Below are positions 1 through 64,000 of a DNA stretch of 64,000 nt, piece by piece. Source of the stretch: Phycisphaerales bacterium (GTDB lineage: Bacteria > Planctomycetota > Phycisphaerae > Phycisphaerales > UBA1924). The notes below the pieces were generated by a model, which saw only the letters and a program-made list of their open reading frames with translations, had not been told where the DNA came from and did no database searches. Location: positions 5,627 through 69,626 of the forward strand of contig RECY01000034.1 in assembly GCA_007693785.1 (NCBI GenBank). Direction: 5' to 3'. Within the stretch, counting starts at the first letter, position 1, and every line of letters begins with the position of its first letter. The position numbers and the translations under genes are program-made.

Positions 1-1029
1 CCCTGGAGCGCGAGCCCGTACGCCGTCGAGAGGTTCACGCTCGCCGCCTCGAACTCGCCCGAGCCCACGCCCTCCACGCTGACCCGCTTGAACCGCTCGA
101 TCCGGTACACGTCCAGCTGCAGCTGCTGCTTCAGATACTTCCGAAGACCCGGGAGCTGGAACGTCGAGCCCAGCCCGATCAGACGCGTCAGGTTCGCGTC
201 CTTGTGCAGGCTCTTGTAATACCCGATCGAACGCTGGATCTCCTGCGCCAGCTCGGTGAAGACCGGGCGCATCGCCTGGAAGGCGTGGCGCGCGTGCCGG
301 CTCTGCTCGGCCTCGCGCTTCAGCTTTTCCGCCTTCGAATAGCTCAGCTTGAACGCGTTCACCAGCGCGTCGGTGAACTGGTGCCCGCCGATCTGGAACG
401 TCCGCACCCAGACGCGACCCGCCTCGGCGATGATCAGGTCCGTCGCCGTCGTCCCCACGTCCACGATGATCGTGCCCGGCGTCTGCTCCGTGAACTGCAG
501 GTCGTACGCCAGCGCGTTGTACACCGCGACCGGCGACAGATTCACCACACTCGGACGCACGCCCACGTCCGCCCACAGGTCGAGCTGACGCTGCACACGC
601 GCCTTGGTCACCGCGAAGATGCCGACCTCGATCTCTGGCGTCGACTCGTTCCGGAACGTCTGATAGTCCCACTCCACCTCGTCGATCGGGAACGGGATCT
701 GCTGCTGCGCCTCGAACCGCACGATCCCCGGGATCTTGCTCGCCGGCACTTCCACCGGCGGCAGCTTCGGGAAACGCACGAACGACTCGTGCCCCGGCAC
801 GCTGATCGCCACGCGGTCCCGCGTCAGGTCCGCCTGGTTCGCGAACGCCCCCACCGTGACCCGGAGCACGTCGTCGGAAACCGCGTCCGGATCGCTCAGC
901 GGGCGCGGGTGCGGGAGCACAACGTACTCCGCGACGCGGACGCCACCCTCCTCCTCGCTCCGCTCCAGACGCACCGCCTTCAACGCGTACGCCCCGACCT
1001 CGATTCCCCAAGAGCCGCTCGCAGCCATG
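1..1029 (-). CDS. pilM: PilM-like type IV pilus assembly protein (actin-like ATPase fold); 3' end runs off the window
   Basis: Absent from the ORF track because there is no stop in the window. My translation from the ATG at 1029 gives MAASGSWGIEVGAYALKAVRLE...IIVDVGTTATDLIIAEAGRVWVRTFQIGGHQFTDAL...IGLGSTFQLPGLRKYLKQQL, which is PilM-like. GGAGG lies 8 nt upstream of the ATG. Confidence 0.75.
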
Positions 1030-1164
1030 ACCACGCCTCCAGACACTGACGATCAACCCGCCTCGACCCCGCAAGCCCGAAAAAACCGCCGGGCCGGGCA
1101 GCATACGGAACACCCACGCCCTCTGTTGCCCGTCGAGCCCCACCTCGTGACCCGCCCGTGACAA

Positions 1165-1530
1165 TCACCCGTCGCCGATGTCGCCTTCCCTATCCCGCTC
1201 GATCCGGTCGGCCAGCAGCGTCAGCATCAGGCCCGCCGCCATCGCGCTCCCGAGCACCCACCACCGATCCAAGGGCACCTGCAAGGGAAACCACCGCGCC
1301 GGGAGCGACCACGCCGCCGCGTGATACCCCACGATCACCAGCATCAGCCCGGTCGCGACCCGCGACGCGGCACTTAGGCCCAGCACGCTGCCGCCGCGAT
1401 CCGCGCCGGCGTCGAGCCCCTCCGGGCGGTGCTTGAGCACCGACCGGCCCTCAAGGGCCAATCGCGCACCAGCCACCGCCAGACCCACCCCCAGCACCGC
1501 TCCGAGCACGCTCCAAAGCACGGCGGGCAC
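1165..1530 (-). CDS. small hydrophobic membrane protein, function unknown
   Basis: 121-aa ORF with several hydrophobic helices ([21 protein letters not shown]..., LMLVIVGYHAAAW, WWVLGSAMAAGLMLTLL). It starts 5 nt after the stop of the upstream Memo-like gene. Confidence 0.45.
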   Translation of the reverse strand: MPAVLWSVLGAVLGVGLAVAGARLALEGRSVLKHRPEGLDAGADRGGSVLGLSAASRVATGLMLVIVGYHAAAWSLPARWFPLQVPLDRWWVLGSAMAAGLMLTLLADRIERDREGDIGDG

Positions 1531-1534
1531 AGGG

Positions 1535-2953
1535 TTAACGGATCAGCATCGCGGCGCTCGACACCAGGCTCATCCCCTGCTGGTCCATCGCCGCCAGGTA
1601 ATTCACCGGCTCCACCCGCTCGGGCTCCAAAGCCTTCAAGCAGGCCGAGAGGGCGCCGATCGAGCACCACCGCGTCGGGTTCTGCTGCCAGCTCATCGCC
1701 CCGATCAGGTCGTCGGCCGACCCGGTCTCGACGATCGCCAGCATCTCCTTGTCGTGCGTCAACACCTTTTCACGCAAGGCCTTGGCGCCTTCGTCCTCGC
1801 CGGCGAGGTTCTGCTGATCCCCGAACGCCGGGCCGACGTGGCTCAGGTCCGCACTCACGACCACGAGCGTCCGCCCGCCCAGCTCGTCGATCGCCGACCG
1901 TACCGCCTCGACAAACTCGTCCAGCCCCACGCCCGCACCGTCGTACGATTGACCCCCATTGACGAGGGGGTCGTGGACCAAAACCCCCACCACAGGCACG
2001 AATGCGCCCGAGGCGTCCGCCCCGAAGACCCGCTGGATCCAGGGGATCTGGAGCTCGATGGAGTGCTCGTTCTCGTGGTCGTACTGGCTGGTCGTGAGGG
2101 GCTCGCCGAGGCGGCTCTTGAGATGCTCGACGGCCTCCCGATCGGCCTTGCAGGTGCCCAGAGGGGTCCGGAAGCCCTTTTCGCAGGCCGTCACGCCGGT
2201 GCCGCGACCGAAGTGGTTGGTCCCCAGGACCAGCACCCGGTCCGGGCGTTCCGCCCCGCGGAGCTTGCTCCAGATCGCGGCATAGTTGCTCCAGCCCCGC
2301 CCGTAATCGATGTGCGGGGCGACGATGGCGCGGGGGAGCTCGCTCAGGGTGACTTCCTGCCCCTGCTTCCCGAAGGCGTCGGCCGCCTGGTCCATCCAGC
2401 TATCGAGGATCTCGCCGAAGCGGGTCGCGCCCTGGGCTTCCTTTTCCTCATCCGTTGCCCGTCGGGGCTCTTCGCCCTTCGCCTGGGCCTCCTGGACCAT
2501 GTGCTGCTGGACGAGCATGTCCGCGAAGTCGGCCGTGGAGCCCGGGGGGAGGTCTTCGACCTCGTCGAACTGCTGTCGCATGTCGGCGAGCAGGGCGTCG
2601 AAGGTCGGCCCCTCGAGCAGCCCGGCCGCGTCGAGCTGGCTCACCACGGTCTGGAGCATCGGGACCTGGAGCCCCTGCCCGACCTGGGCGACGACTTCCT
2701 CGACCGTCCGGGAGCCGTCGAGCAGGGGCATGACGTGCTGGAAGGCCGGGGGGAGCCCGATCTGCTTGCGGCTCACCTGCTGGGCGTCGCTCAGGCCGAG
2801 CAGCGTGATCGGCTGCCCGTCTTGTGTCTTCGCCTGCACGGGGAAGCCTCGGACCGGGCGGAGGCGCGGGCGCTGCATGTGCGGGGCGCCGGGGTCAAAG
2901 GGCGGGATTTCGGGCGTGGTGGACCCGGACGGGCTCGGCGGCATTTGGCTCAT
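1535..2953 (-). CDS. MEMO1 / AmmeMemoRadiSam system protein B family protein with a long N-terminal extension
   Basis: Motifs IVAPHIDYGRGWSNYA, HENEHSIELQIPWIQ and VVVSADLSHVGPAFGD. The track ORF extends to 3124. I prefer the ATG at 2953 (MSQMPPSP...), but the start is uncertain. Confidence 0.7.
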   Translation of the reverse strand: MSQMPPSPSGSTTPEIPPFDPGAPHMQRPRLRPVRGFPVQAKTQDGQPITLLGLSDAQQVSRKQIGLPPAFQHVMPLLDGSRTVEEVVAQVGQGLQVPMLQTVVSQLDAAGLLEGPTFDALLADMRQQFDEVEDLPPGSTADFADMLVQQHMVQEAQAKGEEPRRATDEEKEAQGATRFGEILDSWMDQAADAFGKQGQEVTLSELPRAIVAPHIDYGRGWSNYAAIWSKLRGAERPDRVLVLGTNHFGRGTGVTACEKGFRTPLGTCKADREAVEHLKSRLGEPLTTSQYDHENEHSIELQIPWIQRVFGADASGAFVPVVGVLVHDPLVNGGQSYDGAGVGLDEFVEAVRSAIDELGGRTLVVVSADLSHVGPAFGDQQNLAGEDEGAKALREKVLTHDKEMLAIVETGSADDLIGAMSWQQNPTRWCSIGALSACLKALEPERVEPVNYLAAMDQQGMSLVSSAAMLIR

Positions 2954-3111
2954 GCCCAAGCCTAGGCGGGAGCGCCGAGAGCGGGCACGCGGGGTGTCCG
3001 ATGCGGGCTGGACCGGCTCGGTGTGGGCGCTACACTTGGGGCCGCGCCGGACGGAGCGTCGACCGATGCCCCCGGTGCGGGTTCGCACGACTGAAAAGCA
3101 GGATTTCCGCC

Positions 3112-3429
3112 ATGATCGACACACTCGCCGCCGGCGACCGCATCCGCTGCACCGTCAAGAAGGTCCCTGCCGCCAAGGGCCCGACGGACACCATCGCCCG
3201 CCTGATGCGCAAGGACCCGGGCAACGCCAAGGCCCTGCGCCGGGCGCAGGACCTGCGTCGTCGGCGGATGCACAGCTACATCCGCGGCGGGCGCGAGTGG
3301 TTCAGCCGGGAGAAGCCGGCACAGGTCGTCCGCGTCGACACCGGCGAGAGCTGGGAGATGCCCTTCACCTTCGACATCCGCCCGGACCTGGCGAGCGTCG
3401 AGCGGTACCTCGAGATCCAGAAGGCCTGA
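3112..3429 (+). CDS. hypothetical protein (105 aa)
   Basis: Non-low-complexity C-terminal part of track ORF 2824..3429, starting at MIDTLAAGDRIRCTVKK. A hairpin terminator follows. I recognise no family. Confidence 0.5.
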   Translation: MIDTLAAGDRIRCTVKKVPAAKGPTDTIARLMRKDPGNAKALRRAQDLRRRRMHSYIRGGREWFSREKPAQVVRVDTGESWEMPFTFDIRPDLASVERYLEIQKA

Positions 3430-3496
3430 CCCCCAGGGTGGCACAGCTCTCGGAGCTATGTTTCACCTTAAGGACACATGACGATCACAGACCAAC

Positions 3497-3532
3497 GCCC
3501 GGCCCCGCAAGCGGCCGGGCATTGTCGTTGGT
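3497..3532 (+). terminator. putative intrinsic terminator
   Basis: GCCCGGCC-ccgcaagc-GGCCGGGC (8-bp stem, 3497-3520) followed by ATTGTCGTTGGT. It lies 68 nt after the stop at 3429. Confidence 0.4.
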
Positions 3533-3556
3533 GCGCACACCGCCCTACTTCAGCAT

Positions 3557-3801
3557 GTGCCACTGACCTTTTCTGAAAGGTCAGTGCTCCGGGCCGCCCT
3601 CAAGCTTCTCCTCCGGTGCCATGGAAACGCGAAGCCGTCCGCGGCGCAGCTTTTCCATGCCGGGCGCGGACAGTGTGTCGAGCGAGGGAGAGTGGGAGAG
3701 AGAGGTAGTCCCGGAAAAGCTCCGCCCGCGGCGGGCTCCGCGTTTCCGGGGCACCGGCGGAGACACCAGAGCACCGACCTTGCAGACAAGGTCAGTGGCA
3801 C
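3557..3801. repeat. nested-palindrome intergenic repeat, copy 1 (245 bp)
   Basis: Begins GTGCCACTGACCT and ends AGGTCAGTGGCAC. Left terminal hairpin is CACTGACCTTT-tctg-AAAGGTCAGTG (3561-3586). The right terminal hairpin (about 3772-3797) has one mismatch. Confidence 0.85.
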
Positions 3802-3841
3802 ATTGCACCACCGCGCGTGGATCACCGACCTACGCTTCCCC

Positions 3842-4285
3842 ATGAAATCCACCTCGGGTTTGGCGGTCGTGCTGGTCGGCGTGCTGCTCGTCGCGCTCGG
3901 GCTTGGCGGGCTGCTGCTGGTCGGGTGTGGCGACCAGAACGGCCCGAGCCGCCCCGCGAGCGACGTCTGGACCGAAGCCGGTGGCGCTCGTGTCTACACC
4001 GTCCGCGGGCAGGTCGTCCAGCTCCCCACCAGCCCCACGACCGAGTTCCAGGTCCGCCACGAGGCGATCCCGGACTTCGAGGACCGCAACGGCGAGACCG
4101 TTGGCATGAACGTGATGATCATGCCCTTCCCCCTCGCCCGCGGCGTCTCCATCGAGAGCTACGAGATCGGCGACAAGATCGAGATCGAAATGGGCGTCAA
4201 CTGGACCCAGACCCCCGCCTGGGCCGCGACGCGGATCCGTAAGCTCCCCGATGACACCGCGTTGGACTGGACGCCGCTGGAATGA
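3842..4285 (+). CDS. lipoprotein with a CusF-like (copper-binding) C-terminal domain, putative
   Basis: ATG at 3842. Signal peptide with lipobox (LLLVGC). VGMNVMIMPFPLARGVSIESYEIGDKIEIEM resembles the CusF-type metal-binding beta-barrel. Confidence 0.5.
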   Translation: MKSTSGLAVVLVGVLLVALGLGGLLLVGCGDQNGPSRPASDVWTEAGGARVYTVRGQVVQLPTSPTTEFQVRHEAIPDFEDRNGETVGMNVMIMPFPLARGVSIESYEIGDKIEIEMGVNWTQTPAWAATRIRKLPDDTALDWTPLE

Positions 4286-4356
4286 GCACGACCGCTCCGG
4301 GTGTTCGATGAGCCTTCTTGAAGGCTTCTCGGGGCAGCCGATCCCAGGGATGAACG

Positions 4357-4815
4357 ATGCCCCCCGAGATCCGTTTGCTCCAGCCGGATGACGTGTCGTT
4401 GATGCACGCCTTGCTCACGATGTTCGGCGAAGCCTTCCACGAAGCCGACACCTACGGCTCCAACCGTCCGGGCGATGATTACCTCCGCGAGCTCCTGAAG
4501 TCCGACAGCTTTCTTGCGCTCGCCGCGGTGCGGGACGGCGCGGTGGTCGGTGGGTTGACCGCGTATGTCCTTCGAAAATACGAGCAGGCGCGGAGCGAGG
4601 TCTACATCTATGACCTGGCTGTGGCGGCGTCGCATCGGCGACAGGGCATCGCGACGGCCTTGATCGAAACGCTGAAACCGATCGCGGCCGCTCGCGGAGC
4701 GTATGTGATTATCGTGCAGGCCGACACTGGGGAGGAGGACCAGCCGGCGATCACGCTCTACAGCAAACTCGGCACGCGCGAGGACGTTTTGCACTTCGAC
4801 ATCGACGTCCATTGA
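4357..4815 (+). CDS. aac(3): GNAT-family aminoglycoside 3-N-acetyltransferase, AAC(3)-I-like
   Basis: Collinear with AAC(3)-Ia as I recall it: [12 protein letters not shown]...[24 protein letters not shown]...[11 protein letters not shown]...GAYVI.VQAD......A..LY.KLG.RE.V.HFDID. Confidence 0.8.
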
Positions 4816-4830
4816 TCTCGGTCGGAGGCC

Positions 4831-4873
4831 AAAAAAAAGAACCCGGCGCTCAGCCCAATGCAGAGCGCCGGGT
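4831..4873 (-). terminator. intrinsic terminator of the UDG operon (minus strand)
   Basis: Minus strand reads ACCCGGCGCTC-tgcattgggct-GAGCGCCGGGT followed by TCTTTTTTTT. It lies 124 nt downstream of the stop at 4997. Confidence 0.65.
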
Positions 4874-4996
4874 CTCGTGGGGGTCGGTTGCCGGGGCTCC
4901 GAGATGGAGCGGCTCAATAACTGATTCGGCGCGGGTCGGGGTGTGGTTGCGTCGCCGAGCGCGAAAAATTGCCTTCCTTCCGACGCACGATCTTGC

Positions 4997-5899
4997 TCAG
5001 CGCCCTAAGCCCAGTTTTTCCATGACGTTCTGAAGATCGCTCCAGACCTTCGCCCGGTTCTCCGGCGTGTAGCTGCGGAGCAGGAACGCCGGGTGATAGG
5101 TTGGCATCACAGGGATCACCCCCGGCTCACCCAACCCGCCGGGCATCGGTGGCAGGCCCTCCAGCAGCACCCGGTCCGGGATCGCCAGCTCGTGCCACCG
5201 CCCTCGCAGGGCCCCCATCGCCTCCCGCGTCTCCAGCAGCAACTGGGCGGCCGGGCGACCCAGGGTCACGATCGCCAAGGGGCGAATCGTCCGGATCTGC
5301 TCGTACAGATAGGGCGAGCTCACCCGCGCCTCCTCCAGCGTCGGCGTCGCGTTGTCCGGCGGGCGCACCTTCAGCACGTTCGCGATGTACACCGACTCGC
5401 GGCTCAGCCCCATCGCCACGATCATCTTCTCCAGCAGCTGCCCGCTCCGACCTACGAACGGGCGACCGAGCCGGTCTTCCTCCGCACCCGGCGCCTCGCC
5501 CACGAACATCAGGCGCGCGCACGGGTCGCCCTCGCCGAAGACGATCTTGGTGTGGTCGGTCGGGAACTGCTCGTGCGGGGCGTCGCTCTCGTAGCGGGCG
5601 CGGATCGCGTCGAGGCGGAGCTGGGCCGAGGCGCGACGGTCCGAGGCGTCCACGGGCTCGGGGAGCGGCTCGGGCTCGTAGACGGCCGAGGTGATCGTCG
5701 GGTCGGACGCGGAGGGGCGTTTGGGCTCGACGAACGCGCCTGGCTTCTCCCTGGGCTCCGGGGCGGGCTCTTCGCTCGGCGCGGCCGCACGGGGCGTTGC
5801 GTGAGGCGCGATGCCGCCTCGCTGAACCGGGAGGAAATCCACACCGAGGCGACGCACCGCCTCGGCGTGCTGACGCAGCACACGCTTCGGATCACTCAT
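4997..5899 (-). CDS. udg: uracil-DNA glycosylase, family 4, with a low-complexity N-terminal region
   Basis: FGEGDPCARLMFVGEAPGAEEDRLGRPFVGRSGQLL and VMPTYHPAFLLR motifs. Confidence 0.85.
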   Translation of the reverse strand: MSDPKRVLRQHAEAVRRLGVDFLPVQRGGIAPHATPRAAAPSEEPAPEPREKPGAFVEPKRPSASDPTITSAVYEPEPLPEPVDASDRRASAQLRLDAIRARYESDAPHEQFPTDHTKIVFGEGDPCARLMFVGEAPGAEEDRLGRPFVGRSGQLLEKMIVAMGLSRESVYIANVLKVRPPDNATPTLEEARVSSPYLYEQIRTIRPLAIVTLGRPAAQLLLETREAMGALRGRWHELAIPDRVLLEGLPPMPGGLGEPGVIPVMPTYHPAFLLRSYTPENRAKVWSDLQNVMEKLGLGR

Positions 5900-5930
5900 G
5901 CCCGCATCCTACAGCCCGCGGCACGGGGCA

Positions 5931-7220
5931 TCACGCCGACAGCATCGCCGCGAGCGCTCCAGCGAACCGTTCCGCGTCCTCTTCGTTGGTCTCCGCCCCC
6001 GGGCTGACCCGGACGAGCCCGCCGCGTTCGAGCGTGCCGAGCGTTCGGTGGGCCGCGGGCGCGCAGTGCAGCCCGGCGCGGACGCGGATGTCGAAGCTGG
6101 CGTCGAGCGCCGCGGCGAGGGTGTCCGGCGACCAGGCGTCGTGCTCGATCGCGAAGCTCGCGACGCCGACGGTGTGGGCGAGGGCCGATCGGTCGTCGTG
6201 CTCGGCGAGCCGCCCCGCGGGGCCGACCCATCGCAAGCCGGGGAGGTGCTGCGTCGCCCCGATCGTGCGCACGAGCCAGCCGCGTGTGCGTTCGAGCCCG
6301 GCGTGCGTCTCTCGGGGCTCGCAGAGCGCGTCGAGCGCCGCGAGGAGCCCGGCAAGGAGCGGCGTCGGGGGGGTCCCCGCCTCGAAGCGGGCCGGCGCGT
6401 GCGCGGGCGCGATCGATTCGTCCCCGACGCCCGAGCCGCCCGTCCCGCCGAACGAGGTCGGCTGGAGCGGCTGCGCCTCGGGATCGCCCCCCGGATCGAA
6501 CGCCCGCCTTCCGACGGCGAGCACGCCCAGCCCCGCAGGGCCTCGCAGGCCCTTGTGCGCACCGAATGCGATGATGTCCGCCCCCGCGCCGCCGGGGGCG
6601 TCGGTCGGGAGCGGGCGCACCCCCGCGGTCTGCGAGACGTCGCTCAGCAGCAATGTCGGGAGCGACCGCGCACGCAACGCTTCGGCGAGCGGGGCGACGG
6701 GCTGGATCAACCCCGTCACGTTGTCGGCCGCGGTGCAGACGCACAAGTCCGCCGGCGGCGTGGTCGCCGAGCCGGCGGCGAGATCCCCCGATGCCTCGGG
6801 ATCGACGCGTCCATCCGCATCCGTCGGGAGCGTCGACACCCGCGCCCACCCGCGGGCTTCGAGCCAGGCCAGCGGGCGGGTGACGGCGTTGTGCTCACGC
6901 GGGCTGACGAGCACCCGGCGCGCCGGGCCCTCGCCCAAGCCCCGCGGCTGGCAGAGCCCGAGCAGCGCCAGGTTCAACGCCGACGTCGCGCCGCTCGTGA
7001 AGATCGCGAGCCGGTCGCGGAGGGCGAGCCGCTCGCTCAGGCGAGCGCGGGCCCGCTCGCGGATCGCTTCGCCCCGTCGTGCGGCGGCGTGCCCCCCGCG
7101 ACCGGGGCCGCCGATCTCGTCCACGAGTGCGCGCGCGACCGCCTCCGCGACGCCGGGCGCTTTGGGCCAGCTCGTGGAGGCGTGGTCGAGGTACACGGGA
7201 TCCTGCGTTTCAACGGGCAC
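5931..7220 (-). CDS. aminotransferase class V / cysteine desulfurase-like PLP enzyme
   Basis: VYLDHASTSWP, ADIIAFGAHKGLRGPAGLGVL (PLP lysine), RFEAGTPP and IRVRAGLHCAP. Confidence 0.8.
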   Translation of the reverse strand: MPVETQDPVYLDHASTSWPKAPGVAEAVARALVDEIGGPGRGGHAAARRGEAIRERARARLSERLALRDRLAIFTSGATSALNLALLGLCQPRGLGEGPARRVLVSPREHNAVTRPLAWLEARGWARVSTLPTDADGRVDPEASGDLAAGSATTPPADLCVCTAADNVTGLIQPVAPLAEALRARSLPTLLLSDVSQTAGVRPLPTDAPGGAGADIIAFGAHKGLRGPAGLGVLAVGRRAFDPGGDPEAQPLQPTSFGGTGGSGVGDESIAPAHAPARFEAGTPPTPLLAGLLAALDALCEPRETHAGLERTRGWLVRTIGATQHLPGLRWVGPAGRLAEHDDRSALAHTVGVASFAIEHDAWSPDTLAAALDASFDIRVRAGLHCAPAAHRTLGTLERGGLVRVSPGAETNEEDAERFAGALAAMLSA

Positions 7221-7259
7221 GGCAGCGGATCATTCCACCGCCGGGGCGTCCGCGTCGGG

Positions 7260-7601
7260 TCAGCCGTTGCCCGTGTTCTCGGGATCATCGATCGGGGGGC
7301 GCTCGCCGGGGTCGCGGGCGTCGCCCTCGGGGTCGGCATCTTCGGGATCGACCTCGGCCGGCGGGGGGTCGCGTTGCTCGTAGCCGTCGCGGTCCGTGGG
7401 TCGTTCGCCGGCGTTCATGGGCGTGGTGGCGGTCGGGACTCGTGCGCCGCCTTCGAAGAAGGGCGGGAGGACGGCGCCGAGCACGCCGCCGATGACGAGC
7501 CCGACGACGAGGCCGCCGACGAAACTGGTGGGAAAGCCGCTGGGCTTGTGGTCTGCGTCGGGCATGGGTGAACCCTCGGGAATGAGCCGCGTGATCGACA
7601 A
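7260..7601 (-). CDS. small membrane protein with an acidic Pro-rich tail, function unknown
   Basis: One clear TM helix (FVGGLVVGLVIGGVLGAVLPPFF). Sits directly upstream of the aminotransferase on the same strand. The start may be the internal MPDADHK. Confidence 0.4.
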   Translation of the reverse strand: MSITRLIPEGSPMPDADHKPSGFPTSFVGGLVVGLVIGGVLGAVLPPFFEGGARVPTATTPMNAGERPTDRDGYEQRDPPPAEVDPEDADPEGDARDPGERPPIDDPENTGNG

Positions 7602-7720
7602 GTCGGTGTGCGGCGTGGTCTGGAAGCGGATCCCGGCGTGCGCCGGGCAACTTCGACGATAGCGGAACCGTCAGCGCCACGCTATCCGAAAGGCTCTGGC
7701 GTGTTGCAAAGGGGTGCGGC

Positions 7721-7924
7721 TTAGCGCAGTCTTCGCATGGAAGCCGTCCAGCGTGCGAACTCGAGCAAGGCGGGGATGAGCTCGCGTCGCGGCGGGACGC
7801 CGCGTCCGAAGGCGGTCTCCCACCGCCACGCCCAGTAGGCGGCCCGCCAGGCGCCGCGCGTGCGGAGCACCGCGACGCCGATCAGCGTGAGGCCGACGGC
7901 TGTGAGCCAGAACCGAGCGATCAT
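7721..7924 (-). CDS. small membrane protein, function unknown
   Basis: 67-aa ORF with a TM helix (FWLTAVGLTLIGVAVL). Weak support only. Confidence 0.3.
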   Translation of the reverse strand: MIARFWLTAVGLTLIGVAVLRTRGAWRAAYWAWRWETAFGRGVPPRRELIPALLEFARWTASMRRLR

Positions 7925-7975
7925 CGCGAGATGGTACCCGCGTGCGCGTGCCGGGCTTGTGAGCGAGGGCTCGGC

Positions 7976-8698
7976 TCAGGGCCAGATGGTGAGGACGATG
8001 AAATTAGCGAGCAGGTGGTGAGCGTCGCGGAGCTCGACGCCGCCGCAGCAGCAGCACCCGCCGCCCGCGCCGTCGGTGTCGTTGAGCCCGGCGGGGGAGA
8101 AGAGGAGGACGGGTCGCCCGTCGCGTTCGATGGCGCGGACGACGCCGGGCTGCCCGTTGGTCTGCACGGGCGGGCCGAGGTCGTAGAGCGCGTGGAAGAG
8201 AGGGTGGTCGTGCTCGAGGTCGGCGGGGGGTTGATCCGGGTAGAGGCGTGCGATGGTGCGTTCGGCGGAGACGAGCCAGTCGCCGGGGCCGCAGGGCCCG
8301 GTGACGACAAGCGAGCCGCCGGTGTCAAGCCAGTGACGGAGGGCCCCGAGCTCGTGCGACGTGAGCTCGTACGCGCCGGCCTGGCTCAGGATCGCGACGG
8401 CGTACCCGTCCAGTCGCTCCTCAAGCACGCCGACCGAGGCGACCGACTCGCGCACCGCCCACCCGGTCTGGCGCGCGAGCACGCGGAGGAATCGCGAGCT
8501 GAGACACTCGGCCTGTCGCCCGGACTCCGGGCGCAGGTGCGCCACGCCGATTGCGCCGGGATCGATCGGTTCAGACGCGTCTTGCGCGCGAGCAGACGTC
8601 GGGAGCAGGAGCAGGACGGCGAACAGGCCGAGCAAGGGACGCCACGCGCGTGCGCAATGGTCGCGGCGAGGGATCGGTTCGTCAACGCTCCGGCTCAT
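7976..8698 (-). CDS. DUF4159 domain protein
   Basis: Signal peptide, then YAVAILSQAG...LRHWLDTGGSLVV...HPLFHALYDL and the characteristic GGGCCCCGG stretch. ATGA overlap with the upstream gene (8695-8698). Confidence 0.7.
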   Translation of the reverse strand: MSRSVDEPIPRRDHCARAWRPLLGLFAVLLLLPTSARAQDASEPIDPGAIGVAHLRPESGRQAECLSSRFLRVLARQTGWAVRESVASVGVLEERLDGYAVAILSQAGAYELTSHELGALRHWLDTGGSLVVTGPCGPGDWLVSAERTIARLYPDQPPADLEHDHPLFHALYDLGPPVQTNGQPGVVRAIERDGRPVLLFSPAGLNDTDGAGGGCCCCGGVELRDAHHLLANFIVLTIWP

Positions 8699-10506
8699 GG
8701 TTCGCGCTCCTGCTCGGGTGTACGAGGCGTCTCGGCGAGGCGTTCGCGGCGCGCCAGATAGGCCGCGACGAGCGGTCGGAACTCCGGCGGCACGCGTTCG
8801 ATCGCGGCTCGGTGCACCGGGTCGGACGTGATCACGCCGAGCGATGACGCGGGCACGCCCGGAATCGCGGGCGTCGTGCGCACGCCTGGGACGGGGCCTT
8901 CCGAGGGTTCGTCGGCCGGGCGCGGATCGCGCGTTTCACGCCCCGATGCGCTGGTCGGATCGCCGTCGCCGGGGGCGATCGTCTCCCCGCCGGGTGAGCC
9001 GTCTGCCCCTTCGTCACGATCGCCCCGGGCGTGCGCACGCGCGTCGCCCTGAGCATCGCCCGCGTCCGCCGCACGGCTCGGCGCATCACCGGGCTCATCG
9101 TTTGCGAAAGCTTCGCCGCCGAATCCCGGTGCGTCGTCGGGCGTGCGCGACCCGTCGGTTCCGGCACCGTCTGCCGCACCCTCGCGCTCAAGATCCGCTT
9201 CGCCTGGCGCGGAGGCGTCCGGCGGTGCTCGGATCGGGCTTGTGCGCACGATCAGTCTCGCGTCGGGCGAGTCGTCGCGTGAGGCGCGGAGCTCGAGCCG
9301 ATCGGGCGTCTCACCGATCACGCCGGTCGCGCGGACGAACACCGGCGGGCGGGCGCTCGCCACGTCGCGACCGGGGCTCGGCTCCAGCACCGAGGCGCCC
9401 GCCGCGTGGATGCGCTCGACAAGCCCTACGGCTCGCGCCTCGATCTCGATGCGCGTTCCGGGCGGGGCCTCGAGGCGCAGCGGGTCGCCCGCGGGATCGA
9501 TCGGCCAGCGACCCGAAGGCCCCGCTTCGCCGGGGCGTATGACCCACGCGACCGCCTCGCGCCACGCGGGCGAAGGGTCGGGCTCGATGTGCAGGCGTTC
9601 GCTCCGCGCCGAACGCCCCCCGCGCGCACGCGTCGCTTCCGCTTCGGCAAACACCGTGAACGCGCCCGCGACTTCCGGGAGCGTGCGGCGCGCGGCGCCG
9701 TCGGCGTCGAGATCGACGCCGATGGACCATGACGTGCTGCGGTCGCTCGGCTCATCGACACGCACGCGCAGCACCGCGCGTCGCGGGGGCTCATCGATCA
9801 CCCACGCGCTCCGGACACGCGTCTCGATCGCAAGAAGCGCATCCTCGCCCGCGTGCGGCTCGGGACCCAGCAGGCGGACACCGATCCAGACCGGGGACCA
9901 CGCGGGCGGGCGCGACGACGCGTCCGCGGAAGGCTTGGCCGCTCGGTGCGCAGTTGTGATCAGCAGCCCGGGCATCGCGATGTGCATCGCCATCAGCACG
10001 ACGAACGGCAGAGCCGCGAGCATCCACCGGATCGGCGCGGTCGCACGCGCGTCCGTCACGGGGCGTGCGGCTTCGATCGCTCGCAGCGCTTGGCCCGCGG
10101 CGCGGCGCGCACACGCCGAGGCGATCGGATCATCACTCGCAGACCAGTGGAGCAGCCCGCACCCGACCTCCACAACGCCCAGGGGCGCGCCCGGCGGTTG
10201 CTCACGCTCGTAGGCACGGGCCGCCGCTTCGAGCGAGACGCGCCGAACGGCACTCGCGCCGATCGTCCAGACGAACCCGGGAAGGAGCAGCAGGCACGCG
10301 ATCAGCGTGAACAGCCATGCGCTCACGCCCTCGGCGCCCCACCAAGCGTCGAGCAGCGCGAGCGCAGCCAGGGCCCACGCGAGCAGAACAAGCCCGAGGC
10401 GCAACCGACGCCGCCTTGCACGCCATCGGAGGCGGCGTGCGCGCGAACGCAGCCGCTTGTCGAGCGATGAGGCTTCGTGCGGGTGTGTCGCGACAGCCGG
10501 GCTCAT
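8695..10506 (-). CDS. membrane protein of the BatA/VWA/DUF4159 operon, function unknown
   Basis: I trimmed the track ORF to the ATG at 10506, which forms an ATGA overlap with the upstream stop (10503-10506). N-terminal TM helices are followed by a low-complexity C-terminus. Confidence 0.55.
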   Translation of the reverse strand: MSPAVATHPHEASSLDKRLRSRARRLRWRARRRRLRLGLVLLAWALAALALLDAWWGAEGVSAWLFTLIACLLLLPGFVWTIGASAVRRVSLEAAARAYEREQPPGAPLGVVEVGCGLLHWSASDDPIASACARRAAGQALRAIEAARPVTDARATAPIRWMLAALPFVVLMAMHIAMPGLLITTAHRAAKPSADASSRPPAWSPVWIGVRLLGPEPHAGEDALLAIETRVRSAWVIDEPPRRAVLRVRVDEPSDRSTSWSIGVDLDADGAARRTLPEVAGAFTVFAEAEATRARGGRSARSERLHIEPDPSPAWREAVAWVIRPGEAGPSGRWPIDPAGDPLRLEAPPGTRIEIEARAVGLVERIHAAGASVLEPSPGRDVASARPPVFVRATGVIGETPDRLELRASRDDSPDARLIVRTSPIRAPPDASAPGEADLEREGAADGAGTDGSRTPDDAPGFGGEAFANDEPGDAPSRAADAGDAQGDARAHARGDRDEGADGSPGGETIAPGDGDPTSASGRETRDPRPADEPSEGPVPGVRTTPAIPGVPASSLGVITSDPVHRAAIERVPPEFRPLVAAYLARRERLAETPRTPEQEREP

Positions 10507-12722
10507 CGCGCGGGCTCCGAAGCCGTGCGCCATGCGAGGAGGTAGAGCAACGCGATCACGCCGACCGCGAGACGCGGATCGATCCAGGGCGAACGCCTCG
10601 TCGCGGCGCTCGTGTGCTCGGTTTGCAGCGTCGCGAGCCACTCGCTCGCGGGCGTTCGGGGCTCGAACAGCACGCCACCGGTCGCGCCCGCGAGCCGCTC
10701 CAGCGTGCGCGCACGCGGTCCTGATTCGAGGTCTTCGAGCGAGGAGACGGCAACGATCACCGAGACGCGGGCCGTGCGACCGTCGTTCCGCAGCGTAAAG
10801 ACGTGACGCCCGGGCTTGCGGAGCACCCGTTCTGCGGCGTGCGTTTCGCGCGCGTTCGGCGAGGATGTCGCGTGGAATTCATGTGCACGCTGAATGCCGA
10901 TCGGGGGGGTGTGTTCGAGCGTGATCGGCGAGCCGACCGCGCCGATCGCGCGAAGGCGGACGCGGTCGCCGGGCGCCAGCAGGCTCGGCTCGGCGACGAG
11001 TTCGAGCGCGGGCTCGGGCGGGATCGGGTCGCCGAAAGCGGCGAAACGGGCGACGCGGACCCACGGGTTGTCTTCGGGCGCGGCGTCGCGCCAGACGCTC
11101 CAGAGCCCGTGCGCCGGGATCGTGACCTCCCTTCGCCCGCGCGTGAGCGTCGCGGTGATGGCGGCGTGCGTGCCCGCCTGGGCTGTGACTGCTTCGGCGA
11201 TGCGCAGCGTCGCCGGATCGTTGTATGCAGCGGAACGCACATGGATGGTTGGCGAGGGGCGCGTCGCGATGGATGGCGTGTCGCCGAGCAGCGCCGTGCC
11301 GGTTTCGGTCATGCGCAGTCGAGCGGGCGTGGCGTCTTGCTCGGGGATCGCGTCGAAAACGATCAGGCCGGGCGCTCGCTCAGCGGCCTGGCGGAGCGCG
11401 TCGAGGTGTGCCGCGTCGATCCCGTGGGGAGCAGAGGCTTCGGGGTTCTTGAGGATGTCGCGCACGCCCGGGGCGAGGACGACGAGTTCGTACGCCGCGA
11501 GGCGTCGGGGCGTGAGCAACGCGCGGACGTCGGGGCGTTCGGGCGCGTGCCCGTCGATCGCGTCGCGCGCGGCGGCGGGGCGGGCGGAGGCGGGGTCGGC
11601 GAGCGCAAGGTGCGTGACGCGGAAGCCGCGATCGGCGCGCCACGCCCGACGCGCGAACGCGACGTCCCAGCTCGGCCCGAGTGTCACGACGAGCACCTCC
11701 GCCGGCGCGGGGCGGACGCGGAGCGGGACCGGCGCTTCCGCGGTGTGCGCACCGAGCTCGCCGGTGTCGCGGCCCGCTTGCGCGGTGCTGGCTTCCACGA
11801 GCAACTCGGCGGTATCCGTCGGCGGCGTGATGCGGAACTCGTGCCGGAGCGACCAGTGGGCGTCAAGACGGCGCAGCTCGAGACGCTCGGCGTGGACCAG
11901 CTGGTGCGATCCATCGTGGTCACGCGCGAGGATCCGCAACTCGGCCCATCTCGTGCCGGTGGTTGAAGCGCCCGCGTGCAGGGCGAGCGCGACGCGCACG
12001 CGGACCGGGTCGCCCGCGAGGACGGTGTCGGGCTCGGCGACGGCGGCGAGACGGAGCGTGGGGGCATCCGACGTGTGCGCGGACGCGGGGCCGAACGCCG
12101 GGGCGTGCAGCGCGACACCCGCGCGCCGTGCGAGTGGGATCAGCGTGTCGAGATCGGCGCCGGAGGTGTCGGCGCCGTCGGTGAGCAGGACCAGGTGAGC
12201 CGCGACGTTGGCGGGGCGAGCGCTGAGCGCTTCGATCGCGGCGCTGGCGGCGGCGTGCAGGTTGGTCGCGTCGGTCCGTAGGTTTTCGGTGCCCGCAGGC
12301 ATGGTGTGCGTGATCGGGCGCGCGGGGGTGGTGGTGTCGGCGAAGGCTTGCAGTTCGGGCGCGGCTTGTGCGGTACCGGTCTCGATCGCGTAGCGGAGGG
12401 TTTGGGCCCACCGCTCGGCGAGAGCCGCGGGAGATTCGGCGGCGTTTGTCGCGCGTCGCATCGAGTCGGACCGATCGAGCAGCACATGGACGCGGGGCGG
12501 GTGCGCGTCATCGGTCGCGTGTCGATCGCTGGTGTGTGTGCGCACGGGGTTGGCGAGCGCGACCGCCGCGACGAGCGACGCGATCGCCCAGAGCGCGCCG
12601 GCGGTGCGGAGGCGTCCATGCCGGCGGCGTGCGACGACGCCCCCGAACGCCGCGAGTGCGAGGAACGCCACGCTCGCCCACCAGCCCGCGACGGGCGCGA
12701 GTTCGAAGGGCACCGGCGTCAC
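10503..12722 (-). CDS. BatA-like N-terminal double-TM / VWA-like domain protein
   Basis: GTG at 12722 forms a GTGA overlap with the upstream stop. N-terminus VTPVPFELAPVAGWWASVAFLALAAFGG. MIDAS-like VHVLLDRSDSMR. The remaining track ORF (to 13313) overlaps the upstream gene and I discarded it. Confidence 0.6.
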   Translation of the reverse strand: MTPVPFELAPVAGWWASVAFLALAAFGGVVARRRHGRLRTAGALWAIASLVAAVALANPVRTHTSDRHATDDAHPPRVHVLLDRSDSMRRATNAAESPAALAERWAQTLRYAIETGTAQAAPELQAFADTTTPARPITHTMPAGTENLRTDATNLHAAASAAIEALSARPANVAAHLVLLTDGADTSGADLDTLIPLARRAGVALHAPAFGPASAHTSDAPTLRLAAVAEPDTVLAGDPVRVRVALALHAGASTTGTRWAELRILARDHDGSHQLVHAERLELRRLDAHWSLRHEFRITPPTDTAELLVEASTAQAGRDTGELGAHTAEAPVPLRVRPAPAEVLVVTLGPSWDVAFARRAWRADRGFRVTHLALADPASARPAAARDAIDGHAPERPDVRALLTPRRLAAYELVVLAPGVRDILKNPEASAPHGIDAAHLDALRQAAERAPGLIVFDAIPEQDATPARLRMTETGTALLGDTPSIATRPSPTIHVRSAAYNDPATLRIAEAVTAQAGTHAAITATLTRGRREVTIPAHGLWSVWRDAAPEDNPWVRVARFAAFGDPIPPEPALELVAEPSLLAPGDRVRLRAIGAVGSPITLEHTPPIGIQRAHEFHATSSPNARETHAAERVLRKPGRHVFTLRNDGRTARVSVIVAVSSLEDLESGPRARTLERLAGATGGVLFEPRTPASEWLATLQTEHTSAATRRSPWIDPRLAVGVIALLYLLAWRTASEPAR

Positions 12723-14620
12723 GCTCCGCCCTCCGAACGGGGATGGGGGTTGCGGGCGGCGCAGGCGAGATCGATCAGCAGAGCGACAAGAGCGATCGCC
12801 AGCAGCCAGCCCGCGGCGAACGGGTTGTCGGCGCGAGCCTCGCCTCGCTCGCCCGCACGCGGCCCAGGGCCGGGCTGGGCATCGGTCGTGGCATTGCCCG
12901 GCGCGTTGGCGTGCGCAGGCTCGGGCGCGTCGGGCGGGGCTCGGGGTGTTGGGGTGCGGGTGTCGCGTTCGCGTGCGCCGAGCGAGCCGGGGGTGAGCCG
13001 GTGCGGCTCGGGCGGGGCGAGTCGCTTGAGAAACACGCGTGCAAGGACGGGGAGCCAGAGGGACGCATCGTCGTGCGCGGGGCGCAGGTCGGCGTGCAGG
13101 ATGAGCACGGGCGGCGCGCCTTCGCCGTCCGGCGGGAGCCACTGGGCGAGCGCGAGGGCGTGCTGGTCCGCGAGCCATGTCTCGGCCTGGCTCGCGATCG
13201 GTCGAGTGCGCCGTGTGCCGAGGTCGAGTTCTGCGAGCAGGAGCGGTGCGTCGGTCGCGAGCGGGATCGCCGGGGCGGGCGTGTCGGCCGGCTCGATCGG
13301 CGGCAAGCGCCACGCGCGCCCAGCCGGGTGCGACGGCGCCTCGTCGAGCACCAGCACCGTTGCCTGTTCACGCGCCCGGGCGGCGTGCGACCGCTGGTTG
13401 GAAACCGCACGCACCGCGACCGTCGGCGGGGCCTCGTCGCCCGCCTCGTGCAATCGAAAGCCCAGGTCGAGAGCGGCGGCCTCGAACGCGGCACGCGCGT
13501 TCAGGCTCAGCGACGGATCCACCATCAGCGTGCGTACGGGTGCGAGGCGGAGCTCGGCCTCCGCGCCGGCTGCGAAGCCGCGGAGCGGGCGGGCGTCGAT
13601 CCAGAGATCGGCGTGCACGCGGACGACGCGGGCGCTGGCGGGCACAATCGGGGCGAGATCGAGACGAACAAGCGTCTCGGTGTCTGTTTCGGTTGGCGCG
13701 TCGGCTCGGGCGCGGGAGCGCCCCCCTGGGCTCTCGTGGGTGAGCACGGGCTGGCGCACGACCTTCTGCGGAGCGCCGTCAATGGAGCATCGCCACTCGA
13801 TCGTGAGCCCCGGTTCGAGCGCGCCCGCGTGCATCACACGGGCGCGGAGCGCCGGGATCGCGGGGCGGGTGTTCACACCGGGGAACACGCGGTTCGGATC
13901 GGCATCGAGTTCGATCGGCGAGAGCGTCGGGTGGCGTTCGAGCGTGGGCGGGTGCGAGGGCGTGAGGCGGATCGTGGGTTGGTGCGGGCCTGCGGACGCG
14001 GCGCGGAGCGGGGCGAGCTGGGTCGCCTGGTGGTCGGTGAGGAGGTGGACTTCGGCGGCTCGCGGTGCCGCGGCGCGGGCGAGCGCGACGGCCTCGGCGA
14101 GGTCGGTTTCTCCCGCGGGACGGGCCGCGGCAAGCGCGGAGCGAGCGGCGGCGTGGGTCGTCGCGATCGTGCGGGGCTCGCTCGCGACGACGAGGACCAC
14201 GGGACGTGCGTGGCGCTCGGCGTCGTCGATGCGCCGCCCGGCTTCAGCGCGGAGAGACTCCAAGACCGGCACGCGCGGGCCGATGGCGTGCGCGCGCGAG
14301 GTGGAAGCGCTCGCGTCGAGCACGATCGCGACCGGCTCGGGGGCGTCGTCCGCGGCGGTGGCGACGGGATCCGCGAGGGCGAGGAGCACCGCGGCGAGTG
14401 CGCCCAAGGCGACCGAGCGGGCGAGCAGACGCAGCAGTTCGCGGAGACGCCGAGCCCCGGCGGCTCGCCACGCGTCGCGGCCGTCATCCGGGACGAGGAG
14501 CATCGCGCCAGCGAAGGTTGCCGGCGGCGCGGGGCGCCGTCGGAACAGGTGCGCGAGCACCGGGGCCGAAGCCGCCAACGCGACCCACACCCACGCCAGT
14601 TCCGTTGCACCCGTTGGCAT
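12719..14620 (-). CDS. aerotolerance BatA-like N-terminal double-transmembrane domain protein
   Basis: WVWVALAASAPVLAHLFRRRPAPPATFAGAMLL matches the BatA N-terminal signature. VAIVLDASAST is VWA-like. Confidence 0.65.
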   Translation of the reverse strand: MPTGATELAWVWVALAASAPVLAHLFRRRPAPPATFAGAMLLVPDDGRDAWRAAGARRLRELLRLLARSVALGALAAVLLALADPVATAADDAPEPVAIVLDASASTSRAHAIGPRVPVLESLRAEAGRRIDDAERHARPVVLVVASEPRTIATTHAAARSALAAARPAGETDLAEAVALARAAAPRAAEVHLLTDHQATQLAPLRAASAGPHQPTIRLTPSHPPTLERHPTLSPIELDADPNRVFPGVNTRPAIPALRARVMHAGALEPGLTIEWRCSIDGAPQKVVRQPVLTHESPGGRSRARADAPTETDTETLVRLDLAPIVPASARVVRVHADLWIDARPLRGFAAGAEAELRLAPVRTLMVDPSLSLNARAAFEAAALDLGFRLHEAGDEAPPTVAVRAVSNQRSHAARAREQATVLVLDEAPSHPAGRAWRLPPIEPADTPAPAIPLATDAPLLLAELDLGTRRTRPIASQAETWLADQHALALAQWLPPDGEGAPPVLILHADLRPAHDDASLWLPVLARVFLKRLAPPEPHRLTPGSLGARERDTRTPTPRAPPDAPEPAHANAPGNATTDAQPGPGPRAGERGEARADNPFAAGWLLAIALVALLIDLACAARNPHPRSEGGA

Positions 14621-14725
14621 CCGCTCCGTTGTACCGCGCTCGGGCCCCGGCGTGTGCAGCGGGCCGCCTCGCGGCTTGGTTTTGCGGAGGAGTCCCGGGG
14701 GCGGGGATGGGCGTGGCCCGTTTGT

Positions 14726-15736
14726 TCACGCGTGCTGCGCGGAGCGGTACCAGGCGAGGGTGTCGGCAAGGCCCTGCTCGACGGTTGTGCAGGGGGTGTA
14801 GCCGAGGAGCTCACGCGTGCGGGTCAGGTCGGCGTGGGAGTGGAGCACGTCGCCGGGGCGCCGCTCGTCGTGGATGGGTTCGAGCCCGTGGGCGTCGAGA
14901 ACGCGGGCCATGATGCGGGCGAGCTCGTTGACACTGGTGCGCTCGCCGGCGGCAACGTTGCAGACCTCGCCCGCGAGCGGCACCGTGCTGGCCCCGGCGA
15001 GGAGCGTCGCGAGGACGGCGTTGGAGACGTGGGTGAAATCCCGGGATTGGTTGCCGTCGCCGTAGATGCGGGGGCGTTCGCCGGCGAGAAGCCGCGTGGC
15101 GAAGGCGGCGACGACGGCGGCGTACTCGGAGTCGGCGCGTTGGCGCGGGCCGAAGATATTGAAGTAACGCAGGGCGACGGTCGAGAGCCCGTAGGTGCGG
15201 CTCCAGGCGGCGAGCAACTGCTCGGCCGCGACCTTGCTGGCGGCGTAGGGCGAGCGCGGGCTCGGGCGGAGGGTCTCGGGCGTGGGGAACTGCTGAACGT
15301 CGCCGTAGGCCGAACTGCTGGCGGCGAAGACCACACGCCCCGCGCCCACGGCGCGGGCGGCTTCGAGGACGCGGAGCGTGCCGGTCGCGTTGACCTGCCA
15401 GGTGCGCTCGGGGGCCTCGATGGAGCGCTGGACGCTCCCGACGGCCGCGAGGTGGAAGACGCGATCGGCCCCCTCGGCCGCGTCGGCGAGCCCGGACGGG
15501 TCGAGGATGCTCGCGTGGACCACACGGAGGCGGTCCGGGTCGAGGTCCAGCAGTTCGCCGAGGTGGGCGGGGGTGGCGTTGGAGAGGTCGTCGATCACGC
15601 AGACCGAGGCCCCGAGCCCGAGCAGGGCGTCGGTCAGGTGCCCGCCGATAAATCCGGCCCCGCCGGTGACAAGGCAGGCTCGCCCCTCGTAGAAGGGGCG
15701 GAGCCGCTGAACAGCTTGGGCGGGGAGACGGAGCAT
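14726..15736 (-). CDS. NAD-dependent epimerase/dehydratase (UDP-sugar epimerase or decarboxylase family)
   Basis: VTGGAGFIGGHL Rossmann motif and catalytic YAASK. I chose the ATG at 15736 (MLRLPAQ...) because the longer track ORF overlaps the upstream gene. Confidence 0.85.
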   Translation of the reverse strand: MLRLPAQAVQRLRPFYEGRACLVTGGAGFIGGHLTDALLGLGASVCVIDDLSNATPAHLGELLDLDPDRLRVVHASILDPSGLADAAEGADRVFHLAAVGSVQRSIEAPERTWQVNATGTLRVLEAARAVGAGRVVFAASSSAYGDVQQFPTPETLRPSPRSPYAASKVAAEQLLAAWSRTYGLSTVALRYFNIFGPRQRADSEYAAVVAAFATRLLAGERPRIYGDGNQSRDFTHVSNAVLATLLAGASTVPLAGEVCNVAAGERTSVNELARIMARVLDAHGLEPIHDERRPGDVLHSHADLTRTRELLGYTPCTTVEQGLADTLAWYRSAQHA

Positions 15737-15781
15737 CTGGTTCGAATGGTACTGGGCTTGCCTCCCCAAGGAGAGCCTCGG

Positions 15782-15809
15782 CACAAAAGCGCCCCCACAA
15801 ACGGGGGCG
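15782..15809 (-). terminator. intrinsic terminator (minus strand)
   Basis: Minus strand reads CGCCCCC-gtttgt-GGGGGCG followed by CTTTTGTG. It lies 58 nt downstream of the stop at 15867. Confidence 0.6.
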
Positions 15810-15866
15810 AAGCCGGGAAGAACCGCGCATTGGTGCTCGTCCGCGGGTGGGACGCTGGCGGACGGA

Positions 15867-16973
15867 TCAGGGGCACGCGCCGAGGGTGTCGAGCCAGCCG
15901 GCGATGTAAAAGTTGAGGTCGCTGGTGGTGACCTGCCCGTCGGGGACCCCGTCGAGCGCGGGGCCGGTGATGTCGGCGGCGGGATCGGCATCGATCCAGA
16001 GCGCGATGTAGAAGTTGAGGTCGCTGGTGGTGACCTGTCCGTCGGGGACGCCGTCAAGCGCGGGGCCGGTGATGTCGAAGGGGCAGGGGGCCGAGACACC
16101 GGTTCGTGGGTCGGCGGAGATGACTTCCCAGATGACCTGGTAGGTCGCTTGGAGGGTTTCTTCGCGGAAATACGAGGGCGTCGGGTTGGCCGGGTGGTTG
16201 CGGATCTCCGGATCGAGCAGCGACCTGGGGTCGATGCGTTGAAGGACGCTGAACGCCGTGACGGCGGCGACGTGTCGCCCGTAGTCGCGGGTCATATGCA
16301 CGGCATCGCGGTAGAGCTGACTCCGGAAGTTGAGCACATCCGGAACTTGTCGGCTCTCGATGCGTTGCTTCAGCAGATAGAGCACCTCGGCAACCGGGAT
16401 CAGGCGTAAGGATTCGCCGAATTGTGATTCATACATCGCGAATGCGGCGTCGTAGTAGTCTCGTGAAATGGCGGTCGGCGTGTCCAGCGTGAACTCGCCC
16501 GGTTCATTCCAAAGATCCACGAAACCATCGCGACTTGGCCATCCGGTGTAGAGATAAAACAGCGTCGTGGCGTTCTCGGGATTTTCTCGGGTCAGTTCCA
16601 CGAAGAATCGCAGCGCATCCACATCCTCACCGAGCGTGGGCTTCGGGAAGGTCATGTGCAACTGGAGCGTCACCGCGTCCCAGCGGTACGATGGCAACGC
16701 GCTCTGGTACATCCCTGACGGGGGTGGGTCTACGCAGATCCCGTCCGGATTGGCTTGGATGTACGGGAGTGATCGCCCGCAATTGATGTGGAACCCGACC
16801 TCGGTGGGCAGGCCCGCCGCGATCGCGATGGCTTCCTGATAATCCGGGCGGCTGTCCCATGTCAGGCTGTTCCCGACGTGATAGCTCCGAAAAACAGGGG
16901 GCTCAGCCACCGCAGCAGAGGCGCCCAAGGCGATGGCACCAGCCACACGCACAACGATTACACCGGCTCGCAT
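15867..16973 (-). CDS. secreted protein with two C-terminal GC-type dockerin-like repeats
   Basis: Signal peptide from the ATG at 16973 (MRAGVIVVRVAGAIALGASAAVA). The C-terminus carries DITGPALDGVPDGQVTTSDLNFYIA twice and ends in ...LGACP. Confidence 0.65.
   Translation of the reverse strand: MRAGVIVVRVAGAIALGASAAVAEPPVFRSYHVGNSLTWDSRPDYQEAIAIAAGLPTEVGFHINCGRSLPYIQANPDGICVDPPPSGMYQSALPSYRWDAVTLQLHMTFPKPTLGEDVDALRFFVELTRENPENATTLFYLYTGWPSRDGFVDLWNEPGEFTLDTPTAISRDYYDAAFAMYESQFGESLRLIPVAEVLYLLKQRIESRQVPDVLNFRSQLYRDAVHMTRDYGRHVAAVTAFSVLQRIDPRSLLDPEIRNHPANPTPSYFREETLQATYQVIWEVISADPRTGVSAPCPFDITGPALDGVPDGQVTTSDLNFYIALWIDADPAADITGPALDGVPDGQVTTSDLNFYIAGWLDTLGACP
15901..16077 (-). repeat. in-frame tandem duplication encoding the two dockerin-like modules
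   Basis: Two 75-nt units (15901-15975 and 16003-16077) with a 102-nt period and 4 mismatches by hand alignment. Confidence 0.85.
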
Positions 16974-17077
16974 GGGTTGACGCTCTCCGGAAGAGGCCGT
17001 AAGGCCGAAAAATCCCCTCAACAAGGTATCTCGATTTCGGCCGAATGCAAGCCGAGAAAGGCGGACAGCATACCGTA

Positions 17078-17111
17078 CAAAATCAAATAAAAAGCCCCGC
17101 ATGAGCGAGGC
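17078..17111 (-). terminator. intrinsic terminator of atpA
   Basis: Minus strand reads GCCTCGC-tcat-GCGGGGC followed by TTTTTATTTGATTTTG. It lies 44 nt after the atpA stop. Confidence 0.7.
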
Positions 17112-17154
17112 TCAACAAAGATCTTGCTCAGCGAGGCCCCGCCATCCTTCGAGA

Positions 17155-18738
17155 TTACTTCGCCGCGGGCTTGTACCCGGCCTTGAACTGGCGGATCGCG
17201 TCCTGCAGCTTCGGCTCGATCGTGTCGGTCAGGGCCTTGCCGGTCGCCAACTCTTCTCGGACGGCGCGGGCCGAGGTCTGGAAGTGGTTGAGCAGGGCGG
17301 CCTCGAACTCGCGGATCGCGTTCACCGGCACGTCGTCCATGAAGCCCTTGGTCGCGGCGTAGATCGAGATGACCTGATCGACGACCTCCTGCGGGACGTA
17401 CTGCGGCTGCTTGAGCAGCTCGACCATGCGGGCGCCGCGGTCGAGCTGGGCCTGGGTCGCCTTGTCGAGCTCGGTGCCGAGCTGGGCGAAGGCTTCGAGT
17501 TCGCGGTAGGCCGCCAGGTCGAGGCGGAGCGAGCCGGCGATCTTCTTCATCGCCTTGATCTGGGCGTTGCCACCGACGCGGCTGACCGAGATACCGACGT
17601 TGATCGCGGGGCGGACGCCGGAGAAGAACAGTTCGGGCTCGAGGTAGATCTGCCCGTCGGTGATGGAGATCACGTTGGTGGGGATGTAGGCCGAGACGTC
17701 GCCTTCCTGAGTCTCGATGACGGGGAGGGCGGTCAGCGAGCCGCCGCCGTTCTCGTCGCTGAGCTTGGTGGCGCGCTCGAGCAGGCGGGAGTGCAGGTAG
17801 AACACGTCGCCGGGGTACGCCTCGCGACCCGGGGGGCGGCGGAGCAGCAGCGAGAGCTGGCGGTACGCGACGGCCTGCTTGGAGAGGTCGTCGTAGATGC
17901 ACAGGGCGTGCTTGGGGTAGGGCTTGCCGTCGGAGAGGGTCATGCCCGGGGTCTTGCCGGACCACATGAAGTGCTCGCCCATGGTGCACCCGGCGTAGGG
18001 GGCGATGTACTGCATCGGGGCCGGGTCGCTGGAGCCGGCGTTGACGACGATGGTGTAATCCATCGCGCCTTTCTGCTTGAGGGTCTCCACGACGCCGGCG
18101 ACGGTCGATTCCTTCTGACCGACCGCGACGTAGATGCAGACGACGGCCTGATCGGTGCCCCAGTACTGCTTCTGGTTGATGATGGTGTCGATCGCGACGG
18201 CGGTCTTGCCGGTCTTGCGGTCGCCGATGATCAGCTCGCGCTGCCCGCGCCCGATCGGAATCATCGCGTCGATCGCCTTGATGCCGGTCTGGAGCGGCTC
18301 GGTCACGGGCTGACGCCCGGCGATGCCGGGGGCGATGATGTCGACCTTCGAGGCCTTGTCGCGGTGGAGGGCGGGGCCGTCGTCGAGGGGCTGCCCGAGC
18401 GGGTTGACGACGCGCCCGAGGAGCGCCTCGCCGACGGGGACTTCGAGCAATCGCCCGGTCGCTTTGACGAGGTCGCCCTCCTTCACGGAGAGGTAGTTGC
18501 CGTAGATGACCGCACCGACGGTGTCCTGCTCCAGGTTCATGACCTGGCCCATGACGCTGCCGGCGCTGGTTTCGAACTCGAGGAGCTCGCCGGCCATCGC
18601 CTTGCTGAGCCCGTAGATACGGGCGATGCCGTCGCCGACCTCGATGACCTTGCCGACCTCGGAGACTTCGAGCTCCGCGGCAAACTGCTCGATCTCGTGC
18701 TTGATGACGCTCGTGATCTCGTCGGTTTTGATCTTCAC
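17155..18738 (-). CDS. atpA: F1 ATP synthase alpha subunit
   Basis: Full-length match to AtpA signatures: [19 protein letters not shown] (Walker A) and [24 protein letters not shown] start with GAGGA upstream. Confidence 0.95.
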
Positions 18739-18903
18739 AGCCGGTTCCTCTTCTAGAGCTTCGACGCGGGACCTATCGCCTGGCCCCCGCGGCCTGTCCG
18801 CGATACGGACGCCCGAACCCGAAAGCCGGGCCCGCAGCAGGGGGAGCGAAGGGTAGTCGCCTGACGGGCGGCTGTCCTGCCTTCCAAGATCGGATTGCTG
18901 GGC

Positions 18904-19926
18904 TCATTCCCCGCCCGGCTCGCCCCGTCGTCGTTCCACGCGGACGCGGACCAGGGCGTCCTCCACTTCGAACCGCAGCGGGCTCGGGAGGCTCGCGAAC
19001 CGGGCGGCGAAGGTCGCTTCGCCGCCTTCGCGGGCCGCTCGCTCGAGCTCGTCCACGCTCAGCTCCAGCGTCCCGGTGATACGGGTTTCCCCGGTCCGGA
19101 TCCGCTCGATCTCCTCCACGGGCCCCGTCACGGTCACGTCCCGCAGGAAGGGGTCCTGCGGGATCACCAGCCAGTCGTTGAACGCGACGGCCGCCACTTT
19201 GACGTGGACCGGGACCGTCGGGAGCTCGATCGAGGCCGTGCGGCTTCGCAGCGTGAGCGCCACGCCCACCGAGCCGGGCTCGAACCGGATCGGGTTCGCG
19301 TCGGCCAGATCCGGGGGCAGCTCCACCGCCACGTTCCCCAGCACCTGACGCCGACCCGCCTCCAGCCCGCGCAACCGATCCGCGCTCACCCGTGCGATCG
19401 CGAACGCCTCGGCCGACAACGCCTCAGCGAACGACGCCGGCATCTCCACGCGCACCGTCGAGGGGTTCACCTCCAGCGAACCCTCGACCTGGCCCTCCGG
19501 CAGCTCAACCCGCACCGGGAGCTCCCGCTCCACCAGCGTCCCCACCAGAACGCGGACGGTCGCAGGGTCGAGGTCGGCGATCGTGACGCCGATGCCGCGG
19601 AAGGCTTCGCTCTCGCGCAGGGCGGCGCGGAGGTCGAGCACGTGCTCGCCCGGCGCGCCCGGGAGGTCGACGCCGCCCGTCAGGCGGATGGGGCCCCGGA
19701 TCGCTTCGAGCAGCGTGTCGACCGCGGTGTTGGACCCGTCGATCCGGGTGCGGACCGTTCCCGTCCACCCGCTGTCGAGGACCTGGATGTACCTGGTCGG
19801 CGCGCCCTCGTCGAAGCGGACGTCGAGGTCCATCGTCTGCGTGCGGACGCTCTGCCCCTCGGCAAAAGCCCAGATCAGCACCGCGATGACGGTCGTCAGC
19901 ACGATGACACGGAACCGGTCAGCCAT
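18904..19926 (-). CDS. cdaR: YbbR-domain protein (CdaR-like regulator of diadenylate cyclase)
   Basis: N-terminal TM helix followed by repeated beta-rich YbbR-like modules. Overlaps the cdaA stop by 8 nt, which is the canonical cdaA-cdaR arrangement. Confidence 0.65.
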   Translation of the reverse strand: MADRFRVIVLTTVIAVLIWAFAEGQSVRTQTMDLDVRFDEGAPTRYIQVLDSGWTGTVRTRIDGSNTAVDTLLEAIRGPIRLTGGVDLPGAPGEHVLDLRAALRESEAFRGIGVTIADLDPATVRVLVGTLVERELPVRVELPEGQVEGSLEVNPSTVRVEMPASFAEALSAEAFAIARVSADRLRGLEAGRRQVLGNVAVELPPDLADANPIRFEPGSVGVALTLRSRTASIELPTVPVHVKVAAVAFNDWLVIPQDPFLRDVTVTGPVEEIERIRTGETRITGTLELSVDELERAAREGGEATFAARFASLPSPLRFEVEDALVRVRVERRRGEPGGE

Positions 19927-20914
19927 CGCGCCCTCCCCCCCCGCCGCCGCTCCCGGCCAGCCCGCCGGGGGAGGCCCGCGAGGCCCGGTTCGACGCCTTG
20001 TCGCTCGCCTTAGCGGGCGACGCGTGATCGTCGTCGGCGTTGTCGTTCAGACGGGCTTCGGCCATCGCCTCGGCTTCGGCGTCCGCGTCGGCGGCGCTCT
20101 CGCCCGCGGCCGGGGGCACCTTCGCCAGACGCGAGCTCAGCTCCTTCTTCAATTCCGCGGCCTGGAAGCCCGGGGTCAGACGCCCGCGCTCGGCGAGGCG
20201 GATCAGCCCCGTCTCCTCGCTGATCACCACCACGATCGCATCGCATTCCTTGGTCAGGCCGACGGCGGCCCGGTGCCGACTGCCCAATTGCCGGTCCGGC
20301 ATGTCCTCCGGGTCCGCGAGGGGGAGTTGCACGTTGGCCGCGTGGATGACCTTCCCGCGGACGACGACCGCCAGGTCGTGCAGAGCCGAGCCGGGGAAGA
20401 AGATCGTCTGGAGCAAGGGGGCCGAGAGACGGGCGTTCATCCGCGTCCCGCCTTCGAGCAGGGAATCGAGCCCGGCCTGACGCTCGAGCACGATCAGCGC
20501 ACCGAAACGGGCCCGCGCGAGGTACTGGGCGGCCTCCACGATCGGCTCGACCACCTCGGCAATCTCGCTCGGGCTCCGCTTGAAGATCGGGCGCTCGCCG
20601 AGGCGGATCAACGCCCGTCGCAGCTCCGGCTGGAAGAGCACGACCAGGCCGATCGCGACGATCTGCAGCAGGCGGTCGAACAGCAGGCCGATCCGGGTGA
20701 AGGTCTGCCCCCCGCCGAGCAGCCAGACCAGCGTCGCGAAGACGACGAAGATCAGGAGCACGCCCTTGAGCGCCCCGGCCGCCCGGGTGCCCTGGGCGAA
20801 TTTCACGATGAAGTAGACCGCGATCCAGATGACCGAGAGCTCGATCGCGACTTCCCACCAGGCGTAGCTGGGGAGGCGATCGAAGAGGTCTTGGATGTGG
20901 CGAAAGACGTTCAC
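19919..20914 (-). CDS. cdaA: diadenylate cyclase CdaA (c-di-AMP synthase)
   Basis: Three N-terminal TM helices plus a DAC domain: GALIVLERQ, LHDLAVVV (DGA position), GSRHRAAVGL and VISEETG. Confidence 0.85.
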   Translation of the reverse strand: MNVFRHIQDLFDRLPSYAWWEVAIELSVIWIAVYFIVKFAQGTRAAGALKGVLLIFVVFATLVWLLGGGQTFTRIGLLFDRLLQIVAIGLVVLFQPELRRALIRLGERPIFKRSPSEIAEVVEPIVEAAQYLARARFGALIVLERQAGLDSLLEGGTRMNARLSAPLLQTIFFPGSALHDLAVVVRGKVIHAANVQLPLADPEDMPDRQLGSRHRAAVGLTKECDAIVVVISEETGLIRLAERGRLTPGFQAAELKKELSSRLAKVPPAAGESAADADAEAEAMAEARLNDNADDDHASPAKASDKASNRASRASPGGLAGSGGGGGGRDG

Positions 20915-21008
20915 GACGCTTTTGTTTGCTTTCTGAACGGTTTTTCCGGCACGGGCGCGGCGCAGCCTCCAATATTAGGAGTCTACCGAGCGATACCATC
21001 GCCCCGCG

Positions 21009-21275
21009 ATGGCGTACCGCGTGACAAAGTTTGAGTCGACGCCGAACCCGAACGCGTTGAAGTGCCTGGTGGAGCCGAGCCCGGGCCCGACGCCGCGGAG
21101 CTATTTCGACGCCGCCTCGGCCGCGGGGGACCCGCTGGGCGAAGCGCTTTTCGCGATCGACGGCGTGACCAACGTGCTCATCCACACCGCGTTCATCACG
21201 GTCTGCAAACGCCCGGATCGGGCGTGGGGGGCGATGAAAAAAGCGATCGAGCGGGTGCTTCGTGACGCGGCGTGA
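21009..21275 (+). CDS. Nfu/NifU N-terminal-domain protein (Fe-S scaffold-like)
   Basis: TPNPNALKCLV...DGVTNVLIHTAFITVCK pattern of the Nfu_N domain. Confidence 0.65.
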   Translation: MAYRVTKFESTPNPNALKCLVEPSPGPTPRSYFDAASAAGDPLGEALFAIDGVTNVLIHTAFITVCKRPDRAWGAMKKAIERVLRDAA

Positions 21276-22398
21276 GGCGAACGTGCGCACGTCCCGCGCG
21301 CTCGAGGCTTGGTTCAGCACGAACGCGCGGGCGCTCCCGTGGCGTGTGTCGGGGGCGGGCGGGATGCGCCGGGAGGCGTGGGCGTCGCTGGTGAGCGAGC
21401 TGATGGCGCAGCAGACGCAGATCTCGCGGGCTGCGGAGAAGTTTGTGCCGTTTATGGCGCGCTACCCGACCCCGACGGCTCTCGCCGACAGCGCCGACGC
21501 GCCCGGGGGTGAGGACGAGGTCCGGGCGCTCTGGCAGGGGCTGGGTTACTACCGGCGGGCGCGTCTTCTGATTGAGGCGGCCCGCGCGATCCGCGATCGG
21601 CACGCGGGCGTCACGCCGACGGACGCGGAGGCGCTGCGGGCGCTGCCCGGGGTGGGGCCGTACACCGCCGGGGCGGTGGCGTCGATGGCGGGGGACCGAC
21701 CGGAGCCGCTGGTGGACGGGAACGTCGCGCGGGTGCTGCTCCGCCTGCACGCGCCGGCAGAGGTGCCCCACCAGCCGGCGGACCGCGCGACGCAGAAATG
21801 GCTGTGGCGCGAGGCGCGCGCGCTGGCCGAGGCGGCCCGCAGCCCTGGAGACACGAACGAGGCGTTGATGGAGCTCGGCGCAACGGTCTGCACGCCGCGG
21901 AACCCGCGTTGCCTGCACTGCCCGCTCTCGGGCAGCTGCCGGGCGCTCGCGACGGGGCGTGCTGAGTCGATCCCGGAGCCGAAGCCGCGGGCGACGAGGC
22001 GGGAGCTGTTCGCGACGACGCTGATCGTGCGCGATGCGCGCGGGCGCGTGCTGCTGGAGCGGCGTGCGAGCAAGGGGCTGTGGGCGGACCTCTGGCAAGC
22101 GCCGACGGATGAACGCGACGGGATGGACGATCTGGCCGACGCCGGCGCGGCCTTGTGCGCACGCCTCGGGCTGCGCCGAGGGCGGGCGGTTGAAGAGTTG
22201 GGCGCGTTCGAGTTTCAGACGACGCATCGGCGTGTGCGGTTCCGCGTGCTCGGCGTGCGCACGGCGCTGAGCGCGGGCGACGCCGAGCGGCTGACGAAGG
22301 GTGGCTGGCGGTGGGCCGAGGGGACGGCACTGTCGGGGTTGATCGCGGGTCGGGCGCAGCGATTGGCGCTGGAGGCCGGGGGTGTGGGGGTGGATTGA
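21262..22398 (+). CDS. mutY: A/G-specific adenine DNA glycosylase
   Basis: LPWR, SELMAQQTQ, GLGYYRRAR, HhH-GPD (LPGVGPYTAGAVASMA) and the 4Fe-4S Cys cluster CTPRNPRCLHCPLSGSC. GTG start overlaps the preceding gene by 14 nt. Confidence 0.85.
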   Translation: MTRREANVRTSRALEAWFSTNARALPWRVSGAGGMRREAWASLVSELMAQQTQISRAAEKFVPFMARYPTPTALADSADAPGGEDEVRALWQGLGYYRRARLLIEAARAIRDRHAGVTPTDAEALRALPGVGPYTAGAVASMAGDRPEPLVDGNVARVLLRLHAPAEVPHQPADRATQKWLWREARALAEAARSPGDTNEALMELGATVCTPRNPRCLHCPLSGSCRALATGRAESIPEPKPRATRRELFATTLIVRDARGRVLLERRASKGLWADLWQAPTDERDGMDDLADAGAALCARLGLRRGRAVEELGAFEFQTTHRRVRFRVLGVRTALSAGDAERLTKGGWRWAEGTALSGLIAGRAQRLALEAGGVGVD

Positions 22399-22413
22399 CG
22401 GGATGTGCTCGAT

Positions 22414-22680
22414 GTGCCACTGACCTTGCTGCAAGGTCCGTGCTTCCTGGCCTTCTCCCTCTTCGATGCTCTTTTTATGTTGTGCGTTTTGGAGTGAGAG
22501 GGGTGTTGGAGAAAGGAGGAGGGGAGCCCGGAGCACTGACCTCTCGGAAGAGGTCAGTGGCACATGGGATCGGCGCTCCGGATCTGGCCTTTGGCCCTTG
22601 GTGCTTTTGGCGATTTCCTCCCGGACCTCCTCCGTCGGCTATGCCGACACCTCCCCCGCTGGAGCGGGGGAGGGCAGGGG
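22414..22680. repeat. nested-palindrome intergenic repeat, copy 2 (150-bp core 22414-22563 plus a ~115-nt tail)
   Basis: GTGCCACTGACCTT...AGAGGTCAGTGGCAC. Right hairpin is CACTGACCTCT-cgga-AGAGGTCAGTG (22534-22559). Tail hairpins at 22634-22648 and 22650-22673. Confidence 0.85.
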
Positions 22681-22712
22681 GAGCGCGTCGGTGGGCGCAT
22701 ACGCTTTTGTTC

Positions 22713-23459
22713 ATGCGTCTGGTCGTGGTCATCCCGGTGTACAACGAGGCGGCGTTGCTCGAGCGCGCCATCGCGCGGCTCGAGGCGACGCCCGCGCTCC
22801 CCGGCGGCGAGCGCGTGGAGCGGGTGCTCGTGCTCGTGGACGACGGCTCGACCGACGGGTCCACCGAGCTTGTGCGCGCGATGGAGGGTGCTGGGCGTGC
22901 GCACGCCGTGGTGCATGCGCGGAACCGGGGCAAGGGGGCCGCGCTGCGGACGGGGTTTCAGAAGGCGATGGAGCTCGGGGCGGACGTGGTGCTGGTGCAG
23001 GACGCGGACCTGGAGTACGACCCGGCGGACCACGGCGCGGTGCTCGCGCCGATCCTCGATGGGCGTGCGGACGCGGTAATCGGCAGCCGCTTTATTGGGA
23101 CGACGCACCGCGTGCTGTACTACTGGCACTTCCTCGCGAACCGGTTCATCACGCTGTGCAGCAACGCGCTGACGAACCTGAACCTGAGCGACATCGAGTG
23201 CTGCTCGAAGGCGATGACGCGGGCGGCGCTCGAGCGGATCACGATCGAGGAAGACCGCTTCGGCGTGGAGCCGGAGCTGGTCGCGAAGCTCGCACGCCTG
23301 CGCCTGCCGGACGAGCGCGACGCGGCCCGGGTGCGCCAGACGCGGATCTACGAAGTGGCCGTGAGCTACGCGGGGCGGACGTACGAGGAGGGGAAAAAGA
23401 TCACCTGGCGCGACGGCGTGCGCGCGCTGGTGTGCATCGTGAAGTACAACCTGCGGTGA
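22713..23459 (+). CDS. family 2 glycosyltransferase (polyprenol-phosphate sugar transferase-like)
   Basis: ATG at 22713. VVIPVYNEA, VDDGSTDGS, RNRGKGAA and QDADLEYDP motifs. Confidence 0.85.
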   Translation: MRLVVVIPVYNEAALLERAIARLEATPALPGGERVERVLVLVDDGSTDGSTELVRAMEGAGRAHAVVHARNRGKGAALRTGFQKAMELGADVVLVQDADLEYDPADHGAVLAPILDGRADAVIGSRFIGTTHRVLYYWHFLANRFITLCSNALTNLNLSDIECCSKAMTRAALERITIEEDRFGVEPELVAKLARLRLPDERDAARVRQTRIYEVAVSYAGRTYEEGKKITWRDGVRALVCIVKYNLR

Positions 23460-23478
23460 GAGACACGGAGCACGAGAT

Positions 23479-23725
23479 GTACCACTGACCTTGTCCGCAA
23501 GGTCAGTGCTTCCGCCTCTACCCCTTCTTTCCTGCTCTGGGTGCTTGGGGTGGGAGGAGCATGGGAGAAAGAGAGAGGGGGCCCGGAGCACTGACCTCTC
23601 GGAAGAGGTCAGTGGCACATCCGGATGTGGCGCTTTGGCCCTTTGTGGTTTTGGAGATGTTCCGCCGGCCCCCTCCGTCGGCTTCGCCGACACCTCCCCC
23701 GCCGGGGCGGGGGAGGGCAGAAAGG
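23479..23725. repeat. nested-palindrome intergenic repeat, copy 3 (140-bp core 23479-23618 plus a ~105-nt tail)
   Basis: GTACCACTGACCTT-gtccgc-AAGGTCAGTG on the left. The right hairpin (23589-23614) is identical to that of copy 2. Tail hairpins at 23677-23691 and 23693-23716. Confidence 0.85.
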
Positions 23726-23739
23726 GGCGCCGTCCGTGT

Positions 23740-24225
23740 TTACGGGTTATCGCGGACGACTTTTTCGATCACGATCGGCTCGACGGGGACGTCGCCGTGC
23801 CCGGCCCGGGTGGTGGTCTTGACTTTCTTGATCTGATCGACGACGTCCATGCCCTCGATGACCTCGCCGAAGACGGCGTATGCGGCGCCGTCGGGCTGCT
23901 TCTGATCGAGGAAGGCGTTGTCGTTAACGTTGATGAAGAACTGGTTGCTCGCCGAGTCGGGGTCGCCGCCGATGCGGGCCATCGCGACGGCGCCGCGTTT
24001 GTTGTTGAGGTTGTTGGTCCACTCGTTCTTGATGGTCTTGTTGCCCTGGCGCTGGTCCATGTCGGTGGTGAAGGCGCCGCCCTGGATCATGAAGCCGTCG
24101 ATGACGCGGTGGAAGATGGTGCCGTCGTAGGCACCGGCGTCGACATAGCTCAGGAAGTTGTCGGTGCTGATGGGGGCTTCGTCGCGGTTGAGTTCGAGGA
24201 CGATGTCGCCCTTGCTGGTGGTCAT
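23740..24225 (-). CDS. ppiB: cyclophilin-type peptidyl-prolyl cis-trans isomerase
   Basis: FHRVIDGFMIQGG, GAVAMAR...PDSASNQFFIN and VFGEVIEGMDVVD. ATG at 24225; the rest of the 682-aa track ORF is shadow. Confidence 0.9.
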   Translation of the reverse strand: MTTSKGDIVLELNRDEAPISTDNFLSYVDAGAYDGTIFHRVIDGFMIQGGAFTTDMDQRQGNKTIKNEWTNNLNNKRGAVAMARIGGDPDSASNQFFINVNDNAFLDQKQPDGAAYAVFGEVIEGMDVVDQIKKVKTTTRAGHGDVPVEPIVIEKVVRDNP

Positions 24226-24369
24226 GCGGACGCGCACGGGTGTTCTCCTTCCGTGTGGGACAAGATCGGCCCGCCGCGGGGCGGGCGTTCGCGGGATGCT
24301 ACGCGCCCCGTGCGCGCGAATGATGACCCACGGGGGCCCGACATCGGAACCAAGAGAAAGGACCCGTTC

Positions 24370-25305
24370 ATGCCGATCCTCACCGAGCGACGCCGATTCG
24401 GGCGCACAAACCTGCACGTTTCCCCCGTCGGCTTCGGCGGCGCGCCGATCGGCTTTCTCGAAACCGAGCGCGAGCGCACCGCGCAAACGCTCAACACGCT
24501 GCTCGACGAGGGGATGAACCTCATTGACACGGCCGCGATGTACCGCGGCTCCGAGGCCCTCATCGGCGAGACCATCGGGCACCGACGCGACGACTACGTC
24601 CTCGTCACCAAGTGCGGCACCGAAGTGCCGGACTTGGCGCACAAAGCGTGGACGCCCGAGCTCGTCGCCGCGACTATTGACCGCGCGCTGCGGAACCTGA
24701 AGACCGACTATCTCGACGTGATGCTGCTGCACTCGTGCGAGATTGAAACATTCCGCAAGGGCGAGGCGCTCGGGGCGCTGGTCGACGCGAAGCGCGCGGG
24801 CAAGGTGCGCCATGTCGGGTACTCCGGGGATAACGAGGCCGGCGCGGAGGCGGCGCAGCACCCGGAGGTCGAGGTGATCCAGACCTCGCTGAACATCTGC
24901 GATCAGCGGAACGCGGAGCTGGTGCTGCCGGTGTGCCGGGCGCACGACGTGGGCGTGATGGTCAAGCGCCCGATCGCGAACGCGGCGTGGAAGCAGCCGG
25001 ACGAGCAGCCGGGCATGTACCGCGACTACGCGAGCGAGTACCACCGCCGCTTCGGGCTGATGGGGCTGCGCCTTGAGGACTTCGACGACGACGTGCAAGA
25101 GGGCGGCTGGGCGGAGCTGGCGCTGCGGTTCACGCTGAGCTCCGAGGGCGTGGGGACGGCGATCATCGGGACGACCAACCCGTCGAACGCGCTGGCGAAC
25201 CTGCGTGCGGCCGCGAAGGGCCCGCTTTCGAAGGCGGCGCTCGAGCGGATCCATCAGGCGTTCGGCTCGGCCCAGGGCGGCGAGGCGTGGGAAGGGCGGA
25301 CCTGA
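24370..25305 (+). CDS. aldo/keto reductase
   Basis: ATG at 24370. GFGGAPIG, IDTAAMYRGSE, DYLDVMLLH and IIGTTNPSN. Confidence 0.85.
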   Translation: MPILTERRRFGRTNLHVSPVGFGGAPIGFLETERERTAQTLNTLLDEGMNLIDTAAMYRGSEALIGETIGHRRDDYVLVTKCGTEVPDLAHKAWTPELVAATIDRALRNLKTDYLDVMLLHSCEIETFRKGEALGALVDAKRAGKVRHVGYSGDNEAGAEAAQHPEVEVIQTSLNICDQRNAELVLPVCRAHDVGVMVKRPIANAAWKQPDEQPGMYRDYASEYHRRFGLMGLRLEDFDDDVQEGGWAELALRFTLSSEGVGTAIIGTTNPSNALANLRAAAKGPLSKAALERIHQAFGSAQGGEAWEGRT

Positions 25306-25339
25306 GCCGTCGGGCCGGGGTGTGCGCGGGCGGCAGGCT

Positions 25340-26578
25340 TTAGAACTCGATCTGGAAAGCGGCGAAGAGGGTGCCGTAGTCGTCCGAGCCCACCTGCCCG
25401 TTGAACTCACGGGAGGTGAAGGTGACGGCGTAGCCGAGGTCGAGCTTGCCGAGTCGCCCGGCGAGGCCGATCTGGATCTCTCCGGTGACGTTTCGTTTAT
25501 CAACGCTTCTGGAGTTGCTCCAGACGTTGCCGTCGAGGAAAACGTCGTGGACTTTGAAGGTGGCGCCGACGCGTCCGAAGGCGTAAAGGCCCCAGTCGTT
25601 GCCGGAGCCGTCGCCCCATCCGCCGGCGACGTCTCGGAAGCCGGAGATGCGTGTGGGCGGGCCGAAGTCGTCGGGGAGGTTGTAGCCGACGCGGAGGGTC
25701 GCGCCGGTTTCGACGCCGGTGCGGACGGTGCCGAGACGCGCGCCGAGCTCGGGGATGATCTCGCCCGAGAGATCGCCGAGGCTGACACGCGGGGTGCGCC
25801 AGCGCCGGACCCAGGTCGCGTTGATGGTGGGCTCGTCGTTGAGTTGTTTGGGCCATCCCCGGGGTTTGAGCTGCTGAGGGACGGCCGAGTGGATGAACTC
25901 CTGGATCGCCTGCGCCCCGCTGAGGGGACCGAGCACGCCGAGCTCGATCGCGACGTGATCGAGCTTGTGGCGATCGGACCGCTGCCCGTAGAAGGTCAGC
26001 CCGAGGTGCCCGGCGTAGGGGCGATCACTCCGGGGTGGATCAGGGTCGCGGATGTCGCGTCCGGTGTACATGAGCTGGGTGAGCGAGAGGCCGCCGGCGA
26101 AACGCGGGTTGTCGAACTGTCCGATGCCCGGGAGGGCGGACATGAGGTCGGGGAGAAAGCCCCCGCGGAAGCCGAGGTCGATCTTGAGCCCGTTGGTGTA
26201 GTGGCGGTCGGTCTCGGCGATGGGTTTGACGTAGGCGCCGTCGTTCTCCCACCAGATGCTGAAGGCGACGGGTCGGAGCGGGCCGTGCGGGGCGTCGAGG
26301 TGCTGCTGGAGGGGTGAGGGCGTGTCGGTCTGGGCGGCGGCGTGGTCGGGGGTGCTCCGCGCCACGAGCCCGGTCGGCCCGGGCCAGACACCCGAAGCGG
26401 TCGCGCTCGGGGGGGCGAGCAAGGCGAGCGACAGGCACGCCGCCACGCCAGGGCGCGCTCGTGAACGACCGGCTGCTCGGCTCAAGGGTTGGTCCCCATC
26501 CGTCGCGTCCCCGATCCCGGTCTCGCCCCGCGCCGGGCCCGTCGTCGCCCGTGCGCTCCCGCGTCGCGCCCGGAACAA
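25340..26578 (-). CDS. lpxR: lipid A deacylase LpxR-family outer-membrane protein
   Basis: ENDGAYV...TDRHYTNGLKI, SDRPYAGHLGL and a C-terminal beta-barrel ending in ...AAFQIEF. The true start is probably internal, near the signal peptide AACLSLALLAPPSATA. Confidence 0.65.
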   Translation of the reverse strand: MFRARRGSARATTGPARGETGIGDATDGDQPLSRAAGRSRARPGVAACLSLALLAPPSATASGVWPGPTGLVARSTPDHAAAQTDTPSPLQQHLDAPHGPLRPVAFSIWWENDGAYVKPIAETDRHYTNGLKIDLGFRGGFLPDLMSALPGIGQFDNPRFAGGLSLTQLMYTGRDIRDPDPPRSDRPYAGHLGLTFYGQRSDRHKLDHVAIELGVLGPLSGAQAIQEFIHSAVPQQLKPRGWPKQLNDEPTINATWVRRWRTPRVSLGDLSGEIIPELGARLGTVRTGVETGATLRVGYNLPDDFGPPTRISGFRDVAGGWGDGSGNDWGLYAFGRVGATFKVHDVFLDGNVWSNSRSVDKRNVTGEIQIGLAGRLGKLDLGYAVTFTSREFNGQVGSDDYGTLFAAFQIEF

Positions 26579-26607
26579 TTCCGAGCGTGGCCCGGGAGAG
26601 TACCCGC

Positions 26608-28773
<2,166 letters not shown>

Positions 28774-28823
28774 CGGGCGGCCTCCGTTCATGGGGCCGTC
28801 CAGCATAGACCGGGGCGCGCCAT

Positions 28824-28851
28824 AACGACAAACCGGGGCGAACCGCCCCGG
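28824..28851 (-). terminator. intrinsic terminator after pilB
   Basis: Minus strand reads CCGGGGCG-gtt-CGCCCCGG followed by TTTGTCGTT. It lies 39 nt after the stop at 28890. Confidence 0.55.
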
Positions 28852-28889
28852 CTGTCGATCCCCCGGAATCCGTGCCAATCCGAAAGCGG

Positions 28890-30917
28890 TCAGTGCCCCT
28901 CGCGGGTGACGCGCATCACTTCCTGGATGCTCGTCAGCCCGTCGGCGACCTTGCGCATCCCGTCGCTCTGGAGGCTGACCATGCCGCGTTCCAGGCACAT
29001 CCGCCGGAACTCGCTCACGTTCGGGTTCCGCGCGATCACGTCGCGGAGCTGGTCGTCCACCGCGAGCAGCTCGTAGATGCCCACGCGCCCGGAATAGCCC
29101 GTGTTGCGGCACTTGTCGCACCCGACGGCCGACCACATGTCCCGCGCGTTCATCCCCTGCATCGCGAGGTACTCGGTCATCTCCTCGCTCGGCTCAGCGT
29201 GCGCCCGGCAGTGTCCGCACAGACGCCGGACGAGGCGCTGGGCGAGCACGCTGTTGACGGCCGCGCCGACCAAGAACGGCTCCAGACCGATGTTCACCAG
29301 GCGCGTGATCGAGCTCGGCGCGTCGTTGGTGTGCAGCGTGCTCAGCACGAGGTGACCGGTCAACGCGGCCTGCACCGCGGTGTGCGCCGTCTCCTCGTCG
29401 CGGATCTCACCCAGCATGATCACGTCCGGGTCCTGACGCAGCAGCGCCTTGAGCGCTCGAGCGAAGGTCATGCCGATCTTCGCGTGCGTCTGCGTCTGCG
29501 TGATCCCGTCGAGGTGATACTCGACCGGGTCTTCCACGGTGCTGATGTTCAGCTTGTTCTTGTCCAGCGTGCGCAGGCTCGAGTAGAGCGTCGTTGTCTT
29601 ACCCGATCCGGTCGGGCCCGTGACCAGCACGATCCCGTGCGGCTGGCGGATCTGCCCGCGCCAGATCTCCAGCGTCGCTTCATCAAAGCCGAGCTGCTCC
29701 AGCTCCACGTTGATCGACCGCGTGTCCAGGATACGCATCACGGTCTTCTCGCCGACCGGCGTGGGGATGGTCGACACACGAAGGTCGAGCTTGCGCCCCT
29801 GCACCGTGCAGCGGATGCGCCCGTCCTGCGGCACGCGTCGCTCGGAGATGTCCAGCCCCGCCATGATCTTCAGGCGGCTGGTCAGCGCCGGCGCCATCGC
29901 GACCGGCGGGTTCATCATCTCGAAGAGCACGCCGTCGATGCGAAAACGCACCTTGAGCTTCTTCTCGCCGGGCTCGATGTGGATATCGCTCGCGCCCTCT
30001 TTGACGGCCGTCTGGATGATGTAGTTCGCGTAGCGGATGACCGGGCTCTCGCCGGCCTGCTGCTGGAGATCGCCGACCTCGTGCGTGTCGTTGCCCGAGG
30101 CCGTCACCTCGACGTCGGACTCCTCCACGTCAGCGAGGATCTCCGAGAGATCGACGTCTTCCCCGGACTGCTGCCCGACGAGCTCGAGCGCGCCGCGCAC
30201 GTCGGCGCCGGTGACGACGACGAGCTTGACGCCCGCGCACCCGAGCATGCGTTTGATGTCATCGACAAGGAAGACGTCCTCGGTCCGCGTGGCGCCGATG
30301 ACGACCCGCGAGCCTTCCGAGCGGAGCGGGATGACGCTGTGGCGCTTGCAGAACTCGCCGGTGAGGCGCTGGAGGGACTTGCCGTCCACGCCCCCGTCGA
30401 GCCCGGCCGCGAGGTCGATGCGTTCGAAGGGCAGGCCCGCCATCTCGGCGGTCGCCTGCTGGACGCCGACCTCGTCGGCGCCCTGCTCGATCAGGATCTC
30501 GGCGAGCCCGCGCCCCGGGCTCTGCTTGAGCACCTGGCGTGCGGAGGCGAGCTGCTCGCCGGTGATGATCCCGCGCGCCCGGAGCTGCTCGCCGAGCTCG
30601 GGCGCGTCGCCGTCATCGACCTCGAACTGCTCGGGCGTGTAGATCTCGCTCATCGCGCTGCCGACGCTGGAGCGCGGTGCGGCGAGGGGCTTGTTCTTGA
30701 CCGCGGGGTCGTCGGCCGCACGCTCGCGGGCGCGGTCGCCCTGGTGAGCGGGCATCGAGGGGAGCGGGCTGAACGACTGCTCGGCTCGGTCGACGCGGTG
30801 GGTCGCACGGGCCGACGGCTTGCCGAAGCCTTTGTTCGCGTTCGGGCGCGCGCCCTTGCCGGGCTCTTCGGGCAGGCCGAGCTCGCTCAGGATGTCGTCG
30901 ATGTTGTGCTTCGCCAC
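28890..30917 (-). CDS. pilB: type IV pilus / T2SS assembly ATPase (PilB/GspE family)
   Basis: N-terminal T2SSE_N-like region, Walker A GPTGSGKTTTLYS, MLGEIRD, and a C-terminal CxxC...CxxC (CGHC...CDKC). Confidence 0.85.
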   Translation of the reverse strand: MAKHNIDDILSELGLPEEPGKGARPNANKGFGKPSARATHRVDRAEQSFSPLPSMPAHQGDRARERAADDPAVKNKPLAAPRSSVGSAMSEIYTPEQFEVDDGDAPELGEQLRARGIITGEQLASARQVLKQSPGRGLAEILIEQGADEVGVQQATAEMAGLPFERIDLAAGLDGGVDGKSLQRLTGEFCKRHSVIPLRSEGSRVVIGATRTEDVFLVDDIKRMLGCAGVKLVVVTGADVRGALELVGQQSGEDVDLSEILADVEESDVEVTASGNDTHEVGDLQQQAGESPVIRYANYIIQTAVKEGASDIHIEPGEKKLKVRFRIDGVLFEMMNPPVAMAPALTSRLKIMAGLDISERRVPQDGRIRCTVQGRKLDLRVSTIPTPVGEKTVMRILDTRSINVELEQLGFDEATLEIWRGQIRQPHGIVLVTGPTGSGKTTTLYSSLRTLDKNKLNISTVEDPVEYHLDGITQTQTHAKIGMTFARALKALLRQDPDVIMLGEIRDEETAHTAVQAALTGHLVLSTLHTNDAPSSITRLVNIGLEPFLVGAAVNSVLAQRLVRRLCGHCRAHAEPSEEMTEYLAMQGMNARDMWSAVGCDKCRNTGYSGRVGIYELLAVDDQLRDVIARNPNVSEFRRMCLERGMVSLQSDGMRKVADGLTSIQEVMRVTREGH

Positions 30918-30960
30918 GCGCTGCGCTCCGATCTCTCGCCCCCGCGATACACCGGCGCGA

Positions 30961-31665
30961 TCAGCGCCGGCGCGTGCCGCCCCGCTGCGGCTGCTGGCGT
31001 CGGTTTTCCCCGGCGATCAGCACGAACTCCTGCCCGTCGTCGGTGCTCAGCACCGCCGTCCGCCCGTCGATGCGGACCAGCATGAACTCCGTCGCGACGC
31101 GGTCGCCGATGCGGTAGAACTCGTTGTTGATCCGCGCCACCGGCACGCGTCCGTCCATCGTGCTCTGCAGCGCGAGGCGGGAGATCATGTCCTGGATCTG
31201 ACGCTCGCGCTCTGCGGCGGCCTTGCGCGCCGCCTCGGCCGCGAGGGCCTCCTCGTCCACCGGCGGCTGCCCGCTCTGCGCCCGCGCCTCCAACACCGCG
31301 CGGATCTCGAACGGGTTGCGCTCGACCGAATCCAGCGGGATCTGCACCGGGGCCGAGCTCTGCTCCAGGCTCGACATCAGGCGCTCCAACTCGCCCGTGG
31401 GGCGTGCGTTGGCTCGCGGCTCGTAGGTGATGCCCGGGTCGGCGATGACCAGATCCGGGCCCATGCCGAGCTTGCGCATGCCGAAGAGCAGCCCGCCGCC
31501 GATGACCAGCACCGCGAGCAGAACGACCTGCTGCGCGGAGATCTTGGTTTTCGGCCCCCCGCCGCTCGCGGCCGACGCGCCAACGCCGATCTTGCTCAGC
31601 TTCTCGTTCGGAGAGGGCTCGAGCCCGTCTTCGCTCAGCGGATCGCCCAGGTTGAACTCGCTCAC
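30961..31665 (-). CDS. pilus-operon protein in the PilP position, function unverified
   Basis: One TM helix, a coiled/charged linker and a C-terminal beta-rich domain (VARINNEFYRIGDRVATEFMLVRIDGRTAVL). Overlaps the pilO stop by 4 nt. Confidence 0.4.
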   Translation of the reverse strand: MSEFNLGDPLSEDGLEPSPNEKLSKIGVGASAASGGGPKTKISAQQVVLLAVLVIGGGLLFGMRKLGMGPDLVIADPGITYEPRANARPTGELERLMSSLEQSSAPVQIPLDSVERNPFEIRAVLEARAQSGQPPVDEEALAAEAARKAAAERERQIQDMISRLALQSTMDGRVPVARINNEFYRIGDRVATEFMLVRIDGRTAVLSTDDGQEFVLIAGENRRQQPQRGGTRRR

Positions 31666-32207
31666 GGCGCGCCTCCTCCGTCTTCCTGGAAGTAGATGCT
31701 CAGCGTGAAGCCGACTTCGACCTCCGCCTCCATCCCCCGCGTTGCCCGGAGCTTCAAATCCGGGATCCGCGTGATCCGCGGGAGCTGCTCCAGACGGAGC
31801 AGGAAGTCGTAGAACCCGTGGAAGTTGCCCTCGGTCTCGATCTCCAGGGGCTGCTCCATGTAGGTCGCCGCGCGGAGATGACGCCCCGTCTTGAGCGCCG
31901 GCGCGACGAGCCCCGCCTCCACCGCCAGGTCCGAGACCTGACGCACCACCGCGTCCACCTCGCGGTTGGTCGGCAGCCGGTTCTCGATCTCCTGGATCCG
32001 CTCGGCGATCTCCTCGTTGGCGCGCAGCAGGTCCTCGTTCATCGCCGTTTCCTGCTGCAGCTTCTGCAGCAGCTCGCGCTTGTGCGCGATCTCGGAGGTC
32101 GCCTTGGCGATCCGCTCGTTCTGCGGCTTGAACACCAGCGCGTAGCTCGCGACCGGCACCGCCAGCACGACCGCCAGCACCATCAGCTCACGGGGTCCGA
32201 CTCGCAT
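31662..32207 (-). CDS. pilO: PilO-like pilus biogenesis protein
   Basis: N-terminal TM helix, coiled coil, and C-terminal GNFHGFYDFLLRLEQLPRI typical of PilO. Confidence 0.6.
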   Translation of the reverse strand: MRVGPRELMVLAVVLAVPVASYALVFKPQNERIAKATSEIAHKRELLQKLQQETAMNEDLLRANEEIAERIQEIENRLPTNREVDAVVRQVSDLAVEAGLVAPALKTGRHLRAATYMEQPLEIETEGNFHGFYDFLLRLEQLPRITRIPDLKLRATRGMEAEVEVGFTLSIYFQEDGGGAP

Positions 32208-32210
32208 CGC

Positions 32211-33125
32211 TCACCGACCTCCCTCTTCGCCCGAAGGCTCCGGCACGTTCACGACGCCGCCCGGCAGCGGCTCGCCCTGGTCCAGCTCGATCTCCTCCAG
32301 CAGCCCGGCGTCGATCAGCTCGCCCACCTGCTCGCCCTTGCGCAGCGCCTCGGCGATGTCGTCGCCCGCGTCCAGAACGCCCGGGGACTTGTCCGACGCC
32401 TCCACGCCCAGCGAGCGCGCGTCCGCGTCGTCGCGCAGCCGCGCCACGATCCGGAACGACCGCAGCGCGACGTTGTCCTCGATCGTGTTGCGGATGAACT
32501 CCAGCTCCACGCCCTCGAGGAGCGGGCAGCTCTGGAGGCTGCGCAGGTAGTCGGCGATCTGGTTGTTGACCTCCGCGACGCCGCGGATCGAGAGCGAGTA
32601 CTCAAACCGCGGGGGGAGGACGCGCGGGCGAGCGGGGGACGCCGGCGCGCCGCCGCTGGTCTGCCCGCTGAGCGAGCGGATCGCCGGGGTCGCGGGGGCG
32701 GGTGTCGCGGGCGCCTGGTTGACGCGCTTGCTGGTCATGTGGAACTCGCTCATCGAGACGCCCGCGGGCATCCGCGTGACGAGCTCGGCGAGCAGGACCG
32801 ACCTCGGCACGCGCTCGATCAGGGCCGTCGTCAGCTCCGCCTTGCCGACCATCTCCATGCGCTGCTGCTCCAGCGCATTGAGCTGCTCGATGCGGAGCTT
32901 CGCCTCGTCATACTGCGCCTCGATCACGTCCCGCTCGGCGCGGACCGACTCCCACTGGCGGCTCGTTACGATGAACGCGCTCACCACACCGAACATCACC
33001 AGCGCGAACGTGAACACCGCGATCAGGTTCGTCCGCGTCTCACCCTTGGACTGCACGTAGTCCTCGGGCAGGAAGCTCTGGTTGTCGTCCGCCTCCCGGC
33101 GAAACGGGTTATTCATCGCACACAC
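32211..33125 (-). CDS. pilN: PilN-like fimbrial assembly protein
   Basis: Cytoplasmic N-terminal peptide, a single TM helix (LIAVFTFALVMFGVVSAFIV), a coiled coil, and its position between pilM and pilO. Confidence 0.55.
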   Translation of the reverse strand: MCAMNNPFRREADDNQSFLPEDYVQSKGETRTNLIAVFTFALVMFGVVSAFIVTSRQWESVRAERDVIEAQYDEAKLRIEQLNALEQQRMEMVGKAELTTALIERVPRSVLLAELVTRMPAGVSMSEFHMTSKRVNQAPATPAPATPAIRSLSGQTSGGAPASPARPRVLPPRFEYSLSIRGVAEVNNQIADYLRSLQSCPLLEGVELEFIRNTIEDNVALRSFRIVARLRDDADARSLGVEASDKSPGVLDAGDDIAEALRKGEQVGELIDAGLLEEIELDQGEPLPGGVVNVPEPSGEEGGR

Positions 33126-33158
33126 TCCACGTCGCGAGCCCGCGCCCGCGCCTGAAAC

Positions 33159-34451
33159 TCAAAGATCCGTCGGGCTCACACAAAGACCCAGCGCCACCGC
33201 CCACCCCGGCTGCGTCTCCTGGAAAGACACCCCGGACGTCGGCTCCTTCCCGCTCCGACCCACACGCGCCAGCGGGTCGGCGATCTGGCCGCTCAGACGC
33301 AGCGTCCGCGCCACGTGGTGGCACAACGCACGCTGGCGGCTCTCGCCCCCGAAGAAGACCACGCGGCTCACACGACGCGACGGGAACAGGCTCGCGTGAT
33401 ACCGCAGGCACATCGACACCTCGTCGGTCAGGATCTCCAAGGGCTCGCTCAGGTCCGCCTTCGGCGCCACACGCTTGCGGAACCCCTTCGACCCCGGCTC
33501 GGCGGCCGCCGGTGAACGCACGAACGCGCCCGCCGGCTGCCGACGCGACGCGTCCTCGCCCTCGGGCGACTCGCCCGCGCCCGCCTTGGCCATGCCCGCC
33601 GCGAGCACCGCCATGGAGCTGCCGTCCTCGTCCGCGCCCGCGTCGTTGACCACCGGCCCGGGCGTCGGGCCCGCGCCCTCCGGGGTCAGCTGCTCCATCC
33701 CGAGGCGGTGCTCCCGGGCGTGCACCATCGCCAGCTTGAGCTGGTCCGCGACCGCCTGATCGAGGTGCGCGCCGCCGATCTCCACGCAACGGGCGAACGC
33801 GAGCTGCGTCCCGTGCGAGATCAGCACCTTGGTCGAGCCCGTGCCGATGTCGAGATAGAGCGTGCCGGTGCCGTCGTCGGCCTCGCCCGCGCCCTTGAAC
33901 CCGCCGAAAGCCCGGAGCCCGGCCTGGAACTCCGAGTGCATCCCGACCGGCTCGAGCTTCGACGCCCGGAGCGAGCCCATCATCTGTTCCACAAACTCGC
34001 GTCCGGTCGCGAGGCAGATCGTCTCGAGCTTGCCGCCCGCTCGCTCGCACGGGCCGACCTCGACGTGGCGGAACACCAGGGCGTCGGGCGAGCAGCCGAT
34101 CTCCCTCGGCAGCAACGCCCGGACCAGCGCGCCGACGTTGACCCCGTCGGTGACCTGGAACTGGGCGTGCTTGCAGAAGGTCCGGGAGGCGGGGATCGAG
34201 CAGACCGCGCGCTTGCCCTTGAACCCGCCTTGCTTGATCAGCTTGGGCAGAGCCGCGAACTGGAACTCGAACCGCTTGTCATCATCGAACAGCAGGTCGT
34301 CCGGCGTGGGGACGCTGGCGGCGGCCACAAGGCCCTGCGGCTCGCCCGCCGAGACCTGCAGCACCTTGAGGCTCGAGACCCCGAAGTCGATCCCGATCGG
34401 CAGCCCCGATTGGCGCAGCACCGAGATCGATCCCAGACGACCAAGTCCCAT
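33159..34451 (-). CDS. pilM: PilM type IV pilus assembly protein, with a ~100-aa low-complexity insertion
   Basis: ATG at 34451. IGIDFGVSSLKVLQV and LYLDIGTGSTKVLISHGTQLAFARCVEIGGAHLDQAVA. Confidence 0.8.
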   Translation of the reverse strand: MGLGRLGSISVLRQSGLPIGIDFGVSSLKVLQVSAGEPQGLVAAASVPTPDDLLFDDDKRFEFQFAALPKLIKQGGFKGKRAVCSIPASRTFCKHAQFQVTDGVNVGALVRALLPREIGCSPDALVFRHVEVGPCERAGGKLETICLATGREFVEQMMGSLRASKLEPVGMHSEFQAGLRAFGGFKGAGEADDGTGTLYLDIGTGSTKVLISHGTQLAFARCVEIGGAHLDQAVADQLKLAMVHAREHRLGMEQLTPEGAGPTPGPVVNDAGADEDGSSMAVLAAGMAKAGAGESPEGEDASRRQPAGAFVRSPAAAEPGSKGFRKRVAPKADLSEPLEILTDEVSMCLRYHASLFPSRRVSRVVFFGGESRQRALCHHVARTLRLSGQIADPLARVGRSGKEPTSGVSFQETQPGWAVALGLCVSPTDL

Positions 34452-34764
34452 GACCCGCACCTCCCCGCAGCAACAACCGGACACCGCACGCGAGCCGCGA
34501 CGTCGCCGCCGAACCGCCCGCGCACGGACCCCGCATCCCAATCCACAGATCGGGCGGGCGGTGACGCCAATTGAGCCGCGGAACCAACCCCCGAAACTTC
34601 CACACCCCCCGGACTCGCCCAGACCGCACGAGCCGAGCACGGTCCGGGAAGAAAGGCAGTCGGCACTAGGGATAAGGGACTAGGGACTACGGCGAGGGGC
34701 GACGGGGAAGGAATGGTGATGCGAGGAAGAAATGAAAGCGCAGGAAAAATTCGGACTTCAATAT

Positions 34765-35559
34765 CTAAAATCCGAGCCCCGAGTTCCGAACCCCGAGCCC
34801 CCGCTCACCCGCTCGGGTCGTGGCTTGCAGCACCGCGAGGGCTCTGGGCAGGTCCCACGTCTGCCGGCTCCGGTCGCCGGTGGTGTTGCTGATGATCCGG
34901 AGCTCCCCCGCGGGCAAGCCCAGGCGGGACGCCACGAGCGCGACGCCCGCGCCTTCCATCGCCTCGGCGATCGCCCCGGTCCGGGCGGCGACCGACGCGG
35001 CGAGCGGGTCGGTCCCCGAACAGGTCGACACGGTCGCGATCGGGCCGGTCCTCACCCGCCCCTCGCCGGCGCCGGCCATCACGCGGGCCCAGCCGGCGTC
35101 CAGCGGGAGCGCCGCCCCCCACGCCGACCCGCCCGCGACGCCCTCGCCCGCGGGGAAGCCCATCGCAGCCTGGTCCGAAAACCCGTCAGGCGTCATCAGG
35201 CCCACGTCGGCGAAGACGCCCGAGGTGCCGACGACCACGTCCCCGATCCCCACCGGGGCCCCCGGGAGGGCGCCCGCGACCCCGACACTGAGCAGCCCGG
35301 CGTGCCGCGCGGGGTCAGCGAAGCGGGCCGCCGCCCCGCTCGCGTTGCTGAGCCCGACCCCGGTGCGGACCAGGTCCACCCCGGGCCCGAGCACGACCGG
35401 GGCCCACGGGCGGGACGGGGCGGGCACGCCCCATCCCTCGCACACGGCTTCCGCCTCCTTGCCCGCCGCCACCAGGACCAGCAGGCCGCGGGGCGTTCCA
35501 GCCCCCTCCGCCCCGGCGAGCCATGACGCAAGCGCTTGCAAGATCGAGTGTTCAGCCAT
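34765..35559 (-). CDS. mqnB: futalosine hydrolase (PNP/UDP phosphorylase-fold nucleosidase)
   Basis: TGVGLSNAS, SVGVAGAL and ATVSTCSGT...AEAMEGAGVALVA...ELRIISNTTGDR match the MqnB pattern. Confidence 0.6.
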   Translation of the reverse strand: MAEHSILQALASWLAGAEGAGTPRGLLVLVAAGKEAEAVCEGWGVPAPSRPWAPVVLGPGVDLVRTGVGLSNASGAAARFADPARHAGLLSVGVAGALPGAPVGIGDVVVGTSGVFADVGLMTPDGFSDQAAMGFPAGEGVAGGSAWGAALPLDAGWARVMAGAGEGRVRTGPIATVSTCSGTDPLAASVAARTGAIAEAMEGAGVALVASRLGLPAGELRIISNTTGDRSRQTWDLPRALAVLQATTRAGERGLGVRNSGLGF

Positions 35560-35819
35560 CGCGCCCGGGCCTCCTCACGCGTGTACCATCACACCCCGTT
35601 TCGGGGTTTTTGCTCGCCCATTTGCCCAATGATTCCCGTCCGTAGGGGCATCGGCATCTTCTGGTTGGGCGAAATCAACCGCCGACTGGGTCGTTGGTAT
35701 CAATAGCGGCGTCCGGCTCGCTCGCGTGCCGATGCTGATGCTCCCATGCCTTCGGACCCCGTGCATCGGTTGTGTGTGATCCCTGCTGGCGTCTTGGCCG
35801 GCGAACGGAGAGGACCTTG

Positions 35820-37565
35820 ATGACCCCCACCCACGTGCGGCTTCGCCCCCACGCCCGAGCCGACCGCGCCCGTCGCGGCGGAACGCTCCTCAAGCTCGTC
35901 GTCGGGCTCACGATCTTGGCGGGCGGGACCGTCGGTGTGCTGGCGGCGACGGGCAACCTGCCGGGGCTGTCCGGCGGCGAGGCCCGCGAAGTCGCCGACC
36001 GTGCCCGCACGGCCAACATCGCGCGAGCCGAGCACCGCACGTTTGACATCACGACCATCGCCTCGGGCGAGTTGCAGTCTCGGAATCAGATCGAGCTGCG
36101 GGCGGAGGTGGAGACGGGGACGTCGATCGTGGAGATCGTGCCCGAGGGGATCATCGTGGAGCCGGGGGACGTGCTCGTGCGTCTCAGCTCGGCCGCGTTG
36201 CAGGACCAGATCGACGAGGAGCTGCTCCGCGTGGAAGCCGCGCGGAACGACCTCGCGGCCGCCCAGACCGCGCTGCGGATCCAGCAATCCGACAACGCCA
36301 GCCGCCTCCGGAACGCGGAACTGCAGGTGGAACTGGCCGAGCTGGCGCTGTTGCAATGGCAGGAAGGCGAGCGCGTTCGGCGGGAGAAGGAGCTCCGGGT
36401 CAACCTGGAGAACCGCGAGCGCGACCTGGAGCGCCTTCGCGACAAGTTCGAACAGAGCAAGTCGCTGCTGGCGAACGACTTCTTGAGCCTCGACGAGTAC
36501 AAGCTCGACGAGATCCGCCTGGCGGAGGGCGAGGCGGCGTTCTCGATCGCGCAGCTCGACCTGGAGACGTACGCGAACTATCAGCGCCCGCGTGATCAGA
36601 AGCAGCGTCAGAGCGACGTCGCGAACGCGAAGGCGGACCTGCAGAAGACGATCGAAGAGAACGAGATCAACCTGGCGGACCGCCAGCTCAACGTGACGAG
36701 CCGCGAGCGTCAGCTCGCGCTCCGCGAGCAGCGGCTTTCGAAGCTGCGCGAGCAGTACGAGGCGTGCACGGTGCGTGCGCCCTCGGGGGGGCTCGTGGTA
36801 TACGCGACGAGCCTGGACCGGAACCGTCGCGGCGGGTCCGAGGGCCCGCTGCAGGTGGGGCACCAGGTGCGTCCGAACGATCTGTTGATCGTGCTCCCGG
36901 ACACGAGCCGCATGATGGCCGAGGTCCGTGTGCACGAGAGCCTCGCGGGGCGCGTGCGTCGCGGGCAGCCGGCGACGATCCGCGTCGATGCGGCGGGGAA
37001 CGAGACGTACAACGGTCGGGTGGAATCGGTGGGCGTGCTGGCCGAGACGGGCGGGTGGCGGGATCCGAACCGTCGCGAGTACACGGTCCGCGTGGCGATC
37101 GAGGGCGACAACAGCGAGGGCATTCTGAAGCCGAGCATGCGTGCGGAGGCCGAGTTGCAGCTCGGGCGTGTCGAGGACGCGCTCTCGGTGCCGATTCAAT
37201 CGGTGTTCAGCGACGGGCCGGTGCGGTACGTGTACGTCCCGCGCGGGACCCGGTACGCCCGCGTGCCCGTCGCGGTGGGGCGTCGGAGCAACGTCTTCGC
37301 AGAGATCACCGGCGGGCTGAGCGACGGCGACCGCGTGCTGATCACCGAGCCCGAGCCCAACAACGTCCTCGAAGAGCGGTGGACGGAGGAGCAGCTCCGC
37401 GTCGCTGGGTTGGCGACCGACGAGCGCGGGCAGATCGTCCCGATCGCGTTCCTCGAGCGTGAAAACCAGGTCGGCGGCGGCAGCGCCCCGCCGCAGGGCG
37501 GCACGTCACGCGGCACCGGCGCGCGCCCGCCGCAGGCCGCCCGCTCGGGCGCCGGGGCGAACTGA
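35820..37565 (+). CDS. efflux-pump periplasmic adaptor (membrane fusion protein, HlyD/MacA-like)
   Basis: ATG at 35820 with GGAGAGG upstream. TM anchor, lipoyl-like halves, a very long coiled-coil hairpin and a beta-barrel domain (VRAPSGGLVVY..., MRAEAEL). Confidence 0.8.
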   Translation: MTPTHVRLRPHARADRARRGGTLLKLVVGLTILAGGTVGVLAATGNLPGLSGGEAREVADRARTANIARAEHRTFDITTIASGELQSRNQIELRAEVETGTSIVEIVPEGIIVEPGDVLVRLSSAALQDQIDEELLRVEAARNDLAAAQTALRIQQSDNASRLRNAELQVELAELALLQWQEGERVRREKELRVNLENRERDLERLRDKFEQSKSLLANDFLSLDEYKLDEIRLAEGEAAFSIAQLDLETYANYQRPRDQKQRQSDVANAKADLQKTIEENEINLADRQLNVTSRERQLALREQRLSKLREQYEACTVRAPSGGLVVYATSLDRNRRGGSEGPLQVGHQVRPNDLLIVLPDTSRMMAEVRVHESLAGRVRRGQPATIRVDAAGNETYNGRVESVGVLAETGGWRDPNRREYTVRVAIEGDNSEGILKPSMRAEAELQLGRVEDALSVPIQSVFSDGPVRYVYVPRGTRYARVPVAVGRRSNVFAEITGGLSDGDRVLITEPEPNNVLEERWTEEQLRVAGLATDERGQIVPIAFLERENQVGGGSAPPQGGTSRGTGARPPQAARSGAGAN

Positions 37566-37643
37566 TCGCCTGACCGATCGCGGATCGCTCCCGGCGCGGC
37601 GGCTCGCGCGAATGACGCGTTTTCTCCATCGACCGATCCGGGA

Positions 37644-38978
37644 TCAGGCGGCGTGCACGTTCCCGCTGCCCCGGATCATGCTCCGCCCCGTCGCGGCCAG
37701 GTCGAACTCGCCCGAATGGCTCGGGTAGAAGTTGTACGGGCGGACGTCCTGCCCGTCGGCCTCGGCGATCTCGAGCCCCCGGGTCTTGGTCAGGTCCATG
37801 ACTTCCGCCTCGGCTTCGTCGTCGAGCGCGCCCGCGACGAGGCTGTCGTCGGTGTCGGGCAGGCGCATGACGCTGGGTCGGCACGGGTCGGTGGGCGTGA
37901 ACGCGCTCACCACGCCGCGCGAGCCGTCGCTCAGGCGGACGATCGTGCCGGGTGCGTACGCGGGCGCGACCGCGAGCAGCGCTTTGAAGATCACCGGGTC
38001 GATCCACTGGCGGTAGGGCTTGTGGAGCATGGCGTGGAGCGTGCGCACAACGGGCATGGGCTGATACTCGCCCTCGTCGGCCCGTTCGAGCGTCGCGCTC
38101 TCCGGGTGGCGCAGGCGATCGAAAAGATCGGCGACCGCGATGAGGCGGGCGAAGACGTGGATCCCGCTCCCGCGGAGGGCCATCGTTTCGCCGCTGAGCG
38201 TCCGCCGACGCGGGAAGCCCGAGCCGTCGAAGCGCTGGTGGTGGTGCAGGACGGCCGCGGCGGCGGAGGGATCCACCCCGCCGCGGATCAGCTCGTACCC
38301 GACGCGGACGTGTTCTCGCCAGCCGGGGTCGCTCTCGTCGTGGCTCTGGTTCCAACGCTCGACCGTTTTCGGATCCATGCGGAGCATGCCGACGTCGTGG
38401 AGCATCGCCGCGACGCCGAGGCTGGTGACGTCGCGCGCCTTGGTCGGGTCGAGGCGGTGGCGCTCGCGGACGAGATAGAAATCCAAGCGGATGCCCATGA
38501 GCAGGCAGAGGAAGCAGACGTTGCTCGCGTGGCGGAGCGCGGGCTGGTCGAGATCGACCATCTCGCTCACGAACAGGGCGGCTTTGGGGTGGTCGGTCAG
38601 CTTGTCGAGCAGCCCGACGATGGCGCGTCGGTAGGCGGCGTAATCCAGGACCGCCGCGGAGTGTCGCGTGATCTCGTCGAACGCCTCGGCGATCTGGGCG
38701 GTGATCTCCGCCCGGGCCTTGAAGACTTCCGGGTTCACGATGTCGGCGATGAAGTCGAGCTTGGGGTAGCGGATCCAGAGCTCGGGGCACCGGATCTCGC
38801 GGAGGCGCATGATCGTGCGCGCGTCCAGCTCCACCCCGGCCTTGAGCAGGAGGGTCCCGTGACGCTTGGGGTGGTAGATCGCCATCGCCAGGACCATCCC
38901 GGGACGGGCCTGCACCATCGAAACTCGCAGCATCGCCCGCCTCCGCGTGACCGTGAGCCGCCGTGAACGCCTGAACAT
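37644..38978 (-). CDS. HD-GYP-family phosphohydrolase with a DUF3391-like N-terminus
   Basis: AAMLHDVGML (HD) and HHHQRFDGSGFP (variant of HHExxDGxGYP). Confidence 0.75.
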   Translation of the reverse strand: MFRRSRRLTVTRRRAMLRVSMVQARPGMVLAMAIYHPKRHGTLLLKAGVELDARTIMRLREIRCPELWIRYPKLDFIADIVNPEVFKARAEITAQIAEAFDEITRHSAAVLDYAAYRRAIVGLLDKLTDHPKAALFVSEMVDLDQPALRHASNVCFLCLLMGIRLDFYLVRERHRLDPTKARDVTSLGVAAMLHDVGMLRMDPKTVERWNQSHDESDPGWREHVRVGYELIRGGVDPSAAAAVLHHHQRFDGSGFPRRRTLSGETMALRGSGIHVFARLIAVADLFDRLRHPESATLERADEGEYQPMPVVRTLHAMLHKPYRQWIDPVIFKALLAVAPAYAPGTIVRLSDGSRGVVSAFTPTDPCRPSVMRLPDTDDSLVAGALDDEAEAEVMDLTKTRGLEIAEADGQDVRPYNFYPSHSGEFDLAATGRSMIRGSGNVHAA

Positions 38979-39102
38979 GCGGGTATCGACCAGATCCGCC
39001 CCGCCCTTGCCCGAACCCGAGAGTCAGGCCTCAAGTGGGGGTGTTGCCCCCGGTCGCGGGGCGAGACGGATACCGGACCCGCCCGCGGGGTTCGGGGCTT
39101 GC

Positions 39103-40101
39103 TCAGACGCCGATCGCGAAGATCAGGACCACGTATGCGATGTAGCCGACCAGCAGGAACAGGCCCTCGGCGCGGGTGATCCGTCCGGCAGTCATGAAGA
39201 TCGGCACGCACGCGACGGCCGCCGCCAGCGCGACCCAGACGTCCCGCGTCACCGCCTCGATGGGCACGCGGAGCGGGGCGACGAGCCCGCAGATCCCGAG
39301 GACGGCGAGCAGGTTGAAGACGTTGGACCCCAGCACGTTGCCGATGGCGATGTCGCTCTCGCGCTTGAGGGCCGCCCGGAGGCTGGTTGCCAGTTCGGGC
39401 ACGCTGGTGCCGAAGGCGACCATCGTCAGCGCGATCACGAACTCCGGCACGCCGAGATTCGACGCCAGGCCCGAGGCGCCGGAGACCAGCATGGCGCTCC
39501 CGCCCGCCAGCAGCCCGGTGCCGAGGAGCACCGCGCCCCCGGACCGCCACGGCGCGATCTGCGGCGGCTCCGGCTCGTCGGCCGCTTCCCCTGCCGGCTC
39601 GGTGTTGATCGCTCGCTTCTTCGCGACGGGGCGAGTGACCTGGGCCGGGTCCAGGGGCGTCCTGGTCCGATAGGCCCGCACGACGTACAGCACGATCCCG
39701 GCGCAGAGGATCAGGCTCTCCCATCGCGCCAGCTCGCCGCCGAGCAGCAACGCCGCGGCGAGGAGCGTCACCGCGATCACGATGAGCACGTCGTTCCGCA
39801 CGGCGCGGAGGGTGACGGGGATGGGTCGGATGACGGCCGTCAGCCCGAGGATGAGGCAGACGTTGGCGATGTTGGAGCCCAGGACCGTCGCGACGACCAT
39901 CTCGCTGCGGTCGGTGAGGACCATCCCGATCCCGCCGGCGAGCTCGGGGGCGCTGGTTCCGAAGGCGACAACGGTGAGCCCGACCACGAAGCGGCTGACC
40001 CCGAAGCGCAGCGCGATGACCTTGGCGCCGAAGATCAACAGGTCCGCCCCGACGACCAGCAGGGTCAGCCCGAGCACCAGCAACACCAGGTCGAGCGGCA
40101 T
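39103..40101 (-). CDS. Ca2+/Na+ antiporter (CaCA / YrbG family)
   Basis: Two alpha-repeats: GLTVVAFGTSAPEL...GSNIANVCLILG and ALTMVAFGTSVPEL...GSNVFNLL. Confidence 0.85.
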   Translation of the reverse strand: MPLDLVLLVLGLTLLVVGADLLIFGAKVIALRFGVSRFVVGLTVVAFGTSAPELAGGIGMVLTDRSEMVVATVLGSNIANVCLILGLTAVIRPIPVTLRAVRNDVLIVIAVTLLAAALLLGGELARWESLILCAGIVLYVVRAYRTRTPLDPAQVTRPVAKKRAINTEPAGEAADEPEPPQIAPWRSGGAVLLGTGLLAGGSAMLVSGASGLASNLGVPEFVIALTMVAFGTSVPELATSLRAALKRESDIAIGNVLGSNVFNLLAVLGICGLVAPLRVPIEAVTRDVWVALAAAVACVPIFMTAGRITRAEGLFLLVGYIAYVVLIFAIGV

Positions 40102-40157
40102 GGGCGCAACGATAGGGATCTCGCCGGGCCGAACCCCCGCGCCCGCGCCGGGCCGCG

Positions 40158-40640
40158 CTACGCCGGGTCGGCGGTGTTGACCATCCAGGCGCTGAAGGCC
40201 TCGAAGAAGGCGTCGAACGCGGCGCGGTGCTCGCTGGGGAACGCGCCGCGAGCCTGGGCGTCATCGGTCGCGTCGCGCAGGCAGCGGAGCCAGGCCGCCC
40301 GCGCCGCCTCGTCGATGCGGAACGGGAGGTGCCGGGCCCGCATCATGGGGGGCCCGTGTCGTTGCTGATACAGCGGCGGCCCGCCGCAGAGAAACACGAA
40401 CATCGCGCCGGTTTTGGCGGAGGCCGCCTCCAGAGCCGCGGGGTCGCGGGGGAACAGGTGGGCGATCTCGCTCCGCCCGAGGCGTCCGTAAAAATCGCGA
40501 GCCAGAGCCATCAACCCCGCCTCGCCCATCGCCTCGTAGACCGCGGGCGGGATGCGATCGGTCCGCGGGGGGCCCTCCGGCGGGGTCCAGATCGGGCGAT
40601 CCGGGTTCGGAAGTTCCGAGTTGAGAAGGTCGATATCCAT
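40158..40640 (-). CDS. truncated-hemoglobin-like globin family protein
   Basis: ATG at 40640. FYGRL....IAHLF, FLCGGPPLY, MRARHLPFRI and AWLRCL fit the bacterial-like globin pattern. Confidence 0.55.
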   Translation of the reverse strand: MDIDLLNSELPNPDRPIWTPPEGPPRTDRIPPAVYEAMGEAGLMALARDFYGRLGRSEIAHLFPRDPAALEAASAKTGAMFVFLCGGPPLYQQRHGPPMMRARHLPFRIDEAARAAWLRCLRDATDDAQARGAFPSEHRAAFDAFFEAFSAWMVNTADPA

Positions 40641-40727
40641 TCTGATCGCCTTTCGTTCGCACGCTTCCGGCAAGATTCCGTCGCGAGTGGTTTCAATGGC
40701 TCCCCGCGCCCTGACCGATGCATAGGC

Positions 40728-41567
40728 ATGATTCACATGCTCCGCCGCTGGCGTCAGGCGTTCGGCTCGGGACGGGCCCAGCCTGAGGGTGACTCCGAGC
40801 CCAAGCGGCTCCCGCGCCTCGACGAGCGATACCGCCCGCCGGGCGTCTGCTGCCCGCTGGGTGAGATCGTGGACCTCTCGGCCTCGGGGGCCCGGATCCG
40901 CAGCGATCAGCAGCCCATCGTGGCCCCGGGCGACACCGAAACGTTCCGATTCACCACCGGCAAGCAGCGACTCAGCGTCCCCGGGAAGGTCGTCTGGGTC
41001 CGCGGGGCCGACGGCGCCACCCTGACCATCCAGGACCACGCCGGGCAGAGCGCCCCGCCCCCGATCGAGCCCGGCGCGGACGGGCGTTACGAGTTCGGTG
41101 TCGCCTTTGCCGACACGCGTCCGGGCGTCCGCGGCGCCCTCGAAGAGCTCGCGCTCACCGGGCGCGTGACGGGTCAGCACCGGACCTCGCGCGACGTCGG
41201 CGCGTTTGTCGGGGCGCGGTCGGATCACGCCGCCGAGAAAGCGACGATCGAGCGCATGGGCGACGAGGAGCGTGCGGCGTATCACCAGCCGAGCATGACC
41301 GCGGACGTCGAGGTCGTGGATCTCTACGCCGTCTTGGGCGTCCCGCGCGACGCGGACCAGCTGACGATCAAGTCGGCCTACCACGAGCTCGCGAAGCGTG
41401 TCCACCCGGACCGCGCGCCGGAAGAGGCCGACCAAGAGCGGTTCGTCGTGGCGAACAAGGCCTACCGCGTGCTGAGCGACGAGAGCCTGCGGGCGCGGTA
41501 CGACGAGATGCTGGCGGCGGCCGAAACCCGCGCCGCCTTCGAGCCCGCCGACCGCGCCGCCGCCTGA
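40728..41567 (+). CDS. PilZ domain - J domain (DnaJ-like) fusion protein
   Basis: RLDERYR (RxxxR) plus DLSASG (DxSxxG) at the N-terminus. C-terminal J domain is DLYAVLGV...YHELAKRVHPDRAP...AYRVLSDESLRARYD, with the HPD motif. Confidence 0.7.
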   Translation: MIHMLRRWRQAFGSGRAQPEGDSEPKRLPRLDERYRPPGVCCPLGEIVDLSASGARIRSDQQPIVAPGDTETFRFTTGKQRLSVPGKVVWVRGADGATLTIQDHAGQSAPPPIEPGADGRYEFGVAFADTRPGVRGALEELALTGRVTGQHRTSRDVGAFVGARSDHAAEKATIERMGDEERAAYHQPSMTADVEVVDLYAVLGVPRDADQLTIKSAYHELAKRVHPDRAPEEADQERFVVANKAYRVLSDESLRARYDEMLAAAETRAAFEPADRAAA

Positions 41568-41621
41568 CGCACGCGCGACAGATATGCAAATCGCCGGAGG
41601 GCCATAGGGCCAAATCCGGAT

Positions 41622-41782
41622 GTGCCACTGACTTCTTCTGAGAGGTCAGTCCTCCGGGCCGCCCTCTCGAATCTCTACTACCCCGGCTCCCCCCGCCTCC
41701 GGCCCCACCCCCAACAACCAAAGAGCATCAAAAGAAGCCGGAGAGCCGGGAGCACTGACCTTGCGGACAAGGTCAGTGGCAC
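41622..41782. repeat. nested-palindrome intergenic repeat, copy 4 (161-bp core)
   Basis: GTGCCACTGACTTCTTCTGAGAGGTCAGTC...CACTGACCTT-gcggac-AAGGTCAGTGGCAC. Short tail-like remnants (GGGCCAAATCCGGAT / ATCGGGATG..TTTGGCCC) lie on both sides. Confidence 0.85.
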
Positions 41783-41884
41783 ATCGGGATGCCCGATTTG
41801 GCCCTCTGTGCATCTGCCATGTGGCCATTTTCCCGCGTAGACTGCCCTGAACGGATCACCTGACGCCGGAAGGGACCCCCCCAG

Positions 41885-43756
41885 ATGACCACGATCGACC
41901 CGCACGCCAAGGCGGCCCGCGTTCACGCCGCCGCCACGGATTTTGACCTCGCCCGCCAGATCAGCCCCCGGCGTCACTCCACCGCCTCGTCGGACCTCGA
42001 CGGGCTCGTCCGCGAGCAGCTCGAGCACTTCGGGATCGACCCGAACACCGACTACGGCAAGCACCTCGCCTCGTTCTGCCGCAGCCTCTACTCCGGGCAC
42101 GCGGACCTGCGCCGGATGTACGAGCAGGGCGTGGGCGAGCTGTCGGGCCTGGGTCGTCGCGAGCGTGCCGAGCGTTTCGCGGCTCAGAAGTTCCTCGCCT
42201 ACCAGCTCGCGAAGATCCTGGACACGCTGCAGCAGTCGAGCCGCACGGTGTACCAGAGCGTGGTGGACGACCCGAGCCAGCGCAGCCGCAAGGGCCCGTA
42301 CCCGGTCTTTGACAACGTGACGGCGCTCTTCAGCGCGCAGCCGGTGATCACGCGGACGGCGACGTACATCTACGCCTGCGCCGAATGGGTGGAAGACGCG
42401 TTCCAGGGTCAGGAGCTGATGCTCGAGATCTACTCACGCCTGCTCAACCCGACGAACGTGAGCCTCGCGAACCAGATCGTGGACGTCGAGGCGGGCGAGC
42501 TGGCGCGCGAGTATTTCGCGTGGAACTTCAACAGCGGGATGGCCGCGATCGACTGCATCCTCAGCCACCTGGTCGGCTACGAGGACATCGTGCTCGCGAG
42601 CCGCAACGTCTACGGCGGGACGTACCAGCTCCTCGTGGACTGGTTCGGCAAGAAGAGCAACCTCAACGTCGCGGTGCGTTTCTTCGACGGGTACGACGTC
42701 GAGTCGTTCACCAAGGCGCTCGACGAAGTGTCCGCGAAGTACAAGGACCGTCTCGCGCAGGGGCGACAGGTCTACGTCTACATCGAGAGCCCGTGCAACC
42801 CGCACGGGTACGTGCTGGACGTGCCGGCGATCTGCAAGGCCGCCCACGAACGCGGGCTGACCGTCATCTGCGACTCGACCGTCGGCACGCCCTTCCTGCA
42901 CCGCCCGCTCCGCCGCAAGGACCCGCTGGAGCGCCCGGACTTCATCGTCCACAGCTACACCAAGGACCTCGCGGGGCACGGCTCCACGACCGCCGGGTGC
43001 GTCATCGGGCGTAACGAGCGCATGTTCATGGGCAAGCACGACAAGGTCGATGGCCTCGACGTCGACGGCTCCAAGCGGACGTGGCACGGTGAAGAGACGC
43101 TGTTCTGGAACGTCTACTACATCAAGGGCGCGTTCCTCGATAGCGAGAAGTCGTTCGAGGTGCTCAACGGCATGCACACGCTCGAGCTGCGCATGCTCCA
43201 GAAGTGCATCAACACGCTGACGCTGGCCGAGGTGCTCGCCAAGCACGAGCTGGTCAACGTCAACTGCGCCGCCACGCCCGGGCACCACAACGCCGCGATC
43301 CGCGAGCAGTGCCTCTACCTCGGCCTGCCCGCGCCGCTGTTCACCTTCGACTTCGAGGGCGACGGCAAAGGTAAGCCGACCTTCTCCACCGGGGCCTTCA
43401 AGCGGTTCTTCGACATGCTCGACCCGGTCTTCGGGCACCAGGTGAGCCTCGGGCAGCCGAACACGGTCGTGCTCTGCCCGGCGATCACGAGCCACAGCGA
43501 GATGTCGCTGGAGGCGCTCCGCGACGCGGGGATTCAGCCGAGCACGACGCGCGTCGCCGTCGGCACCGAGGACCCGCGGACGCTGATCGCGCACCTGATC
43601 AAGGCGGCCGAGAGCTGCCTCGAACCCGAGCGCCCCGGCTTCATCAAGGACTTCCCGGCCCCGGACGAGATCGACGCGATCTATCGCAAGCACTACGCCG
43701 ACGTCCACAAGCGCTACGTCGAGAGCCTCGCCCCGATGAGCCAGCTCCTGCGCTGA
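41885..43756 (+). CDS. Cys/Met-metabolism-family PLP-dependent enzyme with a ~200-aa N-terminal extension
   Basis: NSGMAAI, YGGTY, ESPCNP and HSYTKDLAGHG (PLP lysine), with a C-terminal SLG...T.V..PA.TSHS pattern. Confidence 0.65.
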   Translation: MTTIDPHAKAARVHAAATDFDLARQISPRRHSTASSDLDGLVREQLEHFGIDPNTDYGKHLASFCRSLYSGHADLRRMYEQGVGELSGLGRRERAERFAAQKFLAYQLAKILDTLQQSSRTVYQSVVDDPSQRSRKGPYPVFDNVTALFSAQPVITRTATYIYACAEWVEDAFQGQELMLEIYSRLLNPTNVSLANQIVDVEAGELAREYFAWNFNSGMAAIDCILSHLVGYEDIVLASRNVYGGTYQLLVDWFGKKSNLNVAVRFFDGYDVESFTKALDEVSAKYKDRLAQGRQVYVYIESPCNPHGYVLDVPAICKAAHERGLTVICDSTVGTPFLHRPLRRKDPLERPDFIVHSYTKDLAGHGSTTAGCVIGRNERMFMGKHDKVDGLDVDGSKRTWHGEETLFWNVYYIKGAFLDSEKSFEVLNGMHTLELRMLQKCINTLTLAEVLAKHELVNVNCAATPGHHNAAIREQCLYLGLPAPLFTFDFEGDGKGKPTFSTGAFKRFFDMLDPVFGHQVSLGQPNTVVLCPAITSHSEMSLEALRDAGIQPSTTRVAVGTEDPRTLIAHLIKAAESCLEPERPGFIKDFPAPDEIDAIYRKHYADVHKRYVESLAPMSQLLR

Positions 43757-43784
43757 TCATGGCTTCTGGGGAGCGTTGGACGGC

Positions 43785-45236
43785 TCAGAGGAGCGGCGCG
43801 AAGAGGCTCGCGCCGCTCTCGGCCAGTTTGCGGGCTCGCCCCCGTTCGCCCCACGACGTGTCCTCGATGGGGTCGCTGTCGTCGATGTAGCCGCGTTGCA
43901 CGCGGGCGAGCTCGTCGACGGCCGTGCCGCCGTGGAGCACAAGGCTCAGCTCGTAATTGAGCCAGAAGCTGCGCCGGTCGAGGTTGACGGTGCCGACGAT
44001 CGCGAGTTCGTGATCAACGGTGATGGTCTTGGCGTGGAGCAGCCCGCCGCGGTAGGCCCAGACACGGACCCCAACGCGGAGCAGGTCCTCGCAGTTCGCG
44101 TGGGTCGCGAGCCCGACGAGCCGCCCGTCGATTTTGGCGGGGACGACCATCTCGGTCTTGACCCCGCGCTGGGCGGCCGTCGCGAGCGCTTCCATGAACG
44201 CCTCGTCGGGGACGAGATACGGCGTGGTCATGACCAGGTGGTCCTGGGCGGAGTGGATCGCGGCCAGCAGCATCCGGTAGAGGGCCTTCGGGTTCTGCCC
44301 GGGGCCCGAGGGGACGACCTGCACGCACGACGGGCCGGCCCGCACGATCTCCTTGGGCACCCACTGGTTCGGGTCCGCGGCCTCCTTGCACTCCAAAGAC
44401 CAATCCAGCTCGAACAGCGCGCTGAGCAGCCCGGCCGACGGGCCCTCCACACGCGCCATGACGTCGACCCACTGCCCAACGCCGGCGTCCTGCTTGAAGA
44501 GGGCGGGGTCGGCCATGTTCAGGCTGCCCGTGTAGCCGACGGAGCCGTCGATCGCGACGAGCTTGCGGTGGTTCCGCAGGTCCACCCGCGAGAGGAGCGT
44601 GCGCAGGCGTCCCACGGGGAGCGAGGCACGCACCTCGATGCCCGCGTCGCGCAGGCGATCACCCGCGGGCCCGAGCAGCGGCTTGCCCCCCACCGCGTCC
44701 ACCATGACGCGGCACGACACGCCGCGCTCCTGCGCGCGCACCAACGCGCCCTCGACCTGATCCACGATCCCGCCCGGCTCCCAGATATAGAACAGCAACT
44801 GGCAGGACTCGCGGGCGTTGTCGATGTCCTCGATCAGACGGGAGATCGACGCCCATGCGCCGTCCAGGATCTCAACGCGGTTGCCCCCGAGCGTGGGAAG
44901 GAAGCCGGTGCCCACGCCGATCGCGTCGGTGCCGACGCTCCCCGGGTGCCCGTCGCGCATCGAGACCCCGAACTGATCGCGCAGCACCGCGATGGATCGG
45001 AGCAGCCTCGGCGCGACGGCGGCGGTGCGCCGGGTGCGTCGCGTGCTGAGCCAGGTCTCACCGACCATCAAGTAAATGAAAACACCCACGAGCGGGAACG
45101 CCGCGAGCAACAGGAGCCAGGCGAGCGCGACGCTGGTCGCGGGGCGTCTCCAGATGATGCGGAGGGCGACCGCGATGACAGAGGTCACGTAGAGCAGGCC
45201 GGTCGCGAGCGCAAGCATGTTCGTTCCATCCCACAT
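43785..45236 (-). CDS. cls: cardiolipin synthase (PLD superfamily)
   Basis: Two N-terminal TM helices and two HKD motifs (NHRKLVAIDGSVGYTGSLN; LHAKTITVDHELAIVGTVNLDRRS). Start is at 45236 or 45218. Confidence 0.85.
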   Translation of the reverse strand: MWDGTNMLALATGLLYVTSVIAVALRIIWRRPATSVALAWLLLLAAFPLVGVFIYLMVGETWLSTRRTRRTAAVAPRLLRSIAVLRDQFGVSMRDGHPGSVGTDAIGVGTGFLPTLGGNRVEILDGAWASISRLIEDIDNARESCQLLFYIWEPGGIVDQVEGALVRAQERGVSCRVMVDAVGGKPLLGPAGDRLRDAGIEVRASLPVGRLRTLLSRVDLRNHRKLVAIDGSVGYTGSLNMADPALFKQDAGVGQWVDVMARVEGPSAGLLSALFELDWSLECKEAADPNQWVPKEIVRAGPSCVQVVPSGPGQNPKALYRMLLAAIHSAQDHLVMTTPYLVPDEAFMEALATAAQRGVKTEMVVPAKIDGRLVGLATHANCEDLLRVGVRVWAYRGGLLHAKTITVDHELAIVGTVNLDRRSFWLNYELSLVLHGGTAVDELARVQRGYIDDSDPIEDTSWGERGRARKLAESGASLFAPLL

Positions 45237-45255
45237 GGCGACTAAGGTACTCGCA

Positions 45256-46197
45256 ATGCCGGACCCGCAACGCGCCAGCCGACCGAGCAAACCTGCGCCG
45301 CGCACGCGTCGCCCGGTCGCGGCGGCCGTCCGCTCCGGGCTGCGCCGCTACCCGGCCGAGCTGCTCGCCTCGCTCCGCCCAACGCCGGAGCACGGCCCGC
45401 TCCCGGTCCGGGACGTCCTGCTCGAACTCGCCCCGCACGGGCTGGCGGCCGCGTGGCTCGGGCACGCGTCGGTCTTGGCGACGATGGGCGAGCTCACGGT
45501 CGCGGTCGATCCGGTGCTCTCGACGCGCATCGGCCCGCGCCTCGGGGCCCGCGTGTTCGGGCTGTCCCGACGAACGCCCCTCCCGATCGACGCGGCCTCG
45601 CTCCGCGGGATCGACGCCGTCCTGATCACCCACGCCCACTTCGACCACCTCGACCGCCCCACGCTCGCCCGCCTCGCCGACCCGCGCACGACGGTCATCG
45701 TCCCGCCCCGGTGCGCTCGCCTGATCCCGCGCGGGTTTAAAGCCGTCATCGAGCTGCCCGCGGGCGAAGCGATCGACTTCCACGGCGTCGAGCTCCGCGC
45801 CCTCATGCCCAGGCACTGGGGCGCCCGCGCATGGCTGGACCGCCGGCGCGGCTTCAACGCGTACATCCTCCGCAGCGATGACGCCGCCGCCCTCTTCGCG
45901 GGCGACACCGCCGAGACCGACGTGTTCGACAACCTGGACGGGATCGACCTCGCGGCCTTCGGCATCGGCGCGTACGAGCCCTGGGAGCACATGCACGCCA
46001 CGCCGGAGCAGGTCTGGCGGATGTTCCTCGCCTCCGGGGCTCGTCGGCTGCTCCCCGTGCATCACTCGACGTTCGAGCTGTCCGATGAGCCGATGCACGA
46101 GCCGATCACGCGCCTCATGAACGCCGCGGGCGACGACGCCGAACGCGTCATCGTCGGCGAGCCCGGCGAGATCGTGGTCGTCGAGCCGCCGCGATAG
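45256..46197 (+). CDS. MBL-fold metallo-hydrolase (NAPE-PLD-like)
   Basis: WLGHASVL and VLITHAHFDHLD. Candidate starts at 45217, 45235 or 45256. Confidence 0.7.
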   Translation: MPDPQRASRPSKPAPRTRRPVAAAVRSGLRRYPAELLASLRPTPEHGPLPVRDVLLELAPHGLAAAWLGHASVLATMGELTVAVDPVLSTRIGPRLGARVFGLSRRTPLPIDAASLRGIDAVLITHAHFDHLDRPTLARLADPRTTVIVPPRCARLIPRGFKAVIELPAGEAIDFHGVELRALMPRHWGARAWLDRRRGFNAYILRSDDAAALFAGDTAETDVFDNLDGIDLAAFGIGAYEPWEHMHATPEQVWRMFLASGARRLLPVHHSTFELSDEPMHEPITRLMNAAGDDAERVIVGEPGEIVVVEPPR

Positions 46198-46350
46198 GCT
46201 CGCTCTGATCATGCCGCCGCGCGGGCTTGCGGATGGCTCACAACCGAAACGATGTGCGCAGCAGCGCGCCCCCGCCCGTCGTCCGGTATTGCACCGGGCG
46301 TCGGGAGCAGGGGCGCCGCCACTCTCTCGGCCGTCAACGGGCGAACACGC

Positions 46351-47127
46351 TCAGCGCACTGCGGGGGAGGACCCCGCCGCGTTCGCGACCGTCGGACGGA
46401 CGCCGAAGTAGGTGCAGATCGTGTCGCAGAAACCGGGCTCCGCGAGCCGATCCAGTTCGTCCTTCTGGAGCGTCGGGGCGTCCTCCATGCTGCTCTTGGG
46501 CGCCGAGACACGGAACTCCGTGCCCTTGGTGTGCTCCAGAGCCGTCCATGGCACCGGGACGCAATCCCCTCCCATGCCCGTCTTCACCAGCACAAAGCCG
46601 ACGTTGTCGCAGGTGTAGCGGTCGGTCACCAGGTCCTTGATCGAGCCCACACTCTCGTCGTGGGAATCAAGAATCTTGGCGCCCTCAAGGTCTTTGGAAA
46701 GCATGTATCGCACGCCGAGGCTCCCGGCTTGGCCGGACTTGGAGCCCGCGTCTTTGTGAATGCTCGGCGAGCGTCCGAACGCCTGCTTGACTTTGTCGCG
46801 CCATGATTCGTCGTGCAGGCTGTCCCACTTCTTCGGATCAAAGTCCGGAGCGTGCTCGAGCTGCGCCTTGGTCGTGCCGAGCACGAACCGTTCTTCCTCA
46901 GCGTCGCCGACGAACGACTCCATCGGCACCGCGACCGACTCGCGGTTGATGCCGAGCACGCCGCCGAAAGAGACCACCGCGTACGGCGTGACGCCGCTGC
47001 GATAGTCCACGATCAGCTCGGAGATCTTGCCGAGCTTTTCGCCGTTGGGGTTCACGACTTCCGCGCCGCGTACGTCCGCGGCCCGCACGAAGCCCCGCCC
47101 CATATGTCCGCTCATGCCATGTGCCAT
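46351..47127 (-). CDS. PRC-barrel domain protein (two PRC-barrel modules)
   Basis: ATG at 47127. GKISELIVDYRSGVTPYAVVSFGG and SIKDLVTDRYTCDNVGFVLVKTG. Confidence 0.7.
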   Translation of the reverse strand: MAHGMSGHMGRGFVRAADVRGAEVVNPNGEKLGKISELIVDYRSGVTPYAVVSFGGVLGINRESVAVPMESFVGDAEEERFVLGTTKAQLEHAPDFDPKKWDSLHDESWRDKVKQAFGRSPSIHKDAGSKSGQAGSLGVRYMLSKDLEGAKILDSHDESVGSIKDLVTDRYTCDNVGFVLVKTGMGGDCVPVPWTALEHTKGTEFRVSAPKSSMEDAPTLQKDELDRLAEPGFCDTICTYFGVRPTVANAAGSSPAVR

Positions 47128-47261
47128 GATGTCTTCCTTATCGCGATGAGATCGGGATCCCACGTCGCGAAACGCGTAGCCGATCATCATCACTTTTTGA
47201 GACGCTCCCCGACGTCGCCCCGTTTTCCACGCTGGCGGCTCACTCCGAGCCGCCCCAATGC

Positions 47262-47287
47262 GGCGGGCGTCCGCAAGGACGCCCGCC
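47262..47287 (-). terminator. strong GC hairpin, possible terminator
   Basis: GGCGGGCGTCC-gcaa-GGACGCCCGCC, a perfect 11-bp stem. It lies 136 nt after the stop at 47423 and has no U-tract. Confidence 0.3.
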
Positions 47288-47422
47288 GCCACTCCCGCCT
47301 TGCCCTCGCGGCGGGAATCGGCCGCCCACCCACACGCAGAGCGGCCGACGGAAAAACTCGGGCGAGGCTGTCCAAAGGGGGCCGAACCGCCCCGCCCGAG
47401 GTTACTTGCAAGAAGACCGGAC

Positions 47423-48571
47423 TTAGCGGTCGCGGCGCGGCGTGGGGGTCCGGTCGCCGTCGCGGCGATCCGTCCCGTCACGCATATCGCGCTGCTGCTG
47501 CTGGCCGTCACGGCCCCCAGACTGCTGGCGAGCCTGCACCTGGTAGAACGAGTAGATCGACTGACGGAACTGCTGATTGCTCAGGCGCGTCAGGTCATCG
47601 GTGTCCAGCTCCGGGCCCTGCGAGATGCGATCCTCGGTCACGGACAGACGGAACTCGTTCTCACCGACACGGTGCAGCGCTTCCCACGGGATCGGACGCG
47701 TGGTCGTGCCCATGCCGAGCACGCCGCCCGTTTCCAGCGTCACGAACCCGATGTGCCCGCTCGATTGGTCGACGATCACATCGTCGATCCGTCCGATCCG
47801 GTCCCCGTCCGAGCCAACCACTCGGGAGCCCTTCAGGTCCGTCATCATCAGGTACGGCTTGAACTCGCCGCTGGCGTGAGCGCCGGGCTGCGTGCCACGC
47901 CTGTCCTGATCGCGACCGTCCTGGTTGCGTCGGGTGTCCTGCTGCGGGTTGCGGCGGTCCTGATCACGCACGTTGTCCCGATCGCCCTCTCGCTGCTGAT
48001 CCCAGTCACGCCTTTGACCGTCACGACGGTCGCCATCGCGTTGGTTGGCATCGCGATCCATACCGGGCACCTGCCCGAACGCGTTGCGGACCTGCTCGCG
48101 CCACGATTCGTCGTGCAGATCGTCCCAATTATCCTTATCGAAATCGGGCGCACGCTCGAGACGCTCACGCGTCGTGTTGAGCATGAACTCTTCTTCGCGC
48201 TGATCCCAGCGGAGCGCGGCGATCGGCACCGCGACCGAGTCGCGACCCATGCCGAGGAACCCGCCGAAGGACACGACCGCGTAGGGCGTAGCGCCCGTGC
48301 GCACATCGACGATCAGGTCGCTGATGGTGCCCATCTCCTCACCGGTAGCGTTCACGACATCCTTGCCGGTCGCCTTGCCAGCCATCATGTAGACCGCCTG
48401 CTGCTGCTGTTGCTGCCGCTGCTGGGTCTGCTGCTGCTGGCCGGGCTGCATCGTGCGATCCGCCGGGCGTTGCGGCTGGCGCTCACGCTCGGTCTGCCCA
48501 ATCGCGGGGACCGCGAACAGCATCGCGGCCGTGAGCGGGGCGGTCGTCTTCAGAAAAGCTTTCATCTTCAT
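47423..48571 (-). CDS. secreted PRC-barrel domain protein with Gln-rich and Arg/Asp-rich linkers
   Basis: Signal peptide (AFLKTTAPLTAAMLFAVPAIG). The two PRC modules are paralogous to the gene at 46351-47127 (GTISDLIVDVRTGATPYAVVSFGG). I prefer the ATG at 48571, preceded by AAGGAG; the track start at 48577 is a TTG. Confidence 0.7.
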   Translation of the reverse strand: MKMKAFLKTTAPLTAAMLFAVPAIGQTERERQPQRPADRTMQPGQQQQTQQRQQQQQQAVYMMAGKATGKDVVNATGEEMGTISDLIVDVRTGATPYAVVSFGGFLGMGRDSVAVPIAALRWDQREEEFMLNTTRERLERAPDFDKDNWDDLHDESWREQVRNAFGQVPGMDRDANQRDGDRRDGQRRDWDQQREGDRDNVRDQDRRNPQQDTRRNQDGRDQDRRGTQPGAHASGEFKPYLMMTDLKGSRVVGSDGDRIGRIDDVIVDQSSGHIGFVTLETGGVLGMGTTTRPIPWEALHRVGENEFRLSVTEDRISQGPELDTDDLTRLSNQQFRQSIYSFYQVQARQQSGGRDGQQQQRDMRDGTDRRDGDRTPTPRRDR

Positions 48572-48581
48572 TTTCAACTCC

Positions 48582-48597
48582 TTGCGTAGCTACGCAA
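48582..48597. promoter_or_regulatory. perfect 16-nt palindrome abutting the PRC-barrel gene RBS
   Basis: TTGCGTAGCTACGCAA is immediately followed on the minus strand by GGAG and the start codon. Confidence 0.3.
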
Positions 48598-48703
48598 ATT
48601 CAATGGCTTGGGAACGCACGGGCGCAGCAATGCCCCTCGCCGCGAACGACGCTCCCATGACTACCAAAACAACAAAACGAATTCAGGCTTGGGCTGCGCC
48701 GCG

Positions 48704-48877
48704 TTATGTCACAGGGCGACGACGCACCAAGCCCACAATCAGTGACAGGATGAACAGCACGAGAAACAGAATGAACAGAATCTGCGCTATACCCGCAGTC
48801 GCTGTCGCGATGCCCCCGAGCCCAAAAACCGCCGCAATGACGGCGATGACAAAAAATACGATCGCCCAGTAGAGCAT
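48704..48877 (-). CDS. DUF1328 (UPF0391) small membrane protein, 57 aa
   Basis: Below the ORF-track size cut-off. My translation is [63 protein letters not shown] lies upstream. Confidence 0.7.
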
Positions 48878-49168
48878 CTGACTACCCTCCGTTTCACCTC
48901 GTCAACCTGTGCCCGCGCTTGTCTATTCGCAGATTCACAAACACGGCCATGTTTGTGCGCGGCGCACGCAAACCGAGCGCACGCGACCCCCGGAAAAGGT
49001 CATCCCGAACCCGAGTTGCCGTGAAGAACGATAAAAACGCCGCATTTTAAGCGGTTTGCACGTGATCGTCGCTCACATGCAAGCACCCGGAGCCAGGGCG
49101 GGGCGCCACCACGACACGGGGCGAGTGAAGCCATCCAACAACCGCACCGAGCATCGCACGCCGACACC

Positions 49169-50248
49169 TTACGGCGTGAGCAGCAGGGCTTCACCGGTCA
49201 AGCCCGGCCCGAACGCCATCGCGACCAGCGGCGCCCCGTCCCCGGCGCGCCACTGGCGCTCGGCGATGAACAGCACCGTCGGGGAGGACATGTTCCCGTG
49301 CTCGGCCAGCACCTCGCGCGACGCCGAGACCGACGACGCGTCCAGCCCAAGACCCTCGGCGACACTCGACACCACCCGCGGCCCACCGGGATGCACCGCC
49401 CACGAGCGCACGTCCGCGACCCCGAACCCGTACCGCGGCAGCCACCCGCGCACCCACCCCGGGACCTCCGCCGCCAGCACCTCCGGCACGCGGCTGGAGA
49501 GCGTCATCACAAACCCGTGGTCACCGATCCGCCACGTCATGCAGTCGCGCGTGCCCGGGATGATCACGCTCTCGACCCCGCGCACGATCAGCGACCCCCG
49601 CGGCCCGTCACCGCTCGCGACCACCGCCGCCGCCGCGCCGTCCGCAAACAGCGCGTTCGCGACCGCGACGCTCGCCTCGTCCGAATACTGAAAATGCAGG
49701 GTGCAGAGCTCGACGCAGCAGACCAGCACGCACGCCGACGGGTCAGCCTCCGCGTACGCCCGCGCCGCGGCGAGCGCGTTGATCGCCCCGTGGCACCCCA
49801 TAAACCCCACATGCGTCCGCCGAACGGTCGCGGGCAGACCGAGCGAGGCGACGAGCGCACAGTCCACACCCGGCGCGTCGAAGCCAGTGCAGGACACGGT
49901 GATCAGGTGCGTCACACGCGGCGCGCGCACGCCCGCACGCTCGAGCGCGGTCTCGCACGCGCGCCGGGCCAGCTCGCTCGCGGCCTCGGGGTACGCCGCG
50001 AGTCGCTCACCCGTGGTCGGCCCCCCCGAGACCGACCCCCCGGGCGGGGGCTCGAACATCTCCATTTTGCCGTCCGCCCCGACCAGCACCGAGCCGCGGG
50101 TCACGACACCGGCGCGCCGATAAATGACACGGAGCGCGCGCTCACGCGCGTTCTCGCCCGACACGCGGCAGGCGAGGTCCGCGACCTCGCCCTGCGTGAT
50201 CAAGCCCGCGGGCGTCGCCGTTCCGATCGACCACAGCCGTGCGCTCAT
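49169..50248 (-). CDS. type III polyketide synthase (chalcone/stilbene synthase family)
   Basis: Catalytic Cys (VSCTGFDAPG), His (AVHPGGPRV) and Asn (HGNMSSPTV). The ATG at 50248 forms an ATGA overlap with the upstream gene. Confidence 0.85.
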   Translation of the reverse strand: MSARLWSIGTATPAGLITQGEVADLACRVSGENARERALRVIYRRAGVVTRGSVLVGADGKMEMFEPPPGGSVSGGPTTGERLAAYPEAASELARRACETALERAGVRAPRVTHLITVSCTGFDAPGVDCALVASLGLPATVRRTHVGFMGCHGAINALAAARAYAEADPSACVLVCCVELCTLHFQYSDEASVAVANALFADGAAAAVVASGDGPRGSLIVRGVESVIIPGTRDCMTWRIGDHGFVMTLSSRVPEVLAAEVPGWVRGWLPRYGFGVADVRSWAVHPGGPRVVSSVAEGLGLDASSVSASREVLAEHGNMSSPTVLFIAERQWRAGDGAPLVAMAFGPGLTGEALLLTP

Positions 50249-51441
50249 GCCGCGCTCCCGCACGCCGCGACGCGTCCGCGCCCGACGATCGCGCGCCCGA
50301 TCGCCCCGCCGAGGCCCGGGCGCACCCCGATGACGCGCACAGCCGCCCGCGCGAGTTCCGGACGGCGCAGGAGCCACGCGACGCCCTTGCACCCGACCTG
50401 CCCGCGCCGGGCCAGTCGCGCCGCGGACGCCGACCACGCGCCCGGCGCGTACGACCGGCGGAGCGCCGACATCACGTGCGGGTGCAGGGCCTGCGCGCCG
50501 ACAAGCGCCCAACTCATGCCCTCACCTGTGAAGGGCTCGACATACCCCGTCGAGTCGCCGACGAGGAACACGCGGGCGTCGCCCTCGATCGCGGCTCGTC
50601 GGCGCGTCAGCGTCGGCGTGCCCTTGAACGCGACCGCTTCGAGCCAGGCTGTGCCCAGCCCCGCGTCCTGCAGGATCTGGCGCACGACCCCGCGGGCACC
50701 GTCTTTGGATGTGCGCACGGCCTCGGGCGCGACGGCCGCCGCGACCGACCACGCGTCGCCCGCCCCGAGCGCAGCCGCGCCGACGTACCCCGCACCCCCC
50801 ACCGTCATCGAGATCGCGTGGTGGTCAAAGATGCGCGCAAGCTCGCGCGCCCCCTCGGCGCGGACGACGGCGCCGAGCCCGACGTGGCTTCCCGCTCGCT
50901 CGCGCCAGGCGAACCGCGCATCGTCGCGGAGCGAGGCCGAGCCCAGCCCGTCGGCGACGATCACCACGCGCGTGCGCACACTCGCGCCCTCGCCGAGTCG
51001 CACGCGCCCGCCGGCGGCGTCCACCGAAGCCGCGACCCGGTCGCGGAAGACCGCGCCCGCGCGCACCGCTTCCTCCACAAGCGCCGCGTCCATCGACGCC
51101 CGCGCGATCGTGGTATAACCGGGCACCGGGAAAGAAGCCGACGCTGCAGCAGAGGCGACAGCCCCGATGCGGAGCGTGACCCGCGCGACACGCCCGCGCT
51201 CGTGATCGCCTGCGTCGTCGCGCACCGCGTGGTCGAGCACACGACGCGCGACGCCGGCGCTTTCGAGCACCGCGCGTCCCCGGCTCGCGAGGCAGCACCC
51301 GCAGACCTTGTCTCGCGGGAACGACGCACGATCGACCAGCAGCGTGCGCGCGCCGGCGCGGGCGGCGGCGAGCGCGCTCAGCCCGCCCCCGGGGCCCGCC
51401 CCCAGCACCACCACATCGAACGCGTCGTCGTCATGCCTCAC
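50245..51441 (-). CDS. FAD-dependent oxidoreductase (geranylgeranyl-reductase / flavin monooxygenase-like)
   Basis: DVVVLGAGPGGG dinucleotide-binding motif. DKVCGCC and GDSTGYVEPFTGEG. Confidence 0.75.
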   Translation of the reverse strand: MRHDDDAFDVVVLGAGPGGGLSALAAARAGARTLLVDRASFPRDKVCGCCLASRGRAVLESAGVARRVLDHAVRDDAGDHERGRVARVTLRIGAVASAAASASFPVPGYTTIARASMDAALVEEAVRAGAVFRDRVAASVDAAGGRVRLGEGASVRTRVVIVADGLGSASLRDDARFAWRERAGSHVGLGAVVRAEGARELARIFDHHAISMTVGGAGYVGAAALGAGDAWSVAAAVAPEAVRTSKDGARGVVRQILQDAGLGTAWLEAVAFKGTPTLTRRRAAIEGDARVFLVGDSTGYVEPFTGEGMSWALVGAQALHPHVMSALRRSYAPGAWSASAARLARRGQVGCKGVAWLLRRPELARAAVRVIGVRPGLGGAIGRAIVGRGRVAACGSAA

Positions 51442-52183
51442 ACGGGGCCTCCCACGTCACCAACCACCGCTCCGGCCAAACCTTCCGCACGCGGGCCCTC
51501 GACATGCCGGCGCGATCGAACCGCGTCCGCAGCTCCTCACGCGTCCATCCCGCCCGCACCGAGCGGACGGCGTCCTCGTGCACGATCGGCGAGCGCGTCA
51601 GCGTCCGCGAGCCCACCGCCGCGAGCGCGAGCCCGCGCCGCGTGCGCGCCAGATCGGCGACCACGACCAGCCCCGTCGGAATTGTGGCGCCAGGGTCGCG
51701 CGCACACGCCGAGCGCATCGCGCCCAGCACACGCTCGGCCTCATCCTCGGTCAGGTGATGCAGAAAAAGGCTGCACATGACCACGTCGAACCCGCCCGGG
51801 AGCGGGTCGCGGCACGCGTCGGCTCCGATCGTTTGCACCTCCACGCCGGCGCGGGCCGCCCGGTCGCGGGCGGCTTGGCGAGCTTCGGGGCTGATGTCGC
51901 ACAGATGGAGCTCCATGCGCACGCCTTCGCGTGCGGCGAGACGATGGACGCGGAGCGCGACGTCACCGGATCCCGTCGCGACGTCCAGCACGCGGAGCGG
52001 GCGATCGAGCCCGCGGCGGCGCGCCCACGGGCGGATGCTGTGCCAGATCGATCGCCCCGCGGCGCTGGCGGCGTTCAGTCGCGCCAGGCCGCGGAGCGCG
52101 TGCCGGTGGGCTGCCGGATCGAGCCCGGGCTCGTCCATCAGCTCGCCGACGAGTTTTCTGGGCATCGCGGGCACGGGGTGCAC
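51431..52183 (-). CDS. class I SAM-dependent methyltransferase
   Basis: VLDVATGSGDV motif I plus DVVMCSLFLHHL. The start is a GTG at 52183 or the ATG at 52165. Confidence 0.75.
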   Translation of the reverse strand: MHPVPAMPRKLVGELMDEPGLDPAAHRHALRGLARLNAASAAGRSIWHSIRPWARRRGLDRPLRVLDVATGSGDVALRVHRLAAREGVRMELHLCDISPEARQAARDRAARAGVEVQTIGADACRDPLPGGFDVVMCSLFLHHLTEDEAERVLGAMRSACARDPGATIPTGLVVVADLARTRRGLALAAVGSRTLTRSPIVHEDAVRSVRAGWTREELRTRFDRAGMSRARVRKVWPERWLVTWEAPCEA

Positions 52184-52217
52184 TGTATCGCGGGTGCCCG
52201 AGGGAGCTCCTGGGCGG

Positions 52218-53501
52218 TCATTTTCCCCGGTGGGCGCCGAGGGTCGGCGTTGTGCTGGGCGCGGCGCGGTGCCCGCCGATCGCGAACGACTGCCCGGACG
52301 GGTTGGCGAGGTATTGCTCGACGCTCATGCCGGTGACCTGCTTCTGGATGGAGCCGTCCTTCGCGCCGGCGTTGAAGACGCGCGCGTCGGACGCGAGCGC
52401 ACCTTTCGCTTTCAGCAGCAGAACAAAGCGGTGCAGGTTCATCGGCGGCGGGCGATAGTGCCCGCTGTCGTTGTCGATCCAGTAGATCTTGCCCTGGCGC
52501 GCCCCGATCATCCCGGCGCAGCGGATCAGCCCGCCGCTCTGGAACGAGGAGTGGTGCAGCTCGTACTCGCGGTGAAGCCCGACGAGCAGATCGCCGTGCT
52601 TTGTCCAGTTGTACGCCATGGTCTTGCGCCCGTGGGCGGCGTCTCGCGTGCCTTTGGGGGACTGCCGAGAGGTGATGCTGTCGGTGTCGAATGTGGAGCC
52701 GTAGCCGTGCCCGTCGATCTTGAAGGCGTTGCCGTTGTAGATCGCGATCTGGTAGATCCCGGCGGCCTCCGGGCCGACGCCGGAAAAATACTTCATCCCC
52801 GGAAACTCAACCGCACCCAGGATCATGTCGCGGTTGGTCTGCCGCACAAGGCAGCACTCGGTGTTTTCCAAAAACACAAAGAATGGCTCGCGGCATGACC
52901 CGTCGCGGACCTGCTTCGCCCATTCCTGGAGCATGACCTCCTGCTCGCGGCTCACGCTGGTGATCTGATCACCCATCATGCGGAACTCGTACACCCGGTG
53001 CATCGGGTCCATGCGTTCGAGTTGCACGCCGCCGTGCATGCCGATGAGCGTCTCGCCGGGATTGGCGGCCTTCCAGTTCGACGCGCCCTGGTGCTTCGGG
53101 GCCAGCGGCATCGTGACCACCGGACGCGAAGCCTTGAGCTGATCGAGCAACGCTTTCGGGTTGCGGATTTCCTCGTCGTTTTCCTTGTAGTACCGCTGAA
53201 GAATCTCCAGGTAGTTCGCTTTCTTGCTCGCCTGCGCGACCACCCACTCGGCGATCCACGACCGCACCCAGTCGGCCTCGGGCAGTTCCACGCTCGACGC
53301 CAGCTTCGAGAGGTTGCGCAACGCCATCACCCGCTGGGGGAACTGGGCGAGCTGGCCCTTGGGGATGCGGTGGTACTGGATCAGATCGATGTAGATGAGC
53401 TGGACGCCGCGTTGCTTGAGCAACTCCGGGTCCCGGTCGAGGATTTCGTTGTCGAATGCGCGCTTGGTCGGCACGTCCAGCCAGATCGGGTCCATCGTCA
53501 T
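52218..53501 (-). CDS. orphan protein (427 aa), no family recognised
   Basis: ATG at 53501 is preceded by GGAGGAG. Composition is non-repetitive and relatively K/N/Y/M-rich. Notable C-terminal motif: HHSSFQSGGLIRCAGMIGARQGKIYWIDNDSGHYRPP. Confidence 0.6.
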   Translation of the reverse strand: MTMDPIWLDVPTKRAFDNEILDRDPELLKQRGVQLIYIDLIQYHRIPKGQLAQFPQRVMALRNLSKLASSVELPEADWVRSWIAEWVVAQASKKANYLEILQRYYKENDEEIRNPKALLDQLKASRPVVTMPLAPKHQGASNWKAANPGETLIGMHGGVQLERMDPMHRVYEFRMMGDQITSVSREQEVMLQEWAKQVRDGSCREPFFVFLENTECCLVRQTNRDMILGAVEFPGMKYFSGVGPEAAGIYQIAIYNGNAFKIDGHGYGSTFDTDSITSRQSPKGTRDAAHGRKTMAYNWTKHGDLLVGLHREYELHHSSFQSGGLIRCAGMIGARQGKIYWIDNDSGHYRPPPMNLHRFVLLLKAKGALASDARVFNAGAKDGSIQKQVTGMSVEQYLANPSGQSFAIGGHRAAPSTTPTLGAHRGK

Positions 53502-53731
53502 CGTTCGCTCCTCCTCGCCTGTGATCGGGACCGGCGCCATGGTCGCCGGAAACCGGCACGCACTCGCGGGCAATGTACCGGAAGGCGGGCGGGTCGCGTG
53601 CGAGCGTCACGGGGCAGCATCCGCACGCGCCCCGAACGCAACGCACGAGCCGGACACCCCGCACGGGGGAGAGCCGCCATCCCGCGCCGCGGGGACAACG
53701 TAAAGAAGATTTTCGAATTGCACAAAAAGTC

Positions 53732-53760
53732 TTGATCGCAACTCGACACAAAGTTAATGT
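53732..53760 (+). promoter_or_regulatory. sigma70-like promoter candidate
   Basis: TTGATC, a 17-nt spacer, then TAATGT, inside the only AT-rich stretch of a 390-nt intergenic region. It lies about 130 nt upstream of the ATG at 53892. Confidence 0.35.
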
Positions 53761-53891
53761 TGGTGTTGAGACAAGACCTTCCGCGAACCCGTCACTCAAC
53801 CCCGGGTTCGGCCGTCGCCGAGGCGGTCTGGTGTGCAGGTCGCCCCGTACCTGCGCCGGCCACAGAGCGGAAGGACAGAGGAGGGATACTG

Positions 53892-54677
53892 ATGCGCGCA
53901 TCACGTCTGTGCGCCGCCGTCGTTTTGACGGCCGGCGCGGTCGCTCACGCCCAGGTGCTCTACAGCACCGGTTTCGAAAGCCCCGCGTTCGCCCCGGGCA
54001 GCGCGAACGGGCAGGACGGCTGGCTCAACGGCTCCAGCACCGGCGTCAACCAGAGCGTTACCGCAAGCTTCGCCCGAAGCGGGCTCCAGAGCCTGCAATG
54101 GAACAACACGAGCAACGTCACGTTCTCCAGCGTCCGGCGACAATTCGACGGGCAGAACGGTGCGATCACCCCCGCCACCCCGCTCGAAATCTCCACCTGG
54201 CTCTATATTGACCAATCCTCGGGCGATCAACGCCTCTACGGCATCTATGCCATGAACGGCCTCGGCACGCTCGGCGTCACCACCCTGGGCATGACCGTCG
54301 GCGGCGACGGCACCGTCCGCGCCGGCACCTTCTGGAGTTCGACCTACAGCGGCGCCGGCGTCTTCCAGGATTCCTCGCTCGTCGGGAGCTGGATCCAGCT
54401 CGTCCTCAGCTACGACGGCACCGGCGGGTCGGCCGCCATCTTTGACGCCGCCAACAATCCCGTCTTCTCGATCGACTTCGCGGCCGTCTCCCTCGGCAAC
54501 GCCAACGGCGCCGGCGCCAACCTCTGGGGCGTCAACATCGGCTCCGACTACAGCGGGACCGCCGACCGCACCGGCACCGGCTACATGGACGACCTCCGCG
54601 TCCGCATCATCCCCGCCCCGGGCACGGCCCTTGCCCTGACCGTCGGCCTCCTCGCCGCCACGCGTCGCCGGCGCTAA
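53892..54677 (+). CDS. secreted protein with a PEP-CTERM-like C-terminal sorting signal
   Basis: Signal peptide (AAVVLTAGAVAHAQ). The C-terminus IIPAPGTALALTVGLLAATRRRR reads motif, TM helix, Arg cluster. GGAGGG RBS. Confidence 0.65.
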   Translation: MRASRLCAAVVLTAGAVAHAQVLYSTGFESPAFAPGSANGQDGWLNGSSTGVNQSVTASFARSGLQSLQWNNTSNVTFSSVRRQFDGQNGAITPATPLEISTWLYIDQSSGDQRLYGIYAMNGLGTLGVTTLGMTVGGDGTVRAGTFWSSTYSGAGVFQDSSLVGSWIQLVLSYDGTGGSAAIFDAANNPVFSIDFAAVSLGNANGAGANLWGVNIGSDYSGTADRTGTGYMDDLRVRIIPAPGTALALTVGLLAATRRRR

Positions 54678-54702
54678 ACACAACAACACCCATCACACGC
54701 AC

Positions 54703-54729
54703 AACGCCCCGGGCCACGCCCGGGGCGTT
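54703..54729. terminator. bidirectional hairpin between convergent genes
   Basis: AACGCCCCGGGC-cac-GCCCGGGGCGTT, a perfect 12-bp stem, then GTCTTG. Confidence 0.55.
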
Positions 54730-54778
54730 GTCTTGCACGCGAGCGATCGAGAAGGACCGGTTGCGGCCGCCGCGCAAC

Positions 54779-56596
54779 TCAGTCCACAAGGCGCAGCTGG
54801 GCGCGGACACGGTCCGCGTCGCGCGACCGCCCGTGACGGGCGAGTTCCTCGATCAGCATCTCGTGGATCCGGTAGTGGTTGGACTGCACCCGGAACGCGT
54901 CGCCGGCGTCGCTGGGCGCGCGCACGCGCCGGGCCGCGTCCTGAAGGTACGGGAGGAACTGATCTCGACGCTCGTTCCGGTCGAGCAGGTCGCGCATCGA
55001 GATCAACGCGGCGACCGACATCGGGCCGTCGTTGAGGAACCGCTTCACGATGTCCTCGTACGCCGACCAGGCGTGATCGCGACGCCCGGCCCCCTCCCAC
55101 ATCCGCCCCTGATGAAACCGCACGGCGCTCGCCAGGTCCGGACGGGCGCGGTATCGCGAGAACGCCCAATCCCACATCCGCTGTCGCGAACGCACGTCCG
55201 CCTCGGCGCCGATCAGCGCAACGAGCAGGTCGAACGAGAAATCCTGGTGGGCCGTCCCGCACAGACGCATCAGTGACTGCGCCCAGTCATCGAGCTGACG
55301 GCTGGTCATCTCCCCCGACGCCCCGAACGACGCGACCACCACCCACGCCTCCGGGACGAACGCGCACCGCGTCAACGCGAGGCGAAGCAGACCCAGGCGG
55401 TCGTCGATCCCGCCCGTCCGGGGCTGGCGGAGCGTCGCGCGCCTCTGCACGCCCTCGACCTCGTCCGGCGCTTCGAACGCGCGCCCGCCCCGGTCGCGGT
55501 CGCCACTCGCCGACATGCGCCGGGCCGTGAGCGCCGCGCCCATGGAGGCCCGGATGTCATCCGCGGGCGCGTTCATCAGCCCGCCGAGCAGACCGACGTG
55601 CCCATCAGAAATACGCTCGCGGCTCTGCGGGCAGATGATCTGCCCGCGCAGGTTCTGATAATCCCGGTACCGGCCCTGATCGAAATCCCACCCCGCACGC
55701 TGGCGCGTCTCGAGATAGCCGATCCACGCGTGGGCCACCTGCGCCCCCGCTGCGCTGACATAGCACGAGGGGATCCCCGTCGCCTTACCGACCATCTCCG
55801 CGAAGTACGCCTGGTCGGCGCACACGCCGCCGTGCTGCTTGATCGACTCGATCCGGTAGTTGCCCGCGGCGGTGACGCGTTTCTCGGTGCCGCGTCGGAA
55901 GGCGTCGTTGTCATAGCGGATCTCGAAGAACCGCCGCCCGGGCGAGGGGTGACGCCCGTACTGGCGCATCGCCCACTCGAGCTGCTCGATCGGCTCGGTC
56001 ACGCTGACCACGTGGACCAGCAAAAGCGAGGGCATGCGCGCTGGGTCGTGCTGCAGCGATCGCGCGTGGCGCACGAAGTAGTCGAAGGCATCGAGCGCCT
56101 CCGGCGCGCGCACGGTGTTCTCGTTGATCCGGCGTGTCCAGGGGCGGTCGTGGACCACGCAGACGGCGGCCGCGAGGTTCGGGTACCGCTGCACCTCCCG
56201 CTCGCGCGACTCGGCCAGTCGCAGCGCCAGACCCATCACGCCCGCAGCGTCGTTCTGATCGCGGATCAGCAGCCCGAGCTCCGTCGCAAACGCCGGCGAC
56301 CGCCCCACCGCCCCGAGCGAGCCGAACCGGGCCTTCTCCGCGGTGCGAAGGATCGACAGCGTCCCCTCCGCCCAGCCGACCGCGGCGAGCTGCGAACCCG
56401 ACGCCCACCCGCTCGCAAGATCCGCCACCTCGACGGCTTCCGCGAGGCTCCCCTCCACCCCACCCGGCTCCGAAGCTGCGAGCAGAATCGCCGCGCACCG
56501 CGCCCGAACCGACTCCACAAACACGTCCGCCCACGCCGAAACGCCGGCAGCCGCGAGCGCGACAACAACCACAAACCCCTGAATGCGTCGATCCAT
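54779..56596 (-). CDS. transglutaminase-like cysteine protease superfamily protein
   Basis: ATG at 56596 with a signal peptide. Core GGVCADQAYFAEMVGKATGIPSCYVSA......HAW is a Cys/His transglutaminase-like signature. Confidence 0.6.
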   Translation of the reverse strand: MDRRIQGFVVVVALAAAGVSAWADVFVESVRARCAAILLAASEPGGVEGSLAEAVEVADLASGWASGSQLAAVGWAEGTLSILRTAEKARFGSLGAVGRSPAFATELGLLIRDQNDAAGVMGLALRLAESREREVQRYPNLAAAVCVVHDRPWTRRINENTVRAPEALDAFDYFVRHARSLQHDPARMPSLLLVHVVSVTEPIEQLEWAMRQYGRHPSPGRRFFEIRYDNDAFRRGTEKRVTAAGNYRIESIKQHGGVCADQAYFAEMVGKATGIPSCYVSAAGAQVAHAWIGYLETRQRAGWDFDQGRYRDYQNLRGQIICPQSRERISDGHVGLLGGLMNAPADDIRASMGAALTARRMSASGDRDRGGRAFEAPDEVEGVQRRATLRQPRTGGIDDRLGLLRLALTRCAFVPEAWVVVASFGASGEMTSRQLDDWAQSLMRLCGTAHQDFSFDLLVALIGAEADVRSRQRMWDWAFSRYRARPDLASAVRFHQGRMWEGAGRRDHAWSAYEDIVKRFLNDGPMSVAALISMRDLLDRNERRDQFLPYLQDAARRVRAPSDAGDAFRVQSNHYRIHEMLIEELARHGRSRDADRVRAQLRLVD

Positions 56597-56660
56597 GCCC
56601 GCAGTATGCCCGATCCCCCAGAAAAGGTCGAGCCCAACGCCCAAGCAGCAGGCATCCGAA

Positions 56661-56695
56661 TTTTAAAACGAAGCAAGCCCCGGCATTGCCGAGGC
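56661..56695 (-). terminator. intrinsic terminator directly after the tRNA-Lys fragment
   Basis: Minus strand reads GCCTCGG-caatg-CCGGGGC (one G:U pair) followed by TTGCTTCGTTTTAAAATT. Confidence 0.6.
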
Positions 56696-56704
56696 TTACG
56701 GAAG

Positions 56705-56746
56705 TGCCCCCCGAAGGACTCGAACCTTCAACCCGCTGATTAAGAG
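56705..56746 (-). pseudogene. 3' 42 nt of a tRNA-Lys(CUU): anticodon loop through discriminator, with no 5' half
   Basis: Minus strand reads CTCTTAA TCAGC GGGTT GAAGG TTCGAGT CCTTC GGGGGGC A. The preceding CGGCG cannot pair with TCAGC, and I find no D arm or GCCCCCC acceptor strand upstream. Confidence 0.6.
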
Positions 56747-56948
56747 CGCCGCGAGAACCGCCTTCTAGGGCCCGCCAGAGGGGTTCCGGGGTACCCCATC
56801 TGGCCCCAATTGGACAATCCGGAAGGTACGGGATGAGGTACGCCCAATCACGCAGGGCGCTCCATGAGTAGCGATCAGGGCCAAAAGGCAGCCGCGCGGC
56901 GGCCCGACTATTCCGGTCCGACATGGTTCGGCGCCCTCGCCGACGTGA

Positions 56949-59900
56949 TCAGCGGTTCTCTTCGGGAACCGTCGGGGGAGTGGCGTCCTGGAGCGTCTTT
57001 GTCCACGTAACGATCGTGGCATCGTGCCCGGCCTGCGGCTCGCTCGCGTGCCACGCGGTGTACAGCGTGATGAGTGCCTCGACGCATTGTTGCACGCGAT
57101 GGCTTGTCGGTCCCATGGCGTTCAGGAACAACGTGTAAGCTTCGGTAAGTTTGGCCTCTGCGGCATGGAAATCTTGTATGCCTGATCGGGCAACGCCCAG
57201 ATTCAGCAGAAGCCGGGCGAGTGCGCCGGTATCCCGGATCGCCGCACTCCTGCGAAAAGCGGGCTCGGACGTCGAGAGCAGGTCGACGACCTCAGAATAC
57301 CGCTGTTGTTTCAGGAGCAGATCGCCCAAACTCTGAACCGCAGGCGCGAAATACGGATGATCCTCGCCGAGGGTGCGTGTGACACGTTCGATTGCATCCC
57401 GAAAATACGTCTCCGCATCATCGGGTTGATCGAGTTGAGTCGAGAGCGATCCCATGTTGATGAGCAGAACGAGGCGCTCGGGGTGATCTTCACCGAAGAC
57501 TTCGATGCTCGCGTTGAGCGCCTCACGCAGGAACACAACCGCCTCGGCAGGGCGGTTCTGACGCTGCATGAGAAATCCCATCACGTTATACGATATCAGT
57601 GTGCTTGGATGATTCCGGCCGAGCAGACGCAGGCGCGCATCGAGCGCCGCGCGACAGAGTCGCTCGGCCTCCTCGAAGCGTTCCAGAGGAATCAGGAACG
57701 TCGCCAGGTTGCTCATCGCGTTGATGGTGTTGGGATGGTCACTGCCCAGCACCGCTTCGGACTGCTTCAGCACATCCCGCTGCAGGACTTCGGCTTCCTC
57801 CATCTTGCCGTTGCGGCTCATCGTGGCTGCAAGGTTTCCGATCACTGCGAGCGTGGTGGGGTGCAGGCTGCCCAAGACGCGGCGAGCGCTCTCGACGGCG
57901 AGGACACCAACTTCCTCGGCTTCGGTCAACTTGCCCTGTTGCAGTAGGAGAGCCGCAAAATTCCGCTGCGATTGGATGGTCTCGGCGTGATCGTCCCCGA
58001 GCAGGCGTCGGCGTCGCTCCAGCACTTCCCGCTCGAGTGGCTCGGCGTCCGAGTACCGCCCCTGATCGCGCAGCACACTGGCTATATTCGACATGGCGAG
58101 CATCGTCAGTCGATGATCGTCCCCAAGTATGCGTCGCTGGTCCTCCAGAACCTCACGAAAGACCGCCTCCGATTCGATATATCTCGCTTGATTCGAGAGC
58201 GCGGAGCCGAGCTGGCTGCTGGCGGAAAGCATCAACGCATGATCAGCTCCGAGCCTGTCGAGGTGCTTGTCGAGCAGCCCACGTAAATTTATTTCGGCTT
58301 CTGCGCTGCCACCACGGTCATCGAGAAGTCTGTATTCATGGATACGCGCTTTGATGGTGTCGGGATGATCCTCGCCGACCGAGGCACGGAGTAGCTCGAC
58401 TTGCCTCTGGCATGCGTCCCAGGCGCTGTCGATCAAGCCGAGGTCGCCGTATCGCTCGGCGATCGCGCCGAGAAGCTTGGCCTGAACGAGGGGTTGATCG
58501 GCGAACTGCCGGTCGATCTCGGAGAGCGCGGGCGTGAGGATCGTCGAGTCGATGAGCTGTAGCGCGATGTCGGTGGCGTTGAGACGCGCCCACCCATTGG
58601 CAAAGGCTGCAGACTGCACACCGCGTTCTGCCTCCGGGATGCCGGCATTGATAAGGGCCGCGTCGAATCGCTCCCGTGCATCCTCTGTCAAGCGCAGCCC
58701 GGCGGCGGCGGCGTCGACCTGCGACAGCATTTGAGATTGGAAGTCAGAGACCGCTTGCAACTCGTCCGCCCGCCGCTCGGAGACCGCCTCCGCCAAGACG
58801 GCTCGGTCACGCTGGGCACCGACGAGCTTCGCCTGCCAAGCGAAGCCGACGACGCCGATCAGGAGGGCCACCATCACCGCGCTGGCCGCGGACACATTGA
58901 CCCAGTTGCGGCGTACGAACTTGCGGAGTTGATAGCTCCGACTCGGCGGGGCTGCGAGCACGGCCTCGCCGTTCAGGTACCGCTCGATATCCGCCGCGAG
59001 ACCGCTCGCTGTTTCATATCGCCGGGTTCGGTTTTTCTCCAGCGATTTCATCACGATCCAGTCGAGATCGCCCCGGATGAGCGCATGAAGGCGCCCGGGC
59101 TCGATCTTTCGTGCGGCCGCGACCGAGGCGACGCCGCTGGCGGATTGCGACAGGCGTGTGGACGGCTTCGGGGGGTCCACCTCGCGGATGATGCGCTGCA
59201 TCTCGCCGTAGGCCGCCGAGCGGAGCTCCTTCGCCGAGAAAGGCGTGGACCCGGTGAGCAACTCGTAGAGCAGCACGCCGAGGGCGTAGATGTCGCTGCG
59301 GGTGTCGATGTCGAGGTCGCCGTCGGCCTGCTCTGGGCTCATGTATTCGGGTGTGCCGATGAGCTGGCGGTGCTCGGTGAAGAGCGTCTTCTCCGTCAGC
59401 CGAGCCTGCGTGGTCTTGGCGATGCCGAAGTCGATCACCCTCGCGAGCGGGCGGGCGTCCTGCATCGACACCAGAATGTTGCTCGGCTTCAGGTCCCTGT
59501 GGATGATCCCCTTGCTGTGGGCGTGCTGGACAGCCCGGCAGACCTGCCCAAAGAGCGACAGGCGTTCTCCGATATCCATCGCATGGGTATCGCAGAACTT
59601 GGAGATCGGTTCGCCTTTCACCAGGTCCATGACGAAGTACGGGCGCCCACTCTCGGTCGCGCCGGCGTCGAACACCTTCGCGATGTTGGGATGGTCCATC
59701 ATCGCCAGCGCCTGGCGCTCGGCCTCGAACCGCGCGATGATCTGCCGCGTGTCCATGCCAAGCTTGATGATCTTGATCGCCACTTTCCGATCCACGGGGA
59801 AGCGCTGTTCGGCCATGTACACCGAGCCGAACCCGCCCTCCCCGAGCAGTTCCAGGAGGCGGTACGGTCCGATGGTTGTTCCGGGGCCTTCCTGAACCGG

Positions 59901-60191
59901 GGCGGGACCGAGCGCGGAGGGTCGATCGAACGCTTCCTCGAGCTGCGCCGCCTCCGTGAACCCCGCTGTGGGCGCGTTGAGAAAGTGATCGTCCTCGGCC
60001 GCCGCGATCATCGCCTCGACCCGCTGCCTCAGCGCGACATCACGCCCGCACGCTTGTTCAAGCAGCGCAGCCCGGTCCGCGGATGGTGTCGAGAGCGCGA
60101 GATCAAAGATCCGGCGCAGCTCGTGGTGGTGCTGTTCGCCCAAGGGAACTCCTGTCAAACCCTGCCGGACTCGATCGCTTCGCGGAGCCAT
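56949..60191 (-). CDS. Ser/Thr protein kinase with one TM helix and a long C-terminal TPR array
   Basis: Kinase motifs GEGGFGSVY, VAIK, HRDLKPSNILV, DFGIAK and GTPEYMSPEQ, followed by more than 10 TPR-like repeats. The start is ambiguous: ATG at 60191, a TTG at 60158 forming a TTGA overlap with the sigma stop, or a TTG at 60143 with AGGAG upstream. Confidence 0.85.
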   Translation of the reverse strand: MAPRSDRVRQGLTGVPLGEQHHHELRRIFDLALSTPSADRAALLEQACGRDVALRQRVEAMIAAAEDDHFLNAPTAGFTEAAQLEEAFDRPSALGPAPVQEGPGTTIGPYRLLELLGEGGFGSVYMAEQRFPVDRKVAIKIIKLGMDTRQIIARFEAERQALAMMDHPNIAKVFDAGATESGRPYFVMDLVKGEPISKFCDTHAMDIGERLSLFGQVCRAVQHAHSKGIIHRDLKPSNILVSMQDARPLARVIDFGIAKTTQARLTEKTLFTEHRQLIGTPEYMSPEQADGDLDIDTRSDIYALGVLLYELLTGSTPFSAKELRSAAYGEMQRIIREVDPPKPSTRLSQSASGVASVAAARKIEPGRLHALIRGDLDWIVMKSLEKNRTRRYETASGLAADIERYLNGEAVLAAPPSRSYQLRKFVRRNWVNVSAASAVMVALLIGVVGFAWQAKLVGAQRDRAVLAEAVSERRADELQAVSDFQSQMLSQVDAAAAGLRLTEDARERFDAALINAGIPEAERGVQSAAFANGWARLNATDIALQLIDSTILTPALSEIDRQFADQPLVQAKLLGAIAERYGDLGLIDSAWDACQRQVELLRASVGEDHPDTIKARIHEYRLLDDRGGSAEAEINLRGLLDKHLDRLGADHALMLSASSQLGSALSNQARYIESEAVFREVLEDQRRILGDDHRLTMLAMSNIASVLRDQGRYSDAEPLEREVLERRRRLLGDDHAETIQSQRNFAALLLQQGKLTEAEEVGVLAVESARRVLGSLHPTTLAVIGNLAATMSRNGKMEEAEVLQRDVLKQSEAVLGSDHPNTINAMSNLATFLIPLERFEEAERLCRAALDARLRLLGRNHPSTLISYNVMGFLMQRQNRPAEAVVFLREALNASIEVFGEDHPERLVLLINMGSLSTQLDQPDDAETYFRDAIERVTRTLGEDHPYFAPAVQSLGDLLLKQQRYSEVVDLLSTSEPAFRRSAAIRDTGALARLLLNLGVARSGIQDFHAAEAKLTEAYTLFLNAMGPTSHRVQQCVEALITLYTAWHASEPQAGHDATIVTWTKTLQDATPPTVPEENR

Positions 60192-60742
60192 CCCCGTGCG
60201 AACGCCCACGCTCTCTTCACCGTCGGCTCCGAAACGCCGATCGCCGCTGCCGTTTGCTTGATGCTGAGACCGGCGAAATATCGAAACCGAACGACCCGCG
60301 CGGCTTCCTCGTCGACCTGCGCGAGCCTGCTGATCGCCTCGTCGAGTACGAGGAACCCGGAGGTTTCCGTCTCCGATCCCAGGTCCGGGAGTCGGTTGAG
60401 GTTCACGGCCGCACGGCGCGCGTCGGGCCCGCCGCGGACGGCGGCTGCCCTAGCCCGCGCGTGATCGATCAGAATCCGACGCATGGCCTCTGCGGCCGCG
60501 GCGTAAAAGTGCGCGCGGCTCTGCCACGGCAACTCTCGCGGGCCCGCCAGCTTCACATACGCCTCGTGGACCAGAGCCGTGGCCTCGAGCGTGTGATCAG
60601 GACGCTCAGACCGAAGGTAGTTCTGAGCCGACGCGCGGAGCTGAGCGTACACGAGCGGGAGGAGTTTCTGAACACGCTGCGCGGAGGTGTCCTGTTCATT
60701 GAGCATGATCGTCAGCGCGGCGTCGTGAGTGTCGGAATCCAT
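60155..60742 (-). CDS. ECF-type sigma-70 factor of the kinase-associated (TIGR02999-like) group
   Basis: LLPLVYAQLRASAQNYLRSERPDHTLEATALVHEAYVKL, plus a region-4 HTH (LSIKQTAAAIGVSEPTVKRAW). Confidence 0.8.
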   Translation of the reverse strand: MDSDTHDAALTIMLNEQDTSAQRVQKLLPLVYAQLRASAQNYLRSERPDHTLEATALVHEAYVKLAGPRELPWQSRAHFYAAAAEAMRRILIDHARARAAAVRGGPDARRAAVNLNRLPDLGSETETSGFLVLDEAISRLAQVDEEAARVVRFRYFAGLSIKQTAAAIGVSEPTVKRAWAFARGWLREAIESGRV

Positions 60743-60841
60743 TCATGGATCATATTCCTGATCGGGCGACAGACGGGGACACGGTTCGCTGGTGCCGTCG
60801 GCAGCTGCATAAACCGATTTCCAGCGCGGCGTGCGATAGGG

Positions 60842-61840
60842 TCACTCGAGTGTCCGGCGTTGTTCGGCGTTCCGGAACACGTGCAACCCAAGCTGTGTCG
60901 AGAGGGCTTCGCACACCCGGATCCCGCGAACACTGTTCCCCCCGGTGTTCAGACGGGGGGAGTAGACCGCCACGCCGAGCCGCCCGGGGACCACGGCCAT
61001 GAACCCGCCACTGACGCCGCTCTTGGCGGGGATACCGACGCGGTAGGCCCATCGCCCGGATTGCTCGTAGAGCCCGCAGGTGAACATCACCGTGAGCACA
61101 TCGCGGAGCGAGACGGGCGAGATCGCCCGCGTGCTCGTCCGCGGGTTGACGCCGGCGTTCGCGAGCGTCGCCGCCATGGTCGCAAGCTGGACCGTGTTCA
61201 CGGTGATCGAGCACATCTGGAAGTACAGATCGAGCGTCTCGTCGAGATCGCCGCCGAGCCGCCCGAAATTCCGCATGAGATACGCGATCGCGCGGTTCCG
61301 ATCCGCGGTGCTGCTCTCGGAGATAAAAACACCCATGTCGATCGCAGGGCGCTCGCCGATGTGCAGCGCGATGGCTTCGAGAGCGCGGTTCAGACGGTCG
61401 GTCGGATCGTGGCCGGGCAGAAGCCCGGCGATCGCGATCGCGCCGGCGTTGACCAACGGGTTCATGGGCCGGTTCGTGCCCCGCTCGAGCACGACCGCGT
61501 GGTAGGGGTTGCCGGTCGGCTCAACGCCCACGGCTCGTTCGACAGCGCTGCGCCCGAGCTGGTCCAGCGCCATGCCGTACATGAACGGATTGGCGATCGA
61601 CTGCAGCGTGAAGCCGGTGTCGGCATCGCCCACCGAGAAGACCTCGCCCTCGCACGTAACCACGCTGATCGCGAATGTGCCCGGATCCACACGCGCAAGC
61701 TCGGGGATGTAGGCGGCAACCTCGCCTTCGGTGTTGCCGGACAGTTCAGCGTGCAGGTCGTTGATCGCGGCTAGAATCCGGATGCTGGGTCGGCTGGAAC
61801 GCAGCAGGATGGTCCGGTCGGTCTTCTGGGTGGGAATCAT
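60842..61840 (-). CDS. glsA: glutaminase A
   Basis: YIPELARV, FTLQSIANPFMYGMAL, NPLVNAGAIA and [11 protein letters not shown]. Confidence 0.9.
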   Translation of the reverse strand: MIPTQKTDRTILLRSSRPSIRILAAINDLHAELSGNTEGEVAAYIPELARVDPGTFAISVVTCEGEVFSVGDADTGFTLQSIANPFMYGMALDQLGRSAVERAVGVEPTGNPYHAVVLERGTNRPMNPLVNAGAIAIAGLLPGHDPTDRLNRALEAIALHIGERPAIDMGVFISESSTADRNRAIAYLMRNFGRLGGDLDETLDLYFQMCSITVNTVQLATMAATLANAGVNPRTSTRAISPVSLRDVLTVMFTCGLYEQSGRWAYRVGIPAKSGVSGGFMAVVPGRLGVAVYSPRLNTGGNSVRGIRVCEALSTQLGLHVFRNAEQRRTLE

Positions 61841-62020
61841 GCGGTTGATCCTTGTTGAATTCGGATGACGCGGTCAGACGGACACGGATTCGCCGTGCTG
61901 TGAAATATCGAGACCGATGGCCTCATCCGCATGGCGGACACAGATAACCCCGGGCCGCAGGTGCCATCAGCAGCACCAGCCCAACACCGATGATGATGAA
62001 CGCGACGCCCCCGCTGTTGT

Positions 62021-63154
62021 TCACGCCGTGGCCTCCGACGTGCTGCGGGCGTGACCGTTGGCCTCGGTCGGGTTCGACATCTGAGCGCCCGCGGCCAGTT
62101 GACCTTTGGCGCTGGCGTCGGCGTCGAGCATCGTGGGCGGCGCGTCAGACGATGCCCAGGCGCCGGGTGAGGTCAGCGTAGCGTCGAACATGTGCATGCC
62201 GAACTCGGAGGAAAGATCCTGGCAGACGCGGATGCCGCGGACCGTGTTGCCGCGTTCATCCAGGCGTGGCGAGTACACCGCGATGCCGAGCTGATTGGGC
62301 ACGACCGCGATGATGCTGCCCGAGACGCCGCTCTTGGCCGGCAGCCCGACCGAGTAACCCCACTGCCCGGCATAGTCGTACATCCCGCATGTGTACATCA
62401 CGGTGAGGATGTCGCGGAGGTACGCGGCATCCACGGCGCGCACGCCCGTGATGGGGTTGACGCCGTTGTTGGCGAGCGTAGCCGCCATCATCGCCAGGTC
62501 CCGGCAGTTCCCGAGGATCGAGCACTGCTGGAAGTACAGGTCCAGGATCTGATCGACGTTGCTGCCGATCATCCCGAAGTTGAGCATCAGATAGGCAATC
62601 GCGCGGTTGCGGTTGCCCGTCGTCCGCTCGGACATGAACACGGACATATCCACCTGGACCTGACGCCCGAAGTATCGCCCGAACATGTCCAGGATCCGGT
62701 TCAGGCGCGTCGTGGGATCGTCGCCTTTGATCAGGCTGGTCGTCGCGATCGCCCCCGCGTTCACGCACGGGTTGTGCGGGCGGTTGGTCGCGTCCAGCTT
62801 GATGATGGAGTTGAACGCGTCCCCGGTGGGCTCGACCCCGACCCGCTCGAGCACCGCGTCCCGTCCGTGGTCCTCGAGTGCTAAGCCGTAGATAAACGGC
62901 TTGGAGACCGATTGGATCGTGAACTGACGCTCCGCGTCGCCGATCTCATAGACCTGCCCGTCTGCGGTCACCACGCAGATTCCGAACCAGTCCGGGTTCG
63001 CCTTGGCGAGCTCGGGGATGTACGTCGCGATGTCGCCGTCTCGCAGATCGCGGTAACGAAGATGGAGCTCGTTGAGGGCCGCCAGCACCCGGAAGTGCGT
63101 GGTGCTGGTGGCGACCGAGATGATCTGGGGCGTTTCCTGCTCGTGTGTGCGCAT
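62021..63154 (-). CDS. glsA: glutaminase A paralogue with a ~50-aa C-terminal extension
   Basis: [34 protein letters not shown] and [11 protein letters not shown]. Confidence 0.9.
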
Positions 63155-63178
63155 GCCGGTGCTCCTTCGGGCAAGTTT

Positions 63179-64000
63179 TCAGCGGGAGAAGAGCATGTCG
63201 CGGTATCGGGGCAGGTCCCAGTCCGCGTCCGCACAACGGGATTCGATGTGGTCGGCGAGCGTGCGAGCTTGCTGCATCAGCGGGACGATCGAGGCCTGGA
63301 TGCTGACCGTCGGCTGCGCCGCCTCGCCCGCTCCGTGGTGCTCGGAAGCACCGGCCAGGGCGGACGCCTCACGCAGACGGTCGACCACATCGGCCAAGGC
63401 GTCCGCCGCCGCGAGCAGGTCCGCCGCCCGAGCGGCGAGATTGCCCGCCGCCCCGCCGGTCGCACCGCACTCGATGCCGGCGTGATGGAACCGGGCGACA
63501 GAACGCAGCGCGCCCGGCATCACGTGCTCCTCACAGATCGCCGCGAGGCACCGCGCCTCGATGACCATCTGCGTGCGGTACTGCTCGGTGTACGCCTCGT
63601 GGCGGGAAGCCAGCTCGCGCGGGCTGAGCACGCCGAACCGTTCAAAGACTTCGACGACGCCCGGCTCGGTGTAGATCTGGAAAGCCTCCTCGCTCGTACG
63701 GATGTGCGCCAGCCCGCGCCGCTCGGCCTCGGCGTGCCACTCCCGGCTGTAGCTGTCCCCGTTGAAGATGACCCGACGGTGCTCCGCGGTCACGCGGGCC
63801 AGGACCGGGAGGATCGCTTCCGAAACCTGCGCCGGCGTCAGACGGGCGCCGACGTGCATCGCTTCCAGCTCGTCGGCCATGTCGGCGAGCGACTCCGCGA
63901 CGATCGTGTTGAGCACCGTGCTCGGCCAGCTGACCGACGAGGACGCACCCGAGGCCCGCAGCTCGAACTTGTTGCCCGTAAACGCAAAGGGCGATGTGCG
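63179..64000 (-). CDS. glnN: type III glutamine synthetase (GlnN), C-terminal part; 5' end beyond the window
   Basis: The frame is open to position 64000. My translation there reads SPFAFTGNKFELRASGASSSVSWP, then VLNTIVAESL...FNGDSYSREWHAEAERRGL, which is characteristic of GS-III. Confidence 0.75.
   Translation of the reverse strand, partial: RTSPFAFTGNKFELRASGASSSVSWPSTVLNTIVAESLADMADELEAMHVGARLTPAQVSEAILPVLARVTAEHRRVIFNGDSYSREWHAEAERRGLAHIRTSEEAFQIYTEPGVVEVFERFGVLSPRELASRHEAYTEQYRTQMVIEARCLAAICEEHVMPGALRSVARFHHAGIECGATGGAAGNLAARAADLLAAADALADVVDRLREASALAGASEHHGAGEAAQPTVSIQASIVPLMQQARTLADHIESRCADADWDLPRYRDMLFSR

What the first reader, a model, noticed from the sequence alone, without database searches (positions are those of the whole stretch)
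3557..3801. Nested-palindrome intergenic repeat family: four copies, eight conserved hairpin modules in 64 kb
Four intergenic elements (3557-3801, 22414-22563, 23479-23618, 41622-41782) all begin GT(G/A)CCACTGACCT and end with its reverse complement AGGTCAGTGGCAC(AT). Each terminus is itself a 10-11 bp hairpin. Examples are CACTGACCTTT-tctg-AAAGGTCAGTG (3561-3586), CACTGACCTCT-cgga-AGAGGTCAGTG (22534-22559, identical at 23589-23614) and CACTGACCTT-gcggac-AAGGTCAGTG (copy 4, right end). The loops differ (tctg, gctgc, gtccgc, gcagac, cgga, gcggac) while the stems stay paired. One stem change is compensatory: T:A becomes C:G at stem position 10. That argues for selection on a folded nucleic acid rather than on a peptide. 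The recurring PLTSSERSVLRA and STDLxxKVSGT strings in the ORF track are simply these hairpins translated. The inner flanks are also conserved (GCTCCGGGCC ... GCCCGGAGC). All four copies lie directly downstream of a plus-strand CDS. The architecture recalls REP/BIME, REPIN or MITE elements, but I do not recognise the sequence as any described family. It could be a mobile element, a 3'-UTR stabiliser or terminator, a recombination site or a structured RNA.
Basis: seen in the sequence. Interest (0 to 1): 0.72.

Follow-up and report, generated by a model that had tools for sequence, protein, structure and literature searches.

The report
REP/REPIN palindromic repeats of Phycisphaerales
The four intergenic repeats are pairs of REP hairpins (REPIN-type doublets), a known kind of small bacterial repeat served by a domesticated transposase (RAYT); this family, in a poorly studied planctomycete group, has apparently not been described, but it is otherwise ordinary.

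Summary
The window has four intergenic elements of 144-249 bp. Each is bounded by inverted copies of a 30-nt unit: a GTGC tag followed by the hairpin CACTGACCT-loop-AGGTCAGTG. Shuffles give no such hairpins.

The unit behaves as a REP. The same tagged hairpin occurs in at least 22 Phycisphaerae species genomes. In three of them it directly flanks, on both sides, a gene that passes NCBIfam's curated cut-off for REP-associated tyrosine transposase (RAYT). One of these is the sister species of the window's organism, where the flanking REP is identical over 30 nt to window copies. Stems covary within and between genomes while the tag stays fixed.

All four window elements are tags-outward doublets that fold into one long hairpin, which is the REPIN architecture. 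Each pairs two REP subtypes. In the sister species both tested sites hold a REP. In a more distant relative neither holds this family, and one holds a different REP.

No RAYT lies in the window, and none was recovered from its own genome. Transposition is inferred, not shown.

Verdict: a new member of a known kind. The tag is GTGC rather than the canonical GT[AG]G. An identical REP in Thermodesulfobacteriota genomes is unexplained. Interest is low to moderate.

The parts
3555..3803 (.). REP doublet 1 (tags outward, REPIN-like), 249 bp. Left REP 3557-3586 (+, A-like subtype), right REP 3772-3801 (-, B subtype, 1 stem mismatch). The 185-nt spacer holds a nested doublet of a second REP family.
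   Evidence: single long hairpin as DNA, -89.3 kcal/mol, z -11.0
3616..3659 (+). Family-2 REP nested in doublet 1: GTGC tag plus the long imperfect hairpin CATGGAAACGCGAAGCC...GCAGCTTTTCCATG.
   Evidence: the same family stands alone in the MutY-GT2 spacer of L115-L117 and occurs in L080
3710..3754 (-). Family-2 REP, inverted partner. Its stem ends are CCCGGAAA...TTTCCGGG, compensatory to CATGGAAA...TTTCCATG.
22412..22565 (.). REP doublet 2, 154 bp. Left REP 22414-22442 (+, B-like, 1 mismatch), right REP 22534-22563 (-, A subtype). It begins 14 nt after the stop of the MutY-like gene.
   Evidence: an orthologous doublet sits at L114:5716-5861
23477..23620 (.). REP doublet 3, 144 bp. Left REP 23479-23508 (+, B subtype, tag GTAC), right REP 23589-23618 (-, A subtype). 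It lies between the convergent GT2 and cyclophilin genes.
   Evidence: the orthologous site in L114 (6766-6799) holds a single double-foot REP
41620..41784 (.). REP doublet 4, 165 bp. Left REP 41622-41651 (+, A-like, degenerate), right REP 41753-41782 (-, B subtype). It lies between the DnaJ/PilZ gene and a PLP-dependent enzyme gene.
22566..22677 (+). A separate repeat abutting doublet 2, not part of the REP. Module B is TCCGGATCTGGCC..TTTGGCCCTTGGTGCTTTTGG. Module C is CCTCCGTCGGCTATGCCGACACCTCCCCCGCTGGAGCGGGGGAGGGCAG and contains two small hairpins.
   Evidence: (D14)
23621..23720 (+). Second copy of modules B and C, abutting doublet 3.
   Evidence: module C is absent from the orthologous spacer of L116

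Best explanation
The elements are REP doublets (REPINs; 'HH dimers' in Di Nocera's terms) of a REP family from Phycisphaerales (Planctomycetota).

The basic unit is a 5' GTGC tag, often (G)GTGC or ATGTGC, at the foot of a 9-12 bp hairpin, CACTGACCT-loop-AGGTCAGTG. Two units of different subtype face each other with the tags outside: A has inner stem and loop TCTTCYGAGA, B has TTGTCYGCAA. The spacer is 80-185 nt, and the whole element can fold as single-stranded DNA into one long hairpin.

By analogy with E. coli TnpA_REP/RayT and IS200/IS605 TnpA, a single-copy HUH/Y1 RAYT would bind the hairpin and read the tag as a guide. It would cleave and rejoin single-stranded DNA, probably at the replication fork, and so spread and maintain the doublets in intergenic DNA.

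Shown here:
- the repeat family, its tag and its covarying hairpin;
- the doublet architecture;
- its physical linkage to RAYT genes in related genomes, including the sister species;
- different occupancy of orthologous sites among relatives.

Inferred:
- that the window's own genome encodes the cognate RAYT;
- that RAYT mobilises these doublets;
- any host-level effect, such as a 3'-UTR hairpin stabilising the upstream mRNA, which is possible but secondary.
For: 1. Recurrence: 5 exact hairpins against 0 in shuffles; 8 tagged units in 4 pairs.

By my count of the record titles these came from 22 Phycisphaerae assemblies. Of 105 hairpins in the Phycisphaerae loci and the window, 100 carry GTGC on exactly one side. 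Of 9 sporadic hits in other taxa, 8 lack the tag.

3. RAYT linkage. L088:7171-7713, L030:3157-3732 and L069:2272-2883 score 90-97 bits on NCBIfam NF047646 'REP-associated tyrosine transposase' (cut-off 80), and they pass Pfam Y1_Tnp.
- Each has these REPs within about 80 bp upstream and within 30 bp of its stop codon, one overlapping it.
- The best PDB match is 4ER8, E. coli TnpA_REP, with the HUH motif (PEHVH) and Y motif (YVHENPV) aligned.
- L088 comes from MAG JBJHBZ, whose GT2 ortholog is 90% identical to the window's.
- Its flanking REP, GTGCCACTGACCTCTTCCGAGAGGTCAGTG, is identical to window units 22534-22563 and 23589-23618.

4. Covariation, on 50 distinct units anchored only on GTGCCAC..GTG:
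- 88% of cells are paired, against 77+/-1% in shuffles and 29-41% with the partner slid;
- 66 cells changed on both sides, against 25+/-4 in shuffles (0 of 500 reach it);
- 7 of the 8 free pairs show a double change.
Between genomes the stem is replaced outright while GGTGCCA stays: CACGGACC, CACCGACC, CACTACTCGCCGC, CACGATGC, CATGGTC.

5. Architecture:
- 45 non-overlapping tags-outward pairs in Phycisphaerae loci, against 10 tags-inward and 13 tandem.
- All four window elements fold as one long hairpin, z -4.4 to -11.
- 19 of 24 doublets in the window plus JBJHBZ pair subtype A with B, and none is A/A. This resembles the Y/Z pairing of E. coli REPs.

6. Orthologous sites:
- The sister species has a doublet at the MutY-GT2 site, with a compensatory CACGGACC/GGTCCGTG stem.
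- At the GT2-PPIase site it has a collapsed 'double-foot' REP.
- A relative with 86% GT2 identity has this family at neither site, and a different GTGC-tagged REP in the first.

7. A Logan short-read contig from the window's own sample starts and ends inside the two REPs. This is expected of a multi-copy repeat.
Against: - No RAYT lies in the 64-kb window.
- No RAYT more than 60% identical to the sister species' RAYT exists among 5.8 billion proteins. The cognate enzyme of the window's own genome is therefore unobserved; it may be unassembled or lost.
- The tag is GTGC, not the canonical GT[AG]G of RAYT-linked REPs (PMC6006769), nor GTAG/CGTC (PMC3733652).
- The window's spacers (80-185 nt) sit at the long end of the range in related genomes (9-101 nt). 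Copies 2-4 have poorly conserved interiors.
- The site differences among relatives could reflect loss rather than gain.
- No transposition assay exists for this family. To my knowledge, in-vivo REPIN mobilisation by RAYT has not been directly shown for any system.
Confidence: 0.85

Rival explanations
1. A MITE derived from, and mobilised by, a DDE-type insertion sequence. The roughly 40-bp terminal inverted repeats would be transposase binding sites and the hairpins incidental.
For: The elements have terminal inverted repeats of 30-40 bp, measure 144-249 bp and are intergenic. The AT flanking each end could be read as a 2-bp duplication.
Against: - AT...AT cannot be told apart from an extension of the inverted repeat. 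It is absent in other species and at the orthologous L114 copy, whose left flank is CT.
- Single units and tandem or tags-inward pairs of the same hairpin are common. A TIR-defined MITE does not predict this.
- The hairpin stems covary.
- The only transposase repeatedly found next to the repeat is a Y1 RAYT.
Confidence: 0.04
2. Primarily host cis-elements acting in RNA, as 3'-UTR stabilisers or terminators of the upstream plus-strand genes, kept by selection for that role and not mobile.
For: All four lie 14-126 nt downstream of a plus-strand CDS. They form very stable hairpins. G-T pairs occur in some stems. REPs in E. coli are reported to stabilise upstream mRNA (my own knowledge; also the abstract of PMC3733652).
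Against: - No T tail follows any REP hairpin, and the terminator scan reports none at them (sequence).
- Units occur on both strands in equal numbers, 48 and 52.
- The invariant single-stranded tag and the linkage to RAYT are not explained by an RNA role.
- Four positions are too few to show a bias towards 3' ends.
- This role can coexist with the REP/RAYT explanation as a secondary effect.
Confidence: 0.07
3. A family of structured small-RNA genes or riboswitch-like elements.
For: Covarying helices and intergenic location.
Against: - No Rfam family reaches its threshold. Only weak plant miRNA-precursor hits of 20-27 bits against gathering scores of 105-168, which is generic for long hairpins.
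- No promoter-like site in 22300-23800.
- Element interiors are not conserved.
- The palindromic symmetry means both strands fold alike, which suits a DNA-level signal.
Confidence: 0.02

Closest known systems
REPIN-RAYT systems (Bertels & Rainey 2011, PMC3116915; PMC3337134) and REPtrons (Ton-Hoang/Chandler; classification in Quentin et al. 2018, PMC6006769)
   Same: - A short palindromic unit with a conserved 5' tetranucleotide at the hairpin foot.
- Units mostly in inverted pairs that fold as one hairpin.
- Intergenic and multi-copy.
- A RAYT gene flanked on both sides by the same REPs (L088, L030, L069).
- Class-2 Y motif Y..(.)NP and a WQ motif.
   Different: - The tag is GTGC (extended GGTGCCA) instead of GT[AG]G.
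- The host is Phycisphaerae, which is not discussed in the papers read; their only planctomycete examples found here are R. baltica GTAG repeats and class-3 proteins with CnGA feet.
- The RAYT subclass is not assigned.
- The window's spacers (80-185 nt) are long compared with the 9-101 nt in related genomes here.
- The same stem sequence is kept across at least 22 species.
E. coli REP/BIME elements with TnpA_REP (RayT), PDB 4ER8
   Same: - Two REP subtypes pair in opposite orientation (A/B here, Y/Z there).
- The enzyme is homologous: 4ER8 is the best PDB hit, E 2e-6, with the HUH and Y motifs aligned.
- Of the E. coli positions that PMC6006769 lists as contacting the guide, W94, Q95 and R104 align with identical residues.
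   Different: - There is no sequence similarity between the repeats themselves.
- Positions E100 and H101 are D and R here, as PMC6006769 notes for its subclasses 2.5 and 2.7.
- No BIME linker motifs or IHF or gyrase sites are known or tested here.
GTAG- and CGTC-tagged REP superfamilies (Di Nocera et al. 2013, PMC3733652)
   Same: - A tagged stem-loop with a 6-13 bp stem and a short loop.
- HH, TT and HT dimers, mostly 20-100 bp apart.
- Sub-families with complementary stem changes.
- Examples in the PVC superphylum.
   Different: The tag variants listed there are GYAG, GYRG, GTRG, GTMG, GTGG and CGTC/TGTC/CCTC. GTGC is not among them, and the paper's text contains neither GTGC nor CACTGACC.
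IS200/IS605 ends and their palindrome-associated derivatives
   Same: A Y1 HUH enzyme family; subterminal hairpins with a guide tetranucleotide; single-stranded DNA chemistry.
   Different: IS ends are not inverted repeats of each other and the transposase lies within the element. Here the units are inverted, the RAYT scores below the IS200 model cut-off (19.7-23.8 bits against 55) and above the RAYT cut-off, and no tnpB is adjacent.

Membership tests
REP (repetitive extragenic palindrome) associated with a RAYT | A short imperfect palindrome (stem about 6-13 bp or longer) present in many copies, mostly intergenic | tested here: met
   8 units in 64 kb, all intergenic. 50 units in 141 kb of sister-genome loci, although those loci were chosen for containing matches. 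At least 22 Phycisphaerae assemblies carry it.
REP (repetitive extragenic palindrome) associated with a RAYT | A conserved unpaired 5' tetranucleotide at the foot of the hairpin (canonically GT[AG]G) | tested here: inconclusive
   A conserved tag is present on exactly one side in 100 of 105 hairpins, and it stays constant in RAYT loci whose stems differ. Its sequence is GTGC, not GT[AG]G. So the feature is met in form but not in the canonical sequence.
REP (repetitive extragenic palindrome) associated with a RAYT | The same REP flanks a RAYT gene (REPtron arrangement) | tested here: met
   Met in relatives: L088 (sister species), L030 and L069, and with variant stems in L118, L119, L120, L105, L153 and L214. 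Not testable for the window's own genome, since no RAYT lies in the window.
REP (repetitive extragenic palindrome) associated with a RAYT | The hairpin is maintained by compensatory change | tested here: met
   66 double-change cells against 25+/-4 in shuffles, 0 of 500 reaching it. An orthologous-site change from CACTGACC/GGTCAGTG to CACGGACC/GGTCCGTG between the window and L114.
REPIN (REP doublet forming a hairpin) | [quoted passage not shown] | tested here: met
   All 4 window elements qualify. 45 tags-outward pairs against 10 tags-inward and 13 tandem in Phycisphaerae loci. Long-hairpin minimum-energy folds, z -4.4 to -11.
REPIN (REP doublet forming a hairpin) | Mobilised as a unit by a single-copy, vertically inherited RAYT | not testable with these tools
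   Indirect evidence only: site occupancy differs among relatives, and the sister species' RAYT cluster holds one sequence on one contig.
RAYT / TnpA_REP (class 2 TnpA_Y1) | HUH motif, catalytic Tyr in Y..(.)NP, WQ motif; a score above the curated RAYT model and below the IS200 model | tested here: met
   NF047646 at 90-97 bits (cut-off 80); transpos_IS200 at 19.7-23.8 bits in two of the three proteins and no match in the third (cut-off 55). PEHVH, FWQ and Y[VI]H[EFQ]NPV are seen in the translations and aligned to 4ER8.
DDE-type MITE | Terminal inverted repeats plus a target-site duplication, and a parent IS with the same termini | tested here: not met
   No consistent direct duplication flanks the copies. 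No such IS is in the window or the loci. Only Y1 enzymes are adjacent.
Rfam RNA families | A match at or above a family's gathering score | tested here: not met
   0 matches at gathering thresholds over the window. Only sub-threshold miRNA-precursor hits appear in E-value mode.
Intrinsic terminator | A GC-rich hairpin followed by a T run | tested here: not met
   One search reports no terminator-like site at the REPs in 22300-23800. The sequences after the hairpins are CTCCGGGCC, CTTCC or GCACAT.

The most novel reading that the evidence does not exclude
GTGC-tagged (GGTGCCA) REPs may define an undescribed REP superfamily with its own RAYT clade. It would be widespread in Phycisphaerae and in many uncultured lineages: about 0.67 Mb of metagenome loci gave dozens of different stems behind the same tag.

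The identical unit GTGC-CACTGACCTG also occurs in at least 9 Thermodesulfobacteriota MAGs, where it has the opposite doublet architecture (tags inward, 26-31 nt gap in 14 of 15 pairs). That would imply transfer of a REP-RAYT system between phyla, which sits badly with the view that these systems are mostly inherited vertically (abstract of 10.1101/2022.05.22.493013).
Probability: 0.3. Interest if true: 0.5.

Novelty: new member of a known kind. Interest (0 to 1): 0.3.

Why it matters
- It extends RAYT-linked REP/REPIN systems, studied almost entirely in Proteobacteria and Cyanobacteria, to Phycisphaerae.
- It shows a guide tag (GTGC) outside the canonical GT[AG]G. The aligned guide-contacting residues differ from E. 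coli at two positions (D and R for E100 and H101). That gives a natural variant for testing how RAYTs read the tag.
- In practice these repeats break short-read assemblies: the Logan contig L113 ends inside them. They also create spurious ORFs with recurring peptides, so annotating them improves MAG quality.
- If the identical REP in Thermodesulfobacteriota is served by a related RAYT, it bears on whether REPIN-RAYT systems move between lineages.

Tried and rejected
- An E. coli RayT sequence written from memory served only as a tblastn lead. The hits were then tested against NCBIfam, Pfam and PDB.
- The weak L061 hit from that search is a Nif3-like gene, not a RAYT.
- No RAYT lies in the window, with E. 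coli or Phycisphaerae queries.
- Looking up the window's PLP enzyme and the Mucisphaera RAYT (P0019) by exact sequence found nothing on record. The exact GT2 protein gave only a 967-bp Logan contig, so the rest of the window's genome could not be reached.
- The search for a RAYT serving the Thermodesulfobacteriota copies failed three ways. A RAYT profile against all 27 such loci gave nothing. A metagenome scan for tags-inward doublets gave RAYTs only next to other stems. The most AT-rich RAYT homolog (P0025) sits next to a sulfatase gene with yet another stem, and its organism was not identified.
- Rfam at gathering and E-value thresholds gave nothing meaningful.
- The terminator and promoter scan found nothing at the REPs.
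- A scan for further GTGC-tagged hairpins in the window found background only.
- Literature searches for the motif and for REP or RAYT in Phycisphaerae or Planctomycetota found no description.
- TCCGGAT next to the tag was considered as an insertion target. It occurs in only a minority of copies, so this was not pursued.

Full report
**Observation**

The hairpin pattern CACTGACCT-N4-14-AGGTCAGTG matches five times in the window and never in 100 dinucleotide-preserving shuffles. A looser search finds exactly eight units, arranged as four convergent pairs. It allowed up to 2 mismatches in GTGCCACTGACC and up to 2 in GGTCAGTG.

- Each unit is a GTGC tag followed by a 25-26 nt hairpin.
- In every pair the tags point outward. 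The elements therefore read AT-GTGC-hairpin ... hairpin-GCAC-AT and span 3555-3803, 22412-22565, 23477-23620 and 41620-41784.
- Three of the eight hairpins are imperfect, copy 4 starts with GACTT, and the inner flank CTCCGGGCC is only partly conserved.
- The recurring peptides are translations of the hairpins.

**Gene context**

Context was judged from GC3, Pfam and orthologous gene calls.

- Copy 1 begins 126 nt after a 105-aa ORF with GC3 of 0.94 and no Pfam hit. It lies upstream of a lipoprotein-like gene.
- Copy 2 lies between the MutY-like and GT2 genes.
- Copy 3 lies between the convergent GT2 and cyclophilin genes.
- Copy 4 lies between a DnaJ/PilZ gene and a PLP-dependent enzyme gene.

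**Where else the unit occurs**

By their record titles, I counted about 80 loci from 22 Phycisphaerae or Phycisphaerales assemblies. A further 27 come from 9 Thermodesulfobacteriota, Desulfomonilaceae or Syntrophaceae MAGs, and 9 are isolated hits in unrelated taxa.

Of 105 hairpins in the Phycisphaerae loci and the window, 100 carry GTGC on exactly one side. They are split 48 to 52 between the strands. Of the 9 isolated hits elsewhere, 8 have no tag. The tag is therefore part of the unit, and the isolated hits are chance palindromes.

The window comes from a Phycisphaerales MAG. Its GT2 protein is 100% identical to P0121, which NCBI names 'MAG... [Phycisphaerales bacterium]' on a 73,687-bp contig. 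The nearest other genome is MAG JBJHBZ (SF2967_J5348). Its GT2 is 90% identical and its gene order matches.

**The enzyme**

A tblastn lead pointed to ORFs in four Phycisphaerae loci. Three were submitted to the curated libraries: L088:7171-7713(-), L030:3157-3732(+) and L069:2272-2883(+).

- They score 90-97 bits on NCBIfam NF047646 'REP-associated tyrosine transposase' (cut-off 80).
- On the IS200 transposase model, two score 19.7-23.8 bits and the third does not match (cut-off 55).
- They pass Pfam Y1_Tnp.
- The best solved structure is 4ER8, E. coli TnpA_REP. The HUH motif (PEHVH against PEHMH) and the tyrosine motif (YVHENPV against YIYINPV) align.

Each of the three genes has the tagged hairpin within about 80 bp upstream and within 30 bp of its stop codon; in L030 the downstream unit overlaps the stop (sequence). 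L088 belongs to the sister species JBJHBZ. One of its flanking REPs, GTGCCACTGACCTCTTCCGAGAGGTCAGTG, is identical over all 30 nt to window units 22534-22563 and 23589-23618. This is the REPtron arrangement described in PMC6006769.

More RAYT loci of the same clade carry different stems behind the same GGTGCCA tag:

- L118: CACTACTCGCCGC
- L119: CACGATGC
- L105: CATGGTCTTGGC
- L120, L153, L214 and L241: further variants

**Selection on the hairpin**

Units were collected without requiring a hairpin. They were anchored only on GTGCCAC-N20-GTG, which gave 50 distinct 30-mers from Phycisphaerae loci. For the 11-pair helix:

- 88% of cells are paired, against 77 +/- 1% in column shuffles and 29-41% when the partner is slid;
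- 66 cells changed on both sides, against 25 +/- 4 in shuffles (0 of 500 reach it);
- 7 of the 8 unconstrained pairs show a double change.

Stem position 4 alternates between T:A, G:C and C:G, giving CACTGACC, CACGGACC and CACCGACC. The T:A to G:C swap also separates the orthologous copies of the window and L114. Because the palindrome is symmetric and the tag is single-stranded, a DNA hairpin read by a protein accounts for this at least as well as an RNA would.

**Architecture**

- In Phycisphaerae loci, tags-outward pairs dominate: 45 non-overlapping pairs with spacers of 9-262 nt. There are 10 tags-inward pairs and 13 tandem pairs.
- The window's spacers are 185, 91, 80 and 101 nt.
- All four elements fold as single-stranded DNA into one long hairpin in which the left REP pairs with the right REP (z -11.0, -4.4, -5.5, -4.6). 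This is what defines a REPIN (PMC3337134). In Di Nocera's terms they are HH dimers (PMC3733652).
- In the window plus JBJHBZ, 19 of 24 doublets pair an A-type REP (inner TCTTCYGAGA) with a B-type (inner TTGTCYGCAA). Three more pair an A-type with an unclassified unit, two of them with B-like inner sequences. One doublet is B/B and none is A/A. This resembles the Y/Z pairing in E. coli REPs.
- Copy 1 is long because a doublet of a second GTGC-tagged family is nested inside it (3616-3659 and 3710-3754). Its stem ends, CATGGAAA...TTTCCATG and CCCGGAAA...TTTCCGGG, are themselves compensatory.

**Turnover at orthologous sites**

- MutY-GT2 spacer: the window and the sister species both carry a family-1 doublet. 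A relative with 86% GT2 identity (L115-L117) has no family-1 REP there. It has a single family-2 REP instead.
- GT2-cyclophilin spacer: the window has a doublet. The sister species has one hairpin with tags on both sides (GTGT...ACAC). PMC6006769 explains such 'double-foot' forms as a central deletion within an inverted dimer. The 86% relative has no REP there.

Different REPs occupying the same spacer fit insertion and turnover better than simple loss, but direction cannot be proved.

A Logan short-read contig from the window's own sample begins and ends inside the two REPs that flank GT2. That is expected of a multi-copy repeat.

**What was not found**

- No RAYT lies in the window.
- Nothing more than 60% identical to the sister species' RAYT was found among 5.8 billion proteins. 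The window genome's own enzyme is therefore unobserved.
- Rfam gave no match at gathering thresholds. In E-value mode it gave only sub-threshold miRNA-precursor hits, which are generic for long hairpins.
- The terminator scan found nothing at the REPs, and none of the hairpins is followed by a T run.
- No consistent target-site duplication flanks the elements.
- The literature held here has no paper combining Phycisphaerae with REPs, or Planctomycetota with RAYTs. The motif appears only in unrelated primer lists.
- Di Nocera et al. list the tag variants GYAG, GYRG, GTRG, GTMG, GTGG and CGTC. Quentin et al. give GT[AG]G and, for class 3, CnGA. GTGC is in neither.

**Mechanism**

The model rests on established work on E. 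coli TnpA_REP and IS200/IS605 TnpA, as summarised in PMC6006769. The RAYT binds the folded REP on single-stranded DNA and uses the 5' tetranucleotide as a guide. It then cleaves and rejoins DNA through its HUH/Tyr centre, which spreads REP doublets.

In the alignment to 4ER8, three guide-contacting positions (W94, Q95, R104) align with identical residues. E100 and H101 are D and R here, which the paper notes for its subclasses 2.5 and 2.7. That may relate to the different tag, but this is inference.

A secondary role of the transcribed hairpins in stabilising upstream mRNAs is possible and untested.

**The Thermodesulfobacteriota copies**

These MAGs carry the same tag and stem (GGGTGC-CACTGACCTGG-loop-CCAGGTCAGTG). 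There the unit pairs tags-inward with a CACGGACC-stem REP. The gap is 26-31 nt in 14 of 15 pairs and 45 nt in the other. The pair sits inside a larger conserved element.

No RAYT was found in the 27 loci fetched, or next to this type in the metagenome scan. Whether this reflects transfer between phyla or convergence stays open.

The metagenome scan also showed that GGGTGCCAC-tagged doublets with many other stems are common in environmental contigs. Some lie next to RAYTs of this clade: L214 at 186 bits and L153 at 172 bits on my profile.

**Verdict**

This is a real, well-supported REP/REPIN family: a new member of a known kind, with a non-canonical GTGC tag. Confidence in the REP/RAYT explanation is about 0.85. 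Interest is low to moderate.

Noticed in passing
window 3616-3659 (+) and 3710-3754 (-); L115/L116:5897-5942; L080 about 4490-4532: A second GTGC-tagged REP family (GGTGC + CATGGAAACGCGGAGCC...GGCGGAGCTTTTCCATG, about 40-nt hairpin). It is nested as an inverted pair inside copy 1. A single copy occupies the MutY-GT2 spacer of a relative that lacks family 1 there. Its stem ends covary (CATGG/CCATG against CCCGG/CCGGG).
   Followed up: partly
window 22626-22677 and 23669-23720; L036, L110, L027, L114, L096, L010, L100: A separate interspersed repeat, 'module C': CCTCCGTCGGCTnnGCCGACACCTCCCCCGCnGGnGCGGGGGAGGGCAG, with two small hairpins. It abuts copies 2 and 3. The fetched sister-genome loci give 15 blast matches at 91-96% identity. 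It is absent from the orthologous spacer of L116. It is often preceded by 'module B' (TCCGGATnTGGCC..TTTGGCCCTTTGTG..TTTCC), which L116 does have. Its nature is unknown.
   Followed up: partly
L004:1776-2035, L066, L073, L067, L021, L024, L048, L106 and others (Thermodesulfobacteriota MAGs): The identical tag and stem (GGGTGC-CACTGACCTGG...) occurs in at least 9 MAGs of another phylum. It always pairs tags-inward with a CACGGACC-stem REP (gap 26-31 nt in 14 of 15 pairs, 45 nt in one), inside a larger conserved element of about 200 bp with outer ACCGGTAT/ATACCAGT-like ends. No RAYT was found in the fetched blocks.
   Followed up: partly
L121-L240 (metagenome contigs): Tags-inward doublets GTGGCACCC-N20-35-GGGTGCCAC with many unrelated stems are common in environmental contigs of 40-73% GC, for example CACGGATTGCAAGCAATCCGTG and CACGCCCAAACGAGTTTGGGCGTG. 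This suggests a broad GGTGCCAC-tagged REP superfamily.
   Followed up: partly
L241:1-640: Upstream of a RAYT in an AT-rich contig (a sulfatase gene is nearby) there are three tandem copies of an element of about 210 bp. Each starts TTGGGTG(C/G)CACGGTTCGGACAC and closes with GTCCGAGCCGTG about 70 nt later, so it is a REP with a very large loop.
   Followed up: no
L113 (Logan SRR7901803, 967 bp): A short-read contig from the window's own sample begins and ends inside the REP hairpins flanking the GT2 gene. These repeats fragment assemblies and may explain why the RAYT locus of this genome was not recovered.
   Followed up: no
window 3497-3530: A GC-rich hairpin (GCCCGGCC-ccgcaagc-GGCCGGGC) followed by ATTGTCGTT lies between the small ORF that ends at 3429 and copy 1. 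It may be that gene's own terminator.
   Followed up: no
window 15889-15975 and 15991-16077: A tandem direct repeat of 87 nt, 91% identical, with a 102-nt period. It lies where ORF 15867-17102 (-) overlaps several other long ORFs, so it may be an internal protein repeat, but the coding frame was not checked.
   Followed up: no
window 46775-47068 vs 48075-48368; 61196-61339 vs 62507-62650: Diverged direct repeats (71-75% identity) spaced 1300-1311 bp apart, probably adjacent paralogous genes.
   Followed up: no

What the first reader, a model, noticed from the sequence alone, without database searches (positions are those of the whole stretch)
56661..56746. Orphan 3' half of tRNA-Lys(CUU) with its own terminator: a likely integration scar
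The minus strand from 56746 to 56705 reads CTCTTAA / TCAGC / GGGTT / GAAGG-TTCGAGT-CCTTC / GGGGGGC / A. That is an anticodon loop with anticodon CUU, a 3' anticodon stem, a 5-nt variable loop, a complete T arm, a 3' acceptor strand and a discriminator. The five nucleotides before it (CGGCG) cannot pair with TCAGC. No D arm or complementary acceptor strand exists upstream, so only the 3' 42 nt of the tRNA are present. A strong intrinsic terminator follows 9 nt later (56695 to 56661). A break at the anticodon loop is the classical crossover point for tyrosine-integrase elements. In that model the displaced native 3' half and its terminator stay at the distal junction, and the intact tRNA with the integrase sits at the other end. 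The element would then lie at coordinates above 56746. That region holds about 200 nt of non-coding DNA and then the TPR kinase, ECF sigma and glutaminase genes.
Basis: partly seen in the sequence, partly recalled or inferred. Interest (0 to 1): 0.6.

Follow-up and report, generated by a model that had tools for sequence, protein, structure and literature searches.

The report
tRNA-Lys fragment marks integrase-less island
The orphan half-tRNA is the far-end scar of a 10.6-kb block of foreign DNA that inserted into the tRNA-Lys(CUU) gene of a Phycisphaerales bacterium; this is a textbook genomic-island signature, unusual only because the island carries no integrase and looks like two elements fused together.

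Summary
Window 56705-56746 (minus strand) is an exact copy of the last 42 nt of this genome's only tRNA-Lys(CUU). ARAGORN and Rfam find no complete tRNA there.

The intact gene lies 10.6 kb away on the same contig and strand, just past the window end. The two copies share 60 identical bases, or 71 of 72. The repeat starts at the anticodon loop and runs through the terminator hairpin.

A same-genus relative has the empty site: rpmF, then tRNA-Lys with its terminator, then the orthologue of the secreted-protein gene.

The insert has 63.9% GC against 69.4% for the genome. It encodes an Xre/Fic "mobile mystery" pair, a second and divergent glutamine synthetase III, two glutaminases, an ammonium-transporter relic, an ECF sigma factor and a TPR Ser/Thr kinase.

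It holds no recombinase gene or detectable remnant. It also has an internal second copy of the 84-nt arm next to a decayed core, which points to a composite element.

In this bacterial family 15 of 121 genomes carry such duplicates. All six arrays examined break at the same anticodon loop and have a tyrosine integrase in or next to them.

Verdict: this is an ordinary integration scar (attR) of an integrase-less, CIME-like island. It is a new member of a known kind, of modest interest.

The parts
56705..56746 (-). Displaced 3' half of tRNA-Lys(CUU): anticodon loop through discriminator. This is the tRNA part of the attR core.
   Evidence: Sequence read. It is 42/42 identical to the intact gene. 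There is no cloverleaf.
56675..56746 (-). Direct repeat (attR copy). It has 60 nt exact (56687-56746), 71/72 identical, and about 94% identity over 82 nt to the attL copy at C19 72939-73020.
   Evidence: family D3.
56663..56699 (-). Intrinsic terminator of the native tRNA-Lys locus. Its hairpin lies inside the repeat and its U-tract diverges from the attL copy. It now ends the kinase operon.
   Evidence: The twin terminator at attL is, and the homologous terminator in the G001 empty site is.
56758..56841 (-). Island-side arm (P arm, copy A) with the GGGGTACCCC palindrome/hairpin. A second copy, 93% identical, lies inside the island at C19 71247-71330.
   Evidence: (family D2).
56949..60209 (-). 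Island cargo: TPR Ser/Thr protein kinase.
   Evidence: Pfam Pkinase and TPR_10/TPR_12.
60155..60742 (-). Island cargo: ECF sigma factor (PF07638 type).
60842..61840 (-). Island cargo: glutaminase A paralogue 1.
61880..62018 (-). Relic of an ammonium-transporter gene. Only the first ~21 and last ~20 codons are left.
   Evidence: tblastn with the Amt of L061. A full amt sits at this position in L061 and a 56-aa relic in L059.
62021..63154 (-). Island cargo: glutaminase A paralogue 2.
63179..64000 (-). Island cargo: second, divergent glutamine synthetase type III. It runs off the window and ends at window-equivalent 65467.
   Evidence: It is 56% identical to the genome's core copy on C32 and 52-58% to full-length copies in relatives.
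54779..56596 (-). Native right flank: a secreted protein gene with no Pfam family. Its orthologue (71% aa) directly follows tRNA-Lys in relative G001.

Best explanation
The 42-nt fragment is the native 3' half of tRNA-Lys(CUU). It was displaced when a circular element recombined with the gene inside the anticodon loop, so it is the attR core of a 10,587-bp genomic island (C19 62373-72959, window 56747 onward). The island brought its own copy of the tRNA 3' half plus terminator hairpin, and this regenerated an intact gene at attL (C19 72977-73050). Read in tRNA direction, the structure is: rpmF (divergent) | tRNA-Lys with core | P' arm with a cluster of four ACTACC motifs (three GACTACC, one AACTACC) | xre | fic ('mobile mystery protein B') | terminator | P arm copy B | decayed core | GSIII | glsA | amt relic | glsA | ECF sigma | TPR kinase | P arm copy A | core (the finding) | native terminator | secreted-protein gene. 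The island encodes no recombinase. It is therefore a decayed or dependent (CIME-like) element that cannot excise on its own, and the fragment itself is a non-functional relic. The native terminator behind the fragment is now positioned to terminate the kinase operon. Shown here: the repeat, the intact gene, the empty site in a relative, the foreign composition, the xenologous GSIII, the missing integrase and the internal arm copy. Inferred: insertion was catalysed by a tyrosine integrase of the kind found at the same site in related genera; the element is a fusion of two related elements; and it arrived as one unit, because the outer repeats are 71/72 identical while the internal core is about 73% decayed.
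For: Only two copies of the 60-mer exist, both on C19, on the same strand, 10.6 kb apart. The intact tRNA-Lys(CUU) is at C19 c[72977-73050]. The empty site is in same-genus G001: rpmF, tRNA-Lys, terminator, then the 71%-identical orthologue of the right-flank gene. rpmF is also present on the left in this genome at 97% aa identity. Island GC is 63.9% against 69.4% for the genome, and only 0.45% of equal-sized genome windows are as low. The island GSIII is a second copy, 56% identical to the core copy and 52-58% to full-length copies in 38 of 40 relatives. Its cargo block is colinear and 78% identical in DNA to an ordinary chromosomal cluster in another Phycisphaerales MAG. Fic scores above the curated cut-off for TIGR02613. 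PF00589 has no hit on C19 at E<=1. All seven ORFs have other Pfam families, and the unannotated gaps are at most 570 nt. tblastn with 13 integrases finds no remnant. The 84-nt arm is duplicated at 93% and followed by a decayed core, with local score 24 against 13+-2.2 in shuffles (1 of 2000). In the family, 15 of 121 genomes have at least two copies of the 42-mer. All six arrays examined break at the same anticodon-loop position and have PF00589 integrases in or beside them.
Against: No integrase, excisionase or transfer gene is present, so integrase-mediated insertion is inferred only from the break point and from related islands. Neither arm has a match in 400 genomes of the order, and short exact sub-motifs of the P arm were not found in viral or metagenome collections, so no parent element with an integrase was found. 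The history of the composite cannot be reconstructed, because simple in-situ sequential integration does not explain a decayed middle core between near-identical outer ones.
Confidence: 0.85

Rival explanations
1. A self-sufficient integrative element: a classical island or prophage whose own tyrosine integrase lies next to the intact tRNA.
For: The break point, orientation, intact tRNA and empty site all fit this model. Related islands at the same site do carry integrases.
Against: The whole repeat-bounded segment is contiguous on one contig and fully accounted for by seven non-recombinase genes. PF00589 six-frame search finds nothing on C19. tblastn finds no remnant. The left flank beyond the tRNA is rpmF, as in the empty site.
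Confidence: 0.03
2. Integrase-independent insertion: a circular DNA carrying about 70-80 bp identical to the tRNA-Lys/terminator region entered by RecA-mediated single crossover (Campbell-type). This also leaves a direct repeat.
For: The repeat is long (72-82 nt) and extends 30-40 nt past the tRNA end into the terminator. No integrase is present.
Against: The left edge of the repeat coincides with the first base of the anticodon loop, as in six independent integrase-associated arrays in other genera. An arm repeated next to a core and the clustered ACTACC motifs beside attL look like attP arms. Two of those other arrays (L065, L067) also show identity extending past the tRNA end.
Confidence: 0.07
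3. Metagenome-assembly artefact: the lower-GC 10.6-kb block belongs to another strain or organism and was spliced into the contig through the shared tRNA sequence.
For: The genome is a MAG. The block differs in GC. The repeats are the kind of sequence that causes graph tangles.
Against: A false join would need the block to be bounded by the core on both sides in its true source, so it would be an island there anyway. The exact repeat is only 60 nt, which ordinary reads span. Each junction combines a native-side and an island-side sequence in the order predicted for attL and attR.
Confidence: 0.04
4. An old fixed remnant or a functional tRNA-like or small RNA, unrelated to any current island.
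For: There are weak sub-threshold Rfam matches (Pxr 19.5 bits, tRNA 15.3 bits). A hairpin-rich arm lies upstream.
Against: The relative has an empty site. The fragment is 100% identical to the live gene. Folding is no better than shuffles, z = -1.19. The arm is found in no other genome of the order.
Confidence: 0.01

Closest known systems
tDNA-targeting genomic islands, the Islander signature (Hudson et al. 2015, PMC4383910; sublocation classes of Williams 2002, cited there)
   Same: There is a regenerated tRNA gene at one end and a displaced 3' tDNA fragment in direct orientation at the other. The crossover is centred on the anticodon loop. The content is foreign and the island is absent from a relative.
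   Different: There is no integrase gene, so the Islander filters would reject it. The repeat extends about 30 nt beyond the tRNA into the terminator. There is an internal second arm with a decayed core.
CIMEs (cis-mobilizable elements) and accretion arrays of ICEs/IMEs, reviewed by Guedon et al. 2017 (PMC5704250)
   Same: By definition a CIME is an element that has lost integration and transfer genes but keeps attL and attR. Composite structures arise by accretion at one tRNA site, and tandem arrays at tRNA-Lys occur in related genera here.
   Different: No relic of conjugation or mobilisation genes shows descent from an ICE or IME. No resident partner element lies at the site in this genome. 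Mobilisation is untested. The host is a planctomycete rather than a firmicute.
Integrase-bearing tRNA-Lys(CUU) islands of the same bacterial family (for example G102, G447, G440, G023, G133; loci L062, L063, L066, L065, L067)
   Same: They use the same target gene and the same break at the anticodon loop, and are 10-16 kb in size.
   Different: They carry PF00589 integrases, some with an Arm-DNA-binding domain. They share no arm or cargo sequence with this island.
TIGR02612/TIGR02613 'mobile mystery protein A/B' (Xre-Fic pair)
   Same: Fic scores 145 bits, above the cut-off of 124.4, and sits directly downstream of an Xre-type HTH gene at the tRNA-proximal end of the island.
   Different: The Xre partner scores below the cut-off (40.5 against 122.6). 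Homologous pairs in other Phycisphaerales are not next to tRNA-Lys or integrases.

Membership tests
tDNA-integrated genomic island (Islander definition) | Intact target tRNA gene at one end | tested here: met
   ARAGORN finds tRNA-Lys(ctt) at C19 c[72977-73050]. It is identical to the G001 gene.
tDNA-integrated genomic island (Islander definition) | Displaced tDNA fragment in direct orientation at the other end | tested here: met
   A 60-nt exact repeat on the same strand, 10,647 nt apart.
tDNA-integrated genomic island (Islander definition) | Tyrosine integrase gene inside the island | tested here: not met
   PF00589 has no hit on C19. Pfam assigns other families to all ORFs. tblastn with 13 integrases finds nothing.
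tDNA-integrated genomic island (Islander definition) | Insert absent from a related genome with both flanks conserved | tested here: met
   G001 has rpmF, tRNA-Lys, terminator and the orthologous gene.
CIME (cis-mobilizable element) | attL and attR retained while integration and transfer genes are absent | tested here: met
   The repeats are 71/72 identical. There are no recombinase or transfer genes.
CIME (cis-mobilizable element) | Derived by decay from an ICE or IME | tested here: inconclusive
   No conjugation or relaxase relics were found. Only an internal arm with a decayed core shows an earlier element junction.
CIME (cis-mobilizable element) | Can be excised or mobilised by an integrase supplied by a co-resident element | not testable with these tools
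No cognate integrase was found in this assembly. The tRNA-Val island integrase uses a 20-nt 3'-end repeat, which is a different sublocation.
Functional tRNA gene | Complete cloverleaf with acceptor and D arms | tested here: not met
   ARAGORN finds 0 genes. The Rfam tRNA model gives 15.3 bits against a gathering score of 29. No complementary 5' strand is visible in the sequence.
Prophage | Phage structural or replication genes | tested here: not met
   The seven ORFs are a kinase, a sigma factor, two glutaminases, GSIII, Fic and Xre.

The most novel reading that the evidence does not exclude
The 10.6-kb block may be a still-mobile, integrase-less satellite island. It would be a fused pair of elements that keeps a complete attP-type arm set, with P arms held at 93% identity while the internal core decayed. 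It would be moved in trans by the tRNA-Lys(CUU)-specific integrases that circulate in this Phycisphaerales family. It would spread a self-regulated nitrogen module (GSIII, two glutaminases, ECF sigma and Ser/Thr kinase) together with an Xre-Fic addiction pair.
Probability: 0.2. Interest if true: 0.45.

Novelty: new member of a known kind. Interest (0 to 1): 0.28.

Why it matters
The finding maps a horizontally acquired block to single-base precision in an uncultured planctomycete (Phycisphaerales). It shows that the neighbouring kinase, ECF sigma, glutaminase and GSIII genes, which other first-stage notes flagged separately, are cargo of one insert and not native genes. It identifies tRNA-Lys(CUU) as a recurrent integration hotspot in this family. 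It also adds an example of an integrase-less att-bounded element outside the firmicute systems where CIMEs were defined. It does not change any concept.

Tried and rejected
I searched for the parent element in several ways. The P arm (107 nt) against 400 genomes of the order matched only its own two copies. Exact 31-mer and 23-mer arm motifs were not found in viral or metagenome contigs.

Fic homologues in 34 public genomes are not near tRNA-Lys, share no arm sequence and have no integrase within 10 kb. The Xre-Fic pair is therefore not a marker of this element.

A family-wide BLAST with the 91-nt tRNA plus terminator listed only full-length matches and did not expose fragments. The pattern search did.

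The sub-threshold Rfam matches (Pxr, CRISPR-DR33, GNAS-AS1) were judged to be chance. Folding the arm plus fragment gave no signal, z = -1.19.

I considered the tRNA-Val island integrase on C32 as a trans-acting candidate and set it aside, because it uses a 20-nt 3'-end repeat and not the anticodon loop.

Full report
**Observation**

It has a CUU anticodon loop, the 3' anticodon-stem strand, a 5-nt variable loop, a full T arm, the 3' acceptor strand and a discriminator. No complementary 5' strands lie upstream.

ARAGORN finds no tRNA in the window. Rfam finds nothing at gathering score. At relaxed threshold the tRNA model reaches only 15.3 bits against a gathering score of 29.

A terminator follows at window 56699->56663: a 12-pair stem with a 3-nt loop, then TTCGTTTTAA.

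**The other copy**

The window is C19:5627-69626 of a 3.06-Mb, 45-contig assembly. ARAGORN on the whole assembly finds one tRNA-Lys(CUU), at C19 c[72977-73050]. It is on the same contig and strand, 10.6 kb beyond the fragment and just outside the window.

The longest shared stretch is 60 identical bases: the last 42 nt of the tRNA and the next 18 nt. It occurs only at these two places in the genome. With one mismatch in the terminator loop the repeat is 72 nt. At about 94% identity it runs 82 nt, through the U-tract (family D3).

Both copies are therefore followed by a terminator hairpin. The left edge of the repeat is the first base of the anticodon loop.

**Empty site**

The gene downstream of the fragment encodes a 605-aa secreted protein with no Pfam family. 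Its orthologue in the same-genus genome G001 is 71% identical.

That orthologue sits about 100 nt downstream of an intact tRNA-Lys(CUU) with a homologous terminator. Upstream of the tRNA, both genomes have rpmF at 97% aa identity.

Both flanks are therefore syntenic, and the 10,587 bp between the repeats (C19 62373-72959) is an insert relative to G001.

**Content of the insert**

Pfam and NCBIfam assign all seven ORFs. In tRNA direction they are:
- an Xre-type HTH protein, with a weak TIGR02612 match
- a Fic protein matching TIGR02613 'mobile mystery protein B' above its cut-off
- a glutamine synthetase type III
- a glutaminase
- a second glutaminase
- a PF07638-type ECF sigma factor
- a TPR Ser/Thr kinase

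Several results show the insert is foreign:
- Its GC is 63.9% against 69.4% for the genome, and only 0.45% of equal-sized genome windows are as low.
- The GSIII is an extra copy. The genome keeps its own on C32, 56% identical, and the full-length copies in 38 of 40 relatives are 52-58% identical to the island copy.
- The closest database relatives are 71-79% identical.
- In one Phycisphaerales MAG (GCA_007693765.1) the whole block GSIII-gls-gls-ECF-kinase is colinear at 78% DNA identity. It sits in an ordinary chromosomal setting without arms or a tRNA.
- Two further contigs have the same genes in other orders, one with a full ammonium transporter between the glutaminases.

**No recombinase**

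A six-frame PF00589 search of the assembly finds seven hits, none on C19. The unannotated gaps in the insert are about 200, 570, 290 and 180 nt, which is too short for a recombinase gene. tblastn with 13 integrases from this genome and from related islands finds no remnant. The only matches are artefacts where ORFs read antisense through the tRNA.

**Composite structure**

The 84 nt next to the fragment (window 56758-56841) recur inside the insert at C19 71247-71330 with 93% identity. They lie between the fic terminator and the GSIII gene.

The internal copy is followed by a sequence that aligns to the core at roughly 73% identity with gaps. Its local alignment score is 24 against 13+-2.2 in shuffles. 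That score was reached by 1 of 2000 shuffles and by none of 682 other island windows.

Beside the attL core, the only three exact GACTACC motifs of the 12.7-kb locus, plus one AACTACC, lie within 60 nt. I read the 84-nt repeat and this motif cluster as attP-type arms. This is inference.

The outer repeats are 71/72 identical while the internal core is decayed. In-situ sequential integration is therefore hard to fit. The simplest reading is that a fused pair of related elements with a dead internal site arrived as one unit.

**Context in the family**

Public Fic homologues place the organism among Phycisphaerales. The 42-mer, allowing up to 3 mismatches, occurs at least twice in 15 of 121 genomes of the family.

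I fetched six arrays with both copies on one contig. All break within a base or two of the same anticodon-loop position. All contain or abut PF00589 integrases, some with an Arm-DNA-binding domain.

In one of them (G024) the repeat-bounded segment itself lacks an integrase, and one lies just beyond it. That is a tandem array of the kind described for CIME/IME accretion (PMC5704250). None of these islands shares arm or cargo sequence with the present one.

**Interpretation**

The finding is the displaced native 3' half (attR core) of a tRNA-Lys(CUU)-integrated genomic island. This is exactly the signature used by Islander (PMC4383910). The island fails that definition's integrase criterion and matches the definition of a CIME: att sites kept, integration genes lost.

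The fragment itself has no function I can support. Folding is no better than shuffles, and the arm occurs in no other genome of the order. Its native terminator now lies at the end of the kinase operon.

**Limits**

No parent element was found. The genome is a MAG, so a chimeric join cannot be formally excluded, though the junction architecture argues against it.

**Verdict**

It is an ordinary kind of feature with a modest twist, namely an integrase-less composite carrying a nitrogen-metabolism cargo. It is a new member of a known kind.

Noticed in passing
window 61880-62018 (minus): The 180-nt spacer between the two glutaminase genes keeps the first ~21 and last ~20 codons of an ammonium-transporter gene. 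It is 80% identical over aa 388-407 of the Amt at the same position in L061. This is an internal-deletion relic and probably explains the '33-aa CPPC peptide' noted earlier.
   Followed up: yes
family genomes; loci L062-L067: tRNA-Lys(CUU) is an integration hotspot in this Phycisphaerales family. 15 of 121 genomes have at least two copies of the 3' half, with tandem arrays and at least two integrase types. One type lies at the distal end with an Arm-DNA-binding domain. The other abuts the core on the opposite strand.
   Followed up: partly
G000 C32:28698-38244 (outside the window): The same genome has a classical island at tRNA-Val(CAC). A 451-aa PF00589 integrase ORF abuts the tRNA, and a 20-nt direct repeat of the tRNA 3' end lies 9.5 kb away. 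The tmRNA gene on C42 is also followed by an integrase.
   Followed up: partly
L060 14743-16207: In an ENA contig carrying the homologous GSIII-gls-gls block, a tRNA-Arg(CCT) directly follows the second glutaminase and is followed by a Fic_N/Fic gene. This may be another tRNA-linked insertion next to the same cluster.
   Followed up: no
L001 11667-11700 (C19 72666-72699), just upstream of the xre start: There is a near-perfect palindrome, TCGTATCgtgtatGATACGA, in the xre promoter region. It is a plausible operator for the Xre-type repressor of the xre-fic pair.
   Followed up: no
window 56780-56820 (minus): The arm contains the self-complementary GGGGTACCCC inside an 11-pair imperfect hairpin (GCCAGAUGGGG...CCCCUCUGGC), identical in both arm copies. 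The weak Rfam Pxr match (19.5 bits against a gathering score of 80) rests on this hairpin and is judged to be chance.
   Followed up: partly
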